From Escherichia coli (lineage in GTDB: Bacteria > Pseudomonadota > Gammaproteobacteria > Enterobacterales > Enterobacteriaceae): a stretch of DNA of 64,000 nucleotides. A model generated the notes under the pieces. The model was not told the origin of the DNA and did not search any database. It saw only the letters and a list, made by a program, of their open reading frames with translations. The DNA is taken from NCBI RefSeq assembly GCF_041886205.1, contig NZ_CP169029.1, one strand, 5' to 3'. This document shows, piece by piece, positions 1-64,000 of the stretch; positions within the stretch are counted from its first letter, which is position 1, and every line of letters begins with the position of its first letter. The position numbers and the translations under genes are program-made.

Positions 1-1555
1 CGACCGCCGTCAGCGGAAGTGAATCTACACACTCCACGCGATCCGGTAATTTAAATTCGGCAATACCCTGTTCACGCAGGAAACGACGCACCTGCACCGC
101 GCGCAGCGGCTCTTTTACCACCAGATAAGCGCAGCTTTTTTCGCCCATCAGCTCATCTTCCATGCTCACCAGTGCGGCATAGATCACTGCCGGATGGCGC
201 AGTAACAGGTTTTCGATCTCTTCGGCAGCGATCTTCTCGCCGCCACGGTTAATCTGATCTTTCTCGCGCCCCTGCACGGTGATGTAACCGTCGGGATCAA
301 TAGAGATGAGATCGCCGGAACAGTAAAAACCGTTGGCATCAAAGGCACTGGCATTGTGCTGCGGGCTTTTGTAATAACCCCGAAAGGTATACGGCCCGCG
401 CGTCATCAGGCGTCCGACTTCCCCTTGCGGCAGTGGATTTCCTTCGGCATCGGCAACCCATACTTCGTCATCCGGACACATCGGGTAACCCTGGGTATGG
501 ATAATTTTCTCCGCGCTATCATCAAGACGGGTGTAGTTCACCAGCCCTTCCGCCATGCCAAACACCTGCTGCAATTGGCAGCCAATCTCAGCGGGAATAC
601 GCGTCGCAAGCGTGGCAGAAAGGCGTGCGCCGCCGACCTGTAACAGTTTCAGCGAGGCAAGCTGCGCCTGGCTTTCGCCTTCGGTCAGCGCCTGCAACCA
701 CAGGCTGACTGCCGGCGGCACCAGCGCGGTAACGTTCACCTGATGTTTTGCAATCAATGGGAAGCAAAGCGTGGCGCTGGGATCGGCCGCCAGAACAACC
801 GTTCCTCCGGCAAGAAAGACGCCCAGCGATCCTGGCGAACTCATGGCGTAGTTATGAGCCGCCGGGATCGCGCACAGGTAGCGTGTCTGTTGTGTGAACT
901 GACAAATCTCGACGCTACGACGCACGCTGTAGTAGTAGTCGTTATGAGTGCGCGGGATTAGTTTCGGTGTGCCGGTGGTGCCGCCGGAAAGCTGGAAATA
1001 GGCCACTTCATCAGCAGGTGACGGCGTGGCAGTAAAGTCCTCAGCCGGATGGTTAATCGCATCCTGCAAGTTATGCTCACCGCTGTCGTTGTGCAGTTGC
1101 ACCACGCGAATGGAGGAGTGCTCTGCAACAAATGTATTGAGGAAATCATCTCCGCTAAATAGCGCATGTTGGCGATCGGCAATCAGTAACGCCGGTTTAA
1201 TCTGGCTGGCGTATGCGTTCAGTTCACTACGCTGATGGCTGAACAGCGCCAGCACCGGCGCGACGCCCAGTTTCAGCAGCGCGAAAAAGGTAATGTAAAG
1301 TTCAGCGACGTTACCCAGTTGTACCAGCGCGGTTTCACCGGGTTTAATGCCCTGACGGCGCAAACTACAGGCGAGGTTATCCGCCGCCTGATTCAGCTCC
1401 CGGTAACTCAACTGCCGCTCGCCGTCGATAACCGCGATGCTGTCACTCGCAGCATGTCGTGTCAGAATGTCAGTCAATGGCAAATCCTGCCAGTAGCCTT
1501 TTTCCCGATAGCGACGGGCAAACTCTTCCGGCCAGCGGGTAAATGGAATGCTCAT
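1..1555 (-). CDS. entE: 2,3-dihydroxybenzoate-AMP ligase EntE, 3' end cut by window edge
   Basis: Reverse-strand ATG at 1555 gives [16 protein letters not shown] Shine-Dalgarno just upstream; adenylation-domain sequence; sits directly downstream of entC. Confidence 0.9.
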
Positions 1556-1564
1556 CCTCGCTCC

Positions 1565-2740
1565 TTAATGCAATCCAAAAACGTTCAACATGGTAGAAAG
1601 TTTGACGCCTGTTTCGCGCCACTCACCCAACGGTGACGACGCAGGCACAATCCCCGCTCCGGCAAACAGACGCACCTGATTTTCCCGCAGCTTCGCGCAG
1701 CGGATGGTCACCACCCATTCGCCGTTACCTTCGCTGTCACACCAACCCACGATGCCGCCAAACAGTTCGCGGTCGAACGGCTCCAGTTCAGCAATAATCT
1801 GGGTCGCGGCCTGATGCGGGAAACCGCTCAGCGCGGGGGTCGGATGCAGCAGACAGGCCAGAGTCAGTGCGTTTTCTTGCGAATTCGCTTTACCTTCAAA
1901 GGGAGTTGCGAGATGCCACAGCGTCGGCGTGGTAATCAATTGTGGAGAGGAGGGAACGTGTAACTCACTACTGCGTTCGCGCAGTACCTCTTTCATCGCC
2001 TGAGTCACCAGTTCATGTTCATGGCGATCTTTTTCTGACGCCAGCAGACGATTACCCGCTTCGCGATCGAGCACTTCATCCGGCTGACGACGCGCGGAAC
2101 CGGCTAACGGAATGGAGCTAAAACGCTCGCCGTCTTTACGTAGCAGCAGTTCCGGGCTGGCCCCCAGCAGCACTCCACCATCAGCCAGCGGGACATGGAA
2201 GTTGTAACTAACCGGGTTTTGCGCAATCAACCGTTCCAGCAATACGCCACTATCAATGGCGGCGTCAGTGGTGATATCAATCAACCGTGACAACACCACT
2301 TTGTCGACCTGCGGCGTGGCGGTAAGTGCGGCAGCGCGAGCAACCATCTGTTCAAACGTGGTTTTTTGCGGAATTGCCTGGCGTTCCACCACGTTCAGCG
2401 ACTGGCTGCGGGTGAAACGGCGGGCGGAAGCTTGTTTTTCCTGACGGGAGAACGACTGCCAGGATTCAGGAATATACAGCGACGAAGGCTGACGTGGATC
2501 GAAGGGAATCGCCCCGACCATCACCGGATTTTTGATACCCTGCGCTTTGGCATCGGCAAACAGCGCGGCGAGTTTTTGCTGGAAGGGACTGTCGGGCGAA
2601 TCCCCGTTCACAGCCGGTTCATCGAAGCGGGCGAAACATCCTGACGTCGTAAAACTGCGGTACGGCGACATAAAGAAAAAGCGATTGGGCGCAAGTGTTG
2701 CCATGGTCTGCTGTACTTCCTCAGCCAGTGACGTATCCAT
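1565..2740 (-). CDS. entC: isochorismate synthase EntC
   Basis: ORF translation [23 protein letters not shown]...; ATG at 2740 preceded by GGAGGA; the track ORF begins at an upstream GTG (2752). Confidence 0.93.
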
Positions 2741-2770
2741 ATCATCCTCCACAAAATGATAAAGGCTTTA

Positions 2771-2788
2771 ATAATGATTATCATTTAT
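2771..2788. promoter_or_regulatory. Fur box in the entC/fepB divergent promoter region
   Basis: ataatgattatcatttat, close to the GATAATGATAATCATTATC Fur consensus, in the 176 bp entC-fepB intergenic region. Confidence 0.8.
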
Positions 2789-2928
2789 ATTTTCGGTCGC
2801 TAACCTAAAAGCAAACGCGCACTATGTCAACTCTTGAGGTAACGCAATCTGCAACTCGGGGTTGCATCTGGTTGTGGTTACAATGAAAATGAGAAGCATT
2901 AACTTCATTAATAACAGGAAGCTGATTT

Positions 2929-3885
2929 GTGAGACTCGCCCCGCTCTACCGCAACGCCCTTCTATTAACAGGACTTTTGCTTTCAGGAATATCCGCAGTT
3001 CAGGCCGCCGACTGGCCGCGTCAGATTACTGACAGCCGTGGCACTCATACCCTGGAAAGCCAGCCGCAGCGTATTGTTTCCACCAGCGTCACCCTGACCG
3101 GCTCACTGCTGGCGATTGATGCTCCGGTGATCGCCAGCGGCGCGACCACGCCAAATAACCGCGTCGCGGATAACCAGGGCTTTTTACGCCAGTGGAGCAA
3201 GGTGGCGAAAGAACGCAAACTGCAACGGCTCTATATCGGCGAACCGAGCGCCGAAGCCGTTGCCGCGCAAATGCCGGATCTGATTTTAATTAGCGCAACC
3301 GGCGGGGATTCGGCGCTGGCACTGTATGATCAGCTTTCCACCATCGCCCCGACATTAATCATCAATTACGACGACAAAAGCTGGCAGGCGCTGTTAACGC
3401 AACTTGGCGAAATTACCGGGCATGAGAAACAAGCGGCAGAGCGGATTGCACAGTTTGATAAGCAACTGGCAGCGGCGAAAGAGCAAATCAAATTACCGCC
3501 GCAGCCGGTCACTGCCATTGTCTATACCGCCGCTGCACACAGTGCCAATCTCTGGACGCCGGAATCAGCACAAGGGCAGATGCTGGAACAACTCGGCTTT
3601 ACGCTGGCGAAGTTGCCCGCAGGGTTAAATGCCAGCCAAAGCCAGGGTAAACGCCATGACATCATTCAGCTTGGTGGGGAAAATCTGGCTGCGGGGTTAA
3701 ATGGCGAGTCACTATTCCTGTTCGCCGGTGATCAGAAAGATGCCGATGCTATTTATGCTAATCCGCTGCTCGCGCACCTGCCTGCAGTACAAAACAAGCA
3801 GGTTTATGCGCTGGGAACCGAGACGTTCCGACTGGATTACTACAGCGCCATGCAAGTGCTGGAACGACTTAAGGCGCTGTTTTAA
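2929..3885 (+). CDS. fepB: ferric enterobactin periplasmic binding protein FepB
   Basis: 318 aa [23 protein letters not shown] with signal peptide; GTG start. Confidence 0.92.
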
Positions 3886-3888
3886 GCA

Positions 3889-5139
3889 TTAACTGTCGGA
3901 CGCTGTCACCTGCGGCGGCGTCTGGCGAAAACGTCGCAACTCCACCAGCACCAGCAACAACAACACGCCGATAATCAACAAACCAAAACCGCTCGCGCTT
4001 GCAGAAGCAACCGGTGTCATCATCGCTCCCAGACCGCCTAACAGCGCCGCACCTATGGCATCGCCCGTCACGTTTTGCGCCGTCCACAAACCGTTAATCC
4101 GCCCTAACATCGCTTCCGGGGTTTGCGTTTGCAGCATTGTGTATTGCAGCAACGAGCTGACCGCACTCAACCAGCCGAACAGCGCCAGACAAACCACGCC
4201 TAAAATCCACATCGGCATCAGGCCAAACAGACCAATGGCGAGGAACGATCCCAGCGTGGAGAGCAGCATCAATAACCCTGGTCGCGCGCTATGTGCCAGC
4301 TTCCCGCTGGTTAACGCGCCAATAGCCGCACCGAGCGGGATCGCCGCATAGAGAAAACCAATCTGTGCCGCCGACATCTGCCAGTTGTCAGCCAGCGCCG
4401 GATACAGTACCCGCACCGCGCTCGCCATCGTCAATAAACCACCCAGCAACGCAATCCCTCCTACCAGCGGGCTGGCGAGCAGAAAACGAAATCCTGCCAG
4501 TAATGATTTCAACGGATGCTCGCGCGGCTGCGGTGGCGGTGGCAACGCCGGAAGGCTTAACAACGGTAGCAAGGTAATAAACGTGCCCGCCGCCGCCAGC
4601 CCGTAGTTCCAGGCTACGCCGCCGGTCGCCAGCAATAAACCGCCAATCATGGGCGAAATCACCGACCCCAGACGCACAGTCAACATGGTGATCGCCCCGG
4701 CCTGCATTAAGTTTTCACGCCCTACCAGTGCAGGTGTCGCCGCCAGTAGCGCCGTAACGCCAAGTGATGCGAAAAAACCATCCCATAAACCAAGTAAATA
4801 GATTGCCAGCAATGACGGTTCAGGCAGAAGTGCATTAAGGCACAGTCCAATGAAGCCAATGCCACAGGTGCCGCGCGCCAGCAAAATCACTTTTTTGCGT
4901 TCATAGCGATCCGCCAGCACACCGCCGACCATCAGGCCAACAAACATCGCGCCGCCGGTCAGCGTCACCGAAAGCCCCACCTGCCAGGTGGAATGTGTCA
5001 TCATCTGGATCTGCACTGGCACCGCGACGCCGAGCAAACCCAGAGAAACAATAGAGATGAAACGAGCGAGGAATACTGCGCGAAACGCCGGGTGCGTTTT
5101 CAACAGGCTGAGGTTAAGCAGCCAGGATTGTTTATTCAT
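3889..5139 (-). CDS. entS: enterobactin exporter EntS (MFS)
   Basis: 416 aa ORF, multi-pass hydrophobic, [27 protein letters not shown]. Confidence 0.92.
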
Positions 5140-5212
5140 TACAATGCCTTGCCATCAAATATTTTAAATACCTATTCTTAGGCTGCACATGCTAACATAT
5201 CCAAATAAGATC

Positions 5213-5237
5213 GATAACGATAATTAATTTCATTATC
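5213..5237. promoter_or_regulatory. Fur box(es) in the entS/fepD divergent promoter
   Basis: gataacgataattaatttcattatc, overlapping Fur-like hexamer repeats between divergent entS and fepD. Confidence 0.75.
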
Positions 5238-5249
5238 ATGGAAGTTCGT

Positions 5250-6254
5250 ATGTCTGGTTCTGTTGCCGTGACACGCGCCATTGCCGTGCCCGGATTGCTG
5301 TTATTACTGATTATCGCGACGGCATTAAGTCTGCTCATTGGGGCAAAATCACTCCCCGCTTCCGTAGTGCTGGAGGCGCTCTCCGGCACCTGCCAGAGCG
5401 CCGACTGCACCATCGTGCTTGACGCGCGACTGCCGCGCACCCTTGCCGGTTTACTGGCAGGCGGCGCGCTTGGGCTTGCCGGAGCGTTAATGCAAACCCT
5501 CACCCGAAACCCACTTGCCGACCCCGGCTTGCTTGGCGTGAACGCCGGAGCCAGCTTTGCCATTGTGCTGGGTGCGGCGCTGTTTGGTTACTCTTCCGCA
5601 CAGGAACAACTGGCGATGGCCTTCGCCGGGGCGCTGGTGGCCTCGTTGATTGTTGCCTTTACCGGCAGCCAGGGCGGCGGGCAGTTAAGTCCGGTGCGTT
5701 TAACCCTGGCGGGCGTGGCGCTGGCGGCGGTGCTGGAAGGGCTGACCAGCGGCATCGCCCTGCTTAATCCTGACGTCTACGATCAACTGCGTTTCTGGCA
5801 AGCCGGTTCGCTGGATATTCGCAATCTACATACCTTAACAGTGGTGCTGATCCCGGTGCTGATCGCCGGAGCAACTGCGCTATTACTGAGTCGCGCGCTG
5901 AACAGTTTGAGCCTCGGCAGTGACACCGCGACGGCGCTGGGCAGTCGCGTGGCGCGCACACAGTTGATTGGTCTGCTGGCGATTACCGTGCTTTGTGGTA
6001 GTGCGACGGCGGTAGTTGGCCCGATTGCCTTTATTGGCCTGATGATGCCGCATATGGCTCGCTGGCTGGTGGGTGCCGATCATCGCTGGTCGCTGCCCGT
6101 CACGCTACTCGCCACCCCTGCCCTGCTGCTGTTTGCCGATATCATCGGGCGGGTGATTGTGCCCGGCGAGTTGCGCGTTTCTGTGGTCAGTGCGTTTATT
6201 GGTGCACCGGTGCTGATTTTCCTCGTGCGACGTAAAACGCGAGGTGGTGCATGA
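5250..6254 (+). CDS. fepD: ferric enterobactin ABC permease FepD
   Basis: ORF MSGSVAVTRAIAVPGLLLLL...; chose the ATG at 5250 (334 aa) over the upstream ATG at 5238. Confidence 0.9.
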   Translation: MSGSVAVTRAIAVPGLLLLLIIATALSLLIGAKSLPASVVLEALSGTCQSADCTIVLDARLPRTLAGLLAGGALGLAGALMQTLTRNPLADPGLLGVNAGASFAIVLGAALFGYSSAQEQLAMAFAGALVASLIVAFTGSQGGGQLSPVRLTLAGVALAAVLEGLTSGIALLNPDVYDQLRFWQAGSLDIRNLHTLTVVLIPVLIAGATALLLSRALNSLSLGSDTATALGSRVARTQLIGLLAITVLCGSATAVVGPIAFIGLMMPHMARWLVGADHRWSLPVTLLATPALLLFADIIGRVIVPGELRVSVVSAFIGAPVLIFLVRRKTRGGA

Positions 6255-7243
6255 TTTACGTCTCTCGCCGATTACTCATCACCTGTTTGCTGCTGATTTC
6301 CGCCTGTGTGGTTGCAGGTATCTGGGGATTACGCAGCGGTGCCGTCACGCTGGAAACCTCGCAGGTATTCGCCGCGCTGATGGGCGATGCGCCGCGCAGT
6401 ATGACGATGGTGGTCACCGAATGGCGTTTACCACGCGTGCTGATGGCGCTGCTGATTGGCGCGGCGCTGGGCGTCAGCGGCGCGATTTTTCAGTCGCTGA
6501 TGCGTAACCCGCTCGGCAGCCCTGACGTAATGGGCTTTAACACCGGGGCGTGGAGCGGCGTGCTGGTGGCGATGGTGCTGTTTGGTCAGGATCTGACGGC
6601 TATCGCGCTGGCAGCAATGGCGGGCGGCATTGTCACCTCGCTGTTGGTCTGGCTGCTCGCCTGGCGTAACGGCATCGACACCTTTCGGTTGATTATTATC
6701 GGCATCGGCGTTCGCGCCATGCTGGTGGCCTTTAATACCTGGCTGTTGCTGAAAGCGTCTTTAGAAACGGCGCTAACAGCGGGTTTGTGGAATGCCGGAT
6801 CGCTCAACGGCCTGACGTGGGCAAAAACCTCGCCTTCCGCACCCATCATTATATTGATGCTCATTGCCGCCGCCTTGCTGGTACGCCGGATGCGCTTGCT
6901 GGAAATGGGCGATGATACCGCGTGTGCGCTGGGCGTCAGCGTCGAACGTTCGCGTCTGTTAATGATGCTGGTTGCAGTGGTGCTTACCGCTGCGGCAACA
7001 GCGCTTGCCGGGCCGATTTCCTTTATTGCTTTAGTCGCGCCGCACATTGCCCGACGCATTAGCGGCACCGCTCGCTGGGGGCTGACCCAGGCGGCGCTGT
7101 GCGGGGCGCTGTTACTGCTGGCGGCCGATCTCTGCGCCCAACAACTGTTTATGCCGTATCAACTTCCGGTTGGCGTCGTTACCGTCAGCCTCGGCGGTAT
7201 TTACCTTATCGTCTTGTTAATTCAGGAGTCTCGCAAAAAATGA
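6251..7243 (+). CDS. fepG: ferric enterobactin ABC permease FepG
   Basis: 330 aa ORF MIYVSRRLLITCLLLISACVVAG; start overlaps the fepD stop. Confidence 0.92.
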   Translation: MIYVSRRLLITCLLLISACVVAGIWGLRSGAVTLETSQVFAALMGDAPRSMTMVVTEWRLPRVLMALLIGAALGVSGAIFQSLMRNPLGSPDVMGFNTGAWSGVLVAMVLFGQDLTAIALAAMAGGIVTSLLVWLLAWRNGIDTFRLIIIGIGVRAMLVAFNTWLLLKASLETALTAGLWNAGSLNGLTWAKTSPSAPIIILMLIAAALLVRRMRLLEMGDDTACALGVSVERSRLLMMLVAVVLTAAATALAGPISFIALVAPHIARRISGTARWGLTQAALCGALLLLAADLCAQQLFMPYQLPVGVVTVSLGGIYLIVLLIQESRKK

Positions 7244-8055
7244 CCGAATCAGTAGCCCGTTTGCGCGGCGAACAGTTAACCCTCGGATATGGCAAATATA
7301 CCGTTGCGGAGAATCTGACTGTAGAAATACCTGATGGTCACTTCACAGCAATTATCGGGCCAAATGGCTGCGGTAAATCCACTTTACTGCGTACTTTAAG
7401 CCGCCTGATGACGCCTGCTCACGGGCATGTCTGGCTGGATGGCGAGCACATTCAACATTACGCCAGTAAAGAGGTCGCTCGCCGGATTGGTCTGTTGGCG
7501 CAAAATGCTACCACGCCGGGCGATATCACCGTGCAGGAACTGGTGGCGCGTGGGCGTTATCCGCATCAACCGCTGTTTACCCGCTGGCGCAAAGAGGATG
7601 AAGAAGCGGTAACGAAAGCGATGCAGGCCACGGGAATAACTCATCTGGCAGATCAAAGCGTGGATACCCTTTCCGGTGGGCAACGCCAGCGAGCGTGGAT
7701 CGCGATGGTGCTGGCCCAGGAAACGGCAATTATGCTGCTCGACGAACCCACGACCTGGCTGGATATCAGTCATCAGATTGATCTACTGGAACTGTTAAGC
7801 GAACTGAACCGCGAGAAAGGCTATACCCTGGCGGCTGTGTTGCACGATCTTAATCAGGCCTGTCGTTACGCCAGCCATTTGATTGCGTTGCGGGAAGGGA
7901 AAATTGTTGCTCAGGGAGCGCCGAAGGAAATTGTCACTGCCGAACTGATCGAGCGCATTTATGGTCTGCGCTGCATGATTATTGACGATCCGGTTGCCGG
8001 AACGCCGCTCGTGGTGCCGCTCGGACGAACGGCACCTTCAACCGCAAAGATTTAA
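7240..8055 (+). CDS. fepC: ferric enterobactin ABC ATPase FepC
   Basis: MTESVARLRGEQLTLGYGKY with Walker A GPNGCGKST; ATG at 7240 overlaps the fepG stop; the longer track ORF (7099) is an in-frame read-through of fepG. Confidence 0.92.
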   Translation: MTESVARLRGEQLTLGYGKYTVAENLTVEIPDGHFTAIIGPNGCGKSTLLRTLSRLMTPAHGHVWLDGEHIQHYASKEVARRIGLLAQNATTPGDITVQELVARGRYPHQPLFTRWRKEDEEAVTKAMQATGITHLADQSVDTLSGGQRQRAWIAMVLAQETAIMLLDEPTTWLDISHQIDLLELLSELNREKGYTLAAVLHDLNQACRYASHLIALREGKIVAQGAPKEIVTAELIERIYGLRCMIIDDPVAGTPLVVPLGRTAPSTAKI

Positions 8056-9185
8056 ACTAAGTGGTCTGCCATCATGGCATCCTGTTTTCTGGATGCCATC
8101 GCATGGCGCAACAGCACGCCACCACAAGCCACCATCCCGCCGATCAACGCGGAAAGGATTACAATAATCGCCTTACCCGGACCGTCTTTTTTCACTGGCA
8201 ATGACGGGCTTAACTGATATTTAAACGGCGTAAAGTTCACATCGTTGACATTTGCTTTTGTTAATTGCTCGACAAGATACTGCCGATTACGTAATTCACC
8301 ATTCAGTTCCGCAACGTCAGTGACCGCTTTTTCAATTTCCAGTTTGCGTTCAATACCGTCTGCGCCGAGAGAAATAGAGAATTCGGGGTCATCTTTAACG
8401 GCCTGACCATTGCTATAAACGGGCTTTTTAATTCCTGCCGCGTTGGCAATGTCGAGTGAATAATTGAGGCGCTGAATGTTTGCATCAAGTTGGTTTTTCG
8501 TTTTAATGCGATCCTGGGCCAGTTTTTCTTTTTCAAACTGGGTTTTGATTTCCAGTTTATTACGGACGTTTTCTAGCGACTCTTTCACCACCAACGCAGA
8601 GATATAATCGATATACCCGCTCAAAACGGTCTGCGCCTCTTCACTGGTTGGCGCGGTAAAACTTAGCGTCCAGGAGGTATACAGTGACGGTTCATCTTTT
8701 TTCTTACTGGCATTGTCATCAACCGCTTTCATTTTTTCGCTCAATGCGACAATTGCGCGATGCAAATCCAGTTCGTCGATTTTCGCCTCTTTTAATTGGT
8801 CCATCACATAAGGTGATGAACGCAGGTACTCTTCCAGCAAGCTAACAGACTGAAACTTCTTGATAAAAAGGTTAAATGCACCGCCACGGTCGATATTAAC
8901 ATCGAGATCAAGAACGCGGAGTTTGGTAAAGGTTTTCTCCAGGTCCTGCCACTGAATGGCTTCGGCGGGAGTAATGACGGCTGAGCTGGTCCATTTTTGC
9001 GGCAGGATGAAAGAGATCAGTAAACCTGCGCAGGCAAATGCAAAAACGACCGCCATGATCGTTTTTTTTGCCCGCCATAAAACGTCGATTAGATTAAGTA
9101 AATCAATTTCATTACTACTGGGCGACGCCAGAGGATACTCGGGAAAATGAGCGTCACTTCCCTGTTTAATATTCAGTGATGACAT
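8052..9185 (-). CDS. fepE: Wzz-family polysaccharide co-polymerase FepE (O-antigen very-long-chain length regulator)
   Basis: ORF containing MSSLNIKQGSDAHFP...; 377 aa from the ATG at 9185; two transmembrane ends with a coiled-coil periplasmic region. Confidence 0.88.
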   Translation of the reverse strand: MSSLNIKQGSDAHFPEYPLASPSSNEIDLLNLIDVLWRAKKTIMAVVFAFACAGLLISFILPQKWTSSAVITPAEAIQWQDLEKTFTKLRVLDLDVNIDRGGAFNLFIKKFQSVSLLEEYLRSSPYVMDQLKEAKIDELDLHRAIVALSEKMKAVDDNASKKKDEPSLYTSWTLSFTAPTSEEAQTVLSGYIDYISALVVKESLENVRNKLEIKTQFEKEKLAQDRIKTKNQLDANIQRLNYSLDIANAAGIKKPVYSNGQAVKDDPEFSISLGADGIERKLEIEKAVTDVAELNGELRNRQYLVEQLTKANVNDVNFTPFKYQLSPSLPVKKDGPGKAIIVILSALIGGMVACGGVLLRHAMASRKQDAMMADHLV

Positions 9186-9350
9186 GGGTATAACCTGAAA
9201 ATGAGTCCAATAGGGGGAAATCTCCACGGCGCTCACTTTACCAGTTGGTGAGAATTATCCGAAGCTGAAGTTTGTAAATTCCTTCCACTGAATGCAACAT
9301 TCACTCTATTTAAGAGAAATGACCAACAAACATATAAATTAAATAAATGA

Positions 9351-9385
9351 TTAACCCATAATTATTTCCTGTAATTATGGGTTAA
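9351..9385 (-). terminator. perfect 14 bp inverted repeat with 7 nt loop immediately downstream of entF; candidate intrinsic terminator/attenuator
   Basis: ttaacccataatta-tttcctg-taattatgggttaa; on the minus strand it is followed by UCAUUUAUUU. Confidence 0.4.
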
Positions 9386-9399
9386 TAGATAATATTAAT

Positions 9400-12300
9400 T
9401 TACCTGTTTAGCGTTGCGCGAATAATCGGCCCAATTTTTTCAAACGCCCCTGGAGAGATAATATCCACATGCGCACAATCTGTACGATAAATATCCAGCC
9501 CGGCTATCCACGGCGACCAGGCGCGTTCGGGACTCATACCTTCCTGAAGCGTGCGTTCAGCAACAAACAGCGTCGCTTTACCGTCAAACGGTACGCTATG
9601 AGCAGTCGTCAGCAGGCGCACAGCATCAGCGTAGTTGCCTTCAATGGTGGTAAACAACTCCGTTGAAGTACTTCCCTGCTGTGCCGCCAGGAAGGCCTCG
9701 CGTTCGCGGTTAATCTCCGCCAGCACTTCCGGGTCCAGGCCATTAGCCTCTTTTTCCTGCCAGTTTTGCGTTTCTGGCGGCCAGGTATCCAGCAAGCCAA
9801 GAAATGCCACCTGTTCGCCACGGGCACGCAGTCGCGCCGCAATACCCTGCGCCAGCGTACCGCCCAGCGAATAACCCAGCAGGTAATAAGGGCCGTGCGG
9901 TTGATGCTCAAGTAACGTTGCCAGATGCGCTTCGCAGACTTCATCCAGATTTGCCGCCGTCTGCATGGGGCCATTGGGGCGCGGTGACTGAATGCCGATA
10001 ATCGACCATTGTGGATCGAGATAACGCGAGAGCACGCTGAACTGCCAGGCAAAACCGGACGCAGGATGGAAACAAAACAGCGTCGGGCCATTACCTTCAC
10101 GCAACGGCAGAATGGTTTCGAATCCCATGCGCCGGGAGCTGTCTTCTTCAGCATCAATAATCGTTGCCAGTTTGGCGACGGTTGATGCGACCATCACCTG
10201 CCCCGGCGTCACCTGACGAGCAAACTGTCGACTTAACTGCGCTGCCAGTTTCATTGCCAGTAGCGAATGACCACCAAGCGCGAAGAAATCAGCATCGGCA
10301 TCCTGCACGTCACAACCCAGTAACGACGAGAATGCCGCGGCGATAATCGTTTCACTGCCCGCTTTCGGCGCACGCCTTGGCGCTTGTGCCTTCAGTTCAG
10401 GCAACGGCAAGGCTTTGCGATCCAGCTTGCCGTTGGCGCTAAGAGGTAACTGTGGAAGTTGCAGCAGAACCACTGGCACCATATGTGGTGGCAATGTTTC
10501 ACGAAGCTGCGCCTGCAATGCGCTGGTATCCAACGGCAGGCCCGATTGCGACACCAGATAGCCCACCAATTGACGCGCATCACCACCGGTGGCAGCCGCC
10601 TGGTTAATCACACAGGCGTGGGTAACGGCTTGTTCGACATCCGGCAGCGCCTGCATCACGCGATCGATTTCGCCCAGTTCAATACGCTGCCCGCGAATTT
10701 TTAGCTGATCGTCACTGCGCCCGAGGTACTCCACCGCGCCGTTATCCAGCCAGCGGGCAACGTCTCCGGTACGGTACATCCGTTCACCAGGAGCAAAAGG
10801 ATCGGCAATAAAGCGGCTGGCGGTCAGATCGGGTCGTCCAAGATACCCCTGCGCCAGTTGAATACCGGTGAGATAGAGATCTCCCGCCACACCCGGCGGC
10901 ACCGGATGCATCATCGCATCAAGAATACGCAGGCCCGTGTTCCACACCGGATAACCAATCGGCACACTGCTGCCGCGCACCTGTGCCAGTTCCTCGCCAA
11001 AAGCCGGATACCAGCTGACATCTACCGCCGCTTCCGTCGGGCCATATAGATTATGCAACGGCGCGCCAGTTAACTGTTGCCATTCGCGGCATAAATCAGC
11101 CGGTAAGGCCTCACCACTACAGAAAACCTGTTTCAACGTCGCGCAACTCTGGCGAGCGGTTTGCGGCGTCAGCGAGGCAACAAATGCCGCCAGCATCGAC
11201 GGCACAAAGTGCGTGGTCGTTACGCCATATTCGGCAAAGAATTGCTGCATAGCGAGCGGGTCGCGGTGCGCTTCCGGTTCAGCCATCACCAGTTTTGCCC
11301 CTGCGATAAACGGCCAGAAAAACTCCCACACCGAGACATCAAAACTGCACGGCGTTTTTTGGGCAACGACATCTTCGCCTGTAAGCGGGTAGTGATTTTG
11401 CATCCATAACAGGCGGTTAACGATAGCCGTCTGCCCGACCATTACCCCTTTCGGCCTGCCGGTGGAGCCAGAGGTAAAGATGATATAAGCCGTGTGGTGC
11501 GGTTGTGAAAGTTGCAGCGGCGCACTGCCCTGGGGGGTAAGCGGGGCGTTATAGCAAAGGCTTGTTAAATTGGGAACATCGCTAAAGCGCGGCAGTTGAT
11601 CGTCGGTGGTAATTAACAGCGACGGACGCGCATCTTCCAGCATCATTTTCAGGCGATCGTCCGGATAGCCGGTATCCAGCGGTAGCCAGGCCGCGCCAGC
11701 TTCAACTATTGCATGGAGTGCCAGGGTCAAAAAGACCGAGCGCGGTAGTGCCACCGCCACGCTGTCCCCTGGTTTAACGCCGCGCTCACGCAGCAGATTC
11801 GCCAGCGCCACCACCTGCTCGCGCATTTCCCGATAGCTGAACAGGTAACGCGCATCTGCCAGCGCCGGAGCATCCGGTGTTTTTGCCGCTTGTTCTGCCA
11901 CCAGCGCGCTCAGCGTGGTTTCTGGAATCTCAACCTGAGTGGCGTTGATCTGCGCCAGCTGCGCATACTCACCTGGCAGCATAATATCGACATCGCCGCA
12001 CAACAGCGCCGGATCCGCGGCGAACTGGGCAATCAGCATTTTCAGGCGTTCAGCATGCTGGATTAACGTTGGCTCATCGTAACGCTGTTTATTGGCGAGG
12101 ATCTCAATACTCAAATCACCGTGTTCATCCGGGAACAGGGCCAGTTCAAGGTCATTAACCGGACCGGTTGCCAGGGTATGGGTTTGCGCCTGAACACCAG
12201 GAATATCCAGTTGGTAATCAAATACCTTAATATTGAGTACCGGACCAAACAGCGGTTCATCACCTGCCGCTCGCCCGCTGTCACGGACAATTTGTTCGGC

Positions 12301-13281
12301 ATCGTAACGTTGATGGCGACGCATTTTTTTCAGTTGAGCCGCCAGTCGGGTTGCCAGTTCCGGCAGCGTTTCTTGCGCCGCAATGTGAATACCCAACGGT
12401 AAAACGTTGAGCACGGGTCCGCTAGCCGTCAGCGCCGCCGAGCCCAGTCGACGCATAAAGATAAATCCGGCGGCATAGTCCATGCGATTGCACAATCGCC
12501 CCAGCCACAAGGCTGCCAGCGCAAGGGCTAAATCGGTACGCTGCACACCTGAAAGTTGCGTAGCCAGCTGGCGGAATTCCCCGTCGGTAAATTCCAGTTT
12601 CAGGCGCAGAATATCTGCCGAAGCGCTGCGCCCCGCTAAAGGTGCCGGAGAAAGTGACGCGGGCGGCGGCAGTTGACGACGCTGTTCTGCCCAGAATGCC
12701 GCATCACGCTGCCAGGCTTCGCTTTCGCGGTATTGCTGGTACTCTTCCACTACATCAGCGAAAGGCGTAAACGGCGAAGCAGGCGTTGGTTCGCCACGCA
12801 GCCATGTGCAGTAAATATTGGCGATCTGGCGAGTAATGGCCGGGAAACTGAAGCCATCGACCAGCAAATGGTGATAACGCTGATACCAGTACCAGCGGTT
12901 ATCCGCAACATGTATCAGCTGATGAAAGACCAGTGGTTTACCGCTATCGACGCGCAAATCTTGTTGCAAATCCGCCAGCATTAATGCCTGCGCAGTACCG
13001 TGCGGATCAATATTGGTTCGCAGGTCGATAATTTCTGGCAGTTCGAATATCAGCGCATCATCGACCCACTGCCAGACTTCGCCGTTATCTTCCGTAAAAC
13101 GCATCCGCAACGTATCTGCTTGCGCTAGTCCGGCAACCACCGCGCGGGCCAGTAATGGCGCATCAACCTCTCCGGTTAACTCAACGTAATGCGCTACGCT
13201 CCAGGCGGAGGGTAAATCCGACAGTTTTTCTGCCATCCAGATGCCGGGCTGTGCGGCGACCAAAGGTAAATGCTGGCTCAT
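9400..13281 (-). CDS. entF: enterobactin synthase NRPS component EntF (C-A-PCP-TE, serine activating)
   Basis: 1293 aa ORF MSQHLPLVAAQPGIWMAEKL with adenylation motifs (SGSTGRPKG), PCP motif (GGHSLLAM) and thioesterase motif GYSLGG. Confidence 0.95.
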   Translation of the reverse strand: MSQHLPLVAAQPGIWMAEKLSDLPSAWSVAHYVELTGEVDAPLLARAVVAGLAQADTLRMRFTEDNGEVWQWVDDALIFELPEIIDLRTNIDPHGTAQALMLADLQQDLRVDSGKPLVFHQLIHVADNRWYWYQRYHHLLVDGFSFPAITRQIANIYCTWLRGEPTPASPFTPFADVVEEYQQYRESEAWQRDAAFWAEQRRQLPPPASLSPAPLAGRSASADILRLKLEFTDGEFRQLATQLSGVQRTDLALALAALWLGRLCNRMDYAAGFIFMRRLGSAALTASGPVLNVLPLGIHIAAQETLPELATRLAAQLKKMRRHQRYDAEQIVRDSGRAAGDEPLFGPVLNIKVFDYQLDIPGVQAQTHTLATGPVNDLELALFPDEHGDLSIEILANKQRYDEPTLIQHAERLKMLIAQFAADPALLCGDVDIMLPGEYAQLAQINATQVEIPETTLSALVAEQAAKTPDAPALADARYLFSYREMREQVVALANLLRERGVKPGDSVAVALPRSVFLTLALHAIVEAGAAWLPLDTGYPDDRLKMMLEDARPSLLITTDDQLPRFSDVPNLTSLCYNAPLTPQGSAPLQLSQPHHTAYIIFTSGSTGRPKGVMVGQTAIVNRLLWMQNHYPLTGEDVVAQKTPCSFDVSVWEFFWPFIAGAKLVMAEPEAHRDPLAMQQFFAEYGVTTTHFVPSMLAAFVASLTPQTARQSCATLKQVFCSGEALPADLCREWQQLTGAPLHNLYGPTEAAVDVSWYPAFGEELAQVRGSSVPIGYPVWNTGLRILDAMMHPVPPGVAGDLYLTGIQLAQGYLGRPDLTASRFIADPFAPGERMYRTGDVARWLDNGAVEYLGRSDDQLKIRGQRIELGEIDRVMQALPDVEQAVTHACVINQAAATGGDARQLVGYLVSQSGLPLDTSALQAQLRETLPPHMVPVVLLQLPQLPLSANGKLDRKALPLPELKAQAPRRAPKAGSETIIAAAFSSLLGCDVQDADADFFALGGHSLLAMKLAAQLSRQFARQVTPGQVMVASTVAKLATIIDAEEDSSRRMGFETILPLREGNGPTLFCFHPASGFAWQFSVLSRYLDPQWSIIGIQSPRPNGPMQTAANLDEVCEAHLATLLEHQPHGPYYLLGYSLGGTLAQGIAARLRARGEQVAFLGLLDTWPPETQNWQEKEANGLDPEVLAEINREREAFLAAQQGSTSTELFTTIEGNYADAVRLLTTAHSVPFDGKATLFVAERTLQEGMSPERAWSPWIAGLDIYRTDCAHVDIISPGAFEKIGPIIRATLNR

Positions 13282-13496
13282 TGCGCCTCCTGCAACTGGG
13301 TGAAATTCGCCGGTGTCAGAGTACGCCAGTGGGCTTCAAGCCACTGCTGGCAGGACTCTTGTGACTGCGGCTGACACACAATGTCCCAGCCTGCCGGTAA
13401 GGCGCATTGTTGCGGCCACAGACTGAATTGCCCCTGCGCATTGCGCAAAATGTAAAACGCTCCCTGTGGATCATCGAAGGGATTACTGAATGCCAT
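13278..13496 (-). CDS. ybdZ: MbtH-like protein YbdZ
   Basis: MAFSNPFDDPQGAFYILRNAQGQFSLWP...; 72 aa from the ATG at 13496; overlaps the entF start by 4 nt. Confidence 0.88.
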   Translation of the reverse strand: MAFSNPFDDPQGAFYILRNAQGQFSLWPQQCALPAGWDIVCQPQSQESCQQWLEAHWRTLTPANFTQLQEAQ

Positions 13497-13498
13497 AT

Positions 13499-14701
13499 TC
13501 AACTCCTGTCATGGAAAAGTGGTTGCCAGAGGTCGATTAGCCCCTGCATCAAGCCACCGCGCCAACAAAGCGCATCATGTCCGCCGTCAACCTGACGCCA
13601 GAAAATGGATTCTTTTATGGGGTGTAATTGCGCATACAGCGCCTGATTGGCCCGCATAATCATCGGCTCGCGAATACCCGCTTCCAGCACAATGCGCAGA
13701 CCTTCGGCGCTAACTTCACCAGCTTTAAGCTTTTCAAGTAACACGCCCTCTTGCTGCCCGCCCCGATGCGGCCACCAGTACGATCCTGACTGGCTTAATA
13801 CACAACCAAAACGTTCAGGCCAGTGCAGTCCGGCATACAGCGCGGAAAGTCCACCAAAACTCTGCCCGGCAACCACGGTGCGATCGGCGCGATCGCTAAA
13901 AGGGGCAATAGCTTTCACCAGGGGTAATAACTCTTGCTGTACTGCGAGCCAGAAATCCGCATTACACGGCAGTTCGTGAGCGCGGTGCGTGGTGTCGATA
14001 GCGTCGATCAACACATACACGGCGGGAGGAAGTTGCTGACGATGGGTCAGCGAAGTCAGCACAGGCCAGACGGGCATACTTTGCGCCCAAAATTCGCCAT
14101 CGAGCAAAACTGCCAGCGGACGTTCTTCTGCTGTTACATCGCCGGTGGTAAAAATCCATACACGCCGTGAATTTTTCAACCGTTCACTTTTCCAGATAAT
14201 TTCTTTGGCTGCTATTTCTGGCGCTTGCGGACAATCCCATCCCGGTTGCAGAGGCGCTTGCGGCATTTCGAGTGCAGAAACAGCGTGCCCTCGCCCGCCT
14301 TTCCAGCTTTGTGGATTCAGCGGATCGGCTATTGCCTGGGGTAATAGTTTTCGCCAGCCTTCACGTAATTCGAGGCGATCGGGGGATGGTGCAGAAAAAA
14401 TGTCATCGCGTTCGGTGGGAATAAAGCAGTAGCTGCCGCGCCAGTTGGCATTGAGTTGTGTCGTCCACTGCCAGACATCAGTACCTGCAATTCGCTGCAT
14501 CGACTGGGGCTGGCTGTTCTGATGATGATCGGTCACACCAGTGATGTAGATCCATACGCGCTTTATCGTCGAGTATTCTTCAGAACCTTGGGGATCACGC
14601 CACCAGAAAGTGACCTCAAACATTTCGTCATTCAGACGCTGCCATTCCGGGCCATGTTTCGACTGCCACCAGCTCTCACTTCCTACTTTTAACGCCGTCA
14701 C
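13499..14701 (-). CDS. fes: enterochelin esterase Fes
   Basis: 400 aa ORF MTALKVGSESWWQSKHGPEW with GQSFGG esterase motif; GTG start. Confidence 0.9.
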   Translation of the reverse strand: MTALKVGSESWWQSKHGPEWQRLNDEMFEVTFWWRDPQGSEEYSTIKRVWIYITGVTDHHQNSQPQSMQRIAGTDVWQWTTQLNANWRGSYCFIPTERDDIFSAPSPDRLELREGWRKLLPQAIADPLNPQSWKGGRGHAVSALEMPQAPLQPGWDCPQAPEIAAKEIIWKSERLKNSRRVWIFTTGDVTAEERPLAVLLDGEFWAQSMPVWPVLTSLTHRQQLPPAVYVLIDAIDTTHRAHELPCNADFWLAVQQELLPLVKAIAPFSDRADRTVVAGQSFGGLSALYAGLHWPERFGCVLSQSGSYWWPHRGGQQEGVLLEKLKAGEVSAEGLRIVLEAGIREPMIMRANQALYAQLHPIKESIFWRQVDGGHDALCWRGGLMQGLIDLWQPLFHDRS

Positions 14702-14753
14702 ACCATAACCCCATGTTTACTGTGCAATTTTTCATTGATTGCAGAAATATATT

Positions 14754-14787
14754 GATAATATTATTGATAACTATTTGCATTTGCAAT
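14754..14787. promoter_or_regulatory. tandem Fur boxes in the fes/fepA divergent promoter
   Basis: gataatattattgataactatttgcatttgcaat; repeated GATAAT-like hexamers in the 242 bp fes-fepA intergenic region. Confidence 0.8.
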
Positions 14788-14943
14788 AGCGTAATGGCGC
14801 GCCGTGGGAAGCGCGGACATTTATTAACCAACTGCACTGCGTGTCTTTCAGGATCAAAGGTTTTCGCGGTAGCGGGATGCGTCGTGTTGAGGACGACCAT
14901 GCCCGACAGTTGCAATTCGTGGCAAAAATGCAGGAATAAAACA

Positions 14944-17184
14944 ATGAACAAGAAGATTCATTCCCTGGCCTTGTTGGTCAATCTGGGGATTTATGGGGTA
15001 GCGCAGGCACAAGAGCCGACCGATACTCCTGTTTCACATGACGATACCATTGTCGTTACCGCCGCCGAGCAGAACTTACAGGCGCCTGGCGTTTCGACCA
15101 TCACCGCAGATGAAATCCGCAAAAACCCCGTTGCCCGCGATGTGTCGGAGATCATCCGTACCATGCCAGGCGTTAACCTGACCGGTAACTCCACCAGTGG
15201 TCAGCGTGGGAATAACCGACAGATTGATATTCGCGGTATGGGTCCGGAAAACACGCTGATTTTGATTGACGGCAAACCGGTCAGCAGCCGTAACTCGGTG
15301 CGTCAGGGCTGGCGTGGCGAGCGCGATACCCGTGGTGATACTTCCTGGGTGCCGCCTGAAATGATTGAACGTATTGAAGTTCTGCGTGGTCCGGCAGCAG
15401 CGCGTTATGGCAACGGCGCGGCGGGTGGCGTAGTTAACATCATTACCAAAAAAGGCAGCGGTGAGTGGCACGGTTCCTGGGACGCTTATTTCAATGCGCC
15501 AGAACATAAAGAGGAAGGTGCCACTAAACGCACCAACTTCAGCCTGACCGGTCCGCTGGGCGACGAATTCAGCTTCCGCTTGTATGGCAACCTCGACAAA
15601 ACCCAGGCTGACGCGTGGGATATCAACCAGGGCCATCAGTCCGCGCGTGCTGGAACGTATGCCACGACGTTACCAGCCGGGCGCGAAGGGGTGATCAACA
15701 AAGATATTAATGGTGTCATTCGTTGGGATTTCGCACCTATGCAGTCACTCGAACTGGAAGCGGGCTACAGCCGCCAAGGTAACCTGTATGCGGGCGATAC
15801 CCAGAACACCAATTCTGACGCTTACACTCGCTCGAAATATGGCGATGAAACCAACCGCCTGTATCGCCAGAACTACGCGCTGACCTGGAACGGTGGCTGG
15901 GATAACGGCGTGACCACCAGCAACTGGGTGCAGTACGAACACACCCGTAACTCGCGTATTCCGGAAGGTCTGGCAGGCGGTACCGAAGGGAAATTTAACG
16001 AAAAAGCGACACAGGATTTCGTCGATATCGATCTCGATGACGTGATGCTGCACAGCGAAGTTAACCTGCCGATTGATTTCCTCGTTAACCAGACGCTGAC
16101 GCTGGGTACGGAGTGGAATCAGCAGCGGATGAAGGACTTAAGTTCCAACACCCAGGCGCTGACCGGAACGAATACCGGTGGCGCTATTGATGGCGTGAGT
16201 GCCACCGACCGTAGCCCGTATTCAAAAGCAGAAATTTTCTCGCTGTTTGCCGAAAACAACATGGAGCTGACTGACAGCACCATCGTAACGCCGGGGCTGC
16301 GTTTCGATCATCACAGTATTGTCGGCAATAACTGGAGCCCGGCGCTCAACATATCGCAAGGTTTAGGCGATGACTTCACGCTGAAAATGGGCATTGCCCG
16401 CGCCTATAAAGCGCCGAGCCTGTACCAGACTAACCCGAACTACATTCTCTACAGTAAAGGTCAGGGCTGCTATGCCAGCGCGGGCGGCTGCTATCTGCAA
16501 GGTAACGATGACCTGAAAGCAGAAACCAGCATCAACAAAGAGATTGGTCTGGAGTTCAAGCGCGACGGCTGGCTGGCGGGCGTCACCTGGTTCCGTAACG
16601 ATTATCGCAATAAGATTGAAGCGGGCTATGTGGCTGTAGGGCAAAACGCAGTCGGCACCGATCTCTATCAGTGGGATAACGTGCCGAAAGCGGTGGTTGA
16701 AGGTCTGGAAGGATCGTTAAACGTACCGGTTAGCGAAACGGTGATGTGGACTAATAACATCACTTATATGCTGAAGAGTGAAAACAAAACCACGGGCGAC
16801 CGTTTGTCGATCATCCCGGAGTATACGTTGAACTCAACGCTGAGCTGGCAGGCACGGGAAGATTTGTCGATGCAAACGACCTTCACCTGGTACGGCAAGC
16901 AGCAGCCGAAGAAGTACAACTATAAAGGTCAGCCAGCAGTTGGCCCGGAAACCAAAGAAATCAGTCCGTACAGCATTGTTGGCCTGAGCGCGACCTGGGA
17001 TGTGACGAAGAACGTCAGTCTGATCGGCGGCGTGGACAACCTGTTCGACAAACGTTTGTGGCGTGCGGGTAATGCCCAGACCACGGGCGATTTGGCAGGA
17101 GCCAACTATATCGCGGGTGCCGGGGCGTATACCTATAACGAGCCGGGACGTACGTGGTACATGAGCGTTAATACTCACTTCTGA
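14944..17184 (+). CDS. fepA: TonB-dependent ferric enterobactin outer membrane receptor FepA
   Basis: MNKKIHSLALLVNLGIYGVAQAQE signal peptide, TonB-box-like DTIVVTA, C-terminal aromatic residue; 746 aa from the ATG at 14944 (the track ORF extends further upstream). Confidence 0.95.
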   Translation: MNKKIHSLALLVNLGIYGVAQAQEPTDTPVSHDDTIVVTAAEQNLQAPGVSTITADEIRKNPVARDVSEIIRTMPGVNLTGNSTSGQRGNNRQIDIRGMGPENTLILIDGKPVSSRNSVRQGWRGERDTRGDTSWVPPEMIERIEVLRGPAAARYGNGAAGGVVNIITKKGSGEWHGSWDAYFNAPEHKEEGATKRTNFSLTGPLGDEFSFRLYGNLDKTQADAWDINQGHQSARAGTYATTLPAGREGVINKDINGVIRWDFAPMQSLELEAGYSRQGNLYAGDTQNTNSDAYTRSKYGDETNRLYRQNYALTWNGGWDNGVTTSNWVQYEHTRNSRIPEGLAGGTEGKFNEKATQDFVDIDLDDVMLHSEVNLPIDFLVNQTLTLGTEWNQQRMKDLSSNTQALTGTNTGGAIDGVSATDRSPYSKAEIFSLFAENNMELTDSTIVTPGLRFDHHSIVGNNWSPALNISQGLGDDFTLKMGIARAYKAPSLYQTNPNYILYSKGQGCYASAGGCYLQGNDDLKAETSINKEIGLEFKRDGWLAGVTWFRNDYRNKIEAGYVAVGQNAVGTDLYQWDNVPKAVVEGLEGSLNVPVSETVMWTNNITYMLKSENKTTGDRLSIIPEYTLNSTLSWQAREDLSMQTTFTWYGKQQPKKYNYKGQPAVGPETKEISPYSIVGLSATWDVTKNVSLIGGVDNLFDKRLWRAGNAQTTGDLAGANYIAGAGAYTYNEPGRTWYMSVNTHF

Positions 17185-17223
17185 TGCTAACGTCAGATTG
17201 TTGACAAAGTGCGCGTCGTTCAT

Positions 17224-17323
17224 GCCGGATGCGGCGTGAACGCCTTATCAGGCCTACAAAAATCTTGTCAATTCAATATATTGCAGGATCACGTAGGCCT
17301 GATAAGCGTAGCGCATCAGGCAG
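17224..17323. repeat. REP/BIME element (two inverted REP units) between fepA and entD
   Basis: gccggatgcggcgtgaacgccttatcaggcctac and the inverted partner gtaggcctgataagcgtagcgcatcaggca. Confidence 0.85.
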
Positions 17324-17358
17324 TTTTGCGTTTGTCATCAGTCTCTAATATGGTCGAC

Positions 17359-17979
17359 ATGAAAACTACGCATACCACCCTCCCCTTTGCCGGAAATACG
17401 CTGCATTTTGTTGAGTTCGATCCGGCGAGTTTTTGTGAGCAGGATTTACTCTGGCTGCCACACTACGCGCAACTGCAACACGCTGGACGGAAGCGCAAAG
17501 CCGAACATTTAGCCGGACGAGTCGCCGCCGTTCATGCTTTACGAGAGTATGGTTTGAAAGGCACACCTGCAATTGGTCGTCATCGCCAGCCTGTCTGGCC
17601 TGCGGAGGTATACGGCAGTATTAGCCACTGCGGGGCTACGGCATTGGCCGTGGTATCCCGTCAACCGATTGGTATTGATATCGAAGAAATTTTTTCTGCG
17701 CAAACAGCGACCGAATTGACAGACAACATTATTACACCAGCAGAACACGAGCGACTCGCAGACTGCGGTTTAGCCTTTTCTCTGGCGCTGACACTGGCAT
17801 TTTCCGCCAAAGAGAGCGCATTTAAGGCAAGTGAGATCCAAACTGATGCAGGTTTTCTGGACTATCAGATAATTAGCTGGAATAAACAGCAGGTCATCAT
17901 TCATCGTGAGAATGAGATATTTGCTGTGCACTGGCAGATAAAAGAGAAAATAGTCATAACTCTGTGCCAACACGATTAA
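17359..17979 (+). CDS. entD: phosphopantetheinyl transferase EntD
   Basis: MKTTHTTLPFAGNTLHFVEFDP...; 206 aa from the ATG at 17359 (alternative ATG at 17350 gives MVDMKTT); the 256 aa track ORF is an extension across the REP element. Confidence 0.85.
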   Translation: MKTTHTTLPFAGNTLHFVEFDPASFCEQDLLWLPHYAQLQHAGRKRKAEHLAGRVAAVHALREYGLKGTPAIGRHRQPVWPAEVYGSISHCGATALAVVSRQPIGIDIEEIFSAQTATELTDNIITPAEHERLADCGLAFSLALTLAFSAKESAFKASEIQTDAGFLDYQIISWNKQQVIIHRENEIFAVHWQIKEKIVITLCQHD

Positions 17980-18089
17980 TTGACCACATCTGGTACGATT
18001 CGCCCGCAGCCATCACTGACCGCGGGCGAAAGTGTAAAGCAGGTGCCTTACCACCCTGACCTGACAACCGGATATGCGGGGATTACTCC

Positions 18090-19428
18090 CATAAGCGCTA
18101 ACTTAAGGGTTGAACCATCTGAAGAATGCGACGCCTCGGTGCCTCGTTAAGACGATGCCTCGCGTTCTTCAATTGCGTTTTGTAGGCTGTCAGGGATACT
18201 GTCCCACGAATGGCCACCTGTAAGCTCCAGATGACCATTTTTGTTATTCTCCACAACGAGTTAGTTCTTCTTTTCGGATCCGGCACTTCTGGGGGGGAAA
18301 TCCAGCGATGGCTGGATTATGTCGTCAATTAAAAATGCGGCGAGTAGATTAGCAAATATCCACGCTTTCGCGAGTTCAGGTTCCTTTGCACGCAAAGCAT
18401 CCAGGTGCAGCAAACTTTTGAGCCGCTTAAAAGCCAGTTCAATTTGCCATCGCAGACGGTAACAATCAGCCACTTGCTCTGCTGAATATTCATCTTCCGG
18501 TAATGATGTTAGCAATAGCACATGGCCCGCTGCTTCCAGCGTTTCCGCCTGAACTACTCGTCCTTTTCGACGATTCTCGCTGAGCAGTCGGGTTTTACTG
18601 ATTAATGCTTTTTCGGGAGGAAGTGATACGGCAATGAGACGTGCCGGAAAGGGAGCTCCGGCTTTTTTATTACCTGAATTGCCTATCATTACAGTGGTTT
18701 CACCGTTCTTACCGCAATCCAGCCCGCGCAGAAAACCCATCATGTCAAAGCGCATTCCTTCTGCAGTTAACCAGCGCAATCCTCGCCAGTGAACCCGGAC
18801 GATATAATCAGCTTCTCCAAAAGCAAGTGAGCGGATACATTCGGGACGCGAACCGAATCCCCGGTCAGCAATGCGTATCTCGTCTGCCGTTTGCGCAAAT
18901 CGGTCCAGCCGTTCAGCGTCTCTGCTGTCGGTTAGCTCAAAATCAGTGAACTGACAGGTATGAGGATCATATCCCATATGTAGTCGCCATTCAGCGCTGC
19001 CGCCCCCGGGCGCACTGATTGCTGTTCCATCGACAAGACGCAATCTCTTTCCGCTTGTACAACCCGTAACTGCGGCGCGTACAGCAAGTGTTTGTGCGGC
19101 AAGTATGCCAAACCAGTCGGCGGCATTCCGCAGCCGCTTCAGGAGAGCCACGTCAGATAATGTTGCAACGTCATGGAGCTGAGCCCATGCAGTGACTTCA
19201 CGTAATGACATCCCCCCGGGGCCGTAAGCCAGCCCCAGACGTAGCAGAGTTGCAGCATCACGAATTTCGCGGCGGCGGGTTAGAGCCCCGGCATTACGTG
19301 CCGAAGTATCCAGTTCTTCGGGCTTACCAATATGGGCCAGAATTGCTGACCAGTTATCGTGAGAGTAATTCATCGGCACGTTAAATCATATCAGGCGTAA
19401 TACCACAACCCTTAAGTTAGCGCTTATG
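18090..19428 (-). mobile_element. IS186 (IS4 family), copy 1, complete; transposase on the minus strand
   Basis: Terminal inverted repeats cataagcgctaacttaagggttg (18090-18112) and caacccttaagttagcgcttatg (19406-19428); flanked by direct repeats ggattactcc (18080-18089 and 19429-19438); boundaries accurate to about 1 bp. Confidence 0.92.
18261..19373 (-). CDS. insL: IS186 transposase
   Basis: ORF MNYSHDNWSAILAHIGKPEELDTSARNAG...; 370 aa from the internal Met, the track ORF starts two codons earlier at 19379. Confidence 0.93.
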   Translation of the reverse strand: MNYSHDNWSAILAHIGKPEELDTSARNAGALTRRREIRDAATLLRLGLAYGPGGMSLREVTAWAQLHDVATLSDVALLKRLRNAADWFGILAAQTLAVRAAVTGCTSGKRLRLVDGTAISAPGGGSAEWRLHMGYDPHTCQFTDFELTDSRDAERLDRFAQTADEIRIADRGFGSRPECIRSLAFGEADYIVRVHWRGLRWLTAEGMRFDMMGFLRGLDCGKNGETTVMIGNSGNKKAGAPFPARLIAVSLPPEKALISKTRLLSENRRKGRVVQAETLEAAGHVLLLTSLPEDEYSAEQVADCYRLRWQIELAFKRLKSLLHLDALRAKEPELAKAWIFANLLAAFLIDDIIQPSLDFPPRSAGSEKKN

Positions 19429-19850
19429 GGATTACTCCCCGCACAGCGGCTACTTCTTCGGTTCGTAAGCGAGAACAGCCTTAAACTCAATATTACGTTC
19501 CTTTACCGTAAACTCACACAACGAGTCTCCGACCAGAAGCGTAAATCCCAGCACCGTCAAACACAGCACTATGACTGCCACAAGGGCATATTTCGTCAGC
19601 ATGTTTATATTGCCTCCATGCGAAGAAGGGACTACCATCCGAGTTGTTGAGGTTCGGAGTGGCAGCCCCAGGATTGATAGAAATTTCTCCTGGGGCTTCA
19701 TCTTTCCAGACCTCAGAGTTAACCTGAAACCGGAAAGCTTCAGGCACCCGCCGTTATCTTACCCTTCCTTAGCAAAATAGCTGTTTATTTATACAGTGAG
19801 TCCTGTTTCGGACTTCTGTCAGCAAAACTCATCATTGCTCTTAAAACGAA
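19429..19850 (-). other. hok/sok-type type I toxin-antitoxin module, copy A (hokE coding region plus upstream mok/sok leader); its 3' UTR is separated by IS186 copy 1
   Basis: Contains the hokE ORF with GGAGG Shine-Dalgarno, an in-frame upstream ORF (19450-19701) and an overlapping out-of-frame ORF (19514-19747) as mok candidates; the 3' hairpin segment now lies at 18000-18089. Confidence 0.7.
19450..19602 (-). CDS. hokE: Hok-family membrane toxin HokE, copy A
   Basis: 50 aa [50 protein letters not shown]; single transmembrane helix typical of Hok/Gef; stop codon 21 bp from the IS186 end. Confidence 0.9.
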
Positions 19851-19941
19851 ATCGCCCGCAGCCATCACTGACCGCGGGCGAAAGTGTAAAGCAGGTGCCT
19901 TACCATCCTGACCTGACAACCGGATATGCGGGGATTGCTCC

Positions 19942-21280
19942 CATAAGCGCTAACTTAAGGGTTGTGGTATTACGCCTGATATGATTTAACGTGCCGATGA
20001 ATTACTCTCACGATAACTGGTCAGCAATTCTGGCCCATATTGGTAAGCCCGAAGAACTGGATACTTCGGCACGTAATGCCGGGGCTCTAACCCGCCGCCG
20101 CGAAATTCGTGATGCTGCAACTCTGCTACGTCTGGGGCTGGCTTACGGCCCCGGGGGGATGTCATTACGTGAAGTCACTGCATGGGCTCAGCTCCATGAC
20201 GTTGCAACATTATCTGACGTGGCTCTCCTGAAGCGGCTGCGGAATGCCGCCGACTGGTTTGGCATACTTGCCGCACAAACACTTGCTGTACGCGCCGCAG
20301 TTACGGGTTGTACAAGCGGAAAGAGATTGCGTCTTGTCGATGGAACAGCAATCAGTGCGCCCGGGGGCGGCAGCGCTGAATGGCGACTACATATGGGATA
20401 TGATCCTCATACCTGTCAGTTCACTGATTTTGAGCTAACCGACAGCAGAGACGCTGAACGGCTGGACCGATTTGCGCAAACGGCAGACGAGATACGCATT
20501 GCTGACCGGGGATTCGGTTCGCGTCCCGAATGTATCCGCTCACTTGCTTTTGGAGAAGCTGATTATATCGTCCGGGTTCACTGGCGAGGATTGCGCTGGT
20601 TAACTGCAGAAGGAATGCGCTTTGACATGATGGGTTTTCTGCGCGGGCTGGATTGCGGTAAGAACGGTGAAACCACTGTAATGATAGGCAATTCAGGTAA
20701 TAAAAAAGCCGGAGCTCCCTTTCCGGCACGTCTCATTGCCGTATCACTTCCTCCCGAAAAAGCATTAATCAGTAAAACCCGACTGCTCAGCGAGAATCGT
20801 CGAAAAGGACGAGTAGTTCAGGCGGAAACGCTGGAAGCAGCGGGCCATGTGCTATTGCTAACATCATTACCGGAAGATGAATATTCAGCAGAGCAAGTGG
20901 CTGATTGTTACCGTCTGCGATGGCAAATTGAACTGGCTTTTAAGCGGCTCAAAAGTTTGCTGCACCTGGATGCTTTGCGTGCAAAGGAACCTGAACTCGC
21001 GAAAGCGTGGATATTTGCTAATCTACTCGCCGCATTTTTAATTGACGACATAATCCAGCCATCGCTGGATTTCCCCCCCAGAAGTGCCGGATCCGAAAAG
21101 AAGAACTAACTCGTTGTGGAGAATAACAAAAATGGTCATCTGGAGCTTACAGGTGGCCATTCGTGGGACAGTATCCCTGACAGCCTACAAAACGCAATTG
21201 AAGAACGCGAGGCATCGTCTTAACGAGGCACCGAGGCGTCGCATTCTTCAGATGGTTCAACCCTTAAGTTAGCGCTTATG
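19942..21280 (+). mobile_element. IS186, copy 2, complete; inverted relative to copy 1
   Basis: Same 23 bp terminal inverted repeats at 19942-19964 and 21258-21280; flanked by direct repeats ggattgctcc (19932-19941 and 21281-21290); transposase protein identical to copy 1. Confidence 0.92.
19997..21109 (+). CDS. insL: IS186 transposase
   Basis: 370 aa, identical in protein sequence to the copy-1 transposase. Confidence 0.93.
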   Translation: MNYSHDNWSAILAHIGKPEELDTSARNAGALTRRREIRDAATLLRLGLAYGPGGMSLREVTAWAQLHDVATLSDVALLKRLRNAADWFGILAAQTLAVRAAVTGCTSGKRLRLVDGTAISAPGGGSAEWRLHMGYDPHTCQFTDFELTDSRDAERLDRFAQTADEIRIADRGFGSRPECIRSLAFGEADYIVRVHWRGLRWLTAEGMRFDMMGFLRGLDCGKNGETTVMIGNSGNKKAGAPFPARLIAVSLPPEKALISKTRLLSENRRKGRVVQAETLEAAGHVLLLTSLPEDEYSAEQVADCYRLRWQIELAFKRLKSLLHLDALRAKEPELAKAWIFANLLAAFLIDDIIQPSLDFPPRSAGSEKKN

Positions 21281-21301
21281 GGATTGCTCCCCGCACAACG
21301 G

Positions 21302-21454
21302 CTACTTCTTCGGTTCGTAAGCGAGAACAGCCTTAAACTCAATATTACGTTCCTTCACCGTAAACTCACACAGCGAGTCGCCGACCAGAAGCGTAAATCC
21401 CAGCACCGTTAAACACAGTACTATGACTGCCGCAAGGGCATATTTCGTCAGCAT
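21302..21454 (-). CDS. hokE: Hok-family toxin HokE, copy B (V8A variant)
   Basis: [50 protein letters not shown]; 6 nucleotide differences from copy A, one non-synonymous; IS186 copy 2 lies 21 bp after the stop and IS150 71 bp before the ATG. Confidence 0.88.
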
Positions 21455-21551
21455 GTTTATATTGCCTCCATGCGAAGAAGGGACTACCATCCAAATTGTT
21501 CAGGTTTGGGTAGGTAGCCCTAGGGTGTACTGACCCCAAAAAGTTGGACAG

Positions 21552-22403
21552 TTAAACACGAGGCATATAGGTCTGATTCCGATATTCAATTGGAGTCAGA
21601 CCTTTTAATTTCAGGCTAATTCTTCTGCTGTTGTAGTATTCAATATATTCCGTAACAGCATCCTTCAGTTCGCTTATATTACTGAACTCATCAAGATAAA
21701 AACACTCCGACTTTAAGGTTCCAAAGAAACACTCCACCACAGCATTATCCAGACAATTGCCTTTTCTGGACATGCTTTGTTTAATACCATGTTCTTTAAG
21801 GATATTTTGATATCTTCTCATACGATACTGCCATCCCTGGTCAGAGTGCAGAACAGGATGCTCGTGAGGATTAAGCTTTTTGAATGCCTGATCGAGCATA
21901 TTCTCAACCATGTTCATCACTGGTCTTTCCGAAAGGCTGTAAGAAATAACTTCATTGTTGAAGAGATCTATTACTGGAGACAAATACAGCTTGCGCCCAT
22001 TGACTGCAAATTCAGTAACATCGGTAACCCACTTCTCGTTTGGCCGCGTAGCCTTGAAATCTCTTTGGAGAACATTGGGGGCGGTTTGCCCTACCTCTCT
22101 TCTGTAAGAGCGGTATCGCTTGACCTTAATCGCTGCCTTAAGTGAGAGGGTTCCCATCAGGCGCTGAACAGCTTTATGGTTAATCTGTTTCCCTTCTCGA
22201 TGAAGAGACAGCGTTACCCTACGGTATCCGTATCGGCCTCTATTCTCATGATAAATCTCACCAATACGCTTTTTAACGCCCGCATACTTGTCAGGCTTGC
22301 TGAGAGCCTTTAGATGGTAATAAAACGTACTGCGCGGTATCTCCGCAGCCCTGAGAAGCTCATCAAGAGGATAAAACTGCCTTAGCTCGTTGAGTACTTT
22401 CAC
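21552..22403 (-). CDS. insK: IS150 OrfB (transposase catalytic part, DDE)
   Basis: 283 aa [32 protein letters not shown]... Confidence 0.92.
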
Positions 22404-22921
22404 TTTTTCGTGGGATGAGCTAAGGCTTTCAGCTTTTTTAGATACACAAGCCGCGTTTCAAGAAATCGAACTTGCCTTTCAAGATCCTCAATGCGTCGGT
22501 CTTTTGACAGCTCCAATGCTGATGCCGCTTTTTCTGGATCAACTGATATTGCAATGTTTCTTTTGGTGCCAATCTTGAGCGCGCGTAAACCAGCTTCTCC
22601 GCGATCTTCATAAACCTTCAGCCACCTGGCTACAGAACCACTACCAGCAAGCATAAAGTGAGCAGCAGCCTGATTAAGGGACATGTGCTGCTCGATCACA
22701 GCTTTCACGACCTTAATACGCAACTCTGGATCAGCACTAACGCCTTTAGGTTTGGGAATTAAACCTTTTTCTCCATGTTTTTCATAGAGGGCAACCCATG
22801 TCCTGACCTGGGTTCGGGGGACACCAAAACGTGCCGAGATGATCCTGTAACCATCATCAGTTGTGAAGTAGTGATTCACGACTTCAAGGCGCTTTTCAAA
22901 AGGGTATTTTGGCTTTGACAT
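22400..22921 (-). CDS. insJ: IS150 OrfA (helix-turn-helix DNA-binding part)
   Basis: 173 aa MSKPKYPFEKRLEVVNHYFTTDDGYRIISARFGVPRTQVRTW. Confidence 0.92.
   Translation of the reverse strand: MSKPKYPFEKRLEVVNHYFTTDDGYRIISARFGVPRTQVRTWVALYEKHGEKGLIPKPKGVSADPELRIKVVKAVIEQHMSLNQAAAHFMLAGSGSVARWLKVYEDRGEAGLRALKIGTKRNIAISVDPEKAASALELSKDRRIEDLERQVRFLETRLVYLKKLKALAHPTKK
22433..22439 (-). other. IS150 programmed -1 ribosomal frameshift heptamer A-AAA-AAG
   Basis: Minus-strand AAAAAAG lies in the orfA zero frame as CTA-AAA-AAG, 33 nt upstream of the orfA stop, where the orfB frame overlaps. Confidence 0.75.
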
Positions 22922-23331
22922 ATTAGGGGCTATTCCATTTCATCGTCCAACAAAATGGGTGCAGTACAGGGTTGATAGAAATATCTCCTGGGGCTTCATC
23001 TTTCCAGACCTCAGAGTAAACCTGAAACCGGAAAGCTTCAGGCACCCGCCGTTATCTTACCCTTCCTCAACAAAATAGCTGTTTATTTATACAGTAAATC
23101 CTGTTTCGGACTTCTCACTCCTCATTTAATCAACTGAAGCTGAACCCGTTTTTTCTGCATGCCTCAATCGTCAAAATTCTTCGCCGCCAGCCAGCTAAGA
23201 CGCAACTGGTCACATTGCAAAAGTAGCCAAATTACTTCAGTCACCATCACCAAAAAAAAGAAACATTCCAGAACTTCCGCATCTCGCCCAGCCGCTCCCA
23301 CTTCTATACTGAATGGAAAACGCCAACATAA

Positions 23332-24459
<1,128 letters not shown>

Positions 24460-24524
24460 GCCGGGAATTGCCTTACAGAAGAATATCCCTGACAATGGTG
24501 TTTTAACTTACATTTAACAATGTT

Positions 24525-24773
24525 ATGAAACACCCTTTAGAAACCTTGACTACCGCAGCAGGCATTTTGCTGATGGCTTTCCTCTCTTGCCTGCTGCTGC
24601 CCGCCCCCGCACTGGGGCTGACGCTGGCACAAAAACTGGTGACCATGTTCCATCTGATGGATCTTAGCCAGCTTTACACTTTATTGTTTTGTCTGTGGTT
24701 TTTAGTGCTGGGCGCTATTGAGTATTTTGTTCTGCGCTTTATCTGGCGACGCTGGTTCTCGCTGGCGGATTAA
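24525..24773 (+). CDS. ybdJ: small inner membrane protein YbdJ (DUF1158)
   Basis: 82 aa, two hydrophobic segments. Confidence 0.8.
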
Positions 24774-24837
24774 ACGTCGAATATCGCCGTACTTCGCGGC
24801 ATACTTTGCTTATTCTCCTTCGCCTAAAGGAACGTTT

Positions 24838-25206
24838 ATGGATAAGCAATCACTGCACGAAACGGCGAAACGCCTAGCCCTTGAGTTACCCTTTGTCGAG
24901 CTTTGCTGGCCTTTTGGCCCGGAGTTCGATGTTTTTAAAATTGGCGGCAAAATTTTTATGCTGTCGTCGGAGCTGCGCGGCGTCCCCTTTATCAATCTGA
25001 AGTCCGATCCACAAAAATCCCTGTTAAATCAGCAGATATACCCGAGCATTAAGCCAGGGTATCACATGAATAAAAAGCACTGGATTTCGGTGTATCCCGG
25101 CGAGGAAATCTCCGAAGCGTTACTTCGCGATCTGATCAACGATTCGTGGAATCTGGTGGTTGATGGTCTGGCTAAACGCGATCAAAAAAGAGTGCGTCCA
25201 GGCTAA
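24838..25206 (+). CDS. ybdF: YjbR/DUF419-family protein YbdF
   Basis: [30 protein letters not shown]; 122 aa from the ATG at 24838. Confidence 0.82.
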
Positions 25207-25299
25207 AGCGGAAATCTATAGCGCATTTTTCTCGCTTACCATTTCTCGTTGAACCTTGTAATCTGCTGGCACGCAAAATTACTTTCACATGGAGTCTTT

Positions 25300-25953
25300 A
25301 TGGATATCATTTCTGTCGCCTTAAAGCGTCATTCCACTAAGGCATTTGATGCCAGTAAAAAACTTACCCCGGAACAGGCCGAGCAGATCAAAACTCTCCT
25401 GCAATACAGCCCATCCAGCACCAACTCCCAGCCGTGGCATTTTATTGTTGCCAGCACGGAAGAAGGTAAAGCGCGTGTTGCCAAATCCGCTGCCGGTAAT
25501 TATGTGTTCAACGAACGTAAAATACTTGATGCCTCGCACGTCGTGGTGTTCTGTGCAAAAACCGCGATGGACGATGCCTGGCTGAAGCTGGTTGTTGACC
25601 AGGAAGATGCTGATGGCCGCTTTGCCACGCCGGAAGCGAAAGCCGCGAACGATAAAGGTCGCAAGTTCTTCGCTGATATGCACCGTAAAGATCTGCATGA
25701 TGATGCAGAGTGGATGGCAAAACAGGTTTATCTCAACGTCGGTAACTTCCTGCTCGGCGTGGCGGCTCTGGGTCTGGACGCGGTACCCATCGAAGGTTTT
25801 GACGCCGCCATCCTCGATGCAGAATTTGGTCTGAAAGAGAAAGGCTACACCAGTCTGGTGGTTGTTCCGGTAGGTCATCACAGCGTTGAAGATTTTAACG
25901 CTACGCTGCCGAAATCACGTCTGCCGCAAAACATCACCTTAACCGAAGTGTAA
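25300..25953 (+). CDS. nfsB: oxygen-insensitive NAD(P)H nitroreductase NfsB
   Basis: [48 protein letters not shown]; 217 aa. Confidence 0.93.
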
Positions 25954-25962
25954 TTCTCTCTT

Positions 25963-25980
25963 GCCGGGCATCTGCCCGGC
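25963..25980 (+). terminator. intrinsic terminator candidate after nfsB
   Basis: gccgggcatctgcccggc GC-rich hairpin followed by tatttcccc. Confidence 0.5.
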
Positions 25981-26012
25981 TATTTCCCCTCAGATTCTCC
26001 TGATTTGCATAA

Positions 26013-27308
<1,296 letters not shown>

Positions 27309-27317
27309 TTAAAAAAA

Positions 27318-27344
27318 CCGCTCTCATCGAATGGATGAGAGCGG
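27318..27344. terminator. bidirectional intrinsic terminator between convergent ybdG and pheP
   Basis: ccgctctcatc-gaatg-gatgagagcgg hairpin flanked by aaaaaaa on one side and cgttttg on the other. Confidence 0.7.
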
Positions 27345-27375
27345 ACATCGTTTTGTCGGATGTAGCGTGAATGCC

Positions 27376-28752
27376 TTATTTCCGACGCAGCGTTTTAAAT
27401 GCCACAAACAGGAATACAATCCACACCGGCAGCAGGATCGCTGACAAGCGCATATCATCCATCGTGCACATCAGCAGCAAAATCATGCCGAGGAAGGCAA
27501 TGCAAAGATAGTTGCCGAACGGATAGAGCAGCGCCTTAAACTGTGTTTCACGCCCCTGACGTCGCATCGCTGCACGAAAACGCAGATGCGCCAGGCAGAT
27601 CATAATCCAGTTCAACAGCAGCGTTGCTACCACCAGCGCCATCAGCAGACCAAACGCTTTTTGCGGCAGCAGATAGTTGATTAATACCACCAGCGAAGTG
27701 ATCGCTCCGGAAAGCATCAGCGAATTAATCGGCACACCGCGACGGCTGACGCGAGTCAAAAACTTCGGCGCATTACCCTGCACAGAAAGGCCAAACAGCA
27801 TGCGGCTGTTAGAGTAAACCCCGCTGTTATACACTGACAGCGATGCTACCAGAATGACAAAGTTCAGCGCAGAAGCTACCACGTTGCTGTCGAGATTATG
27901 GAAAATCATCACAAACGGGCTACTGTTGGATTTCACTTCCACCCACGGATAGAGCGCCAGTAAAACCACCAGTGAGCCGATGTAAAACAGCAGGATGCGA
28001 TACACCACCTGATTTACCGCTTTTGGAATGCTTTTTTCCGGATCGCGCGCTTCAGCGGCAGTAATCCCAATCAGCTCCAGACCGCCGAAGGAGAACATAA
28101 TTACCGCCAGCGACAAAATCAGCCCATTCCAGCCGGTGGCAAAGAAACCACCGTAGCGCCAGAGGTTGTCGATACTGGCTTTCTCGCCGCCGTGACCAGA
28201 AAACATCAGCCACAGGCCAAAGCCGATCATACCGATGATCGCCAGCACTTTAATCAGCGCAAACCAGAACTCGGTTTCACCATATAAGCGCACGTTCACC
28301 AGGTTAACGGCGTTGATGATAATAAAGAAGGCGGCAGCCCAAATCCACGTTGGAACATCCGGGAACCAGTACTGCATATAGATGCCCGCAGCGGTCAGCT
28401 CTGCCATTCCCACCAGCACGAACATTACCCAGTAGTTCCAGCCAGAGAGGAAGCCCGCAAACGGTCCCCAGTATTTATAGGCAAAGTGGGCAAATGAACC
28501 GGATACCGGCTCTTCGACCACCATCTCGCCAAGCTGGCGCATAATCAGGAAAGCGATGATCCCGGCGACGCCGTAGCCCAGCAATACAGCCGGACCCGCC
28601 ATCTGAATCGCCGGACCAATGCCAAGAAACAGACCAGTACCAATTGCGCCACCCAGCGCAATCAGTTGAATATGACGGTTATGTAATCCGCGATGAAGCG
28701 TCGGCTCTTGATTCGACGCAGTATCTTCCGATACGGTTGACGCGTTTTTCAC
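27376..28752 (-). CDS. pheP: phenylalanine-specific permease PheP (APC family)
   Basis: ORF ...KNASTVSEDTASNQEPTLHRGLHNRHIQLIALGGAIGTGLF; 458 aa from the GTG at 28752, the track ORF starts at an upstream ATG (28788). Confidence 0.9.
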   Translation of the reverse strand: MKNASTVSEDTASNQEPTLHRGLHNRHIQLIALGGAIGTGLFLGIGPAIQMAGPAVLLGYGVAGIIAFLIMRQLGEMVVEEPVSGSFAHFAYKYWGPFAGFLSGWNYWVMFVLVGMAELTAAGIYMQYWFPDVPTWIWAAAFFIIINAVNLVNVRLYGETEFWFALIKVLAIIGMIGFGLWLMFSGHGGEKASIDNLWRYGGFFATGWNGLILSLAVIMFSFGGLELIGITAAEARDPEKSIPKAVNQVVYRILLFYIGSLVVLLALYPWVEVKSNSSPFVMIFHNLDSNVVASALNFVILVASLSVYNSGVYSNSRMLFGLSVQGNAPKFLTRVSRRGVPINSLMLSGAITSLVVLINYLLPQKAFGLLMALVVATLLLNWIMICLAHLRFRAAMRRQGRETQFKALLYPFGNYLCIAFLGMILLLMCTMDDMRLSAILLPVWIVFLFVAFKTLRRK

Positions 28753-28853
28753 GCCTTTCCCCTGTGTGTCTTTTTTGTTGAGGGGCACCTTTTAACATTT
28801 AGTGCCCATCGTCGCAAGACACAATCCACACGGTTAAACGGGGTATCCTGCTT

Positions 28854-31800
28854 TTATTTCCGTACCCGATGTCGGTGCAGCCACATCAGCTTATACGCCG
28901 CCGGGATAATAAACAGCGACAGCAAAGGTGCGGTGATCATGCCGCCAATCATCGGTGCGGCAATCCGGCTCATCACCTCTGAACCAGCCCCCGTTCCCCA
29001 CAGAATCGGCAGCAGACCGGCGATAATCACCGCCACCGTCATCGCTTTCGGGCGCACGCGCAGTACCGCGCCGTGATACAACGCCTCATCCAGCTTCTGC
29101 TCACTGAATGTTTGCGGATTATTCAACGACGGCTCGGCCTCTATGGCGTGACGTAAATACATCAGCATCACCACGCCAAATTCGGCAGCGACCCCGGCAA
29201 GGGCAATAAAACCGGTGCCCGTTGCCACAGAAAGATGAAAGCCCATCCACCACAGCAACCAGATGCCGCCCACCAGCGCAAACGGTACGCTGCTGATAAT
29301 CAGCAACGCTTCGCCCACCCGACGGAATGCCAGATACAACAGCACGAAGATGATCATCAGTGTCATCGGCACCATGAGTTTCAGCTTATGGTTGGCGCGC
29401 TCCAGTAGCTCGAACTGCCCGGAGAATGCCACGCTGGTGCCCGGTTTTAACTGCACTTTTTCAGCTATCGCTTTTTGCAAATCGTGAACCACCGACACCA
29501 TGTCACGATCGCGGGCATCGATATAAATCCAGCTCGTCGGGCGCGCATTCTCGGTTTTCAGCATCGACGGTCCGGTAGAGACTTTAATGTCGGCCACGTC
29601 TGCCAGGGTGATTTGCTGCTTCATCGGCGTCAGGATCGGCAGCTGGCGCAGTGCCTGCGGACTATCGCGCCAGCTTTGCGGATAACGCAGATTAATTGGA
29701 TAACGGGCAATCCCTTCCACCGTTTCGCCAACCATCGCCCCGCCCACCGCAGAAGTCACAAACAACTGCACATCCGCCACCGTCATACCGTAACGTGCGG
29801 CTTTTTCACGGTTAATCTCAACGTTGATATAGCGCCCACCTTCCAGCCGCTCGGCAAGCGCAGAAGCTACGCCTGGCACCGTTCGCGCCACTTCTTCAAT
29901 TTGCTCCGCCATCGCGTCGATATCCGCCAGCACAGTGCCGGAAACTTTAATGCCGATGGGGCTTTTAATGCCGGTTGAGAGCATATCGATACGGTTACGA
30001 ATTGGCGGCACCCACAGATTCGCCAGCCCCGGCAGACGCACGGTGTTATCCAGTTCCTCAATGATTTTGTCCATCGTCATGCCTGGCCGCCACTGCTCCT
30101 GCGGCTTAAGCTGGATGGTCGTTTCTACCATCTCCAGCGGAGCAGAATCGGTGGCGGTTTCCGCTTTCCCGGTTTTGCCAAATACCCGCGCCACTTCAGG
30201 TACGCTCATAATTAGCTTGTCGGTTTTTTGCAGCATACTCGCCGCCTCTGCTGCGGAAATCCCCGGCAGCGTCGATGGCATATACAACAAGTCGCCTTCA
30301 TTGATCTGCGGTAAAAATTCCCCGCCAACTTTATTGAGCGGCCAGAGAACCGTCAGCACCGAAAGCGCCGCCACCAGCAGCGTGGTTTTCGGCCAGTGCA
30401 GTACTTTCAGCAACAGCGGATGATAAACACGAATCAAAAAGCGATTGAGCGGGTTACTGCTTTCCGGCGGAATTTTGCCACGGATCCAGTAGCCCATCAG
30501 GATCGGGATCACTACGATCGCCAGCAGCGCCGCACCCGCCATCGCATACGTTTTGGTGAACGCCAACGGGCCAAACAGACGCCCTTCCTGCCCTTCCAGG
30601 GTGAAGATCGGGATAAACGACAACGTGATAATCAGCAGACTGATAAATAGCGCCGGCCCCACTTCAACAGACGCATCGGTGATCACCTGCCAGCGCGTTT
30701 TATTATCCAGCGTGGCGTCAGGATGCTGGTGCTGCCACTCTTCCAGCCGTTTATGTGCATTTTCGATCATGACGATAGCGGCATCGACCATCGCCCCGAC
30801 GGCAATCGCAATGCCGCCCAACGACATAATATTGGCATTCAGTCCCTGGAAGTGCATGACAATAAAAGCAATACACAACCCCAGCGGCAACGAAATAATC
30901 GCCACCAGCGCCGAGCGCACATGCCAGAGAAACAGCGCACAGACTACCGCCACCACAATAAACTCTTCCAGCAACTTGCCGCTGAGGTTGTCGATGGCGC
31001 GGTCAATGAGCTGGCTGCGATCGTATGTTGTAACTATCTCCACGCCTTCCGGCAGACTACTTTTCAGCGTTTCCAGTTTGTCCTTCACGGAGGCGATCAC
31101 TTCTCGGGCGTTTTTGCCGGAGCGCAGGATCACCACCCCGCCCGCCACTTCACCTTCGCCATTCAGTTCGGCAATGCCCCGGCGCATCTCCGGGCCAATC
31201 TGGACCTTCGCAACATCACGCAGATAAACGGGCACGCCATTTTCACTGGCTTTTAAAACGATGTGATTAAAGTCGTCGAGCGTTTGCAGATAGCCGCTGG
31301 CGCGCACCATATATTCCGCTTCCGCCAGTTCGATCGACGAACCGCCCGCTTCCTGGTTTGAAGCATCCAGCGCGCTTTTTACTTCGGCGAGACTGATGCC
31401 ATATTGCGCCAGGCGCTGGGGATCGATAATCACCTGATACTCTTTCACCACACCGCCCACCGACGCCACTTCCGCAACGTCAGGGATGGTTTTCAGCTCA
31501 TATTTGAGAAACCAGTCCTGCAATGAGCGTAAATCGGCAAGATCGTGCTTACCGCTGCGATCCACCAGTGCATATTCATAGATCCAGCCAACACCCGTGG
31601 CATCTGGCCCCAGCTCGGCGCTGACTCCCGCAGGCAGCTTACCCTGTACCTGGTTGAGGTACTCCAGCACCCGCGAGCGCGCCCAGTATGGATCGGTGCC
31701 ATCTTCGAAAATGACATACACATAAGAGTCGCCAAACTGTGAGAAACCGCGCACAGTCTTCGCGCCAGGCACCGACAACATCGTGGTGGTTAGCGGATAA

Positions 31801-31997
31801 GTCACCTGATTTTCAACGATTTGCGGTGCCTGACCGGGATAGCTGGTTTTAATAATCACCTGTACATCGGAGAGATCCGGCAGCGCATCCACTGGCGTGT
31901 TAATGATGGTCCAGGTGCCCCAGATACTCAGAAACAACGCGCCCATCAGTACCAGAAAACGGTTCGCCACCGAGCGACGAATAATCCATTCAATCAT
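28854..31997 (-). CDS. cusA: RND copper/silver efflux pump CusA
   Basis: 1047 aa [33 protein letters not shown] architecture. Confidence 0.95.
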
Positions 31998-32008
31998 TGG
32001 TTATTCCC

Positions 32009-33232
32009 TCAATGCGCATGGATAGCACTTTCAGAGCGCATCCGCTCCAGTGCGCCAGAAATATTGGCTTCGGAATCAATCAGGAACAGGCCGCTGGAAA
32101 CCACCTTTTCACCTTCCGCCAGACCAGAGCGTAATGCGGTGACACCTTGCGATGCCTGGAAAACGGCAACGCGTTTCGGTACAAAGCGCCCGTCGGCATC
32201 AACGGTAATCACCCGCTGTTCGCTGCCGGTATCAATCAGCGCTTGTGACGGAATGAGCAGCATCGGTTCGCTGGCGGTATTGAGTTGCAACCAGGCGTTC
32301 ATGCCCGGTTTTAGCGCCTCGTCGGCGTTGTCGACTTCCAGACGCAGCTGCAGCGTGCGGGTCGCGGCATCCACGCCGGGTAGCAGCGTCCATTTGCGGA
32401 TGGTGAGCGTTTTATCCGGTCGTGCCGGAACGGTGAGCGTAAACTGCGAGGCATCTTTCACCAGCCAGGCGATAGACTCCGGGATCGCAGCAGTGACCCA
32501 CACCGGGTCCATACCCTGAATTTTCGCTACCACGTTATCTTTGGCGATATTCATTCCCGCGCGCAGATCAAACGCGATGATCACGCCATCAATGGGTGCT
32601 TTGAGCGTAAAGCGAGTCTGGATTTTTTGCGTGGCGATCAGGCGGCGAATATCCGCCTCCGGCATTCCCGCCAGTCGCAGCCGCTCAAGAATGCCTTCAG
32701 TCTGGGTCGCCGTACCGCCGGTTTCGCGCAGCAGTAAATACTCACTCTGCGCTTCCACCCAGTCGGGAATGGTCAGGTCGAGAAGCGGTGTGCCCTTTTG
32801 TACTTTATCGCCCACGGTAAGCGGATACACCTTGTCGATAAACCCGGCAGCGCGAGCCTGCACAATGGCATACTGATACTCGTTGTAACTGACATTCGCC
32901 GGGAAACTCTGGGCAAAAGTCAGCGGCCCGCGCGTGACGGTAGCCGTTTTCACCCCCAGATTCTGCGTCTGAGTCGGGTCAATGCGCACACCAGACGCAG
33001 AACTCTCTTCATCGGCATATTTCGGCACCAGATCCATATCCATAAACGGCGATTTACCTGGTTTATCGAACCGCGTATTGGGATACATCGGGTCGTACCA
33101 GAATAAAATTTTACGTTCTGCGGTCGGCGTTTTTTCTGCGTGCTGTTCCGCCTGGTCAAACCAGGTAAAACCTGCCGCAGAAATAATACCGCCCGCGATC
33201 ATGCTGCCGATAATAAGCGCGATTTTTTTCAT
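32009..33232 (-). CDS. cusB: membrane fusion protein CusB
   Basis: 407 aa MKKIALIIGSMIAGGIISAAGFTWFD. Confidence 0.93.
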   Translation of the reverse strand: MKKIALIIGSMIAGGIISAAGFTWFDQAEQHAEKTPTAERKILFWYDPMYPNTRFDKPGKSPFMDMDLVPKYADEESSASGVRIDPTQTQNLGVKTATVTRGPLTFAQSFPANVSYNEYQYAIVQARAAGFIDKVYPLTVGDKVQKGTPLLDLTIPDWVEAQSEYLLLRETGGTATQTEGILERLRLAGMPEADIRRLIATQKIQTRFTLKAPIDGVIIAFDLRAGMNIAKDNVVAKIQGMDPVWVTAAIPESIAWLVKDASQFTLTVPARPDKTLTIRKWTLLPGVDAATRTLQLRLEVDNADEALKPGMNAWLQLNTASEPMLLIPSQALIDTGSEQRVITVDADGRFVPKRVAVFQASQGVTALRSGLAEGEKVVSSGLFLIDSEANISGALERMRSESAIHAH

Positions 33233-33247
33233 CTCATTAAACCTGGG

Positions 33248-33580
33248 TTACTGGCTGACTTTAATATCCTGTAATAAAGAAAGGTTGCCCTGCTGGACAA
33301 AATTAAACGCCACTTTGTCGCCGGTTTTAATTTCACTCATTTTCGTCTGCGGGGTGATGGTAAAGCGCATAGTCATCTCCGGCCAGTTCACGGCAGCAAT
33401 CGGATCGTGATGGATGGTGATTTTTTTGCTTTCCAGATCAATACCCTTTACCACGCCAGTGGCGCTAATAACCTGCGGTTGTACTTCGCTCATGGTTTCA
33501 TGATGATGTTCGTTAGCCTGGGCATTAAAGCCAATAACGGTAAACAGACTGAACATTGCGACTTGCAGTGCTTTTTTCAT
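33248..33580 (-). CDS. cusF: periplasmic copper chaperone CusF
   Basis: 110 aa with signal peptide and His/Met/Trp metal site region (HHHETM... MTMRF). Confidence 0.93.
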   Translation of the reverse strand: MKKALQVAMFSLFTVIGFNAQANEHHHETMSEVQPQVISATGVVKGIDLESKKITIHHDPIAAVNWPEMTMRFTITPQTKMSEIKTGDKVAFNFVQQGNLSLLQDIKVSQ

Positions 33581-33603
33581 TTATTCTCTCCTGGAGTTAA
33601 AAA

Positions 33604-44772: not shown

Positions 44773-45405
44773 ATGAAACCAACGTCGGTGATCATTATGG
44801 ATACTCATCCTATCATCAGAATGTCTATTGAAGTTCTGTTGCAAAAAAACAGTGAATTGCAGATTGTCCTGAAAACGGATGATTACCGCATAACCATCGA
44901 TTATCTCCGAACCCGTCCTGTTGATTTAATCATTATGGATATAGACTTGCCCGGAACAGACGGTTTTACCTTCCTGAAAAGGATCAAACAAATCCAGAGC
45001 ACAGTGAAAGTGTTATTTTTATCATCGAAATCAGAATGCTTTTATGCTGGCAGAGCGATACAAGCTGGTGCTAACGGTTTTGTCAGTAAATGCAATGATC
45101 AGAATGATATTTTTCATGCCGTTCAGATGATCCTCTCCGGATACACGTTTTTTCCCAGCGAAACGCTTAACTATATAAAAAGCAATAAATGTAGTACGAA
45201 TAGTTCAACGGTCACTGTGCTATCTAATCGTGAAGTGACCATATTACGTTATCTGGTTAGCGGATTATCTAATAAAGAAATTGCCGATAAGTTATTACTT
45301 AGCAATAAAACAGTTAGTGCGCATAAATCTAATATTTATGGCAAACTAGGTTTGCATTCAATTGTAGAGCTTATCGACTACGCCAAATTATACGAATTAA
45401 TATAA
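44773..45405 (+). CDS. fimZ: LuxR/NarL-family response regulator FimZ
   Basis: MKPTSVIIMDTHPIIRMSIEVLLQKNSELQ; 210 aa from the ATG at 44773. Confidence 0.9.
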   Translation: MKPTSVIIMDTHPIIRMSIEVLLQKNSELQIVLKTDDYRITIDYLRTRPVDLIIMDIDLPGTDGFTFLKRIKQIQSTVKVLFLSSKSECFYAGRAIQAGANGFVSKCNDQNDIFHAVQMILSGYTFFPSETLNYIKSNKCSTNSSTVTVLSNREVTILRYLVSGLSNKEIADKLLLSNKTVSAHKSNIYGKLGLHSIVELIDYAKLYELI

Positions 45406-45407
45406 TA

Positions 45408-45923
45408 TTAATTATAATTGATCATAAAAATCGCATCCGCTTTCGCCACACCTGGCTGAACACCGCTGGCTAACGCTCGATAATTGGCAAAAAAGTTTAG
45501 TGTGACATTGCCATTTGCATCTACTTCCTCAGTCGGGCTCGCCGCTCCCAGTGCGAGCCGGGAGCGATCGCTATTACGTAATTCGATGGCGACGGTTTGT
45601 GCCATTGCGGGATCATCCAGAGCCAGCAAGTTGGCATCGGATGCCGGCGTTCCCGTAAATAAAATCGCAACTGAACCCGGAGGACATCCCTCCAGCCGCA
45701 GGCTAAAAGGGACGAGTGCCGTGGTATCGCCAGCGTTCAGTAATTGTGTCGTAGGCCATCTGCCTAAATCTACCGTCTTATCAATATCCGCAGTGTTTAC
45801 GGTACAGGAGAAATCAACAACGTTACCGTGCAAATTGATATTAATCGTTCCCAAAGGGTCAGCTGCCCATCCACTGGAACTCCACAGTAACCCGCAGAAA
45901 CAGCTAAAGAGTACTCTTCTCAT
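45408..45923 (-). CDS. sfmF: fimbrial-like protein SfmF
   Basis: MRRVLFSCFCGLLWSSSGWAADPLGTININ; 171 aa from the ATG at 45923. Confidence 0.85.
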   Translation of the reverse strand: MRRVLFSCFCGLLWSSSGWAADPLGTININLHGNVVDFSCTVNTADIDKTVDLGRWPTTQLLNAGDTTALVPFSLRLEGCPPGSVAILFTGTPASDANLLALDDPAMAQTVAIELRNSDRSRLALGAASPTEEVDANGNVTLNFFANYRALASGVQPGVAKADAIFMINYN

Positions 45924-45933
45924 TTTCCGTACC

Positions 45934-46941
45934 TCATTGATAATCGACGCGTAAATACCCCAGCGCGCTAAACGGCCCTTCGGTCGGTTTTTGACCGGTA
46001 ATACTGATAGGCCAGGCGCGAAGTGTGACATTGGCTGCCGCAGCTGCATCCAGACGGAAAGGAATAACGCTATTGAGATCGTTAGGCGTGATCGGCGTAT
46101 CGTTCTGATCGGCGACAATAAAACCTAAATCCTGATTGTCCGACACCATCGCCTGACCAGAAACGGCACTGGCTTCCAGACGCATTGTTAAATAAGCCTG
46201 CGCAGCAACATTCGTACATTTGACCGCAATGCTCTTGGTTTGCGGCATGACACCAGCAGGCCGATTACCCGGCCCTGCCGCACTAAATAACGATGCGCCG
46301 ATATCACCAAAATCAAATTCAACAATCTGCCCGGCATTTAATTCGCAGTTTTGCGGTACTTCAACCCGGCCACCAAAACTAATGGTATAAACAGGTGTAA
46401 CCAACGGATCGTAAGGCGTTGATGTCACATACACGGTAAACATCACCTGTCTGGGGATCTCCACCATGTTAATAAAGGGACGAATAACCTTTAAACGAAA
46501 TATTAAACGAGAATCCATCACCCCGAATGGAAGGTTTTGTGAAACGTTAGGATCTGTTCCCATCCGAATATAATTTTGCGGGGGGAACTGAATATCCATC
46601 ACACTATCAACCAGACTCATCGCACCTAATAGATAATCATTTAATTGCATATATTTATAATTATCGATAGTTTCCTGAACAATAAAGTTGGTGACATAAC
46701 TACGGTATGTATAATTCACCAGCGTGCCGGGTGGACAAATTGCTGAGACACCTACCCAGCCGGATTTTTCCGGTAAAACAACAATCTGCCCTGGCTGGTT
46801 ATTGGTGCTATTAAAGATATTTGAAAGATCATAGTGTTCATCTTCTGCTACGCCAGTACTATTTGCACAAACAGTAGCCCAGGATATGTTTGCCAGACAC
46901 AAACATGCCATCGCCAATAATAATCTGCAGATTATCTTCAT
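45934..46941 (-). CDS. sfmH: fimbrial adhesin-like protein SfmH
   Basis: ORF MKIICRLLLAMACLCLANISWATV...; a start at the second Met (46911) is possible. Confidence 0.85.
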   Translation of the reverse strand: MKIICRLLLAMACLCLANISWATVCANSTGVAEDEHYDLSNIFNSTNNQPGQIVVLPEKSGWVGVSAICPPGTLVNYTYRSYVTNFIVQETIDNYKYMQLNDYLLGAMSLVDSVMDIQFPPQNYIRMGTDPNVSQNLPFGVMDSRLIFRLKVIRPFINMVEIPRQVMFTVYVTSTPYDPLVTPVYTISFGGRVEVPQNCELNAGQIVEFDFGDIGASLFSAAGPGNRPAGVMPQTKSIAVKCTNVAAQAYLTMRLEASAVSGQAMVSDNQDLGFIVADQNDTPITPNDLNSVIPFRLDAAAAANVTLRAWPISITGQKPTEGPFSALGYLRVDYQ

Positions 46942-46953
46942 TGATAATTTCCT

Positions 46954-49563
46954 TTATGAGCCAGGATGTGTGCAAACTGCCGAAATAACAGTGACGGCTT
47001 GCTGTAAGCTTTGCTTCGGCAATACATAGTGCGCAATGCAGCGTGAGTTCGCGCCGTCTCCCCACTGAACCAGTAATTCACCAGACAATGGCGCACCACT
47101 TAAATAAACTTGCCCGTCATCACCCACCATACTGGTTATTCCGGTACTGTTTTCCCGTACCAGTGATCCAAACGGCACCGGTTTTCCGCCCTGGGTAACG
47201 GTAATGAGCGCCCGCACGCCTATGCGGGTATCAAAATTGGCACGAACCAACGCGCCTTGCGTCGGCACAACGCTGCTAATATTTTTTTCAACATCGATGG
47301 AATTCCCCATCGTATTGGTATCAAGCGCGATACGGTTATACCGATAAACCGTGGCATACGGCATCACCGCATAGCCGCGCCAGTCAGTTAAAATGCCAGT
47401 TTGATTTTCAATGCGTACACCGCCTGCGCCAGGCGCTTTAATCAAAACATTGGTATCCCCTAAAGGCTGGCTCAGCGTTATGCCATTTTCGTGCCCGACC
47501 ACACCGCCAGACAGCTGCCAGTTAACGTCATGTTGATCACGGTCGTAGTTATACCCGACCCCCAGCGTACCGTAAGCGGCCTGCCAGTTTGCCGTGGCGC
47601 TGCCCGTATACCCATTATTCGAGGTATCACCCTGGCTTACGTGATAACTCAGGTTGTGGCCTTCCAGTAAGGTCCCACCTACACCTGCCAGCCAGCTATT
47701 TTGCCCGTTGCTGTTACGGTTGGCGTTAAAGGAGGCATAAGCGCGGTCGAGCGCATTTTCCCGGGTGTAGCGACGTTTGGTCAGAACATTGAAAGGCACT
47801 GAAACATTAAGTCCGACAATACGTTCGTTATCGGGGATCCCTACAGATTCATTCCACGAAAATGAGAGTGAATAACTGATGCCAACCCAGCTGCTGGTAT
47901 ACCCCACCTGATACCAGGTATCTGAATCCGAAGTATTCCAGTATTTTTGATGGGTACCAGAGATATAAAGCGAGCCAAAGTCATTAAGTGATTGTGAAAT
48001 ATTTAACTGCAAACGGTCTTTACGGCTAAAGCGTAAATTGTGGTAATTCACGATTATCGGTTCATCGCGATGCTCACCGTCGTAATCGTAATCATATTCG
48101 TACCCCTCCATTCGACGATACGCAACATCATCAAGGGTATAAAAACCTTGTGTCGAATAGCGGTAACCCATTAACTGAAAATTGGTGCCGAAGGTGTTCA
48201 TCGATTTCGCATAGAGGAAGCGAATGGAATCCCCCTCATGACGACTGTCGTCGGCTAACTGACTGCGCGCATGGGTCACATCCAGCGACACTGCGCCCCA
48301 GTTCCCGAGGTTGCGCCCCAGCCCTAATAAAAAGGCGGTGTAATTGGCAGATAATTGCGTCCCGCCGTAGGCAGTAAATTCCTGTGGTAAACCGCCGAGT
48401 GCCGTGCCCTGAAAAAAGAAAGGTGATGATTGCTGACTATTACCGCTACGAAAATCGCCCGCCGTCAGGTCAAATTTGAAACGCCCTTCGCGTTGTAAAA
48501 TCGGCACTGTTGAATACGGAATTGTGTAATTCTGCTGATTGCCATCGCGCTCGTCGATGGTGACATCCAGATCGCCATTTGAAGATGTCGGGTGCAAATC
48601 TGTAATTTCAAAAGCGCCGGGGGAAACATAGCTTTGATAGATAATAAAACCATTTTGCCGAATCGTTAGCTGGGCCGCCGTACGGGCAATCCCACGTACC
48701 GTTGGGGCAAATCCTTGCTGGCTATCAGGATACATATTATCGGAAGAATAAAGCCGTACACCACGAAATCCAACACCATCGAAAATATCACTTCCTGTAT
48801 TGCCGTCTCCCATTACCAGTTCACTTTTCAGCGGAATAATGGCGCGCTGTACCCAGGTGCCAATATTATTCCACTGTTCTGAATGATATCCATTTCCGCG
48901 AAAATAGTTCCAGGAACCATTGTTGCGTAAACGCCACGGGCCAATATTAATCCCGCTGAGTTCACTAAAAAAATAGCTATCGTTACCATTACCTCTGTTA
49001 CCGGTGAAATTATAATTCAGGAGTAAAGCAGGAATACCTTCATCCCACTCTTCAGGCGGAATGTAACCGTGAGCGCTACTCAACAACGCTATCTGAGGAA
49101 TAGTGATGTTCAGGCGCATCGCTGCAAAATCAAAGTTAATTGTGGCATCAGGTACAGCTTTCAGTAAATTGATGCATTTATTGTTTTGCTGCTGGGCTAA
49201 CTCGGGAAATGCACTGCTATTAAGGCCAATTCGTTCAAGGAGTACCTGGTTAAAACAGGGCATTAACCCACCTGATTTATCACCTGTATTTTCTGTTGTC
49301 GATTCAAATACGATATCCTGTGAACCAATGAACTCATCATTACGCCAGAGATCTACCCGATACACGCCCGCAGGTTGATGATTACCTCTCTCAAAGCGCG
49401 ATAAATCAGCAACGGATGTGCCATTCTCTAATAAAAATGCCGGGTTGAAATAACTTTCCGCATAGCTTAAAAAGGAGGGTAAAATGGCAAGAGATGAATA
49501 ACAAATTCCGGCCAGACACCAGGTATACCTCTGCGGAATATCCGTAGTAGTGGGTATTTTCAT
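46954..49563 (-). CDS. sfmD: fimbrial usher SfmD
   Basis: 869 aa outer membrane usher. Confidence 0.92.
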
Positions 49564-49593
49564 AATTAGCTCTGATATTGTCAGATGATTCGG

Positions 49594-50286
49594 TTAGTTT
49601 AAGTTCACTTCTCTGACCGGGGTTACTGAACCATAATCATTAACGGTCTGAAATTTCAGCTTTCCCTGCACTCCTGAGGGTAAGGGAATTTGTGAATTAA
49701 CTCTGGGTGCAGCCATAGCATTCCCCAGTTTTTGGCTGCCCACTTGCAAGTTAACCAGGGTGACATAAAAAGGTGATGGATTATGAACATTGATATAGTT
49801 ACCGGATCGCGAAAACTTGAGTGTGTCCGGCGCTTCTGCGGGTAATTCTTGTAATTGAATTGGACGGAGAAATAACTTCATGCGCGATAAAATCGCCAGT
49901 TGCAAAACATTCCTGCCGTTCAATGCATTTTTATCTACCGAAGGGATCGTCTTAACATTCATCCAGAACAGAGACTCACGATCTGCCGCCAGCGGTGGAC
50001 CGGTGTAAATAATACGCAAAGTATTTTCGCTTTTGGGTTCACTAACAAACAGTGGCGGTGTAATGATGAATGACTTTTCTTTTACACCGCTGCTGTTTTC
50101 AATCCACGAATTGACCAGAAAGCGCTCATTGGTATGGCTATTTCTAATCCATACTGCAGTCTGTTTAGCATCAGCGGGATAAATAATACGCGTGGCACCT
50201 AATGCGATCCCTCCGGCAGCATGGGCGCTGGCCGAAATGATTAAATAAAATATAATGAGCATCAATAACTTTATTTTAGTCATCAT
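49594..50286 (-). CDS. sfmC: periplasmic pilus chaperone SfmC
   Basis: 230 aa PapD-like chaperone with signal peptide. Confidence 0.92.
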
Positions 50287-50505
50287 AGTTAATACGCCTT
50301 GTGTATTCCTGACGGCAAAAATAAGAAATATAAAGAAATGATTGCTTTGGTTTCTTACAACACATCATTCCCTTTTCATTTAATAAAGCGGCATGATACA
50401 AAGTGAACATGATTTCGATTTACATTGCCACCATACCGCTTCAGACAACCGGTACATTACTTTGTTATAAGACGTGATATATAATTCAAAACAACGTGGT
50501 TTTGA

Positions 50506-51048
50506 TTATTCGTATCTCATAATAAAAGTCGCGTCAGCATTTGCTTGCCCTGCTGATGCACTTGTACCGGTGCCTTTATAACGTGCAGAAAAATGAAGAA
50601 CGTTGGTCCCGGGGATCAAGTTCTGGTTGGTTGAGAAGCTATTCCCATCAGGTTTGAGAATTGCGGATGTATTATCAAGTATTTCAATACCGACACCCGT
50701 TGCTGTTGTTGTATTGGTACTGGATGCAATGGCCAATAAATTATCATTGATTGCATCAGCCTGACCAGAAAATGCAACGGCAGCATTAGCGGCAACAACA
50801 GGATCGCAGTCGTTCAACTGAATGGTGAATGGAATTAATGCAGAGGTATTACCAACAGCATTGAAAATATCGGTACGATATTGACCGAGTGTGACAACCT
50901 GGTCTACCGAGTCAGTATTCACTGAACAGGCAGCATTCACCAGTTCGCCTTCAAAGTGAATTGTACCGCCATCTACAACGGCAGCATAACTACCCGTAGC
51001 GGCGAATAGTGCGGCAGCCAGCGCAGACGAAATAAATCTTAATTTCAT
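50506..51048 (-). CDS. sfmA: type 1-like fimbrial major subunit SfmA
   Basis: [43 protein letters not shown]; 180 aa from the ATG at 51048. Confidence 0.88.
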
Positions 51049-51519
51049 ATATATTCCTTCAATCTCATTTATCGACTCCACATCCGTATATAACCGATTA
51101 CTTTATTTAAGACACTGATAGTAGTAAAATTCCTTTTTATCCTCTAAGAATGTCTTAATTGAAAATATGCACTCTATTCTAAAAAATAGAGAGCCCCGTT
51201 AGATGAATACTTCCGCGCAAAATATATTCAACACAAATATAGACCTGAAGCGGTAAATTACCAGGCTGAAAATTCTTTTTATATTGTCAGGTATTTCTTA
51301 AATTATCTTAATCCTTAAACAAGGAAATAAATCAGTTCCAGATTTACAACGCCATCATGGACGAAAAATGAAGCTTTCAATCTCAGCGACGGTGCGCCTC
51401 ACCTTCGCAAGAGGTCGCTTCACGCGATAAATCTGAAACGAAACCTGACAGCGCGCCCCGCTTCTGACAAAATAGGCGCATCCCCTTCGACCTACGTAAC
51501 AGATGGAATCCTCTCTCTG

Positions 51520-52386
51520 ATGGCAGCAAAGATTATTGACGGTAAAACGATTGCGCAGCAGGTGCGCTCTGAAGTTGCTCAAAAAGTTCAGGCGCGTATT
51601 GCAGCCGGACTGCGGGCACCAGGACTGGCCGTTGTGCTGGTGGGTAGTAACCCTGCATCGCAAATTTATGTCGCAAGCAAACGCAAGGCTTGTGAAGAAG
51701 TCGGGTTCGTCTCCCGCTCTTATGACCTCCCGGAAACCACCAGCGAAGCGGAGCTGTTGGAGCTTATCGATGCGCTGAATGCCGACAACACCATCGATGG
51801 CATTCTGGTTCAACTGCCGTTACCGGCGGGTATTGATAACGTCAAAGTGCTGGAACGTATTCATCCGGACAAAGACGTGGACGGTTTCCATCCTTACAAC
51901 GTCGGTCGTCTGTGCCAGCGCGCGCCGCGTCTGCGTCCCTGCACCCCGCGCGGTATCGTCACGCTGCTTGAGCGTTACAACATTGATACCTTCGGCCTCA
52001 ACGCCGTGGTGATTGGCGCATCGAATATCGTTGGCCGCCCGATGAGCATGGAACTGCTGCTGGCAGGTTGCACCACTACCGTTACCCACCGTTTCACTAA
52101 AAATCTGCGTCACCACGTAGAAAATGCCGATCTACTGATCGTTGCCGTCGGCAAGCCGGGCTTTATTCCTGGTGACTGGATCAAAGAAGGCGCAATTGTG
52201 ATTGATGTTGGCATCAACCGTCTGGAAAATGGCAAAGTTGTGGGCGACGTCGTGTTTGAAGACGCGGCTAAACGCGCCTCATACATTACGCCTGTTCCCG
52301 GCGGCGTTGGCCCGATGACGGTTGCCACGCTGATTGAAAACACGCTACAGGCGTGCGTTGAATATCATGATCCACAGGATGAGTAA
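51520..52386 (+). CDS. folD: bifunctional methylene-THF dehydrogenase/methenyl-THF cyclohydrolase FolD
   Basis: 288 aa [30 protein letters not shown]. Confidence 0.95.
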
Positions 52387-52387
52387 C

Positions 52388-52600
52388 ATGGCGACATTTT
52401 CTTTAGGTAAACATCCGCACGTTGAGCTGTGCGACTTGCTGAAACTGGAAGGCTGGAGCGAAAGCGGCGCGCAGGCGAAAATCGCGATTGCCGAAGGCCA
52501 GGTGAAAGTCGACGGCGCGGTTGAAACGCGCAAACGCTGCAAAATCGTCGCCGGTCAGACAGTGAGTTTTGCAGGTCACAGCGTACAGGTTGTTGCCTGA
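52388..52600 (+). CDS. ybcJ: S4-like RNA-binding protein YbcJ
   Basis: MATFSLGKHPHVELCDLLKLEGWSESGAQAKIAIAEGQVKVDGAVETRKRCKIVAGQ; 70 aa from the ATG at 52388. Confidence 0.85.
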   Translation: MATFSLGKHPHVELCDLLKLEGWSESGAQAKIAIAEGQVKVDGAVETRKRCKIVAGQTVSFAGHSVQVVA

Positions 52601-52607
52601 TCCCTTT

Positions 52608-52640
52608 CCCGGCCTGTATCAACAGGCCGGTTCTCTTTTC
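52608..52640 (+). terminator. intrinsic terminator after ybcJ
   Basis: cccggcctg-tatcaa-caggccgg hairpin followed by ttctcttttcagattttt. Confidence 0.7.
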
Positions 52641-52707
52641 AGATTTTTGCCCTCTACGCCCCGTTCATCCATGCTGATAGCATCGACATTTTGCCGAAGC
52701 GACCATC

Positions 52708-53229
52708 ATGCCAACCGTTATTACGCACGCCGCCGTTCCCCTATGCATTGGTTTAGGGTTGGGTTCGAAAGTCATCCCTCCGCGTCTGTTATTTGCCGGA
52801 ATCATCCTGGCGATGCTGCCCGACGCCGACGTATTGTCGTTTAAATTTGGCGTTGCTTACGGCAATGTTTTTGGTCATCGCGGGTTTACCCATTCGCTGG
52901 TGTTTGCGTTTGTTGTCCCGCTGTTATGTGTGTTTATTGGACGCCGATGGTTCAGGGCTGGGCTGATTCGCTGCTGGCTGTTTTTAACCGTCTCGTTGCT
53001 ATCGCACAGCTTGCTGGATTCGGTAACCACTGGCGGTAAAGGCGTTGGCTGGCTGTGGCCGTGGTCAGATGAACGCTTTTTCGCTCCCTGGCAGGTGATA
53101 AAAGTCGCGCCGTTTGCATTGTCTCGTTACACCACGCCGTACGGGCATCAGGTGATTATTTCTGAATTGATGTGGGTGTGGTTGCCGGGGATGCTACTGA
53201 TGGGAATGTTGTGGTGGCGCAGACGATAA
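52708..53229 (+). CDS. ybcI: inner membrane protein YbcI (DUF457)
   Basis: 173 aa hydrophobic ORF MPTVITHAAVPLCIGLGLG. Confidence 0.85.
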   Translation: MPTVITHAAVPLCIGLGLGSKVIPPRLLFAGIILAMLPDADVLSFKFGVAYGNVFGHRGFTHSLVFAFVVPLLCVFIGRRWFRAGLIRCWLFLTVSLLSHSLLDSVTTGGKGVGWLWPWSDERFFAPWQVIKVAPFALSRYTTPYGHQVIISELMWVWLPGMLLMGMLWWRRR

Positions 53230-53253
53230 CCGGATGCGAAAACTCGCATCCGG
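53230..53253. terminator. bidirectional terminator hairpin between convergent ybcI and cysS
   Basis: ccggatgcga-aaac-tcgcatccgg perfect 10 bp stem. Confidence 0.65.
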
Positions 53254-53264
53254 CAATAGCGCAA

Positions 53265-54650
53265 TTACTTACGACGCCAGGTGGTCCCTTGCGGGCCATC
53301 TTCCAGCACGATCCCCATCTCGTTAAGACGATCACGCGCCGCATCCGCCGCCGCCCAGTCTTTCGCTTTACGGGCATCCAGACGCTGTTGAATTAACGCT
53401 TCAATCTCAGCCACTTCGCTGTCGTCTGCCTGCGCGCCGCTTTGCAGGAACGCTTCCGGTTCTTGCTCCAGCAGGCCCAATACAGCGGAAAGTTTACGCA
53501 GGTGAGATGCCATTGCATTCGCCGCTGCCATATCTTCTGCTTTCAGACGGTTTACTTCACGCGCCATATCAAACAGTACGGAATAGGCTTCCGGGGTGTT
53601 GAAATCGTCGTCCATCGCTTCAATAAAGCGCGCTTCAAACGCTTCGCCACCGGCAGGCGCAACGGTTTTATCTGTGCCGCGCAGCGCAGTGTAGAGACGC
53701 TCCAGCGCCGCACGCGCCTGCTTCAGGTTCTCTTCGCTGTAGTTCAACTGGCTGCGATAGTGGCCCGACATCAGGAAGTAACGCACGGTTTCCGCGTCGT
53801 AGTATTTCAGCACATCGCGCACGGTAAAGAAGTTACCCAGCGATTTGGACATCTTCTCGCGGTCAACCATCACCATTCCGGAGTGCATCCAGTAGTTCAC
53901 ATACTGACCATCATGGGCACAGGTGGACTGCGCGATTTCGTTCTCGTGGTGCGGGAACATCAGGTCTGAACCGCCGCCGTGGATATCAAAGTGGTTACCC
54001 AGCTGCTTGCAGTTCATGGCCGAACATTCAATGTGCCAGCCAGGACGACCCGCGCCCCACGGAGACGGCCAGCTCGGTTCGCCCTCTTTCGACATCTTCC
54101 ACAGAACGAAGTCCATCGGGTTGCGTTTGTCATCAACCACGTCAACGCGCGCGCCAGCCTGCAGCTGGTCGAGATCCTGACGCGACAGCACGCCATAAGT
54201 TGGATCGGTCGGGACGTCAAACATCACGTCGCCGTTGTCCGCCACATAAGCGTGACCTTTGGCGATCAGTTGTTCAGTGAGTTCAATAATTTCTGCGATA
54301 TGGTGCGTCGCGCGCGGCTCCATATCCGGGCGCAGAATGTTCAAAGCATCAAAATCTTTGTGCATTTCGGCGATCATGCGATCCACCAGCGCCACAAAGC
54401 TTTCGCCATTTTCATTGGCGCGTTTGATGATTTTGTCGTCGATATCGGTAATGTTGCGCACATACTTCAGTTTATAGCCGAGGAAACGCAGATAGCGCGC
54501 AACCACGTCAAAAGCAACAAAGGTACGCCCGTGACCGATATGACAGAGATCGTAAACGGTGATTCCACACACGTACATGCCGACTTCCCCGGCGTGAATA
54601 GGCTTAAATTCCTCTTTTTGGCGTGTCAGAGTATTGAAGATTTTTAGCAT
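53265..54650 (-). CDS. cysS: cysteinyl-tRNA synthetase CysS
   Basis: 461 aa with HIGH (HIGHGRT) and KMSKS motifs. Confidence 0.96.
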
Positions 54651-54823
54651 CGAAGATTCCGTTTAGACATGTGTGGGTAATTGAGTTGCGTATAATACCC
54701 ATATTTCCCGCGCGAATCAGCATACATTGCGTGATGATCCGATCGTGCGGTTATGCTATAACACCACCCTATATATGACCCGAACTGGGTTGAAGCACCA
54801 ATCAAACGGAACAGGATGCAAAA

Positions 54824-55318
54824 ATGGTTACTTTCCACACCAATCACGGCGATATTGTCATCAAAACTTTTGACGATAAAGCACCTGAAACAGTTAAAAA
54901 CTTCCTGGACTACTGCCGCGAAGGTTTTTACAACAACACCATTTTCCACCGTGTTATCAACGGCTTTATGATTCAGGGCGGCGGTTTTGAACCGGGCATG
55001 AAACAAAAAGCCACCAAAGAACCGATCAAAAACGAAGCCAACAACGGCCTGAAAAATACCCGTGGTACGCTGGCAATGGCACGTACTCAGGCTCCGCACT
55101 CTGCAACTGCACAGTTCTTCATCAACGTGGTTGATAACGACTTCCTGAACTTCTCTGGCGAAAGCCTGCAAGGTTGGGGCTACTGCGTGTTTGCTGAAGT
55201 GGTTGACGGCATGGACGTGGTAGACAAAATCAAAGGTGTTGCAACCGGTCGTAGCGGTATGCACCAGGACGTGCCAAAAGAAGACGTTATCATTGAAAGC
55301 GTGACCGTTAGCGAGTAA
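54824..55318 (+). CDS. ppiB: peptidyl-prolyl cis-trans isomerase B PpiB
   Basis: 164 aa cyclophilin [27 protein letters not shown]. Confidence 0.96.
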
Positions 55319-55320
55319 TC

Positions 55321-56043
55321 GTGGCGACACTCTTTATTGCAGATCTTCATCTCTGCGTGGAAGAACCGGCGATCACCGCCGGTTTTCTGCGTTTTTTAGC
55401 GGGGGAAGCCCGCAAGGCCGACGCGCTGTATATTCTTGGCGATCTGTTTGAAGCATGGATTGGCGACGACGATCCCAACCCACTCCATCGCAAGATGGCG
55501 GCGGCGATCAAAGCGGTGTCCGATTCCGGCGTTCCCTGTTATTTCATTCATGGCAACCGTGATTTTCTGCTCGGCAAACGCTTTGCCCGTGAAAGTGGCA
55601 TGACGTTATTGCCGGAAGAAAAGGTGCTCGAACTTTATGGTCGCCGGGTGTTGATTATGCATGGCGACACGCTGTGCACCGATGACGCGGGTTATCAGGC
55701 TTTTCGCGCCAAGGTCCACAAACCCTGGCTGCAGACGCTATTCCTCGCCCTGCCGTTGTTTGTGCGCAAACGCATTGCCGCGCGAATGCGCGCGAACAGC
55801 AAAGAAGCCAACAGCAGTAAATCGCTGGCGATCATGGACGTTAACCAAAACGCGGTGGTCAGTGCGATGGAAAAACATCAGGTGCAATGGCTGATCCACG
55901 GGCATACCCATCGCCCGGCGGTGCATGAACTTATCGCCAATCAGCAACCTGCTTTTCGCGTGGTACTGGGTGCCTGGCATACGGAAGGTTCAATGGTGAA
56001 AGTCACGGCGGATGACGTTGAGCTGATTCATTTTCCGTTTTAA
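55321..56043 (+). CDS. lpxH: UDP-2,3-diacylglucosamine hydrolase LpxH
   Basis: 240 aa calcineurin-like phosphoesterase [21 protein letters not shown] start. Confidence 0.93.
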
Positions 56044-56073
56044 AAAACCCGCAACTTTGCTGATTTCACAGCC

Positions 56074-56089
56074 ACGCAACCGTTTTCCT
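56074..56089. promoter_or_regulatory. PurR operator (PUR box) upstream of purE
   Basis: acgcaaccgttttcct, matching the PUR box ACGCAAACGTTTTC-type palindrome, 72 bp upstream of the purE ATG. Confidence 0.75.
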
Positions 56090-56160
56090 TGCTCTCTTTC
56101 CGTGCTATTCTCTGTGCCCTCTAAAGCCGAGAGTTGTGCACCACAGGAGTTTTAAGACGC

Positions 56161-56670
56161 ATGTCTTCCCGCAATAATCCGGCGCGTGTCGCCATCGTGA
56201 TGGGGTCCAAAAGCGACTGGGCTACCATGCAGTTCGCCGCCGAAATCTTCGAAATCCTGAATGTCCCGCACCACGTTGAAGTGGTTTCTGCTCACCGCAC
56301 CCCCGATAAACTGTTCAGCTTCGCCGAAAGCGCCGAAGAGAACGGTTATCAGGTGATTATTGCGGGCGCAGGCGGCGCAGCGCATCTGCCAGGCATGATT
56401 GCCGCCAAAACGCTGGTGCCGGTGCTGGGCGTGCCAGTACAGAGCGCCGCACTGAGCGGTGTCGATAGCCTCTACTCCATCGTACAAATGCCGCGCGGCA
56501 TTCCGGTGGGTACGCTGGCGATTGGTAAAGCTGGCGCGGCAAACGCGGCGTTACTGGCAGCACAAATTCTTGCGACTCATGATAAAGAACTGCACCAGCG
56601 TCTGAATGACTGGCGCAAAGCCCAGACCGACGAAGTGCTGGAAAACCCGGACCCGCGAGGTGCGGCATGA
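56161..56670 (+). CDS. purE: N5-carboxyaminoimidazole ribonucleotide mutase PurE
   Basis: [30 protein letters not shown]; 169 aa. Confidence 0.95.
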
Positions 56671-57734
56671 AACAGGTTTGCGTCCTCGGTAACGGGCAGT
56701 TAGGCCGTATGCTGCGTCAGGCAGGCGAACCGTTAGGCATTGCTGTCTGGCCAGTCGGGCTGGACGCTGAACCGGCGGCGGTGCCTTTTCAACAAAGCGT
56801 GATTACCGCTGAGATAGAACGCTGGCCGGAAACCGCATTAACCCGCGAGCTGGCGCGCCATCCGGCCTTTGTGAACCGCGATGTGTTCCCGATTATTGCT
56901 GACCGTCTGACTCAGAAGCAGCTTTTCGATAAGCTCCACCTGCCGACTGCACCGTGGCAGTTACTTGCCGAACGCAGCGAGTGGCCTGCGGTGTTTGATC
57001 GTTTAGGTGAGCTGGCGATTGTTAAGCGTCGCACTGGTGGTTATGACGGTCGCGGTCAATGGCGTTTACGCGCAAATGAAACCGAACAGTTACCGGCAGA
57101 GTGTTACGGCGAATGTATTGTCGAGCAGGGCATTAACTTCTCTGGTGAAGTGTCGCTGGTTGGCGCGCACGGCTTTGATGGCAGCACCGTGTTTTATCCG
57201 CTGACGCATAACCTGCATCAGGACGGTATTTTGCGCACCAGCGTCGCTTTTCCGCAGGCCAACGCACAGCAGCAGGCGCAAGCCGAAGAGATGCTGTCGG
57301 CGATTATGCAGGAGCTGGGCTATGTGGGCGTGATGGCGATGGAGTGTTTTGTCACCCCGCAAGGTCTGCTGATCAACGAACTGGCTCCGCGTGTGCATAA
57401 CAGCGGTCACTGGACACAAAACGGTGCCAGCATCAGCCAGTTTGAGCTGCATCTGCGGGCGATTACCGATCTGCCGTTACCGCAACCAGTGGTGAATAAT
57501 CCGTCGGTGATGATCAATCTGATTGGTAGCGATGTGAATTATGACTGGCTGAAACTGCCGCTGGTGCATCTGCACTGGTACGACAAAGAAGTCCGTCCGG
57601 GCCGTAAAGTGGGGCATCTGAATTTGACCGACAGCGACACATCGCGTCTGTCCGCGACGCTGGAAGCCTTAATCCCGCTGCTGCCGCCGGAATATGCCAG
57701 CGGCGTGATGTGGGCACAGAGTAAGTTCAGTTAA
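56667..57734 (+). CDS. purK: N5-carboxyaminoimidazole ribonucleotide synthase PurK
   Basis: 355 aa ATP-grasp [23 protein letters not shown]; overlaps the purE stop. Confidence 0.95.
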
Positions 57735-57752
57735 CCTGGTGCTCATTTGATT

Positions 57753-64000: not shown

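Follow-up and report, generated by a model that had tools for sequence, protein, structure and literature searches.

The window, by which is meant the whole stretch of 64,000 nucleotides of Escherichia coli DNA that was analysed, carries the enterobactin NRPS gene entF on its minus strand at positions 9400..13281, with the stop codon TAA at 9402-9400, as placed by the open reading frame list and by the RefSeq annotation of an identical E. coli stretch. On the same strand, fepE (wzz(fepE)), which encodes the O-antigen very-long chain length regulator, occupies positions 8052..9185. The annotation of the identical stretch puts ybdZ and fes upstream of entF and shows fepDGC converging on fepE. 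It also bears out the gene context given in a preliminary description of this DNA, with entF directly before an inverted repeat and fepE about 165 bp further on. At the far end of fepE, fepC (plus strand, end 8055) and fepE (minus strand, end 8052) are convergent and overlap by 4 nt (8052-8055) with no terminator between them, and either transcript would continue antisense into the opposite gene.

The inverted repeat between entF and fepE has arms of 15 nt each at positions 9350-9364 (ATTAACCCATAATTA) and 9372-9386 (TAATTATGGGTTAAT), which are 100% complementary and enclose a 7-nt loop. The preliminary description had a perfect repeat of 14 bp; the repeat is present and is perfect, but the pairing extends by another base at either end. 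Among perfect inverted repeats with a loop of 3-12 nt, no other in the 64-kb window is as long. When the window was shuffled 60 times under a first-order Markov model, the maximum arm was 13, and 32 of the 60 shuffles contained no arm of 10 or more. The 14-mer arm has no other copy in the window, except for one chance match with 2 mismatches. Folding of the 101 nt around the repeat is far above that of shuffled sequences on both strands (z = -5.2 and -5.6).

The next longest perfect inverted repeat in the window has 11-bp arms and is found at positions 27318-27344. It reads CCGCTCTCATC-GAATG-GATGAGAGCGG, has A7 before it and a stop codon upstream, and resembles a GC-rich terminator, probably of a minus-strand gene.

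On the minus strand, which is the sense strand of both entF and fepE, the hairpin begins 13 nt past the entF stop codon and ends 165 nt ahead of the fepE ATG (9185). The order in the minus-strand RNA is the UAA stop, 13 nt, then AUUAACCCAUAAUUA-CAGGAAA-UAAUUAUGGGUUAAU, followed by CAUUUAUUUAAUUUAU. Thus the 5′ arm AUUAACCCAUAAUUA corresponds to positions 9372..9386, the loop CAGGAAA to 9365..9371 (CAGAAAA, CAAUAAA, CAGUAAA or CUAUAAA in other alleles), the 3′ arm UAAUUAUGGGUUAAU to 9350..9364, and the U-rich tail CAUUUAUUUAAUUUAU to 9334..9349. Downstream of the stem the sense strand reads CAUUUAUUUAAUUU / CAUUUAUUUA. The tail has 5 U in its first 8 nt and is interrupted by comparison with that of K-12, where UUUAUUUGUUUG follows a stem that ends in GGGUUU. 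The hairpin alone has a predicted folding energy of -15.3 kcal/mol, with three G-C pairs in the 15-bp stem, which is below the GC-richness of typical terminators.

A consensus terminator scan reads the repeat as terminator-like (15 pairs, 3 of them G-C, then 5 U in 8). However, the same scan over an 800-nt region gives one match in the real sequence against 0.8 in shuffles, and the call from a single sequence is weak by itself. The case therefore rests on comparative data. It may be added that an outer, imperfect helix, in which positions 9328-9342 pair with 9395-9409 (13 of 15 paired), joins the A-rich stretch at the entF stop to the U-rich tail and lengthens the hairpin in the predicted fold. 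This outer helix is possible in K-12 too but is not evident in the allele of strain S4, described below.

One genome per species was scanned with FepE, which yielded 75 loci. In 22 of these entF is directly upstream of fepE, and these 22 loci come from Escherichia, Salmonella, Citrobacter and Intestinirhabdus. RNAfold shows a strong hairpin followed by a T-run at 13-41 nt past the entF stop codon in 21 of the 22. The stems are 10-18 bp long with energies of -11 to -19 kcal/mol, and the U-tract in most of the other species has 4-7 U in 8 positions. The gap between stop codon and hairpin is 13 nt in Escherichia, as against 21-41 nt in Citrobacter and Salmonella.

A strict scan for a hairpin with a T-tract finds a sense-strand match in 18 of the 22 intergenic regions, a density of 3.9 per kb compared with 0.30 per kb in coding controls. 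On the antisense strand the same scan gives no match at the hairpin in any of the 22 loci. Two of the sense-strand misses are Salmonella loci that fall slightly below the tail threshold, and a third, C. amalonaticus AUH, has an internally asymmetric stem followed by UUUAUAAUAUU. The fourth, Citrobacter sp. MGH106, with an ERIC-like insertion and a decayed stem, is the sole exception to the 21 of 22. In this locus (L021) the ERIC-like element (...CCCCAGTCACTTATCAGGTAAGTGACTGGGG...) lies immediately after entF at 2156-2300, and the usual terminator stem, farther on, is reduced to 8 bp of A and T only, ahead of a long T-run.

The sequences of the arms diverge widely from one species to another: C. 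amalonaticus, for instance, has ATCCCTCGTAAC/GTTACGGGGGAT, and C. werkmanii has AACAACCCCATAATG/TGTTGTGGGGTTGTT. RNAalifold nevertheless folds 26 sense-strand sequences from the four genera into the same helix, with compensatory changes at 8 of the 14 pairs. These pair counts are from the MAFFT/RNAalifold alignment of sense strands; the alignment from the covariance-model search mixes strands and was left out. Over the 26 sequences, 96.1% of cells are paired, compared with 82.5% in shuffles and at most 56% in slid-partner controls, and none of 500 shuffles reaches the observed value.

The pairing is also biased with respect to strand. G·U occupies 35 cells, at 9 pairs, against only 3 cells with A·C, and the 96.1% pairing on the sense RNA drops to 87.2% on the complement. 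In the C. freundii group 13-14 of the 14 positions pair on the sense RNA and 10 on the other strand. When the loci were searched with a covariance model made from the Escherichia alleles, each gave a single site; for the window, the score was 85.5 bits in the sense orientation and 35.3 bits in the antisense one. The excess of G·U and the model scores thus point to a constraint on the entF-sense RNA and not on the symmetry of duplex DNA. It should be noted that in DNA palindromes changes that look compensatory can also arise by template switching or correction during replication. Because the G·U bias is strong and the U-tract is conserved together with the stem, we argue from these alignments that selection on the RNA would be the main cause of the compensatory changes, and that template switching would not be their sole cause.

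The same data bear on the direction of action. The hairpin could be bidirectional, i.e., it could in addition stop plus-strand transcription that comes from fepDGC and runs antisense through fepE toward entF. Such transcripts could reach the site, given the convergence and 4-nt overlap of fepC and fepE, and in the window allele the plus strand folds equally well. However, the plus-strand stem is followed by AGAUAAUAUUAAU, without a U-tract, and both the lower pairing and model scores on that strand and the empty antisense scan of the 22 loci speak against a second direction, which we regard as very unlikely.

Within E. coli, the entF-fepE intergenic region (9186-9399) is unusually polymorphic for the core genome, and across positions 9100-9500 the majority of 5,410 genomes share only 90-95% identity with the window. 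The aligned E. coli alleles retain the hairpin and vary at its base and in its tail. The K-12 type, AAACCCAUAAUUA-CAGAAAA-UAAUUAUGGGUUU followed by UUUAUUUGUUUG, has the form of a textbook terminator. The O157 and B2 types have AUAAACCC...GGGUUUAU followed by CAUUU, and the window type has AUUAACCC...GGGUUAAU, an A-U to U-A swap. A divergent intergenic allele of 246 nt, present in about 516 of 5,426 genomes (e.g., strain S4), looks unrelated to the others. It has a hairpin with two additional compensatory pairs, followed by UUUAUUC, and both the U-tract and the RcsB box of the fepE promoter are kept. One-sided changes in O157, CUVET20 and 31B22 produce G·U pairs on the sense RNA. Across the Escherichia set (15 sequences) 96.9% of cells are paired, with changes on both sides at 4 pairs, one of which is found as C-G, G-C, A-U and U-A; the observed score is reached by 0 of 500 shuffles.

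The exact 37-nt hairpin of the window is present in no more than 482 of the 5,426 E. coli genomes (at most 9%). Of these genomes, 1,492 have the 53-mer of the K-12 type and 546 have the B2 type, and every type is single-copy. The outgroups, namely E. albertii, other Escherichia species and Salmonella, have AAACCC...GGGUUU, which indicates that the perfect 15-bp palindrome is a derived allele. Thus the perfect symmetry, presented in the preliminary description as a trait of the element, belongs to one E. coli allele only. Among the E. coli alleles tested, this one has the weakest tail, with a score of 1.36 (CAUUUAUU, 5 of 8 U) compared with 4.06 for K-12 (UUUAUUUG after GGGUUU). When the stem is taken to end at GGG, the scores are 2.30 for the window and 5.33 for K-12.

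Two strains have a damaged fepE. In strain A30 (locus L003, 356-1445) an IS1A lies between entF and a truncated fepE pseudogene, and in strain HUM3355 fepE is frameshifted. These cases indicate that fepE has been inactivated repeatedly.

A palindrome upstream of a gene may also be read as a DNA operator, on which a dimeric regulator would control fepE (or entF). The dyad is perfect in the window allele, its CCATAAT/ATTATGG core is fairly conserved across genera, and its location upstream of fepE would suit such a role. However, the sequence and length of the arms and the length of the loop vary by species while complementarity is kept, and one position is found in all four Watson-Crick combinations within Escherichia. 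The G·U pairs in the stems of the C. freundii group are mismatches in terms of duplex-DNA symmetry. About 125-160 nt separate the palindrome from the inferred fepE start downstream of it, and the regulator site that is known, an RcsB box, is elsewhere. In addition, the best Fur-box match in the intergenic region is 11/19, equal to the mode of shuffles, and the fepE homologues found outside the entF context lack the palindrome. The operator option of the preliminary description thus finds no support, the half-sites being unconserved and the dyad imperfect as DNA in Citrobacter, and we consider it highly improbable.

The intergenic region has a G+C content of 33% compared with 52% for the window, and this, together with its polymorphism in E. 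coli, the ERIC-like insertion in one Citrobacter and the IS1 insertion in one E. coli strain, could suggest that the palindrome is one copy of a mobile or repeated palindromic element (REP, ERIC or a MITE end), or the scar left by one, or that it marks the boundary of an acquired low-GC fepE segment. Against such an origin, the hairpin has only one copy in the window, and searches of 42 related loci and 5,426 E. coli genomes (median of 1 place per genome) likewise gave single copies; it matches no Rfam family. It is found in the same place with diverged sequence in four genera, and is therefore old and maintained. A mobile or acquired origin has, in our judgement, scarcely any probability.

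In 44 fepE homologues that do not adjoin entF, from Enterobacter, Lelliottia, Buttiauxella, Cedecea and others, no comparable hairpin is present in the 500 nt upstream of the gene. A link of the hairpin to fepE was therefore rejected, and on comparison of these gene orders the hairpin is seen to go with the end of entF. In three Pseudocitrobacter loci (L027, L029 and L079; 952-2091) an opposite-strand open reading frame of 379 aa, glycosyltransferase-like, separates entF from fepE. A terminator-like hairpin lies about 40 nt past the entF stop codon, at approximately position 960 between the convergent genes, in L027 and L079; the strict scan finds none at the corresponding spot in L029.

Promoter elements of fepE are located on the other side of the hairpin. 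In Salmonella Typhimurium the SalCom start site is 43 nt before the fepE ATG (PMC7913699), and an RcsB box, TCGGATAATTCTGA, at -36 to -22 of this start site was demonstrated by DNase I protection and EMSA (PMC7913699). The window has the orthologous box, TCGGATAATTCTCA, at 9249..9262, 77 nt before the fepE ATG, and in 19 of the 22 other-species loci the box is at -73 to -79. A candidate extended -10 of the fepE promoter, TGgTAAAGT at 9235..9243, is proposed from the sequence, the cross-species alignment and the Salmonella work (PMC7913699). By homology with the Salmonella start site we infer that E. coli fepE starts at around 9226-9229. The RcsB box and the candidate -10 are 90-125 nt downstream of the hairpin, which thus separates the end of one unit from the promoter of the following one. 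A sigma-70 promoter scan gave no minus-strand match in the intergenic region; its only match, on the plus strand inside entF, is at the chance rate. The RcsB box is altered in K-12 and 042, where TCGGATAATTATCA breaks the TC(T/C)NA half-site, and the window and most species keep the consensus.

The position of the hairpin upstream of the inferred fepE start also bears on a regulated attenuator or a riboswitch leader. This candidate was rejected; no competing fold appears in the MFE or centroid structure, and there is no Rfam leader match. An Rfam scan of positions 8900-9700 at E up to 10 returned chance-level matches only. The small open reading frames downstream of the hairpin encode only 20-23 aa, overlap the promoter region and do not look conserved.

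Published transcriptomes bear on the relation between the two genes. In ExPEC exposed to serum, fes, ybdZ and entF go up with iron limitation and fepE does not, and there is a separate response of fepE to complement (PMC4145685). In K-12, entF goes up 13.7-fold and fepE is absent from the induced genes (PMC6049941). Both papers follow the databases in labelling the operon fes-ybdZ-entF-fepE (PMC4145685, PMC6049941), a name that implies some read-through. The expression results themselves agree with an uncoupling of fepE from fes-ybdZ-entF.

Taken together, the repeat is best explained as the stem-loop of a Rho-independent (intrinsic) terminator of the minus-strand fes-ybdZ-entF transcript, a reading to which we give a probability of roughly 85%. 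The terminator option in the preliminary description is thereby upheld, by the conserved sense-strand hairpin and U-tract, by the compensatory and G·U changes, and by the fepE promoter elements downstream. RNA polymerase leaving entF would transcribe the 15-bp hairpin (about -15 kcal/mol) and then the U-rich stretch. The hairpin would form in the exit channel while a weak rU:dA hybrid occupies the active site, and the transcript would be released. Afterwards the hairpin may protect the 3′ end of the entF mRNA, and most transcription of fepE would begin at the RcsB-controlled promoter of that gene, about 90-125 nt beyond the hairpin. That transcripts end at this site, and with what efficiency, we infer from sequence features. 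The searchable supplements of published 3′-end and operon-mapping studies contain no mapped 3′ end for entF or fepE, and no published description of an entF terminator was found in the literature.

Termination in the window allele is probably incomplete, because of its interrupted U-tract and the short distance, only 13 nt, between stop codon and hairpin. At the lambda tR2 terminator, a terminating ribosome can repress termination when the distance from stop codon to hairpin is about 13 nt (PMC4824070). A refinement of the terminator reading is therefore possible, albeit doubtful, whereby the terminator is leaky or tunable and only part of the entF transcripts are stopped, the fraction varying with the allele and with translation of the 3′ end of entF, so that fepE would be partly coupled to Fur. 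The strong dependence of U-tract quality on allele in E. coli, with the window allele at the weak end, and the short gap of Escherichia relative to Citrobacter and Salmonella are in keeping with this refinement, as are the ribosome effect on terminators so near a stop codon and the inclusion of fepE in the database operon name. However, fepE is not among the genes induced by iron limitation in the two transcriptomes, neither of whose strains is known to carry the window allele. In addition, no antiterminator pairing was found, and the hairpin dominates the predicted fold.

A more specific form of this refinement, which must be called speculative and is unlikely, is that of a polymorphic valve. 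Here the U-tract alleles, from canonical (K-12) to interrupted (window), together with the 13-nt spacing would set a Fur-dependent read-through into fepE. If this were true, production of very-long O-antigen, and hence resistance to serum and bile, would respond to iron in some lineages only.

The significance of the terminator reading is primarily for annotation, since fes-ybdZ-entF-fepE is treated in the literature and databases as one Fur-regulated operon. The conserved terminator and the separate RcsB-controlled promoter speak for fepE as, in the main, a separate transcription unit, linked to envelope stress and not to iron. The interpretation of transcriptome and regulon data for fepE depends on the operon model, and the main value of the present analysis is in correcting that model. 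If read-through differs by allele, O-antigen chain length in pathogenic E. coli and Salmonella could also be affected.

Comparison with known systems places the hairpin as follows. It shares with the Fur box (GATAATGATAATCATTATC) an AT-rich composition, ATAAT/ATTAT motifs and a location in an iron-regulated gene cluster. However, a Fur box was rejected, since the best match in the intergenic region has the shuffle-mode score noted above, whereas the entS-fepD site in the window reaches 15/19. In that divergent promoter region, used as a positive control, two overlapping 15/19 matches to the Fur-box consensus are found at 5213-5237. Similar to REP and ERIC sequences, the hairpin is an intergenic palindrome past the end of a gene; it differs from them in being single-copy, AT-rich and without a family match.

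The Salmonella fepE promoter is likewise in the entF-fepE intergenic region, and its RcsB box resembles that of the window in sequence (TCGGATAATTCTGA and TCGGATAATTCTCA) and in spacing to the ATG (-79 and -77). However, the box is distinct from the hairpin and lies about 90 nt downstream of it, and the hairpin is not discussed in the Salmonella study (PMC7913699).

The closest likeness is to the canonical intrinsic terminators, such as lambda tR2 and predictions of the TransTermHP type. As in these, a stem-loop followed by a U-rich tract lies soon after a stop codon on the sense strand, compensatory and G·U changes preserve its structure, and its predicted action is in one direction. The differences are a long and unusually AT-rich stem (3 of 15 pairs G-C) and a distance of only 13 nt from the stop codon. 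In the window allele, moreover, two positions that formerly belonged to the U-tract are now paired in the stem (GGGUUAAU in place of GGGUUUUU or GGGUUUAU), which leaves the tail interrupted. Thus, to judge from the comparative sequence data, the hairpin after entF is most likely an ordinary intrinsic terminator, conserved in shape across related gut bacteria.

Follow-up and report, generated by a model that had tools for sequence, protein, structure and literature searches.

The window, a 64,000-nt stretch of Escherichia coli DNA, carries between entD (17359..17979, + strand), which codes for an enterobactin synthase subunit and forms the left border, and ybdK (23341..24459, + strand), which forms the right border, two minus-strand type I toxin-antitoxin modules of the hokE/sokE type, as confirmed to the base. 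The entD ORF ends at 17979, with the orthologous 621-nt CDS being annotated in three compared loci; ybdK is likewise defined by its ORF and by orthologues annotated in the compared genomes. The hokE tandem holds two identical, mutually inverted copies of IS186 and one IS150, each with its own target-site duplication. A repeat search returned three families of direct repeats, i.e., the 3' segments (18000-18112 vs. 19852-19964, 98% identical), 19406-19672 vs. 21258-21524 (94%) and 19669-19817 vs. 22967-23115 (95%), as well as a perfect inverted repeat of 1369 nt constituted by the two IS186 copies. These direct-repeat families, together with the IS borders, bear out the sequence-only reading of the region as two complete, diverged tandem modules. 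The IS borders proposed there match as well; the leader homology, however, ends at 19817 and 23115 rather than at 19850 and 23130, and the share of insertion sequence, put at about 4.2 kb of 5.1 kb, is corrected to 4,121 bp of 5,131 bp.

Starting from its 3' end, module A comprises a 3' segment (18000..18089), which belongs to the 98% repeat family shared with module B and is split from the ORF by IS186 #1 (18090..19428, minus strand), the intact 50-aa hokE-A toxin ORF (19450..19602), an intact leader/sok region (19594..19749), defined by a full-model match to Rfam RF01794, and the hok promoter region (19750..19817), recognised by alignment with module B and K-12. Folding of the IS-free reconstruction placed its terminal hairpin at 18000-18029 and the fold-back-inhibition element at approximately 18038-18048. 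A 34-nt inter-module spacer (19818..19851), containing the T-run TTTCGTTTT of the module B terminator, leads over to the 3' segment of module B (19852..19941), which was assigned by its repeat family and a terminator-like site and contains the terminator hairpin (19852-19881) and the fold-back-inhibition element. This segment is split from the intact 50-aa hokE-B toxin ORF (21302..21454) by IS186 #2 (19942..21280, + strand). Upstream of hokE-B lies IS150 (21526..22968, minus strand), followed by what is left of the module B promoter and 5' leader (22969..23115), as delimited by its repeat family and alignment; this remnant, which contains the mok start, now runs into IS150 at the left end of the element. 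All module segments, including the spacer, are oriented on the minus strand.

IS186 (= IS421, IS4 family) #1 is 100% identical to K-12 IS186B over 1339 bp, has terminal inverted repeats of 23 bp, and encodes a single DDE transposase (133 bits with the NCBIfam IS4 model vs. a cutoff of 115) from an ORF at 18261-19379 on the minus strand, that is, in the direction of hokE. IS186 #2 is 100% identical to IS186 #1, although the host modules differ by about 5%, and has its transposase ORF at 19991-21109 on the + strand. IS186 #1 is bordered by the 10-bp target-site duplication GGATTACTCC (18080-18089 and 19429-19438) and IS186 #2 by GGATTGCTCC (19932-19941 and 21281-21290). Both duplications lie within GCGGGG...CCCCGC, and in each module the element entered about 19-20 nt past the hokE stop codon, in a GGGG-N6-CCCC hairpin, which in folds of the IS-free mRNAs is situated between the hokE stop codon and the fold-back element. 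SaiSree and co-workers reportedly described a target consensus for IS186 in 2001. IS150 (IS3 family; 99.2% identical to K-12 IS150 over 1443 bp, 347 bits with the NCBIfam IS3 model for its transposase) comprises two overlapping ORFs in a frameshift arrangement, orfA (22400-22921, 173 aa) and orfB (21552-22403, 283 aa), on the minus strand, is bordered by the 3-bp duplication GGG, and has inserted into the sok/mok region at a distance of 71 nt upstream from the ATG of hokE-B.

An intact hok cassette yields a hok mRNA of about 400 nt. In the hok family, the 5' end of this mRNA is paired with a 3' element (fold-back inhibition), rendering it untranslatable until 3' trimming, and initiation of mok/hok translation is blocked by a short antisense RNA, Sok, that is made from inside the leader. 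HokE-A has exactly the sequence of RefSeq WP_000956465.1 ("toxin HokE") and HokE-B that of WP_000956455.1, which is also the HokE of K-12 and REL606; HokE-B differs from HokE-A by V8A, with five synonymous and one non-synonymous difference between the hokE copies. RefSeq annotates both tandem genes as hokE, and the profile of the small (about 50 aa), hydrophobic Hok toxins, Pfam PF01848 (HOK_GEF), is matched with E = 1.1e-7 over model positions 1-42 of 42. Since HokE stays below the curated cutoffs of the NCBIfam HokA model (49 vs. 89 bits) and Hok-family model (40 vs. 73 bits), the assignment relies on Pfam and on the exact RefSeq identity.

The sok element of module A is matched by Rfam RF01794 over its full length (80.2 bits vs. 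a gathering score of 59). That of module B is split by IS150, one match (63.7 bits) running partly into the IS150 and the other half scoring 23.7 bits, so that the element is recovered only in the IS-free reconstruction. Transferred from the position of K-12 sokE (-103 to -44 of the hokE ATG), a putative Sok-A antisense RNA would cover approximately 19646-19705 of the + strand. A mok-like frame is contained in module A as an in-frame 83-aa ORF (19450-19701) whose start precedes that of hokE by 99 nt, while the mok start of module B sits beyond the IS150, away from hokE-B. Based on the fold and the start of the Rfam model, the module A mRNA is inferred to begin near 19752 (GGCGGGUGCC). In minimum-free-energy folds of the IS-free mRNA reconstructions of both modules and of strain EC4115, nt 1-11 pair with nt 356-366, followed by the terminal hairpin; the paired columns are invariant in 27/27 modules and, hence, lend no covariation support to the pairing. 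In the present locus, the fold-back partners are kept apart by IS186.

Comparison of the two modules revealed 25 differing positions, or about 5% divergence overall. These differences cluster in a 44-nt block comprising the first ~28 nt of Sok, which is the target-recognition end, and the start of the promoter. In most of the E. coli strains sampled, this Sok block is 16-23% divergent, as opposed to 2-4% in the remainder of the module, and the Hok proteins of the two copies differ by one or two residues at most. The block occurs as a few discrete haplotypes, two different ones being combined in each of the sampled tandem genomes (11/11).

The tandem is widespread. Using a short 91-nt probe spanning the spacer, on which the tandem count rests, the junction of modules A and B was found in 2,079 out of 5,426 complete E. 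coli genomes (38%). With a 1,215-bp IS-free tandem query, two hokE genes with a one-piece match were seen in about 23 of 60 evenly spaced rows; the "80% coverage" summary of that query was dropped as a tandem count, because it is confounded by single-module genomes, which likewise exceed 80% by aligning in two pieces that are joined. IS-free tandems are present in O157:H7 EC4115, AZ146, GN25 and Ecol_224, and E. whittamii as well as two cryptic, non-K-12-like Escherichia lineages (Escherichia sp. MOD1-EC7003 and SCPM-O-B-8794) have the tandem at the same place, bordered by entD and ybdK. Up to about 1,900 genomes have an IS186 in the hokE hairpin, in either orientation and either module, with the identical nucleotide being hit in strain 405, CB209, K-12 and REL606. 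For IS186 in module B, the figure is at most 168 genomes, an upper bound since some two-piece matches are included (e.g., H139 and H140). IS150 is found at exactly the same site in 500 genomes. The whole 5.5-kb three-IS tandem arrangement, in contrast, exists in only three complete genomes, and none of the complete RefSeq E. coli genomes matches the locus at 100%; closest is MB53 (99.9%), which has the same locus without the IS150, presenting a clean empty site with flanks that are 99.9% identical. Order and orientation are kept in four independent complete genomes (QA-1986 83, ES7, FCI17 and MB53), of which QA-1986 83 has G instead of A in both target-site duplication copies of its module A IS186.

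From these data, the sequence-only reading was right in taking the duplication as not recent, given the frequency of the junction, its occurrence in other Escherichia and the ~5% distance between the copies, and as no assembly repeat, given the 25 differing positions and the recurrence of the architecture in independent complete genomes. Comparison of the locus also confirmed its description of K-12 MG1655 as having one module with one IS186, and its view of the locus as an insertion hotspot holds, with IS186 in both modules and both orientations. Its suggestion that the second module is specific to this strain is refuted by the distribution of the junction, by the IS-free EC4115 and by E. whittamii and two further lineages; nor are the individual insertions strain-specific, as only their full combination is rare.

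According to one alternative explanation, each element inserted a single time long ago and was then passed on by descent and homologous recombination, without any hotspot. Much of the occurrence of the IS150 site and of IS186 in hundreds of genomes is indeed clade descent, and the 0.8% difference between the IS150 of the present locus and that of QA-1986 83 is compatible with some age. We nevertheless regard this explanation as unlikely, considering that IS186 is found in both orientations and in both modules, that the duplication allele of QA-1986 83 differs on both sides of the element, that the empty IS150 site of MB53 is clean at 99.9%, and that also the paralogous hairpin of K-12 hokC has been struck by IS186. 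Taken together, the orientations, the modules, the QA-1986 83 allele, MB53 and hokC call for at least four separate IS186 events. For some of the shared IS positions, recombination spreading one insertion could be responsible instead of repeated insertion.

The other three alternatives fare far worse. A strain-specific, fairly recent duplication of a K-12-type single hokE might be thought of in view of the single modules of K-12 MG1655 and REL606 and of the mere three genomes with the whole 5.5-kb arrangement; it is, however, extremely improbable with the junction present in 38% of the complete genomes, including IS-free lineages, with the tandem at the same chromosomal site in other Escherichia species, and with copies that are 5% apart overall and 16-23% apart in the Sok block. 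Mis-expansion of a repeat around the IS copies during assembly is a known hazard with multicopy elements such as IS186 and IS150, where short-read assemblies often break or mis-join, but there is hardly any room for it here: the modules differ at 25 positions, the target-site duplications match for each IS and differ between the modules, QA-1986 83, ES7, FCI17 and MB53 show the same order and orientation, and MB53 is 99.9% identical across the locus. Finally, the identical inverted IS186 copies flanking a hokE ORF, leader and 3' segment evoke a composite transposon that imported a foreign hokE on the 513-bp segment in between, an idea deserving next to no credence, because the two IS186 copies are each bordered by a perfect 10-bp duplication of their own (A-type on both sides of #1, G-type on both sides of #2), no single duplication is common to the outer ends, the same tandem exists without any IS in EC4115, and the inter-IS segment is colinear with that tandem in a BLAST comparison.

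Thus, the region is in all likelihood the chromosomal hokE/sokE locus in its old, Escherichia-wide two-module form, which was broken by later, independent IS transpositions and is now probably inert. The tandem itself is old, common and already described, and only this particular combination of insertions is rare. Given the frequency of the junction, the IS-free EC4115 locus and its occurrence in E. whittamii and two further lineages, the tandem is most likely ancestral and the single module of K-12 derived; with the tandem being common and the older form, the K-12 reference is misleading at this site. IS186 entered the preferred GGGG-N6-CCCC hairpin of each cassette, severing the ORF from the fold-back element and the terminator, and IS150 entered the sok/mok region of module B, severing the ORF from its promoter and splitting sok. 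These insertions postdate the duplication and are independent of each other. The present locus is one step away from MB53, and it is the parent form from which the one-module arrangement of VE-T9 with IS186 and IS150 arose as a deletion product.

Concerning function, the two modules have probably become inert relics comparable to the hok loci of K-12, a notion that is drawn from work on K-12 (Pedersen and Gerdes 1999, as reported in PMC7232551). In module A, the promoter, sok and ORF are all preserved, and the module could still be expressed, its 3' end then being supplied by IS186. For hokE-B, flanking by IS150 does not necessarily mean silence, since the hokE of REL606, with IS150 upstream, has been reported to be highly expressed (PMC3446290).

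The locus is of an ordinary, already known kind and leaves the current understanding of hok/sok unchanged. It does illustrate clearly how, in nature, toxin cassettes of the chromosome are disabled time and again by insertion sequences at defined sites, with IS186 striking one and the same hairpin in either orientation, in the two copies and also in a paralogue, and with intermediate and derived forms being preserved in sequenced strains (MB53, the present locus and VE-T9). Only the clustering of the differences between the copies in the part of Sok that recognises the target might lead to a new experiment. The haplotype pattern hints, tentatively and with rather more doubt than confidence, at selection on the Sok antisense RNA that keeps the tandem cassettes functionally apart; if so, repression by each Sok would be confined to the cognate hok mRNA, and the tandem would constitute two independent systems instead of a redundant pair.

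Several known loci can be compared with the present one. The hokE/sokE locus of K-12 MG1655 (b4415/b4835) occupies the same site between entD and ybdK, and its HokE protein, which served as a known-toxic positive control in a preprint (bioRxiv 10.1101/2025.08.07.668861), equals HokE-B. Its IS186B shares the nucleotide, the duplication GGATTACTCC and the orientation of the module A IS186; unlike the present tandem, the K-12 locus consists of one module, a mosaic of A-like and B-like sites, and is devoid of IS150. E. coli B REL606 also has one hokE, with an IS186 oriented like that of module A and an IS150 at the same site, but differs in having a single module, an IS150 interrupted by IS1 and a deletion of the adjacent leader. 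The closest counterparts of the tandem are found in AIEC NRG857c and O157:H7 EC4115, which likewise have two hokE genes, lying about 503 bp apart there; the NRG857c pair, hok-2.1/hok-2.2, was listed as a hokE duplication in 2020 (PMC7232551). Both loci are free of insertion sequences, and thus their cassettes are intact, unlike here. On a more general level, the above preprint describes hok "islets", in which about 10% of Hok genes are clustered, 2-6 homologues being spaced by less than 2 kb, and reads them as local duplication; that survey is a general one, whereas the present locus is a specific hokE tandem with IS insertions. Hok/sok loci have been described as hotspots for the insertion of mobile genetic elements (bioRxiv 10.1101/527788), and in K-12, hokA is inactivated by IS150 and hokC and hokE by IS186 (Pedersen and Gerdes 1999, cited via PMC7232551). 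In K-12 hokC, IS186 resides in the homologous hairpin about 19-20 nt past the stop codon, with the toxin ORF remaining intact, as is the case here; in K-12 hokA, IS150 resides in mok/sok, in the opposite orientation and 32 nt from the ATG vs. 71 nt in module B. What sets the present locus apart from these IS-hit hok loci of K-12 is that three such insertions are stacked in a single tandem locus.

The interval between entD, which ends at 17979 (+) and forms the left border of the hokE locus, and ybdK, which starts at 23341 (+) and forms its right border, consists of one unit of ~0.5 kb that is present twice on the minus strand (modules A and B). A repeat search returned three direct repeat families, namely 18000–18112 versus 19852–19964 (98% identity), 19406–19672 versus 21258–21524 (94%) and 19669–19817 versus 22967–23115 (95%), which bear out the sequence-only reading of two diverged copies with segments ~93–98% identical, as well as a perfect inverted repeat of 1369 nt. 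Exact borders of the insertion sequences were obtained from their terminal inverted repeats and from blast comparison with the elements. IS186 #1 in module A (18090–19428) has its transposase on the hokE strand and is flanked by the target-site duplication GGATTACTCC; in module B, IS186 #2 (19942–21280; duplication GGATTGCTCC) is inverted relative to IS186 #1, and IS150 (21526–22968; duplication GGG) has its ORFs on the hokE strand. The two copies of IS186 share 100% identity with one another as well as with IS186B of K-12; between IS150 and its K-12 counterpart, identity is 99.2%. The previously proposed segment coordinates were correct apart from the leader ends, since homology between the modules ends at 19817 and 23115, with a 34-nt spacer (19818–19851) that carries the T-run of the module B terminator. 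The anatomy of the tandem is fully resolved, and the earlier observation was accurate. In the neighbouring fepA–entD spacer (17213–17300), an Rfam match to ES036/CssrF lies barely above the gathering score (39.8 versus 37.6 bits), and the opposite strand gives a weak REP-like match to naRNA4.

Both toxin ORFs are intact and comprise 50 codons on the minus strand. The product of hokE-A (19450–19602) is identical to RefSeq WP_000956465.1, and that of hokE-B (21302–21454) to WP_000956455.1, the HokE of K-12 and REL606; between the two genes there are five synonymous changes and a single conservative one, V8A. The Pfam HOK_GEF model is matched over its full length, and all matches of the NCBIfam Hok models are below the curated cutoffs. 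In module A the match to the Rfam sok model is complete (80.2 bits versus a gathering score of 59); in module B it is split by IS150. An 83-aa in-frame ORF upstream of hokE-A occupies the position of mok, the overlapping upstream frame. When the insertion sequences and one copy of each duplication were taken out, the resulting 404-nt mRNAs were predicted to fold with their 5′ 11 nt paired to nt 356–366, followed by a terminal hairpin. Such 5′–3′ fold-back pairing is the typical arrangement of hok mRNAs, and the IS-free O157:H7 modules are predicted to adopt it as well; as the paired columns are invariant among strains, it is the folding energy that argues for this pairing. With the T-run TTTCGTTTT behind it, the terminal hairpin of module B (19852–19881) is scored as an intrinsic terminator; the identical hairpin of module A (18000–18029) is followed by ATCGTACC and passes directly into the end of entD. 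Antisense to the hok leader, overlapping the sok/mok region, RefSeq annotates a “hypothetical protein” ORF in many genomes, frequently with a frameshift flag (window 19571–19780 (+) and 22959–23078 (+); 6521–6739 in the comparison locus L001), which is probably not a real gene.

In each module, the target of IS186 is the hairpin GCGGGGAGUAAUCCCCGC, ~20 nt past the hokE stop codon, and the element separates the ORF from the fold-back element and terminator. The insertion site of IS150 precedes the ATG of hokE-B by 71 nt, a position that homology with the K-12 sokE annotation places inside sok, and the element cuts the ORF from promoter, 5′ leader and mok start. Based on these positions, module A retains promoter, sok and ORF without the 3′ control region, and module B lacks both ends. 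By analogy with the K-12 hok loci, as far as these are reported in the citation of Pedersen and Gerdes 1999 in PMC7232551, both modules would be inert. A caveat is REL606, in which hokE is reported to be highly expressed (PMC3446290), although IS150 is located upstream in the same orientation as in the window. The orphaned hok promoter of module B (22969–23115) points into IS150 in the direction of the transposase genes, and IS150 itself points into hokE-B; read-through in either case is possible.

Among 5,426 complete E. coli genomes, the junction of modules A and B was found in 2,079, using a 91-nt probe and an E-value chosen to make half-matches fail. IS186 beside the entD-proximal module is present in ~1,877 genomes, mostly in the window orientation and in some in the opposite one, IS186 in module B in the window orientation in at most 168, IS150 at the exact window junction in 500, and the whole 5.5-kb arrangement in three (QA-1986 83, ES7 and FCI17; ~98.9% identity). 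Direct inspection of O157:H7 EC4115, Ecol_AZ146, GN25 and Ecol_224 showed two hokE annotations at a distance of 503 bp in each, and no insertion sequences. A scan with a degenerate hokE pattern, covering one genome per bacterial species, showed that E. whittamii and the divergent “E. coli” SCPM-O-B-8794 carry the tandem in its entD–ybdK position; in Escherichia sp. MOD1-EC7003 it is next to ybdK, and entD was not found on the same contig. Klebsiella spallanzanii has two hokE-like modules (1683–2053 and 2205–2572 of its locus), 522 bp apart and 76–78% identical to the E. coli module, which neither entD nor ybdK adjoins. The second module had been taken for strain-specific, which these occurrences contradict; given its presence in IS-free strains and other Escherichia, the tandem is old, and the single K-12 module is most likely derived. 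In Ecol_AZ146, two SDR oxidoreductase genes and an ABC transporter permease gene (437–2052 of its locus), not entD, lie left of the tandem, and the entD-side probe breaks in this way in ~600 records.

The observed states need at least four separate IS186 events: forward in the entD-proximal module (K-12, REL606, window, MB53), reverse in a single module (CB209), reverse in module B (window, MB53, QA-1986 83) and forward in module B (strain 405). Furthermore, the module A IS186 of QA-1986 83 has G in both duplication copies where the window has A, for which separate insertion into a different allele fits better than two parallel mutations. In K-12, IS186 is found in the homologous hairpin of hokC (duplication GGATCACTCC), and IS150 in the mok/sok region of hokA. 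Taken together, these cases support the suggested insertion hotspot, an idea already in the literature: hok/sok genes have been flagged as hotspots of MGE insertion (bioRxiv 10.1101/527788), and the cases in K-12 have been known since 1999.

Two strains bear on the history of the locus. MB53 is 99.9% identical across it and has both IS186 copies, with the IS150 site empty and clean. VE-T9 corresponds to the window lacking exactly one repeat unit of 1,852 bp and therefore arose by deletion from a window-like tandem; the duplication copies at its one IS186 (477–490 and 1830–1843 of the VE-T9 locus) are unequal, left ATTACTCC and right ATTGCTCC, which is the scar expected of a crossover within the 18000–18112/19852–19964 repeat. 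We infer that the tandem came first, that two IS186 insertions and then IS150 produced the window state, and that deletion to one module followed.

Differences between the modules are concentrated, with 10 of 25 lying within 33 nt (module alignment columns 146–178), where an even spread predicts ~1.75; by hand calculation, the binomial probability of at least 10 is of the order of 3e-6. Nucleotide diversity across 20 modules from 12 strains, with the REL606 module left out, peaks at 0.17 in the same columns. In the window, the divergent block (19646–19680 and 21498–21525/22969–22975; columns 141–184) corresponds, by K-12 annotation, to the first ~28 nt of Sok and the bases directly upstream of its start. 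Across 11 tandem genomes, the A–B distance is 4.5–23% in the block (of the eight E. coli genomes included, seven are at 16–23%) versus 1.6–5.2% elsewhere in the module. The block sequences form a small number of discrete haplotypes, and in none of the 11 genomes sampled does the same haplotype occur twice. Duplex energies predicted for the 5′-terminal 30 nt of Sok are −63 to −67 kcal/mol with the cognate target and −32 to −44 kcal/mol with the non-cognate one. These results fit selection for non-cross-reacting antitoxins, and they fit weak constraint on this stretch of Sok as well; the sample being small and the strains related, selection is a tentative and rather doubtful explanation.

Overall, the hokE tandem occurs commonly and has already been annotated and published, disruption of hok loci by insertion sequences is textbook knowledge, and the only rare feature is the stacking of three insertions. 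K-12 MG1655 has a single module with one IS186, and this IS186B is located at the identical nucleotide, with the duplication and orientation seen in module A. Both the type of locus and its position are already known.

Follow-up and report, generated by a model that had tools for sequence, protein, structure and literature searches.

The window, a 64-kb stretch of Escherichia coli DNA, carries a tandem hokE/sokE pair between entD and ybdK. Both modules are occupied by a copy of IS186, and module 2 is also occupied by IS150. The features of the locus were as follows.

18000–18089, minus strand: 3′ arm of hokE module 1, i.e. the distal 3′ UTR of the hokE1 mRNA with a fold-back (fbi) element (predicted) and the terminal hairpin, and with the target hairpin represented by its left half
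18080–18089: left target-site duplication of IS186 copy 1, GGATTACTCC
18090–19428, minus strand: IS186 copy 1, 1,339 bp, with 23-bp terminal inverted repeats
18261–19373, minus strand: transposase ORF of IS186 copy 1
19429–19438: right target-site duplication of IS186 copy 1, GGATTACTCC
19439–19851, minus strand: body of hokE module 1, with the hokE1 CDS, the sok/hok-leader and the promoter region
19450–19602, minus strand: hokE1 CDS, a Hok ORF of 50 aa
19594–19749: sok/hok-leader region of module 1, Rfam RF01794 (sok), 80.2 bits, gathering score 59
19852–19941, minus strand: 3′ arm of hokE module 2, containing fbi (predicted), the terminal hairpin and also the left duplication GGATTGCTCC
19932–19941: left target-site duplication of IS186 copy 2, GGATTGCTCC
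19942–21280, plus strand: IS186 copy 2, 1,339 bp
19997–21109, plus strand: transposase ORF of IS186 copy 2
21281–21290: right target-site duplication of IS186 copy 2, GGATTGCTCC
21281–21525, minus strand: proximal body of hokE module 2, with the right duplication GGATTGCTCC, the hokE2 CDS and a truncated leader
21302–21454, minus strand: hokE2 CDS, V8A relative to hokE1
21526–22968, minus strand: IS150, 1,443 bp, with a 3-bp duplication (GGG), in the sok/hok-leader region of module 2
22969–23117, minus strand: distal (promoter-side) part of hokE module 2, homologous to 19669–19817 of module 1

The two modules differed at 31 of 478 positions (6.5%) without indels, and the arm at 18000–18089 was a direct repeat of 19852–19941 with two differences. 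When compared with NCBIfam, the Hok peptides matched, in each case below the curated cut-off, the HokA model (E 4e-13, 49 bits; curated cut-off 89) and the Hok-family model (E 3e-10, 40 bits; curated cut-off 73). Both ORFs of the corresponding locus are annotated as HokE by RefSeq in strain MB53 and other genomes. The 513-bp segment between the IS copies of MB53 appeared identical to that of the window (99.7% over a 1,113-bp probe, about 3 mismatches), and hokE1 was taken as identical in MB53 because private IS186 substitutions of that strain account for these mismatches. The Rfam sok match was intact in module 1, while that of module 2 was split by IS150 into two parts at 21446–21536 (23.7 bits) and 22892–23047 (63.7 bits). 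OrfB of IS150 matched the NCBIfam IS3-family model with 347 bits; the element parts hokE2 from its promoter and antitoxin gene.

The two inverted elements were assigned to IS186 by their length, their 23-bp ends, a single IS4-family DDE transposase, identity to the reference and insertion into the IS186 motif with duplication of its core. The terminal repeat CATAAGCGCTAACTTAAGGGTTG (23 bp) was present at all four ends, the transposase (InsL) matched NCBIfam NF033592 (IS4 family) with 133.3 bits (cut-off 115), and neither copy differed from K-12 IS186A or IS186B over 1,339 bp. The published length of IS186 is 1,338 bp, the gap of 1 nt being due to the ambiguous position of the IS186 end. Copy 1 is preceded by ...gcggGGATTACTCC and followed by GGATTACTCCccgc, and copy 2 is preceded by ...gcggGGATTGCTCC and followed by GGATTGCTCCccgc. 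The earlier note had placed both insertions at the same position 21 bp past a hokE stop codon, in opposite orientation and each within its own perfect 10-bp repeat with a private A or G. String and BLAST checks confirmed this to the base: the distance from the IS186 end to the stop codon was exactly 21 nt in both modules, and alignment of the four junctions yielded matching direct repeats. As the IS186 ends read C...G beside a G/C-rich target, the length of the repeat may be given as 6 bp (the core ATTACT), 10 bp or 12 bp; the A/G difference falls within the repeat whichever of these lengths is chosen. The repeat period of the two IS-bearing units was 1,852 bp, and the IS186 pair forms a 1.34-kb inverted repeat around the 513-bp segment.

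After removal of the IS and one repeat, the reconstructed empty targets read GGGGATTACTCCCC and GGGGATTGCTCCCC. Both fit GGGG-N6-CCCC, the published IS186 motif (PMC5009759, PMC3045373), in agreement with the preference that had been ascribed to the element. IS186 has been reported to enter GGGG(N6/N7)CCCC repeatedly at single sites and in either orientation, and K-12 has 19 N6 sites (PMC5009759); the lon promoter contains a single site, which is likewise entered in either orientation (PMC3045373). A search of the 64-kb window for intact GGGG-N6-CCCC or GGGG-N7-CCCC yielded no sites (0.9 and 0.6 expected by chance), since both hokE sites are split by the insertions, and the figure serves solely as a background rate. 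With no other such motif in the window, these two were its only sites, and both were occupied. The same hok position is occupied in K-12 hokE (A/A repeat), in K-12 hokC (GGGGATCACTCCCC) and in a Klebsiella plasmid hok (GGGGGCTTCCCCCC).

The DNA that reads GGGG-N6-CCCC in both modules corresponds, in the transcript, to a predicted hairpin about 12–30 nt past each hokE stop codon, consisting of a 10-bp GC-rich stem and a GNRA tetraloop (GUAA in module 1, GCAA in module 2). In the IS-free reconstructed mRNA, whose 5′ end was guessed from the Rfam match, nt 1–11 were predicted to pair with nt 356–366 (tac/fbi), and the IS186 insertion point lay at nt 314. IS186 thus separates the hokE coding region from the predicted 3′ fold-back element in both modules, that of module 1 lying at about 18038–18048. 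Each IS186 would interrupt the hok transcript downstream of the coding region and ahead of the 3′ element that normally pairs with the 5′ end, and IS150 additionally decapitates module 2. Judging from RNA structure prediction and from analogy with hokC and R1 hok, both modules should be badly impaired in their role as stable-mRNA killer modules. In PMC3562002, the IS186 copy behind hokC (gef) is said to disrupt fbi and mRNA processing. K-12 hokC and hokE share with the window the expected loss of fbi and of normal 3′ processing (Pedersen & Gerdes 1999, as cited in PMC3562002).

The occupancy of the hokE 3′ sites was surveyed in 5,426 complete E. coli genomes. Short junction probes were used, with E-value cut-offs set so that only junction-crossing alignments counted; a 7-kb query could not separate the architectures, but contained 227 genomes with a single module and IS150. 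Occupied and empty sites, which the earlier note had proposed to compare, were both found among E. coli genomes. Counting genomes, which are not phylogenetically independent events, the hokE duplication junction was contiguous in 2,394 of the 5,426, often without any IS. Empty target sites numbered 5,893 in 3,521 genomes (median 2 per genome), and the left arm was joined to IS(−) in 1,717 genomes, whereas a junction with IS(+) occurred in 284. In two-module genomes the module 2 site contained IS186(+) in 69 cases and IS186(−) in 101. O157:H7 carries the tandem pair with both sites empty. Various occupied arrangements were also observed: MB53 shows the same −/+ arrangement as the window with A/A and G/G repeats and without IS150, ST131 is −/− with G/G and A/A repeats, AL.H8 is +/+ and SCPM-O-B-9427 is an inverted +/− locus. 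The flanks of the window, MB53, VE-T9, wlxctx60 and PT62 were 100% identical, whereas other lineages differed there by 6–8%. In PT62 the module 1 'A' site is empty and matches the reconstructed one without a difference over 190 bp.

The −/+ architecture itself was contiguous in about 33 independent complete genomes. The 1,113-bp −/+ probe was partly confounded because non-collinear pieces become joined; three-piece matches represented inverted +/− loci (L011) and two-piece matches ordinary −/+ loci (L015), as judged from one inspected example each. Long −/− and +/+ probes were left out, since a single IS would satisfy them. IS copies are a classic source of misassembly, and a collapsed or mis-joined repeat might mimic an inverted pair. 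There was nothing specific to suggest such an artefact here, and both the recurrence of the architecture in these genomes and the presence of all four junctions with unique flanks and perfect repeats speak against it, so that its probability is considered negligible.

These data very probably mean that a tandem hokE pair was entered separately by two IS186 elements at a palindromic motif, each of which duplicated its own, already diverged 10 bp. The earlier note had likewise argued for two events rather than duplication of an IS-bearing module, and the comparison with other genomes upholds this. Because IS-free tandem pairs are widespread, the duplication is older than the IS. No difference was found in 1,339 positions between copy 1 and the reverse complement of copy 2 (exact string and BLAST comparison), versus about 87 expected at the divergence rate of the modules; since IS186 is near-invariant across E. 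coli, this identity dates the insertions only loosely and is compatible with gene conversion. A rival scheme would start from a single IS186 insertion, followed by tandem duplication of the module, an in-place flip of one copy and conversion or parallel mutation of the A/G flanks. It could draw on the exact 1,852-bp period shared by both units, on the statement that tandem hok 'islets' come from duplication (bioRxiv 10.1101/2025.08.07.668861), and on single-module relatives in which the same flanks enclose IS186 in one orientation or the other. It needs, however, three or more additional events, among them an inversion in place, for which no mechanism is known, and two coordinated flank changes, and it conflicts with a 6.5% divergence of modules that contain identical IS copies. 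A single insertion is very improbable, since the IS-free tandem pairs, together with the empty module 1 site of PT62, already all but refute it.

The single-module relatives in question are VE-T9 and wlxctx60. They have the same flanks and opposite IS186 orientations; the left flank carries A and the right flank G, and these flanks equal the left arm of unit 1 and the right arm of unit 2 of the window. In-place flipping of IS186 was considered for these strains and rejected as the simplest reading, as the mismatched flanks mark 1,852-bp deletion derivatives of a two-IS state and not its ancestors.

According to the preferred reading of two separate insertions, the ancient tandem hokE/sokE pair predates IS186, and the IS4-family transposase prefers the rare palindromic GGGG-N6-CCCC formed by the hok hairpin DNA. 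Each module would then receive a separate IS186 of the species-wide consensus sequence and each insertion would duplicate its own diverged 10 bp. The orientation of IS186 is arbitrary because the motif is palindromic, and in the window the two copies ended up inverted. The claim that recombination between the inverted copies had not rearranged the locus also held: the locus was collinear with IS-free genomes, whereas the inversion product L011 had mismatched, reverse-complemented flanks. Two inversions, or any other even number of them, would have gone unrecorded, as would gene conversion between identical copies. As a separate observation, nothing in the data contradicted two insertion events.

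The anatomy of the locus, its empty ancestral state, the recurrence of such insertions and the fit to the motif are observed, while the order and timing of the two insertions, like their effect on hokE, are matters that we infer. One copy may have given rise to the other, and the insertions may have occurred in an ancestor, or have been imported by recombination, rather than arising in the window strain. The two local copies share private substitutions in MB53 and in AL.H8, so that a copy does spread to the neighbouring site at this locus, through a local hop or conversion, and the two insertions may be separate without being independent in origin. The insertions could also have taken place outside the lineage of the window strain, one or both occupied modules being brought in by homologous recombination from other E. 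coli, or the second copy could be a local hop of the first. The same −/+ architecture was found on a second, 6%-diverged entD haplotype (QA-1986 83, ES7 and LZSFT34), and the assignment of the A and G alleles to the modules was reversed in O157:H7 and ST131, which shows that shuffling has occurred between modules or lineages. QA-1986 83 and ES7, however, have G/G repeats at module 1 where the window has A/A, indicating distinct events on the two haplotypes, and a local-hopping bias was not found for IS186 by Lee et al. (PMC5009759). Import or a local hop is a serious alternative although a less probable one, and it would alter only the place and time of the two transpositions, not their number.

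High occupancy of the hokE sites might reflect target bias alone or selection as well. Convergence could be mainly due to selection for switching off costly intact chromosomal hok genes. The occupied junctions in about 1,717 and 284 genomes would agree with this, as would the interruption of both hokC and hokE by IS elements in K-12 and the presence of IS150 at the identical position of module 2 on two haplotypes, in copies that differ at 11 nt; the question of whether retained IS186 targets are selected has been raised by Lee et al. (PMC5009759). Against this, 5,893 empty sites remain, and chromosomal hok loci are reported to be inactive for post-segregational killing even when intact. In mutation-accumulation lines, moreover, IS186 enters the same few motif sites repeatedly without selection (PMC5009759), so that target bias alone suffices. 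Selection as the main cause is regarded as unlikely.

Insertion of IS186 at this position is an already known phenomenon, of which the window is a new instance. IS186B downstream of hokE and IS186A downstream of hokC (gef) in K-12 (RefSeq NC_000913.3) represent the same element at the same position past the hok stop codon, in the same GGGG-N6-CCCC hairpin target. The K-12 hokE insertion has the GGATTACTCC repeat and the minus orientation, as does copy 1 of the window, and the hokC insertion is in the opposite orientation relative to hok. K-12, however, has a single hokE module, whereas the window has two in tandem, each with its own IS186, at a distance of 1.85 kb and in inverted orientation. 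Further hot spots of IS186 are the lon promoter, fimA, menC and yeaR (SaiSree et al. 2001, as quoted by later papers; Lee et al. 2016, PMC5009759; Lyons et al. 2011, PMC3045373). They resemble the window in their motif, in the recurrent use of one nucleotide position, in the occurrence of both orientations and in a duplication that comprises the core and part of the G/C runs. These hot spots were defined in the laboratory, whereas the evidence for hokE comes from natural populations and concerns a structured RNA element within a toxin-antitoxin locus. The window is of value mainly as a clean natural repetition of an established rule: diverged copies of one RNA hairpin, 1.85 kb apart, were both entered at the same nucleotide. 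The survey shows that such insertions recur in either module and in either orientation. The same stretch can serve as a structural element in RNA and as an IS target in DNA; current understanding is not overturned.

Tn10 and Tn5 are compound transposons with two inverted copies of IS4-family elements. The window resembles them in having two intact inverted IS4-family elements around a short unique segment. It differs in that the unit, 3,191 bp with the hokE1 segment bracketed by the two IS186 copies, is still at its site of origin and in that its cargo would be a toxin module expected, from structure prediction and analogy, to be disabled, not a selectable gene. Movement of such a unit was seen only elsewhere and for the direct-repeat version: in CUPS TF 6/1_01, a direct-repeat IS186-hokE-IS186 unit was present in a conjugative plasmid and in yeaR, with its own 10-bp repeats (GGATGAACCC in the plasmid and GGGTTTACCC in yeaR). 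The PLSDB 'plasmid' matches H285–H293 were dropped as evidence of mobilisation, being mostly chromosome-derived or mislabelled (e.g. peccDNA113). Double occupancy might conceivably turn the hokE module into a compound transposon that homes to GGGG-N6-CCCC, including sites in conjugative plasmids. The form in the window would then be Tn10-like and transposition-competent, and the GC-stem/GNRA hairpin, conserved among hok 3′ UTRs, would be a family-wide landing pad of IS186; this extended proposal is tentative and on balance doubtful. If it were true, the evolution of hok would be coupled to that of IS186. The hairpin is occupied by IS186 in hokC, in the two hokE modules and in the Klebsiella plasmid hok. 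The consequences seen in nature comprised exact deletions of one unit, inversion between the IS copies and movement of hokE within a compound transposon. The insertions also account for the frequent annotation of hokE beside an 'IS421-family' transposase.

The hokE/IS region of the window lies between entD and ybdK and contains two tandem modules, i.e. hokE/sokE type I toxin-antitoxin units. Repeat analysis gave a period of 1,852 bp for the tandem structure and an inverted repeat of 1,369 nt. The features were located as follows.

17359-17979, plus strand: entD, left neighbour of the hokE/IS region, in the ent/fep-cus chromosome segment
18075-18089 and 19429-19443; 19927-19941 and 21281-21295: target halves carrying the A/G difference
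18090-19428: IS186 copy 1, 1,339 bp (exact matching)
19450-19602, minus strand: hokE1 ORF, 50 codons
19942-21280: IS186 copy 2, 1,339 bp (exact matching)
21302-21454, minus strand: hokE2 ORF, 50 codons
21526-22968: IS150, with a 3-bp duplication GGG, interrupting the upstream part of module 2
23341-24459, plus strand: ybdK, right neighbour of the hokE/IS region

Both IS186 copies end in the 23-bp repeat CATAAGCGCTAACTTAAGGGTTG, and one is the exact reverse complement of the other (0 mismatches), in agreement with the opposite orientation described in the earlier note. Exact alignment of the four IS-chromosome junctions gave matching direct repeats at both copies, GGATTACTCC on either side of copy 1 and GGATTGCTCC on either side of copy 2. 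The claim that each copy has its own perfect 10-bp repeat, with the A/G difference on both flanks, was thus correct; the only nuance concerns length, since the IS186 termini are C...G and a duplication of 6, 10 or 12 bp may be delimited. This ambiguity agrees with the variable IS186 duplication length reported in the title of a reference cited in PMC3562002. Deletion of the IS and one repeat rebuilt the targets GGGGATTACTCCCC (copy 1) and GGGGATTGCTCCCC (copy 2). Together with the ORF positions, these bore out that both copies lie 21 nt past the hokE stop codon, in GGGG-N6-CCCC. The element is IS186 by length, terminal repeats, a transposase model above cut-off, reference identity and target, and is identical to IS186A and IS186B of K-12 and to copies from several further strains. 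The modules can be assigned to hokE by position, by an Rfam sok match and by the name that RefSeq gives to the equivalent ORFs of relatives; NCBIfam Hok models matched the Hok ORFs of the window only below their cut-offs. REP-like palindromes in the fepA-entD spacer (17259-17300) matched Rfam ES036 at 39.8 bits, narrowly clearing the gathering score.

Read on the strand of the hok mRNA, the target is UGUGCGGGGA-GUAA-UCCCCGCAUA, predicted to fold into a stem of 10 bp capped by a GNRA tetraloop, the G and C runs of the stem being the GGGG-N6-CCCC of the DNA. In the loop of this hok 3' UTR hairpin, the A/G polymorphism turns GUAA into GCAA. Because both alleles keep a GNRA loop at equal predicted stability (both -13.7 kcal/mol), the model suggests an RNA structure under constraint. 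In mutation-accumulation lines IS186 inserted almost only at GGGG(N6/N7)CCCC (Lee et al. 2016; PMC5009759). The K-12 genome contains no more than 19 sites of the N6 and 35 of the N7 type; some were struck many times, and insertion occurs in both orientations because the motif is palindromic (PMC5009759). Single-site, either-orientation behaviour is also described for the lon promoter by Lyons et al., citing SaiSree et al. 2001 (PMC3045373). In K-12, IS186 occupies the same hairpin position at hokE, with a repeat GGATTACTCC identical to that of copy 1, and at hokC, with the target GGGGATCACTCCCC and the opposite orientation relative to hok. Pedersen and Gerdes reportedly placed IS186 21-22 nt behind both K-12 genes in 1999, and the K-12 records agree with an IS186 close behind each. 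At 762-2100 of L019, a locus on the K. pneumoniae plasmid pKPN-262, IS186 lies behind a Hok/Gef gene, in the homologous GC hairpin GGGGGCTTCCCCCC, with the duplication GGGCTTCCCC; its transposase protein is the same. In PLSDB, a partial match like that of pKPN-262 was given by about 20 plasmids from Klebsiella and Raoultella. The double hit follows in a straightforward way from the documented target preference of IS186 where it encounters a conserved structure, the hok hairpin. IS186 behind K-12 hokE and hokC has long been known and the motif is published; the sole novelty is that both members of a tandem hokE pair were hit, an arrangement found in about 33 deposited complete genomes, and a literature search found no paper describing it.

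With all IS removed, modules 1 and 2 aligned without gaps and differed at 31 of 478 positions (6.5%), whereas the two IS186 copies differed at 0 of 1,339. Among 5,426 complete E. coli genomes, 2,394 carried the tandem-duplication junction as a contiguous stretch, as determined with a probe running from the upstream end of module 1 into the 3' arm of module 2 (19700-19941) at an E-value cut-off chosen so that only junction-crossing alignments counted. Both hokE modules occur without any IS in O157:H7 86-24, among others, and a reconstructed empty-site probe matched 5,893 unoccupied sites, spread over 3,521 genomes (median two per genome). Because the junction is widespread, IS-free pairs exist and empty sites are many, the tandem hokE duplication is much older than the IS186 insertions. 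Birth of the pair by duplication of an IS-bearing module, which the earlier note had rejected, was ruled out, since the tandem duplication long predates the insertions; the IS-free pairs and the 6.5% divergence of the modules versus 0 in the IS bear this out.

The flanks of the window were 100% identical to those of strains MB53, VE-T9, wlxctx60 and PT62 (791 bp on the entD side, 1,491 bp on the ybdK side); other lineages differed by 6-8% and 2-4%, respectively. PT62 has a module-1-type hokE with an empty 'A' site, 190 bp of which are identical to the reconstructed empty site of the window. MB53 shows exactly the arrangement of the window, minus-oriented IS186 with A/A repeats and plus-oriented IS186 with G/G repeats, but without the IS150 that the window carries in addition. 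VE-T9 and wlxctx60 have IS150, one module and one IS186 (plus in VE-T9, minus in wlxctx60) with flanks that do not match, the left one being A and the right one G. In a variant-by-variant comparison both consisted of the left arm of window unit 1 (module plus IS186), one IS and the right arm of unit 2, and because of this match they are exact 1,852-bp deletion derivatives. The exchange points fell within 27-28 bp, comprising the IS terminal repeat and 4-5 bp of the duplication. Repair after IS excision, with annealing of the flanking module repeats, fits these deletions, as does slippage between the short IS-terminal/duplication repeats; the confinement of the exchange points suggests one of these two, and not an ordinary crossover within the longer arms. 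The most parsimonious order would be an empty pair, two IS186 hits, an IS150 hit giving the window, and one-unit deletions. Loci with one module, IS186 and IS150 were found in 227 genomes. In PT62 (locus L010, 4973-6193), the ISL3-family element ISKox3 replaces or interrupts module 2 beside module 1, which is intact and free of IS186. In MB53 (L007) the two IS186 copies at hokE have common private substitutions at positions 26 and 804, and in strain AL.H8 (L012) the two have one at position 692. These substitutions are absent from the consensus IS186, comparison covering only the hokE-associated copies of each genome, and would imply gene conversion between neighbours or seeding of one copy by the other.

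The counts from the survey of E. coli genomes are phylogenetically non-independent: the left-arm-to-IS186(minus) junction occurred in 1,717 genomes (1,769 places) and the left-arm-to-IS186(plus) junction in 284 (315 places), while two-module genomes had IS186(plus) at the module-2 site in 69 cases and IS186(minus) in 101. The probe for the -/+ architecture (orientations at module 1/module 2) matched 39 genomes at coverage of at least 80%, 28 as a single contiguous match, five in two pieces, five in three pieces and one in another pattern. LZSFT34, the one two-piece match looked at, was an ordinary -/+ locus. SCPM-O-B-9427, the one three-piece match looked at, had the inter-IS segment of a +/- ancestor inverted, with the flanks ggattgctcc-IS-ggagcaatcc (reverse-complemented). 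In this natural inversion (L011, 2016-5206) the 513-bp segment between the inverted IS186 copies is turned round and hokE1 is flipped. The reading of intact matching flanks as a sign of no net inversion holds, the window being collinear with the IS-free arrangement and the flanks of SCPM-O-B-9427 being mismatched. ST131 was -/- with G/G and A/A repeats, AL.H8 was +/+, and QA-1986 83 and ES7, of a second haplotype 6% diverged, were -/+ with G/G repeats at both copies. Counted by site, orientation and repeat allele, the different combinations indicate at least five insertion events in E. coli, and the events may be much or only modestly more numerous. The A/G alleles are swapped between the modules in O157:H7 and ST131, with G in module 1 and A in module 2. 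IS150 in the sok/hok-leader region of module 2 has the identical nucleotide, orientation and GGG duplication on two haplotypes 6% apart in entD (the window; E. coli loci L001, L005 and L003), the IS150 copies differing at 11 of 1,443 nt; this would mean a second hot spot that was struck on two occasions, or else an old insertion that recombination has transferred. In STS73-1-E (L018), entD-IS186-hokE1-IS186 is joined straight to hyfB, not to hokE2/ybdK, and appears to be an IS186-associated large rearrangement at the hokE locus.

In strain CUPS TF 6/1_01, a 3,191-bp unit was found at two new sites, consisting of the 513-bp hokE1 body and module-2 3' arm between two IS186 copies in direct orientation, which on their inner sides have the flanks known from the hokE locus. 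The plasmid site (L016, 2462-5652; NZ_CP180633.1, 277-kb, conjugative) shows the newly formed 10-bp duplication GGATGAACCC within the target GGGGGATGAACCCCC, and the chromosomal site in yeaR (L017, 1462-4652; NZ_CP180632.1) is flanked by the new 10-bp duplication GGGTTTACCC; both targets are of the G-run/C-run type. The unit derives from a tandem hokE locus with both sites occupied and has moved as a compound transposon. Judging from this strain, double occupancy would thus create a compound transposon taking hokE/sokE to other IS186 targets. The inverted IS186 pair of the window has a Tn10-like geometry, and no sign of movement was seen in the window.

The tac/fbi interaction holds hok mRNAs in a stable, inert form. 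For the hokE1 mRNA reconstructed without IS, this pairing was predicted between nt 1-11 at the 5' end and nt 356-366 of the 3' arm, the distal 3' UTR with the predicted fbi. IS186 enters at nt 314, so that the coding part lies 1.34 kb away from fbi. A comparable insertion in hokC (gef) disrupts fbi and 3' processing; the transcript terminates within the IS and antisense RNA control persists (PMC3562002). By analogy, neither hokE module of the window is expected to work any longer as a stable-mRNA killer module. The sok region of module 1 is intact (Rfam 80.2 bits) and the sok/leader region of module 2 is divided by IS150. Elsewhere in the window, the Rfam tRNA model matched at 44457-44530 on the minus strand, a region putatively equivalent to the envY-fimZ interval of MB53, which is annotated with tRNA-Arg.

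Follow-up and report, generated by a model that had tools for sequence, protein, structure and literature searches.

The window analysed here is a stretch of 64,000 nucleotides of Escherichia coli DNA (contig NZ_CP169029.1). It harbours two hokE ORFs on the minus strand, which matching RefSeq loci place in the entD-ybdK interval of the chromosome. The interval is flanked on the left by entD (17359..17979, plus strand; from the ORF list and the RefSeq annotation of matching loci, mapped over) and on the right by ybdK (23341..24459, plus strand). When the window was compared with itself, a hokE/sokE transcription unit of ~480 bp was found to be present twice, head to tail; each unit begins with a promoter and a leader that contains the antisense Sok gene, and continues with a hok ORF of 50 codons, a GC hairpin, the fbi element and a terminator. 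Unit 1 is made up of 18000-18089 and 19429-19817, unit 2 of 19852-19941, 21281-21525 and 22969-23115, and a spacer of 34 bp (19818..19851) separates the two. None of the complete RefSeq genomes was 100% identical over this 5.4-kb region, the best reaching 99.0%.

The cut-off 3′ end of the hokE-1 unit (18000..18089, minus strand) is 98% identical to 19852-19941, and in IS-free genomes this segment starts straight after the hokE stop codon. It contains a terminator-type hairpin (18001-18028), the fbi element (18042-18049) and the left 10-bp target duplication of IS186 (18080-18089). The first IS186 copy (IS421 family; 18090..19428, minus strand, 1339 bp) follows, with the target duplication GGATTACTCC and a transposase ORF of 372 aa at 18261-19379; identical arrangements carry RefSeq annotation. 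The hokE-1 ORF (19450..19602, minus strand) encodes a protein of 50 aa with Val at residue 8, identical to WP_000956465.1. Its leader and promoter region (19603..19817, minus strand) was delimited from the Rfam model RF01794, the ORF list and the fold, and places the 5′ end of the mRNA (tac, GGGUGCCU) at about 19749. Two upstream mok-like ORFs are in frame with hokE-1, with starts at 19638 and 19701; these in-frame ATGs give extended ORFs of 62 and 83 aa in the ORF list. The antisense RNA gene sokE-1 (19646..19705, plus strand) is apparently intact. Its coordinates were transferred from the K-12 sokE annotation (b4835), positioned relative to the hokE start codon, and comprise a 5′ recognition tail at about 19646-19672 and then a terminator hairpin, which together with its U-tail is directly visible in the sequence. 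A simple consensus scan of 19400-19960 found no sigma-70 promoter.

In the second unit, the cut-off 3′ end (19852..19941, minus strand) contains the intrinsic terminator (19852-19881), the fbi element (19894-19901) and the left IS186 target duplication (19932-19941). The second IS186 copy (19942..21280, plus strand, 1339 bp; target duplication GGATTGCTCC) has the orientation opposite to copy 1. The hokE-2 ORF (21302..21454, minus strand) again encodes 50 aa, with Ala at residue 8, and its product is identical to WP_000956455.1 and to the K-12 HokE protein. The proximal leader of this copy (21455..21525, minus strand) includes the promoter of Sok-2 together with the first ~28 nt of this gene (21498-21525, plus strand), at which point the unit is interrupted by an IS150 element (21526..22968, minus strand; RefSeq annotation). 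This element has the hallmarks of IS150 (IS3 family), namely a length of 1443 bp, a 3-bp target duplication (GGG) and ORFs of 173 and 283 aa (orfA, 22400-22921; orfB, 21552-22403), and the same element is annotated in RefSeq at the matching loci L001-L003. IS150 cuts Sok-2 after about 28 nt and parts hokE-2 from its promoter and distal leader (22969..23115, minus strand; 95% identity to 19669-19817), in which tac is found at 23040-23047.

Both IS186 copies show the characteristics of the type (IS4 family; RefSeq name IS421): a length of 1339 bp, CATAAGCGCTAACTTAAGGG inverted ends, a 372-aa ORF, exact 10-bp duplications and a GGGG-N6-CCCC target, which we take to match the consensus target published for IS186 by SaiSree et al. 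in 2001. Each is located within a GGGG-N6-CCCC hairpin that begins a few bases 3′ of the hok stop codon, and both ORFs of the window are severed from fbi and terminator (18001-18049 and 19853-19901). The duplications GGATTACTCC and GGATTGCTCC are unlike each other, each flanks its element in identical form, and the two elements lie in opposite orientations, which argues that the two IS186 insertions were independent events into copies that had already diverged. A composite transposon, formed by the inverted IS186 copies around hokE-1, was rejected because the enclosed segment is colinear with IS-free genomes; it is further ruled out by the matching target duplication that every IS186 has of its own. 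Likewise, a recent tandem duplication of a unit already holding IS186 was rejected, since orientations and target duplications differ. IS186 in the reversed orientation was found at the same hairpins in other strains. An IS186 abutting a hokE-type hairpin was counted in at most 1905 genomes in one orientation and at most 1058 in the other, both being upper bounds in which hokC and plasmid hok junctions may be included. The hokE hairpin thus looks like a recurrent hot spot of IS186; hok/sok loci have been described as insertion hot spots of mobile elements (bioRxiv 10.1101/527788).

The assignment of the two proteins to the Hok family is supported by Pfam PF01848 (HOK_GEF), which HokE matches with residues 5-46 on model positions 1-42 of 42 (E = 2.5e-8). 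NCBIfam Hok models also match, at E = 1e-10 to 1e-13, but score below their curated cut-offs. Both copies are already named hokE in the RefSeq annotation of matching loci. According to a recent preprint, HokE is toxic on overexpression, and the toxic controls included HokE cloned from genomic DNA of MG1655 or strain LR27 (bioRxiv 10.1101/2025.08.07.668861). The leader of copy 1 was recognised by the Rfam sok/hok-leader model RF01794 with 80.2 bits at 19594-19749 (gathering score 59), and its Sok-leader element looks intact. In copy 2 this element is not intact: the leader is split by IS150 into a part scoring 63.7 bits at 22892-23047 and a proximal piece scoring 23.7 bits.

We also folded an IS-free hokE mRNA of 408 nt that was assembled in silico. 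In the predicted fold, nt 1-8 (GGGUGCCU) pair with nt 353-360 to give the tac-fbi lock that characterises hok mRNAs. The IS186 site corresponds to nt 309-327 of this mRNA and is located between the stop codon (nt 300) and fbi. In the window, the 1339-bp IS186 lies between each ORF and its fbi and terminator, so that a contiguous transcript would be unable to form the tac-fbi pairing.

The initial annotation described two ORFs of 153 nt that differ at six positions, five of them synonymous, and direct comparison confirmed this together with their coordinates and strand. The differences are at nt 23 (GTG/GCG, V8A), 36, 45, 75, 82 and 99, the last five being synonymous, and 5/6 changes are transitions. 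By the method of Nei and Gojobori, pS is 0.134 and pN 0.009, which gives a dN/dS of about 0.06. The silent excess has a probability of P = 0.0045 in a plain binomial test and of P = 0.016 when changes are simulated as five transitions plus a single transversion. Only the hok frame shows this excess: in the other two, the six differences split 3:3 and 2:4 into synonymous and nonsynonymous ones.

It had also been proposed that the shared leader is much more diverged than the ORFs. This is true when the whole ORF is taken as the reference: the proximal leader common to both copies (72 nt up to the IS150 junction) has 10 differences, which is 13.9%, compared to 3.9% for the ORF. It does not hold against silent sites, as 10/72 in the leader and 5/37 at synonymous sites of the ORF do not differ (Fisher P = 1.0), and a leader evolving faster than neutral was rejected on these grounds. 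The diverged part of the leader is the segment of the Sok 5′ tail, which is diverging at about the synonymous rate; in the window pair this tail has 9/35 differences (P = 0.24 against 5/37 synonymous sites). The same picture was obtained for nucleotide diversity (pi) along the unit, which is 0.011 in the final 40 nt upstream of the ATG (Sok promoter and hok ribosome-binding site), 0.016 in the Sok hairpin, 0.031 in the ORF and 0.023 in the 3′ UTR, and rises to 0.146 at -72 to -41 (Sok 5′ tail and target), near the synonymous diversity of the ORF of about 0.10. Hypervariability is limited to one stretch of the unit, at -75 to -41 from the hok ATG, where the Sok 5′ recognition tail and its target are encoded.

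At least 14 discrete haplotypes of the Sok-tail segment were found, and 16/21 tandem pairs carry two different ones. The Sok tail may be free to drift while the remaining unit is constrained, because Sok and its target share the same base pairs, so changes stay complementary. It is conceivable, though we regard it as rather doubtful, that the tail diversity reflects selection for Sok RNAs that do not cross-react, by which neighbouring hokE copies would be regulated independently. Plain lack of constraint is the alternative to such selection. A strict form of insulation, in which co-resident copies would always be unlike in the Sok tail, fails: 5/21 pairs are identical in both tail and ORF, although the five include metagenome assemblies, in which repeats may have collapsed.

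The age of the ORF differences relative to the insertions was assessed with genomes of known IS content. Without its three IS elements, the window is colinear with the IS-free genome of ET201, with 24 mismatches in 9477 bp. Within the ~1-kb hokE region there is a single mismatch, at 21521 and outside the ORFs: a private substitution next to IS150, G to A when read in the hok direction, within the terminator stem of Sok-2. Strain MB53, which contains both IS186 copies but no IS150, shows 4 differences from the window in 6819 bases. The two ORF alleles of the window are the two alleles of ET201, and since ET201 is IS-free, all six ORF differences are older than the IS insertions. On this comparison, no ORF substitution has occurred since the loci were broken, and with no change after insertion the 5:1 ratio is uninformative on selection in this strain.

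The tandem arrangement is widespread. A 114-nt query that can be covered only where the inter-unit junction is present was covered at ≥80% in at least 2102 of 5426 complete E. coli genomes. The reconstructed IS-free entD-hairpin-hokE junction was covered in one piece in at least 2839 of the 5426; this is a minimum, as some strains have an island between entD and hokE that keeps their coverage at 79%. The IS-broken state is thus confined to particular lineages, and the suggestion that a silent excess is unexpected for loci usually regarded as decayed was not borne out. IS-free tandem pairs were found in ET201, O157:H7, M10, 8479, Trh52, ECO_2_R and ST131, and single IS-free hokE copies occur too. 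Beyond E. coli, tandem pairs are present in E. whittamii and in Escherichia sp. MOD1-EC7003 (a cryptic Escherichia lineage), and single copies in E. albertii and Escherichia sp. E1V33. The tandem hokE pair is old and found across E. coli.

The history of the two copies is not one of simple divergence. The V8A difference is independent of position, as AREA_505 and ST131 have Ala8 on the entD side and Val8 on the ybdK side, and derived residues are common to both copies in E. whittamii and in the GTDB E. coli representative. Together with the identical pairs, this indicates that gene conversion, as well as recombination from strain to strain, obscures how far the copies have diverged since duplication.

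To follow the ORF in the species, 20 genomes and 37 metagenome contigs were searched with the ORF by BLAST, which yielded 79 hokE copies; the metagenome search demanded an exact 42-mer spanning ORF nt 1-22. Full-length, ungapped ORFs were present in 75 of the 79. In one copy the frame is shifted by an insertion of 2 bp (TG), two contigs have a truncation after codon 16 in common, and one further copy is cut by the contig end, so that the ORF is intact in 75/78 copies that are complete in their contig. The 75 intact ORFs represent 27 DNA alleles with 17 synonymous and 14 nonsynonymous changes, 9/14 of the latter being singletons. Under neutrality with the observed transition bias, 9.9/31 changes are expected to be synonymous (P = 0.006 for the 17 seen). 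The mean pairwise pN/pS is 0.13, and the ratios of synonymous to nonsynonymous changes in the other two frames are 7:24 and 9:22. When copies were separated by tandem position, with later loci added, the ratio was 13:6 on the entD side and 12:6 on the ybdK side.

These counts make us moderately confident that the Hok peptide is under purifying selection in the species at both tandem positions. The signal comes from few sites, to which low-coverage metagenome contigs may contribute erroneous singletons. In addition, E. coli and E. albertii are separated by a pS of no more than 0.16-0.19, which is low for this pair of species; the synonymous sites are themselves constrained, and the selection ratios are approximate. 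The proposal of purifying selection after duplication is thereby upheld for the Hok frame in the species (17:14, pN/pS 0.13, both positions). On the IS-broken copies of the window, whose alleles are unchanged from those of ET201, it is uninformative, and 'after duplication' is not a clean clock, as the copies recombine and undergo gene conversion (5/21 pairs identical).

Our preferred reading, which we hold to be likely, is that an old tandem pair inherited its silent excess from intact ancestors and that both copies are now structurally crippled by IS elements. From the hok/sok paradigm we infer that in an intact unit the full-length hok mRNA would be inert because tac, at its 5′ end, is paired with the fbi element in its 3′ part. 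Trimming of the 3′ end would lead to refolding, and the Sok antisense RNA would then block the upstream mok frame, to which hok translation would be coupled; without Sok, the membrane toxin would be produced. The two ORF alleles would be old haplotypes from such intact units, and purifying selection on the peptide would have produced the 5:1 silent excess. Later, and recently, each unit would have acquired an IS186 in its GGGG-N6-CCCC hairpin in a separate event, with fbi and terminator severed from both ORFs, after which IS150 would have entered the Sok-2 gene and leader of copy 2. That the ORFs of this strain are intact would then reflect only the short time available for decay. 'Crippled' refers here to the regulatory architecture as read from the sequence, and the peptide may still be made.

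The initial annotation suggested instead that both ORFs are still selected here, in which case IS-disrupted loci would yield a useful Hok peptide. Both ORFs of the window are indeed intact, and the promoter, leader and Sok gene of copy 1 look intact as well. Moreover, transcription of hokE persists in K-12 in the presence of the same IS186 lesion, with 40% A-to-I editing (PMC12214031), and hokE together with hokD was reported to be highly expressed in the E. coli B strain REL606 (PMC3446290). We nevertheless consider ongoing selection improbable, since the ORFs have acquired zero substitutions after the IS insertions and are the alleles of IS-free ET201, copy 2 is cut off from its promoter with its Sok gene truncated by IS150, and frameshifted and truncated hokE copies are known elsewhere.

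Even less probable is a constraint on RNA secondary structure or on an overlapping frame, with the protein not being the target. The strong structure of hok mRNAs, the non-coding parts of the unit, which are more conserved than synonymous sites, and the low synonymous divergence from E. albertii are all in line with such a constraint. However, structure would not favour third positions of the codons in a single frame, in the other two frames most of these changes are nonsynonymous, and the only long upstream ORFs on the hok strand are in frame with hok. That the silent excess is a sampling accident in drifting pseudogenes seems the least credible reading of all. It draws on there being only six sites, for which the transition-aware P = 0.016 is not overwhelming, but the independent population data agree with the excess (17:14, against 9.9/31 synonymous expected; P = 0.006), the nonsynonymous variants are chiefly singletons, 75/78 complete copies are intact, and the excess is specific to the hok frame. 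The preferred reading, silent changes inherited from intact units that were broken later, is the one that we retain.

For the window itself, this has little import beyond correct annotation. More generally, a silent excess between paralogues of one genome cannot be read as ongoing selection if the alleles were inherited unchanged. The data also correct the K-12-centred view of a decayed hokE: species-wide, it is a usually intact and often duplicated type I toxin-antitoxin module, whose GC hairpin has been repeatedly struck by IS186. The haplotype diversity of the Sok tail and the recurrent targeting by IS186 deserve more attention than the 5:1 ratio.

In kind, the finding is already known, from the hokE/sokE locus, the IS186 lesion of K-12 and the RefSeq annotation of hokE. 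Pedersen and Gerdes reportedly described K-12 hokE/sokE with IS186 downstream in 1999. The window resembles K-12 hokE/sokE (b4415/b4835) in its chromosomal site beside entD/ybdK, in the position of the antisense sokE, in the identical protein of copy 2, and in the presence of IS186 in the same hairpin with the same type of target duplication. Unlike K-12, which has one unit, it has two tandem units, a second and oppositely oriented IS186, and IS150 in the leader of the second unit. The genes hokA, hokC and hokE of K-12 are regarded as IS-inactivated (PMC12214031). A survey of Hok genes defines 'islets' as 2-6 hok genes within 2 kb, assigns 10% of Hok genes to such locally duplicated islets, and, in reviewing earlier work, reports no post-segregational killing for the chromosomal hok loci tested (hokA, hokB and hokC) (bioRxiv 10.1101/2025.08.07.668861). 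Like these islets, the window contains a local tandem duplication of one hok type; the available text of that survey does not single out the hokE pair, its IS186 and IS150 lesions or the Sok-tail haplotypes. With hok/sok of plasmid R1, the system of post-segregational killing, the window locus has in common a Hok/Gef toxin, an RF01794 leader, a predicted tac-fbi pairing and a cis-antisense RNA overlapping the region upstream of hok. In contrast to R1, the locus is chromosomal, its mok-like frame is in frame with hok instead of overlapping it out of frame, and the 3′ elements of its units have been physically removed by IS186.

The tandem hokE pair indicates evolution in concert, since derived residues were common to both copies within each of two genomes, the E. 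whittamii genome (L061) and an E. coli representative (L060). In one of these genomes both copies carry Ala17 and Arg25, and in the other both carry Ala8 and Arg41. In E. coli VE-T9 (L002) a single hokE was found with an adjoining IS186, of which the 10-bp flanking repeats are different, namely GGAGCAATCC versus GGAGTAATCC (hok sense). These repeats form a hybrid, combining a copy-2-type with a copy-1-type hairpin, which suggests that two IS186 copies, or two hairpins, recombined and one hokE unit was thereby deleted in this strain.

In the window, IS186 occupies the GGGG-N6-CCCC hairpin 3′ of each hokE copy, with the hairpin sites at 18080-18089 and 19429-19438 for one element and at 19932-19941 and 21281-21290 for the other. 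Among the window and the comparison loci L003, L004, L006 and L019, IS186 was found at this hairpin in both orientations, varying by strain. When searching 5426 complete E. coli genomes with the IS186-hairpin junction queries, these were covered in at most 1905 and at most 1058 of the genomes. The hairpin thus looks like a recurrent hot spot of IS186 insertion. Across the hokE region of about 1 kb, the window differs from the IS-free genome ET201 at a single position, 21521. The substitution is private; the plus strand carries T, a change from G to A when read in hok sense. It creates a mismatch in the stem of the Sok-2 terminator/hok leader, right next to IS150.

Decayed hokE copies were present in gut metagenome contigs (L044, 541-695; L040, 3084-3133; L041, 145-194). 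One of these copies is frameshifted by a 2-bp TG insertion, and two contigs have in common a truncation after codon 16, beyond which the sequence is unrelated.

RefSeq annotates a 'hypothetical protein' ORF (e.g. WP_009008364.1) at 19571-19780 on the plus strand, where it runs antisense to the start of hok and to its leader, and equivalents were found in the comparison loci L004, L009 and L010. In many strains the ORF carries a frameshift or partial flag, so that it is probably not a real gene.

In some lineages (loci L016, L017, L057 and L058, ST131 being one example), the immediate upstream neighbour of the tandem pair is not entD but an island with genes for a sugar ABC transporter and for SDR oxidoreductases. 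The left border of this island lies where the hokE-1 terminator region ends. The fepA-entD spacer harbours two Rfam matches, both probably repeat-element-derived RNA motifs: one to ES036/CssrF at 17259-17300 on the plus strand, which scores 39.8 bits against a gathering score of 37.6, and a weak one resembling naRNA4 on the minus strand at 17213-17254.

Codon 46 (TAC) lies at 19465-19467 and 21317-21319 in the window, inside 19462-19476 and 21314-21328. In the 75 intact ORFs, collected from 20 genomes and 37 metagenome contigs, no variable sites were observed between nt 126 and 141, and both codon 46 and the CTTACGAA context around it were invariant. In the hokE mRNA of K-12 this same codon has been reported to undergo A-to-I editing to Cys (PMC12214031).

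Follow-up and report, generated by a model that had tools for sequence, protein, structure and literature searches.

What kind of structure is the 513-bp segment that lies between two inverted copies of IS186 beside the hokE toxin genes of Escherichia coli, does it change orientation, and, if so, by which route and with what effect? The question is raised by the window, i.e., the 64,000-nucleotide stretch of E. coli DNA analysed here, in which an initial annotation read positions 19429-19941 as a potentially invertible cassette, currently un-inverted, that homologous recombination could flip but that was unlikely to have moved as a unit. Comparison with complete E. coli genomes makes it highly likely that IS186 inserted twice, independently, into a tandem pair of hokE genes, and that the segment between the two copies is then reversed by ordinary homologous recombination, probably as a neutral polymorphism rather than as a switch. 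Inversion between IS copies is a known kind of event; for this locus, literature searches found no earlier description of a hokE/IS186 inversion.

Structure of the inverted IS186 pair

A repeat finder placed the arms of an inverted repeat in the window at 18075-19443 and 19927-21295, and trimming these arms to 23-bp terminal repeats set the ends of two elements of 1339 bp each: a left copy (IS186-L, 18090-19428, minus strand) and a right copy (IS186-R, 19942-21280, plus strand). The two are exact reverse complements with 0 mismatches (100% identity), a perfect repeat far beyond chance expectation, and both end in the 23-bp perfect terminal inverted repeat CATAAGCGCTAACTTAAGGGTTG and its complement. 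Each encodes a 372-aa transposase (18261-19379 on the minus strand and 19991-21109 on the plus strand, respectively) that matches PF01609 (DDE_Tnp_1) at 93.7 bits. Assignment to IS186 follows from an element length of ~1.34 kb with 23-bp terminal inverted repeats, a single DDE transposase ORF of ~370 aa, and, at both copies, a GGGG(N6/N7)CCCC target with a direct 10-bp duplication. Relatives carry the same element in RefSeq under the label "IS4-like element IS421 family transposase" (WP_001300563.1), which is the name given there to IS186.

The target-site duplications differ between the copies. GGATTACTCC stands on both sides of the left element (18080-18089 and 19429-19438), and GGATTGCTCC on both sides of the right element (19932-19941 and 21281-21290). 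Both the extent of the bracketed segment and the matching flanks at each element, as initially annotated, therefore hold to the base.

Upstream in the window, the ORF called for fepA (14713-17184) takes a mechanical start 77 codons ahead of the annotated 746-aa protein, giving 823 aa; this is an ORF-calling artefact.

The two hokE modules

The segment at 19429-19941 holds the hokE-A ORF, its leader/sok region and promoter, a 34-bp spacer, the 3' tail of hokE-B, and the inner copies of the two duplications. The hokE-A ORF (19450-19602, minus strand; 50 aa plus stop) matches PF01848 (HOK_GEF) at 34 bits and is annotated in relatives as HokE (WP_000956465.1), and its leader/sok region (19594-19749, minus strand) is intact, scoring 80.2 bits against Rfam RF01794 (gathering score 59). 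Within the segment, a simple scan for promoters gave no match to the sigma-70 consensus, and promoters there are thus putative positions only. The hokE-B ORF (21302-21454, minus strand; 50 aa plus stop; PF01848, 32.1 bits) has its leader interrupted by an IS150 (21526-22968, minus strand; 1443 bp with GGG on each side; annotated as IS150 in relatives), which separates the ORF from its promoter and splits the RF01794 match into parts of 63.7 and 23.7 bits. The first half of that match lies in the distal leader and promoter region (22972-23115, minus strand).

Three direct repeats relate the modules: 18000-18112 to 19852-19964 (98%), and 19406-19672 to 21258-21524 together with 19669-19817 to 22967-23115 (94-95%; 95% for the distal leader). 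These repeats define an underlying unit of ~500 bp, present twice in tandem, that reads on the minus strand in the order promoter, leader/sok, hok ORF, 3' tail. The initial annotation had the IS pair flanking the whole of hok module A. That description stands for the ORF and the leader, which are inside, but not for the 3' tail: the tail of hokE-A, with its fbi element and terminal hairpin (18000-18079, minus strand), lies outside, severed from its ORF by the left IS186, and the tail found inside (19852-19931, minus strand) is the orphan tail of hokE-B, which consists of an fbi element and a terminator hairpin (terminator-like hairpin at 19881-19852, minus strand). The two tails correspond to one another through the 98% repeat.

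Both copies retain a Hok/Gef ORF of ~50 aa and a conserved leader/sok region (intact in A, split by IS150 in B), but neither, in the state seen in the window, retains an intact hok mRNA with tac/fbi closure and a 3' terminal hairpin. With an IS186 between ORF and tail in each case, the two modules are both disrupted in structure. When the hokE-A mRNA was folded after in-silico removal of the IS, its 5' end was predicted to pair with a stretch in the 3' tail, which matches the tac/fbi closure described for hok mRNA (PMC9841398). The same fold predicts a 9-bp hairpin at GCGGGGAGUAAUCCCCGC, immediately past the stop codon, and a 14-bp terminal hairpin at the transcript end. The middle hairpin of this predicted fold is the position occupied by IS186 in hokE-A.

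Flipped isoforms in other genomes

The flipped isoform was built in silico without IS150 and searched against complete E. coli genomes. Because the IS copies and the hok paralogs cross-match, percent coverage is unusable for orientation, and genomes in the wrong orientation still reach 88-100% in several pieces; orientation was instead called from alignment in one piece and from direct inspection of fetched loci. The resulting census combines single-alignment matches with minus-strand records split in two pieces. The choice of query also matters: a 7-kb query that included IS150 returned just two double-IS genomes, both unflipped, since IS150 lowers the relevant genomes in the ranking and so hides the flipped ones, which queries without IS150 recover.

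An inverted IS186 pair occurs at this locus in about 50 complete E. coli genomes, 7 of which have the segment reversed and about 44 of which have it in the native orientation, i.e., that of the window. The arrangement of the window itself (left IS minus, right IS plus) is native in about 25 genomes and flipped in 4 (c1-17, O111:H8 SF26 102-1, SW070910, and 2017-02-2CC), each of which aligns over the full 4026 bases of the flipped query in one alignment. In another group of genomes, O104:H4 outbreak strains among them, the arrangement is the opposite one (left IS plus, right IS minus) and hokE-A is in native orientation; about 19 genomes are native and 3 flipped, the latter being SCPM-O-B-9427 (100.0%), VTB97432v (100.0%), and ZH177 (99.2%), with one alignment each to the corresponding in-silico flip. 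RefSeq annotation of the flipped genomes with the window's arrangement places hokE-A on the plus strand beside the right IS, with hokE-B still on the minus strand, and the annotation of SCPM-O-B-9427 likewise has hokE-A on the plus strand. The expectations that the segment can invert and that a flip re-orients hokE-A are thus borne out in seven other genomes and under two IS arrangements.

Comparison of close relatives isolates the event. Two isolates from the wastewater of one island, the flipped SW070910 and the native SW071620, agree at every base of 12,022 bp but for the 512 bp compared inside the IS pair, which in one strain are exactly the reverse complement of those in the other. The flanks of c1-17 (flipped) and QA-1986 83 (native) are 100% identical, and across 4026 bp no base separates SCPM-O-B-9427 from the O104:H4 locus flipped in silico. 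These close-relative comparisons imply at least three independent inversions, in three backgrounds.

At the five flipped loci that were inspected, the target-site duplications are swapped: the left IS is bordered by a duplication at its outer end and, at its inner end, by one in reverse complement (in one example, GGATTGCTCC ... GGAGCAATCC and then the hokE-B tail in reverse complement, GGAGCAATCC being the reverse complement of GGATTGCTCC), and the right IS shows the mirror pattern. The inspected flipped loci contain no new duplications, deletions, or junctions. Both orientations therefore exist in otherwise identical genomes, with junctions unchanged and duplications swapped across each IS, as an inversion polymorphism.

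The 2011 O104:H4 outbreak lineage (FDAARGOS_403 and C227-11, 2091-5281 in both) has its IS186 copies around hokE-A in the plus/minus arrangement; at this locus, the flip is the only difference between it and the O104:H4-like SCPM-O-B-9427.

Mechanism of the inversion

The IS186 pair forms 1339-bp perfect inverted repeats set 513 bp apart, and a reciprocal homologous recombination anywhere within the copies would reverse the segment, presumably in a RecA-dependent manner. Such an exchange would leave the sequences of the IS-flank junctions as before and would change only which duplications are paired across each IS. Recombination between inverted IS copies is known to invert the intervening segment without new junctions and to be missed by short reads (PMC5009759). 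The initial annotation had proposed homologous recombination between the two copies, and the swapped-duplication signature and the SW070910/SW071620 pair agree with it, as observed in strains other than the window's; flipping in the window's own strain would be expected by extrapolation from these. The excess of native over flipped genomes (about 44 to 7) points to flipping that is slow relative to clonal spread. For one IS pair at such close spacing, slow flipping is in keeping with the IS recombination rate reported for the whole genome, 4.5e-5 per generation (PMC5009759); extrapolation from this rate would give ~1e-6 to 1e-5 flips per generation in the window's strain.

A first alternative holds that the two insertions are static, that they effectively never recombine, and that assembly across the 1.34-kb repeats produced the flipped loci of public genomes artefactually. 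Short reads cannot resolve inversions of this kind (PMC5009759), an assembler can misorient a 513-bp segment between 1.34-kb repeats where long reads are sparse, the flipped calls rest on assemblies, and, of about 51 genomes classified, only 7 have the flip. However, the seven flipped genomes come from different laboratories and lineages and from two IS arrangements, and their loci are exact reverse complements with intact junctions. The orientation calls are also far from random, nearly all of the O104:H4-like group being native, which indicates that assemblers read a real signal, and recombination between close IS copies is well documented (PMC5009759). On balance, we consider a static structure unlikely.

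Flipping might also be the work of the IS186 transposase, acting on the two inner IS ends or through some other aberrant transposition, rather than of host homologous recombination. In its favor, the transposase ORF is intact in both copies, the four IS ends are near one another, and inside-out rearrangements are known for composite elements of the IS4 family. Transposition from the inside ends would, however, take a new target and make new junctions, whereas at the flipped loci the segment is reversed exactly, every IS-flank junction reads as before, no duplication has been added, and no sequence has been lost. Exact flips without new junctions favor a conservative homologous exchange over transposition, and a transposase-driven flip seems to us quite improbable.

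Homologous exchange between the IS186 copies has its nearest parallels in the inversions described for the E. coli long-term evolution experiment (PMC4173774) and in a further study (PMC5009759), where long identical inverted IS copies likewise undergo conservative exchange without new junctions, invisible to short reads. The window differs from the evolution experiment in that its copies derive from double use of a paralogous hot spot and in that both states are found in natural isolates. The inversions of that experiment are reportedly much larger than 513 bp. The same geometry, a unique segment between long inverted repeats, also characterizes the central region of the composite transposons Tn5 and Tn10 and plastid genomes with large inverted repeats, all of which occur as two interconvertible flip-flop isomers. 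In contrast to these, the structure in the window has not transposed as a unit, and its isomers are not equimolar but skewed to the ancestral order (about 44 to 7).

Switch or neutral polymorphism

Inversion of a promoter-bearing segment raises a further possibility, that of a programmed phase-variation switch in which the flip turns the hokE-A toxin, the sok RNA, or the IS186 transposase on or off. The segment does carry a toxin/antitoxin module with its promoter, and hokE-A is transcribed toward the transposase start of the neighboring IS. Yet no recombinase or invertase gene is annotated within about 4 kb in relatives, where the neighbors are fes, fepA, entD, ybdK, ybdJ, ybdF, nfsB, and ybdG; neither an adjacent invertase or tyrosine recombinase gene nor short inverted sites are present, the repeats being whole IS elements rather than short recombinase sites. 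The arms are identical, so the same 1339 bp adjoin each side of the segment in both orientations and local expression should not change, and hokE-A is without its 3' tail in both states. Additionally, only about 1% of genomes have the arrangement, and it has at least two origins, opposite to each other in IS orientation; this speaks for accident rather than design. A programmed switch is, in our assessment, very improbable.

The comparison with known switches leads the same way. The fimS element (FimB/FimE) and the Hin/Gin systems share with the window a small promoter-bearing segment found in two orientations; they are served by a dedicated recombinase acting on repeats of roughly 10-30 bp. 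The window, by contrast, has no dedicated recombinase, its repeats measure 1339 bp, and no orientation-dependent output is predicted. Whichever way the segment lies, hokE-A runs into the transposase-start end of an identical IS186 and away from any 3' tail, so the flip should not act as a switch. It is probably neutral and without phenotype, an expectation based on this symmetry argument. Contexts more than 1.3 kb away do change with the flip, such as read-through coming from hokE-B or running toward entD.

Origin of the locus

Recombination between the IS186 copies accounts for the two orientations; how the pair was assembled can be read from genomes that lack it. An IS-free reconstruction of the locus was made by removing both IS186 copies and IS150, each with one copy of its duplication, and the resulting 1957 bp were compared with 5,426 complete E. 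coli genomes. ET201 matches this reconstruction at 99.9% in a single alignment and a longer version over 3957 bp with 4 mismatches, also in one alignment. It holds both empty GGGGATTRCTCCCC sites in the expected flanking context, with GGGGATTACTCCCC at the position of the left insertion and GGGGATTGCTCCCC at that of the right. IAI1, O157, and many others likewise match the reconstruction in a single alignment and have two annotated hokE genes. At least 80% of the reconstruction is covered in ~4,395 of the 5,426 genomes, with two hokE genes annotated in many of those listed, and a tandem duplication of hokE has been reported in NRG857c (PMC7232551).

From these genome comparisons, the tandem hokE pair is ancestral and widespread, and the window's three IS elements are all simple insertions. 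Native order is the IS-free ancestral order. As initially proposed, then, the window holds the un-inverted state: each IS has matching 10-bp duplications, and the reconstruction is collinear with ET201, IAI1, O157, and others.

The history of the locus most likely ran as follows. The entD-ybdK interval first held two tandem hokE type I toxin modules, ~94-98% alike, the mRNA of each predicted to form a GCGGGG-N6-CCCCGC hairpin right after the hok stop codon that fits the IS186 target. IS186 then entered both paralogous sites independently, in opposite orientations and with a 10-bp duplication each, and each insertion severed the hok ORF from the fbi element and terminator tail of its own mRNA. 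IS150 split the hokE-B leader, probably later.

Three simple insertions at an ancestral tandem locus leave no place for movement of IS186-hokE-IS186 as a composite transposon, and the doubt initially expressed about such movement was well placed, given the non-identical outer flanks, a separate duplication at each IS, and a 503-bp interior that empty-site genomes carry as native chromosome. The idea that such a composite brought a hok/sok addiction module into the site as a unit has in its favor only that two inverted IS copies around a short cargo form the Tn5/Tn10 layout, and is extremely improbable: GGATTACTCC and GGATTGCTCC stand at the two outer flanks with no single duplication around the whole, deletion of the two IS copies gives the native tandem locus of ET201 and thousands of other genomes, and, among the matches listed, every IS186-hokE junction lies at the entD-ybdK locus and plasmids align only with the IS186 part of the query.

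A recent tandem duplication of 1852 bp was also considered as the source of the two IS copies and was rejected on three grounds: the inverted orientation of the IS copies, their full identity against a divergence of 5-6% between the hok copies, and the wide occurrence of tandem loci free of IS.

Related loci and the lineage of the window

Strain MB53 carries the locus of the window without IS150 (12,026 bp, 99.91%). Since MB53 is the nearest double-IS186 relative and yet has no IS150, the order of the IS150 and IS186 events is not simple in the lineage of the window. IS150 occupies the same position in the hokE-B leader of QA-1986 83, VE-T9, AR_0019, and others, and strain B has IS150 remnants between hokE and ybdK. 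Compared with the elements of the window, the two IS186 copies of MB53 (4591-5929 and 6443-7781) share two substitutions, G>T at position 26 and C>A at position 804, and the annotation gives each copy an internal stop; a systematic error of sequencing may account for the common differences, as may gene conversion from one inverted copy to the other.

VE-T9 and wlxctx60 have a backbone 99.9% identical to that of the window, only hokE-B, and one IS186 each (plus and minus orientation, respectively), located between the tail of module A (ATTACT) and hokE-B (ATTGCT). The regions homologous to window positions 18080-21290 (2591-3929 in VE-T9, 2591-4706 in wlxctx60) have GGATTACTCC on the left and GGATTGCTCC on the right, and on account of these mismatched duplications both loci look like 1852-bp deletion derivatives of a double-IS locus similar to that of the window. 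The deletion may have occurred by exchange in direct repeats including the IS ends, by annealing of the tandem hok repeats after a break left by IS excision, or by recombination between directly oriented IS copies. No directly oriented IS186 pair turned up in the ~51 double-IS genomes classified, which fits a rapid deletion of such pairs while inverted pairs persist.

Some strains have three copies of hokE, or a third IS186 on the right-hand side of hokE-B (2017-02-2CC, from 5791 onward; EC12; GPEC1042). The locus can thus grow past two modules and two IS copies.

The hok hairpin as an IS186 target

IS186 targets 5'-GGGG(N6/N7)CCCC-3' in either orientation, with 54 such sites per K-12 genome (PMC5009759), and its insertion in either orientation is also documented at the lon promoter (PMC3045373). 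Across the 64-kb window there is no unoccupied GGGG-N6-CCCC site, and the two hokE hairpins are therefore its only two IS186 targets. In other genomes, IS186 abuts the hokE stop codon in minus orientation in ~1,730 cases, K-12 and B included, and in plus orientation in ~839, ~560 of which are apparently at another Hok/Gef paralog. IS186 also abuts the stop codons of a Hok/Gef gene that is ~89% identical (apparently these ~560 genomes) and of hokC/mokC. These data suggest that the G4-N6-C4 hairpin past the stop codon is an IS186 hot spot common to the hok family.

The hokE locus of K-12 and B resembles that of the window in the element, the post-stop target hairpin, and the 10-bp duplication; IS186 sits there at the homologous site, in minus orientation, with GGATTACTCC on both sides. 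It differs in having one hokE, one IS186, and nothing invertible, whereas in the window both tandem hokE genes have been hit, in opposite orientations. More generally, chromosomal hok loci of K-12 are reported to be inactivated by insertion elements, with IS186 next to hokE and hokC (Pedersen and Gerdes 1999, as cited in PMC7232551).

It is conceivable that the hok 3' hairpin of hokE, hokC, and another Hok/Gef gene is a non-accidental landing site, where IS186 disarms the toxin, sets its transposase downstream of a hok promoter, and, through the flip, alternates the IS186 copy that receives read-through or shifts antisense read-through between the hok copies. We regard this as a speculation with a very slim chance of being correct; if it were true, the flip would give a low-frequency heritable difference in transposase or toxin expression.

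Implications

For comparative genomics and assembly, where the main practical relevance of the locus lies, the 513-bp segment is a feature whose orientation differs between near-identical genomes and to which short reads are blind. Comparative and outbreak genomics, for instance of O104:H4-like strains, should accordingly take its orientation neither as a phylogenetic marker nor as an assembly error. No new mechanism is involved, and no phenotype is expected. The broader point concerns how a highly specific transposon target can build a substrate for recombination: the G4-N6-C4 target belongs to the hok mRNA itself, so that it is duplicated whenever hok is, and where both copies are hit in opposite orientations, an inverted pair results that leads to inversion in natural isolates, near-identical strains included.

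Follow-up and report, generated by a model that had tools for sequence, protein, structure and literature searches.

The window, by which we mean the whole 64,000-nucleotide stretch of Escherichia coli DNA that was analysed, covers the entD-ybdK region and carries its hok genes on the minus strand. Two hokE genes stand there in tandem, and the one proximal to ybdK (copy B) has IS150 on its upstream side and IS186 on its downstream side. The region is made up of the following features.

up to about 17980: entD
18090-19428, minus strand: IS186-A, downstream of hokE-A, with duplication GGATTACTCC
19450-19752, minus strand: hokE-A, the reference copy with an unbroken leader, which ends at about 19752
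19450-19602, minus strand: hokE-A open reading frame, encoding an A8V variant
19646-19705, plus strand: sokE-A, an intact 60-nt homologue of K-12 sokE
19800-19941, minus strand: spacer that represents the displaced 3' end of the hokE-B transcript
19942-21280, plus strand: IS186-B (RefSeq: IS421 family), with a 10-bp duplication GGATTGCTCC at 19932-19941 and 21281-21290
21302-21454, minus strand: intact hokE-B toxin open reading frame, 50 aa plus stop
21455-21525, minus strand: hokE-B leader remnant of 71 bp, with the hok Shine-Dalgarno sequence (GGAGG) and the 3' hairpin of the leader
21526-22968, minus strand: complete IS150 of 1443 bp, co-oriented with hokE-B, IRR at 21526 and IRL at 22968
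23341-24459: ybdK

The sequence of hokE-A and that of the reconstructed hokE-B were 93.6% identical, and the two IS186 elements occupied the same site relative to hokE in opposite orientations. The full layout with two hokE genes and two IS186 elements was found in 3 of the 5426 complete E. coli genomes. The leader of hokE-A matched the Rfam sok model RF01794 over its full length (80.2 bits, 19594-19749), and folding of sokE-A predicted a terminal hairpin. The initial annotation had described copy B as hit at both ends but still in possession of its toxin frame and Shine-Dalgarno sequence, and we found the same: IS150 lies upstream, IS186-B ends 21 bp past the stop codon, GGAGG is present in the leader remnant, and the encoded protein is identical to HokE of K-12 and REL606. 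The 71-bp remnant matched only positions of about 85-157 of the RF01794 model (23.7 bits). On the downstream side, the 19800-19941 spacer carries an intrinsic terminator at 19852-19881 and an AGGCACC stretch which, as read from the sequence, is complementary to the 5' end of the mRNA and resembles an fbi element. Since IS186-B intervenes, this 3' fold-back element and the terminator are not contiguous with hokE-B.

Both ends of IS150 (TGTACTGACCCC at 21526 and GGGTGCAGTACA at 22968) and the GGG duplication mapped where the initial annotation had placed them, and the distance to the hokE-B start codon was exactly the 71 bp (21455-21525) that it had given. The following features belong to the element and its target.

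21523-21525 and 22969-22971: target-site duplication GGG, hok-side copy and promoter-side copy, respectively
21552-22403, minus strand: intact IS150 orfB, 283 aa
22400-22921, minus strand: intact IS150 orfA, 173 aa
21569-21612, plus strand: terminator-like hairpin of 15 bp plus a T-run in the right end of IS150 (pattern scan; fold -43 kcal/mol)

The frames of orfA and orfB overlap at 22400-22403, and an A AAA AAG -1 frameshift site lies at 22433-22439 (CTAAAAAAG at 22433-22441). In near-identical genomes the RefSeq name of this product is IS150 family transposase. The terminal inverted repeats are imperfect (IRL TGTACTGCACCCATTTTGTTGG, IRR TGTACTGACCCCAAAAAGTTGG) and have the expected TGTACTG start. 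Compared with the annotated K-12 IS150, the element showed 11 mismatches over 1443 bp (99.2% identity), and this level of identity to a known insertion sequence, together with the clean target duplication, ruled out a chance match. An assembly artefact was also rejected, since identical junctions are present in hundreds of independent complete assemblies. Excision of IS150 with one GGG from the sequence gave back a leader that could be aligned base for base to those of copy A and K-12 hokE.

The position of the antitoxin gene relative to the insertion was obtained by mapping of the K-12 annotation, in which sokE (607733-607792) lies on the strand opposite hokE (607836-607988), which leaves only 44 bp between the hok ATG and the SokE 5' end upstream of it. 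The K-12 annotation was used because the Rfam model RF01794 could not place the antisense gene, as it matches the hok-sense strand and spans the whole 157-nt leader. By homology to the annotated K-12 sokE, IS150 sits inside the predicted sokE-B, after nt 25-28 of 60. In the SokE terminator hairpin, the insertion point is where the 5' arm meets the loop (CCCCAGGG^TTGATAG...CCTGGGG), and it separates the following parts.

21462-21525, plus strand: retained half of sokE-B, consisting of a putative promoter and the first 28 nt of SokE-B (21498-21525), abutting the right end of IS150
22969-23003, plus strand: displaced 3' 35 nt of sokE-B, with the loop, the 3' terminator arm and the U-tail, abutting the left end of IS150
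22969 to about 23100, minus strand: displaced hokE-B promoter and 5' leader, adjoining ybdK and reading into the left end of IS150

The putative sok promoter, as read from the sequence, has a -35 hexamer TTGCCT (21462-21467) and a -10 hexamer TACCAT (21485-21490) with a spacer of 17 bp. The two hexamers score 8/12, which is below the threshold of our promoter scan, and the stretch from TTGCCT through the spacer to TACCAT does not differ between K-12 and the two copies of the window. We infer that this is the sok promoter, that it is kept beside the hok open reading frame and that it would fire into IS150. The initial annotation had proposed that the hok promoter and the antisense region of copy B were both moved away next to ybdK. 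This was correct for the hok promoter, the 5' leader and the mok-like start, which now lie 1.4 kb off beside ybdK, but not for sok, whose promoter and first 28 nt stay by hok while only the 3' 35 nt were moved. The predicted antitoxin gene is split by IS150, not displaced as a block.

The displaced leader was nearly identical to the K-12 sequence upstream of hokE, and the Rfam model starts in it at 23047. A mok-like ATG at 22997-22999 is cut off from hok by IS150, which on the hok strand falls at codon 9-10 of the mok-like open reading frame, 71 bp upstream of hok. In copy A the equivalent position (about 19671-19673) lies, as the initial annotation had claimed, inside an in-frame 83-aa open reading frame (19450-19701) and an overlapping 77-aa one (19514-19747). 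On the hok side of copy B a TGA is present in the mok-like frame, and a mok frame reading from upstream into the hok initiation region is absent. Copy B also lacks an intact Sok gene with promoter, about 60 nt of antisense RNA and terminator hairpin, sokE-B being cut after nt 25-28, and a contiguous leader, the Rfam sok model being split at about position 84. A seemingly full-length Rfam sok match at 22892-23047 (63.7 bits) was discarded because its second half was aligned to IS150 and half of the match is thus spurious.

The hok/sok/mok system of plasmid R1 comprises a 50-aa Hok, an antisense Sok RNA of about 60 nt, a 5'/3' fold-back element, and a terminator. Its Sok promoter lies just upstream of hok, Sok overlaps the mok start region, and translation of hok depends on translation of mok, a coupling reportedly described by Thisted and Gerdes in 1992. 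The hokE locus resembles this system in its 50-aa toxin, its Sok of about 60 nt with the same promoter position and mok overlap, its fold-back element and its terminator, and differs from it in that the mok-like open reading frame is in frame with hok, whereas mok of R1 is out of frame. Copy B departs further from R1, in that its leader is interrupted, its Sok is incomplete and the 3' fold-back element no longer adjoins hok.

An allele of this structure is known. A NAR 2024 paper (PMC11551753) names it sokE::IS150, describes it in the laboratory XL1-Blue lineage and reports 'exactly' the same insertion in >400 natural isolates, as well as a precise revertant. The hokE region of E. coli B (REL606/BL21) carries the allele too, at the same ybdK-hokE locus, with the same insertion sequence in the same orientation as in the window. 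In our comparison, REL606 showed the arrangement ybdK-IS150(::IS1)-hokE-IS186-entD. Its IRR|CCC junction lies 71 bp upstream of hokE, as in the window, and is identical in PCP06173 and IPCEC48. The IS186 downstream of hokE is likewise shared by K-12, E. coli B and the window. REL606 differs from the window by an IS1 inside its IS150 and by a leader deletion beside IRL. The window in turn differs from the published allele in that its sokE::IS150 belongs to one of a tandem hokE pair, in which copy A has an unbroken leader and its own sokE, and it has the flank haplotype TAGGGCTACCTACCC where the common one is TGGGGCTGCCACTCC.

The whole 2.2-kb structure was found in one piece in 465 of the 5426 complete E. 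coli genomes, and a 90-nt query centred on the IS150/hokE junction found 547 of 5426, a number that includes a few hokX cross-matches. The feature is therefore an ordinary one, being a published allele that occurs in E. coli B and in about 10% of complete E. coli genomes; the allele of the window is already known and only its context, the tandem hokE, is rare. The initial annotation had missed that the allele is published, common to hundreds of genomes and not peculiar to the window. Taken with the distribution of IS150 described below, copy B is very probably the known sokE::IS150, a disabled module, at a strong and orientation-specific IS150 hot spot of hok/sok leaders.

A second disrupted locus is found in K-12, where the annotated genome (NC_000913.3) has IS150 at hokA, in agreement with what the initial annotation had mentioned. 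PMC11551753 likewise describes sokA of MG1655 as disrupted and attributes the K-12 hokA disruption to Pedersen & Gerdes 1999. As in the window, IS150 in K-12 hokA/sokA::IS150 lies in the hok leader and splits sok, and the breakpoint on the leader side is at the homologous ...ATCAAAG position. Unlike in the window, the element is inverted relative to hokA, no target duplication is present and the ATG is 32 bp away. The K-12 hokA locus is also without about 40 bp that are present in the co-oriented hokA::IS150 of EC32, whereas the insertion in the window is pristine. Cases are documented in which an IS150 insertion has no duplication and is accompanied by a deletion next to it, and an event of this kind would explain both the K-12 hokA form and the leader deletion of REL606.

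The insertion in copy B was one of a series of homologous ones. All of them share one arrangement: on the hok-sense strand YGRGGC follows directly after the three duplicated nucleotides, and IS150 has its left end toward the hok promoter. The loci, the sources and the duplications read on the hok-sense strand were as follows.

hokE: window, PCP06173 and IPCEC48 (three flank haplotypes), duplication CCC
hokX, between cysH and cas3: strain 361, duplication ACC
hokB: KTa008, duplication AAC
hokA: EC32, duplication AAG
a plasmid Hok-family gene: 274-kb plasmid, duplication ACC

Similar insertions are seen in laboratory evolution. In three lineages of a REL606 descendant new IS150 copies appeared at hokC(-71), where both the distance of 71 bp and the TATCAACCC motif agree with the window, and in the trg/mokB intergenic region one IS150 coordinate was hit in five laboratory lineages. 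Papers on the long-term evolution experiment are said to have noted repeated IS150 insertions at hokB/sokB. By junction-centred queries, which include some paralogue cross-matches and were run on genomes that share ancestry, we counted the IS150/hokB junction in 598 genomes, the co-oriented IS150/hokA junction in 1161, the K-12 type of IS150/hokA junction in 1644, and an IS150/plasmid hok-type junction in 684 records (312 at an identity of at least 99%); all IS150 right ends numbered 5880, in 2839 genomes. A hokB leader query with only 10 nt of IS150 matched 5067 genomes, a figure that gives the presence of the leader. Roughly two thirds of the counted IS150 copies, without correction for kinship, stand at this homologous site, and nearly every IS150-bearing genome has IS150 at hokA.

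These data suggest that IS150 would be found upstream of hokE-B because the site is a strong, orientation-specific hot spot in leaders of the hok/sok family. The nearest precedent is provided by IS1397 and ISKpn1, members of the IS3 family which insert specifically into REP hairpins (PMC1525189). IS150 resembles them in its repeated insertion at a defined position of a small intergenic palindrome with a GC stem, but its target is the Sok terminator hairpin of hok/sok and not REP. IS150 also inserts elsewhere, as in cycA, pykF and dgt in laboratory evolution. Our literature search found no experimental proof of a transposase-determined specificity of IS150, no paper stating a specificity of IS150 for hok/sok, and no paper with both IS150 and hokB/sokB. 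Mimicry of the element's end by its target is reported for IS911. We considered it here as well: the hokE flank TGGGGCTGCCACTCCA resembles IRL TGTACTGCACCCA, but mimicry was rejected because the likeness is absent in hokB, hokC and hokA.

The recurrence might instead reflect selection for inactivation of a costly or useless toxin–antitoxin locus together with clonal inheritance, with no part for target preference of the transposase. The authors of a PeerJ 2017 study took parallel IS150 insertions at hok/sok and ldr to mean that redundant functions are lost, the chromosomal hok loci of K-12 are all inactivated one way or another according to PMC11551753, and our genome counts are phylogenetically non-independent. 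Selection of this kind would, however, accept many positions and both orientations, whereas the actual insertions keep to one 3-nt register relative to YGRGGC and to one orientation at six paralogous loci. Moreover, identical coordinates recur in independent laboratory lineages, and hokE copies that had already been crippled by IS186 still receive IS150. A single register and a single orientation at six loci, with repeats in the laboratory, are hard to explain by inactivation selection alone, and we consider it unlikely as the explanation of the pattern, although it could contribute to the recurrence. The hot spot is the reading that we retain. It may be extended to the proposal that IS150 is effectively a site- and orientation-specific 'homing' element for hok/sok leaders (hokA, hokB, hokC, hokE, hokX and a hok gene of a plasmid of IncHI2 size), which we put forward tentatively, as a possibility that falls somewhat short of being probable. 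With such homing, read-in transcription from the constitutive hok promoter would reach the transposase genes owing to the fixed orientation, which also places the sok promoter antisense to their 3' end, so that the element and the toxin–antitoxin leader may regulate each other.

If the module is disabled in the way that its structure suggests, neither native SokE-B nor native hok mRNA could be made from copy B, from which IS186 had earlier removed the 3' fold-back element and the terminator. Any RNA containing hok would then arise by read-through, either from IS150 or from the displaced hok promoter via IS150. The output of toxin is expected to be low, since in the R1 paradigm hok translation requires coupling to mok, and such read-through RNA lacks it. 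Read-out from IS150 into hokE-B is plausible, given that orfA and orfB are co-directional with hok and that between orfB and hok no terminator-like site was seen on that strand. Our promoter/terminator scan gave nothing above chance level. Neither the hok nor the sok promoter was among its hits, no outward promoter above chance was detected at the right end of IS150, and the scan neither supports nor excludes read-out.

It could be argued that hokE-B is still an expressed toxin gene, transcribed by read-out from the right end of IS150, so that the insertion rewired the gene and did not silence it. In favour of such rewiring, hokE-B lies in the direction of both the IS150 genes and the displaced hok promoter, the toxin frame and its Shine-Dalgarno sequence are intact, and full-length antitoxin has been lost from copy B. 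In addition, P1 transduction in K-12 derivatives revealed a RecA-dependence phenotype that is not the same for sokE+ and sokE::IS150 (PMC11551753). However, the mok start is 1.4 kb off, with a stop in the mok-like frame of copy B, and the distance from the orfB stop to the hok ATG is about 98 nt, for which reason no translational coupling between orfB and hok is expected. In the modelled read-through RNA the hok Shine-Dalgarno sequence was predicted to pair with UGCCUCGUG of the IS150 3' end, and the predicted unpaired probability of its core was 0.01-0.26, compared with >0.9 in copy A. The putative convergent sok promoter is still present, the scan gave no outward promoter, and hundreds of genomes tolerate the insertion in this orientation, as do at least five hok paralogues, which argues against appreciable toxin output. 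The loss of mok, the convergent sok promoter and the predicted occlusion of the Shine-Dalgarno sequence argue against efficient expression of hokE-B, and continued expression as a toxin gene appears improbable to us. Complete silence of copy B cannot be assumed in view of the phenotype published in PMC11551753, which indicates that the allele is not silent in every case; derepression of HokE may be one of the causes of that phenotype.

It is still less probable that the retained sok promoter makes a functional SokE'-IS150 RNA serving as residual antitoxin or as antisense to the 3' end of the transposase mRNA: the promoter and the 28-nt 5' recognition segment of SokE-B are retained, the hairpin with its T-run lies 44-87 nt inside IS150 on the sok-read strand and could, from the fold model, end a chimera of about 115 nt, and this chimera would be fully complementary to any read-through hok RNA, but it is purely predicted, terminator-like sites in the region occur at chance frequency (2 found against 2.0 expected) and the stabilising hairpin of native Sok is lost from it. 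SokE-A is no obvious substitute for SokE-B, since the two differ at 8 of the first 28 nt and the cross-duplex is predicted to be about half as stable as the cognate one.

The sokE::IS150 module of the window matters little as a single instance, being one more copy of a published and widespread allele that disables hok/sok. Its annotation should nevertheless read sokE::IS150, with the antitoxin split and its promoter still by the toxin, as this alters the prediction of expression. Strains that carry sokE::IS150, including derivatives of E. coli B, are not equivalent to K-12 at the hokE locus, and the difference between sokE::IS150 and sokE+ reported in PMC11551753 shows that physiology can still be influenced by such 'dead' loci. 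More interesting than the single insertion is the pattern of a probable IS150 hot spot in the terminator hairpins of Sok. If true, it would provide a clean natural example of target-site selection in the IS3 family, and it would matter for whether parallel IS150 mutations in evolution experiments are interpreted as the product of a hot spot or of selection.

The IS150 copy of the window (21526-22968), which lies within sokE of hokE copy B, occupies the boundary between stem and loop of the Sok terminator, and this IS150 site is common to hokA, hokB, hokE, hokX and a plasmid hok. The orientation of the element was alike at all of these loci, and in each the target duplication was located directly 5' of YGRGGC. 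Junction counts in 5426 complete E. coli genomes suggest that, of all the IS150 copies they contain, about two thirds lie at the homologous Sok-terminator site. The features considered are as follows:

21523-21525 and 22969-22971, IS150 target duplication in the window, compared with comparison loci L004, L007, L008, L009, L010 and L011
21569-21612, + strand, perfect 15-bp hairpin followed by TTTTAATTTC, within the 3' end of IS150 orfB
834-2276 of L003 (K-12 hokA), IS150, compared with L010 (EC32 hokA)

At hokA two types of insertion were found. The K-12-type insertion is inverted and has no duplication, in contrast to the co-oriented EC32-type insertion, relative to which it also lacks about 40 bp of the leader. 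Junctions of the K-12 type were present in 1644 genomes and those of the EC32 type in 1161, and together they accounted for nearly all of the 2839 genomes with IS150. In E. coli B (REL606, L002 13490-15470) the hokE-associated IS150 is interrupted by IS1 and shows no duplication on the side of its left end, IRL, where the adjoining hokE promoter and leader (about 170 bp) are deleted. This leader loss is a deletion next to IS150, of a type that has been described in lines of the long-term evolution experiment.

The hairpin at 21569-21612 is on the strand opposite to the IS150 transposase, and it is predicted that it would stop transcription coming into IS150 from beyond its right end. In the remaining leader of copy B (21475-21500, - strand) we detected CCTGAAC, as opposed to CCCGAAC in K-12 and CCTCAAC in copy A. 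With the copy B sequence, the in-frame mok-like ORF acquires a TGA that lies four codons upstream of an internal ATG; IPCEC48, which also carries IS150, has the same change.

IS186 was found at an identical position in both hokE copies, 21 bp past the stop codon and within a GGGG-N6-CCCC palindrome. The two elements (18090-19428 and 19942-21280) have opposite orientations in the window, whereas in IPCEC48 (L009) both have the same one. Each is flanked by a separate 10-bp duplication, one base apart (GGATTACTCC and GGATTGCTCC). The opposite orientations and the one-base difference point either to two independent IS186 insertions at a hot spot for this element or to an inversion after a duplication.

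The region upstream of entD (17194-17300) matched the Rfam model of the ES036/CssrF sRNA at 39.8 bits, which exceeds the gathering score of that model, and partially matched the REP-like naRNA4.

The hokE copies themselves (19450-19800 compared with 21291-21525 plus 22972-23133) are 93.6% identical, with differences concentrated in the SokE 5' recognition segment and the target hairpin (8/28 nt). Such clustering in the sequence is as expected if the tandem modules were diverging toward separate Sok specificities.
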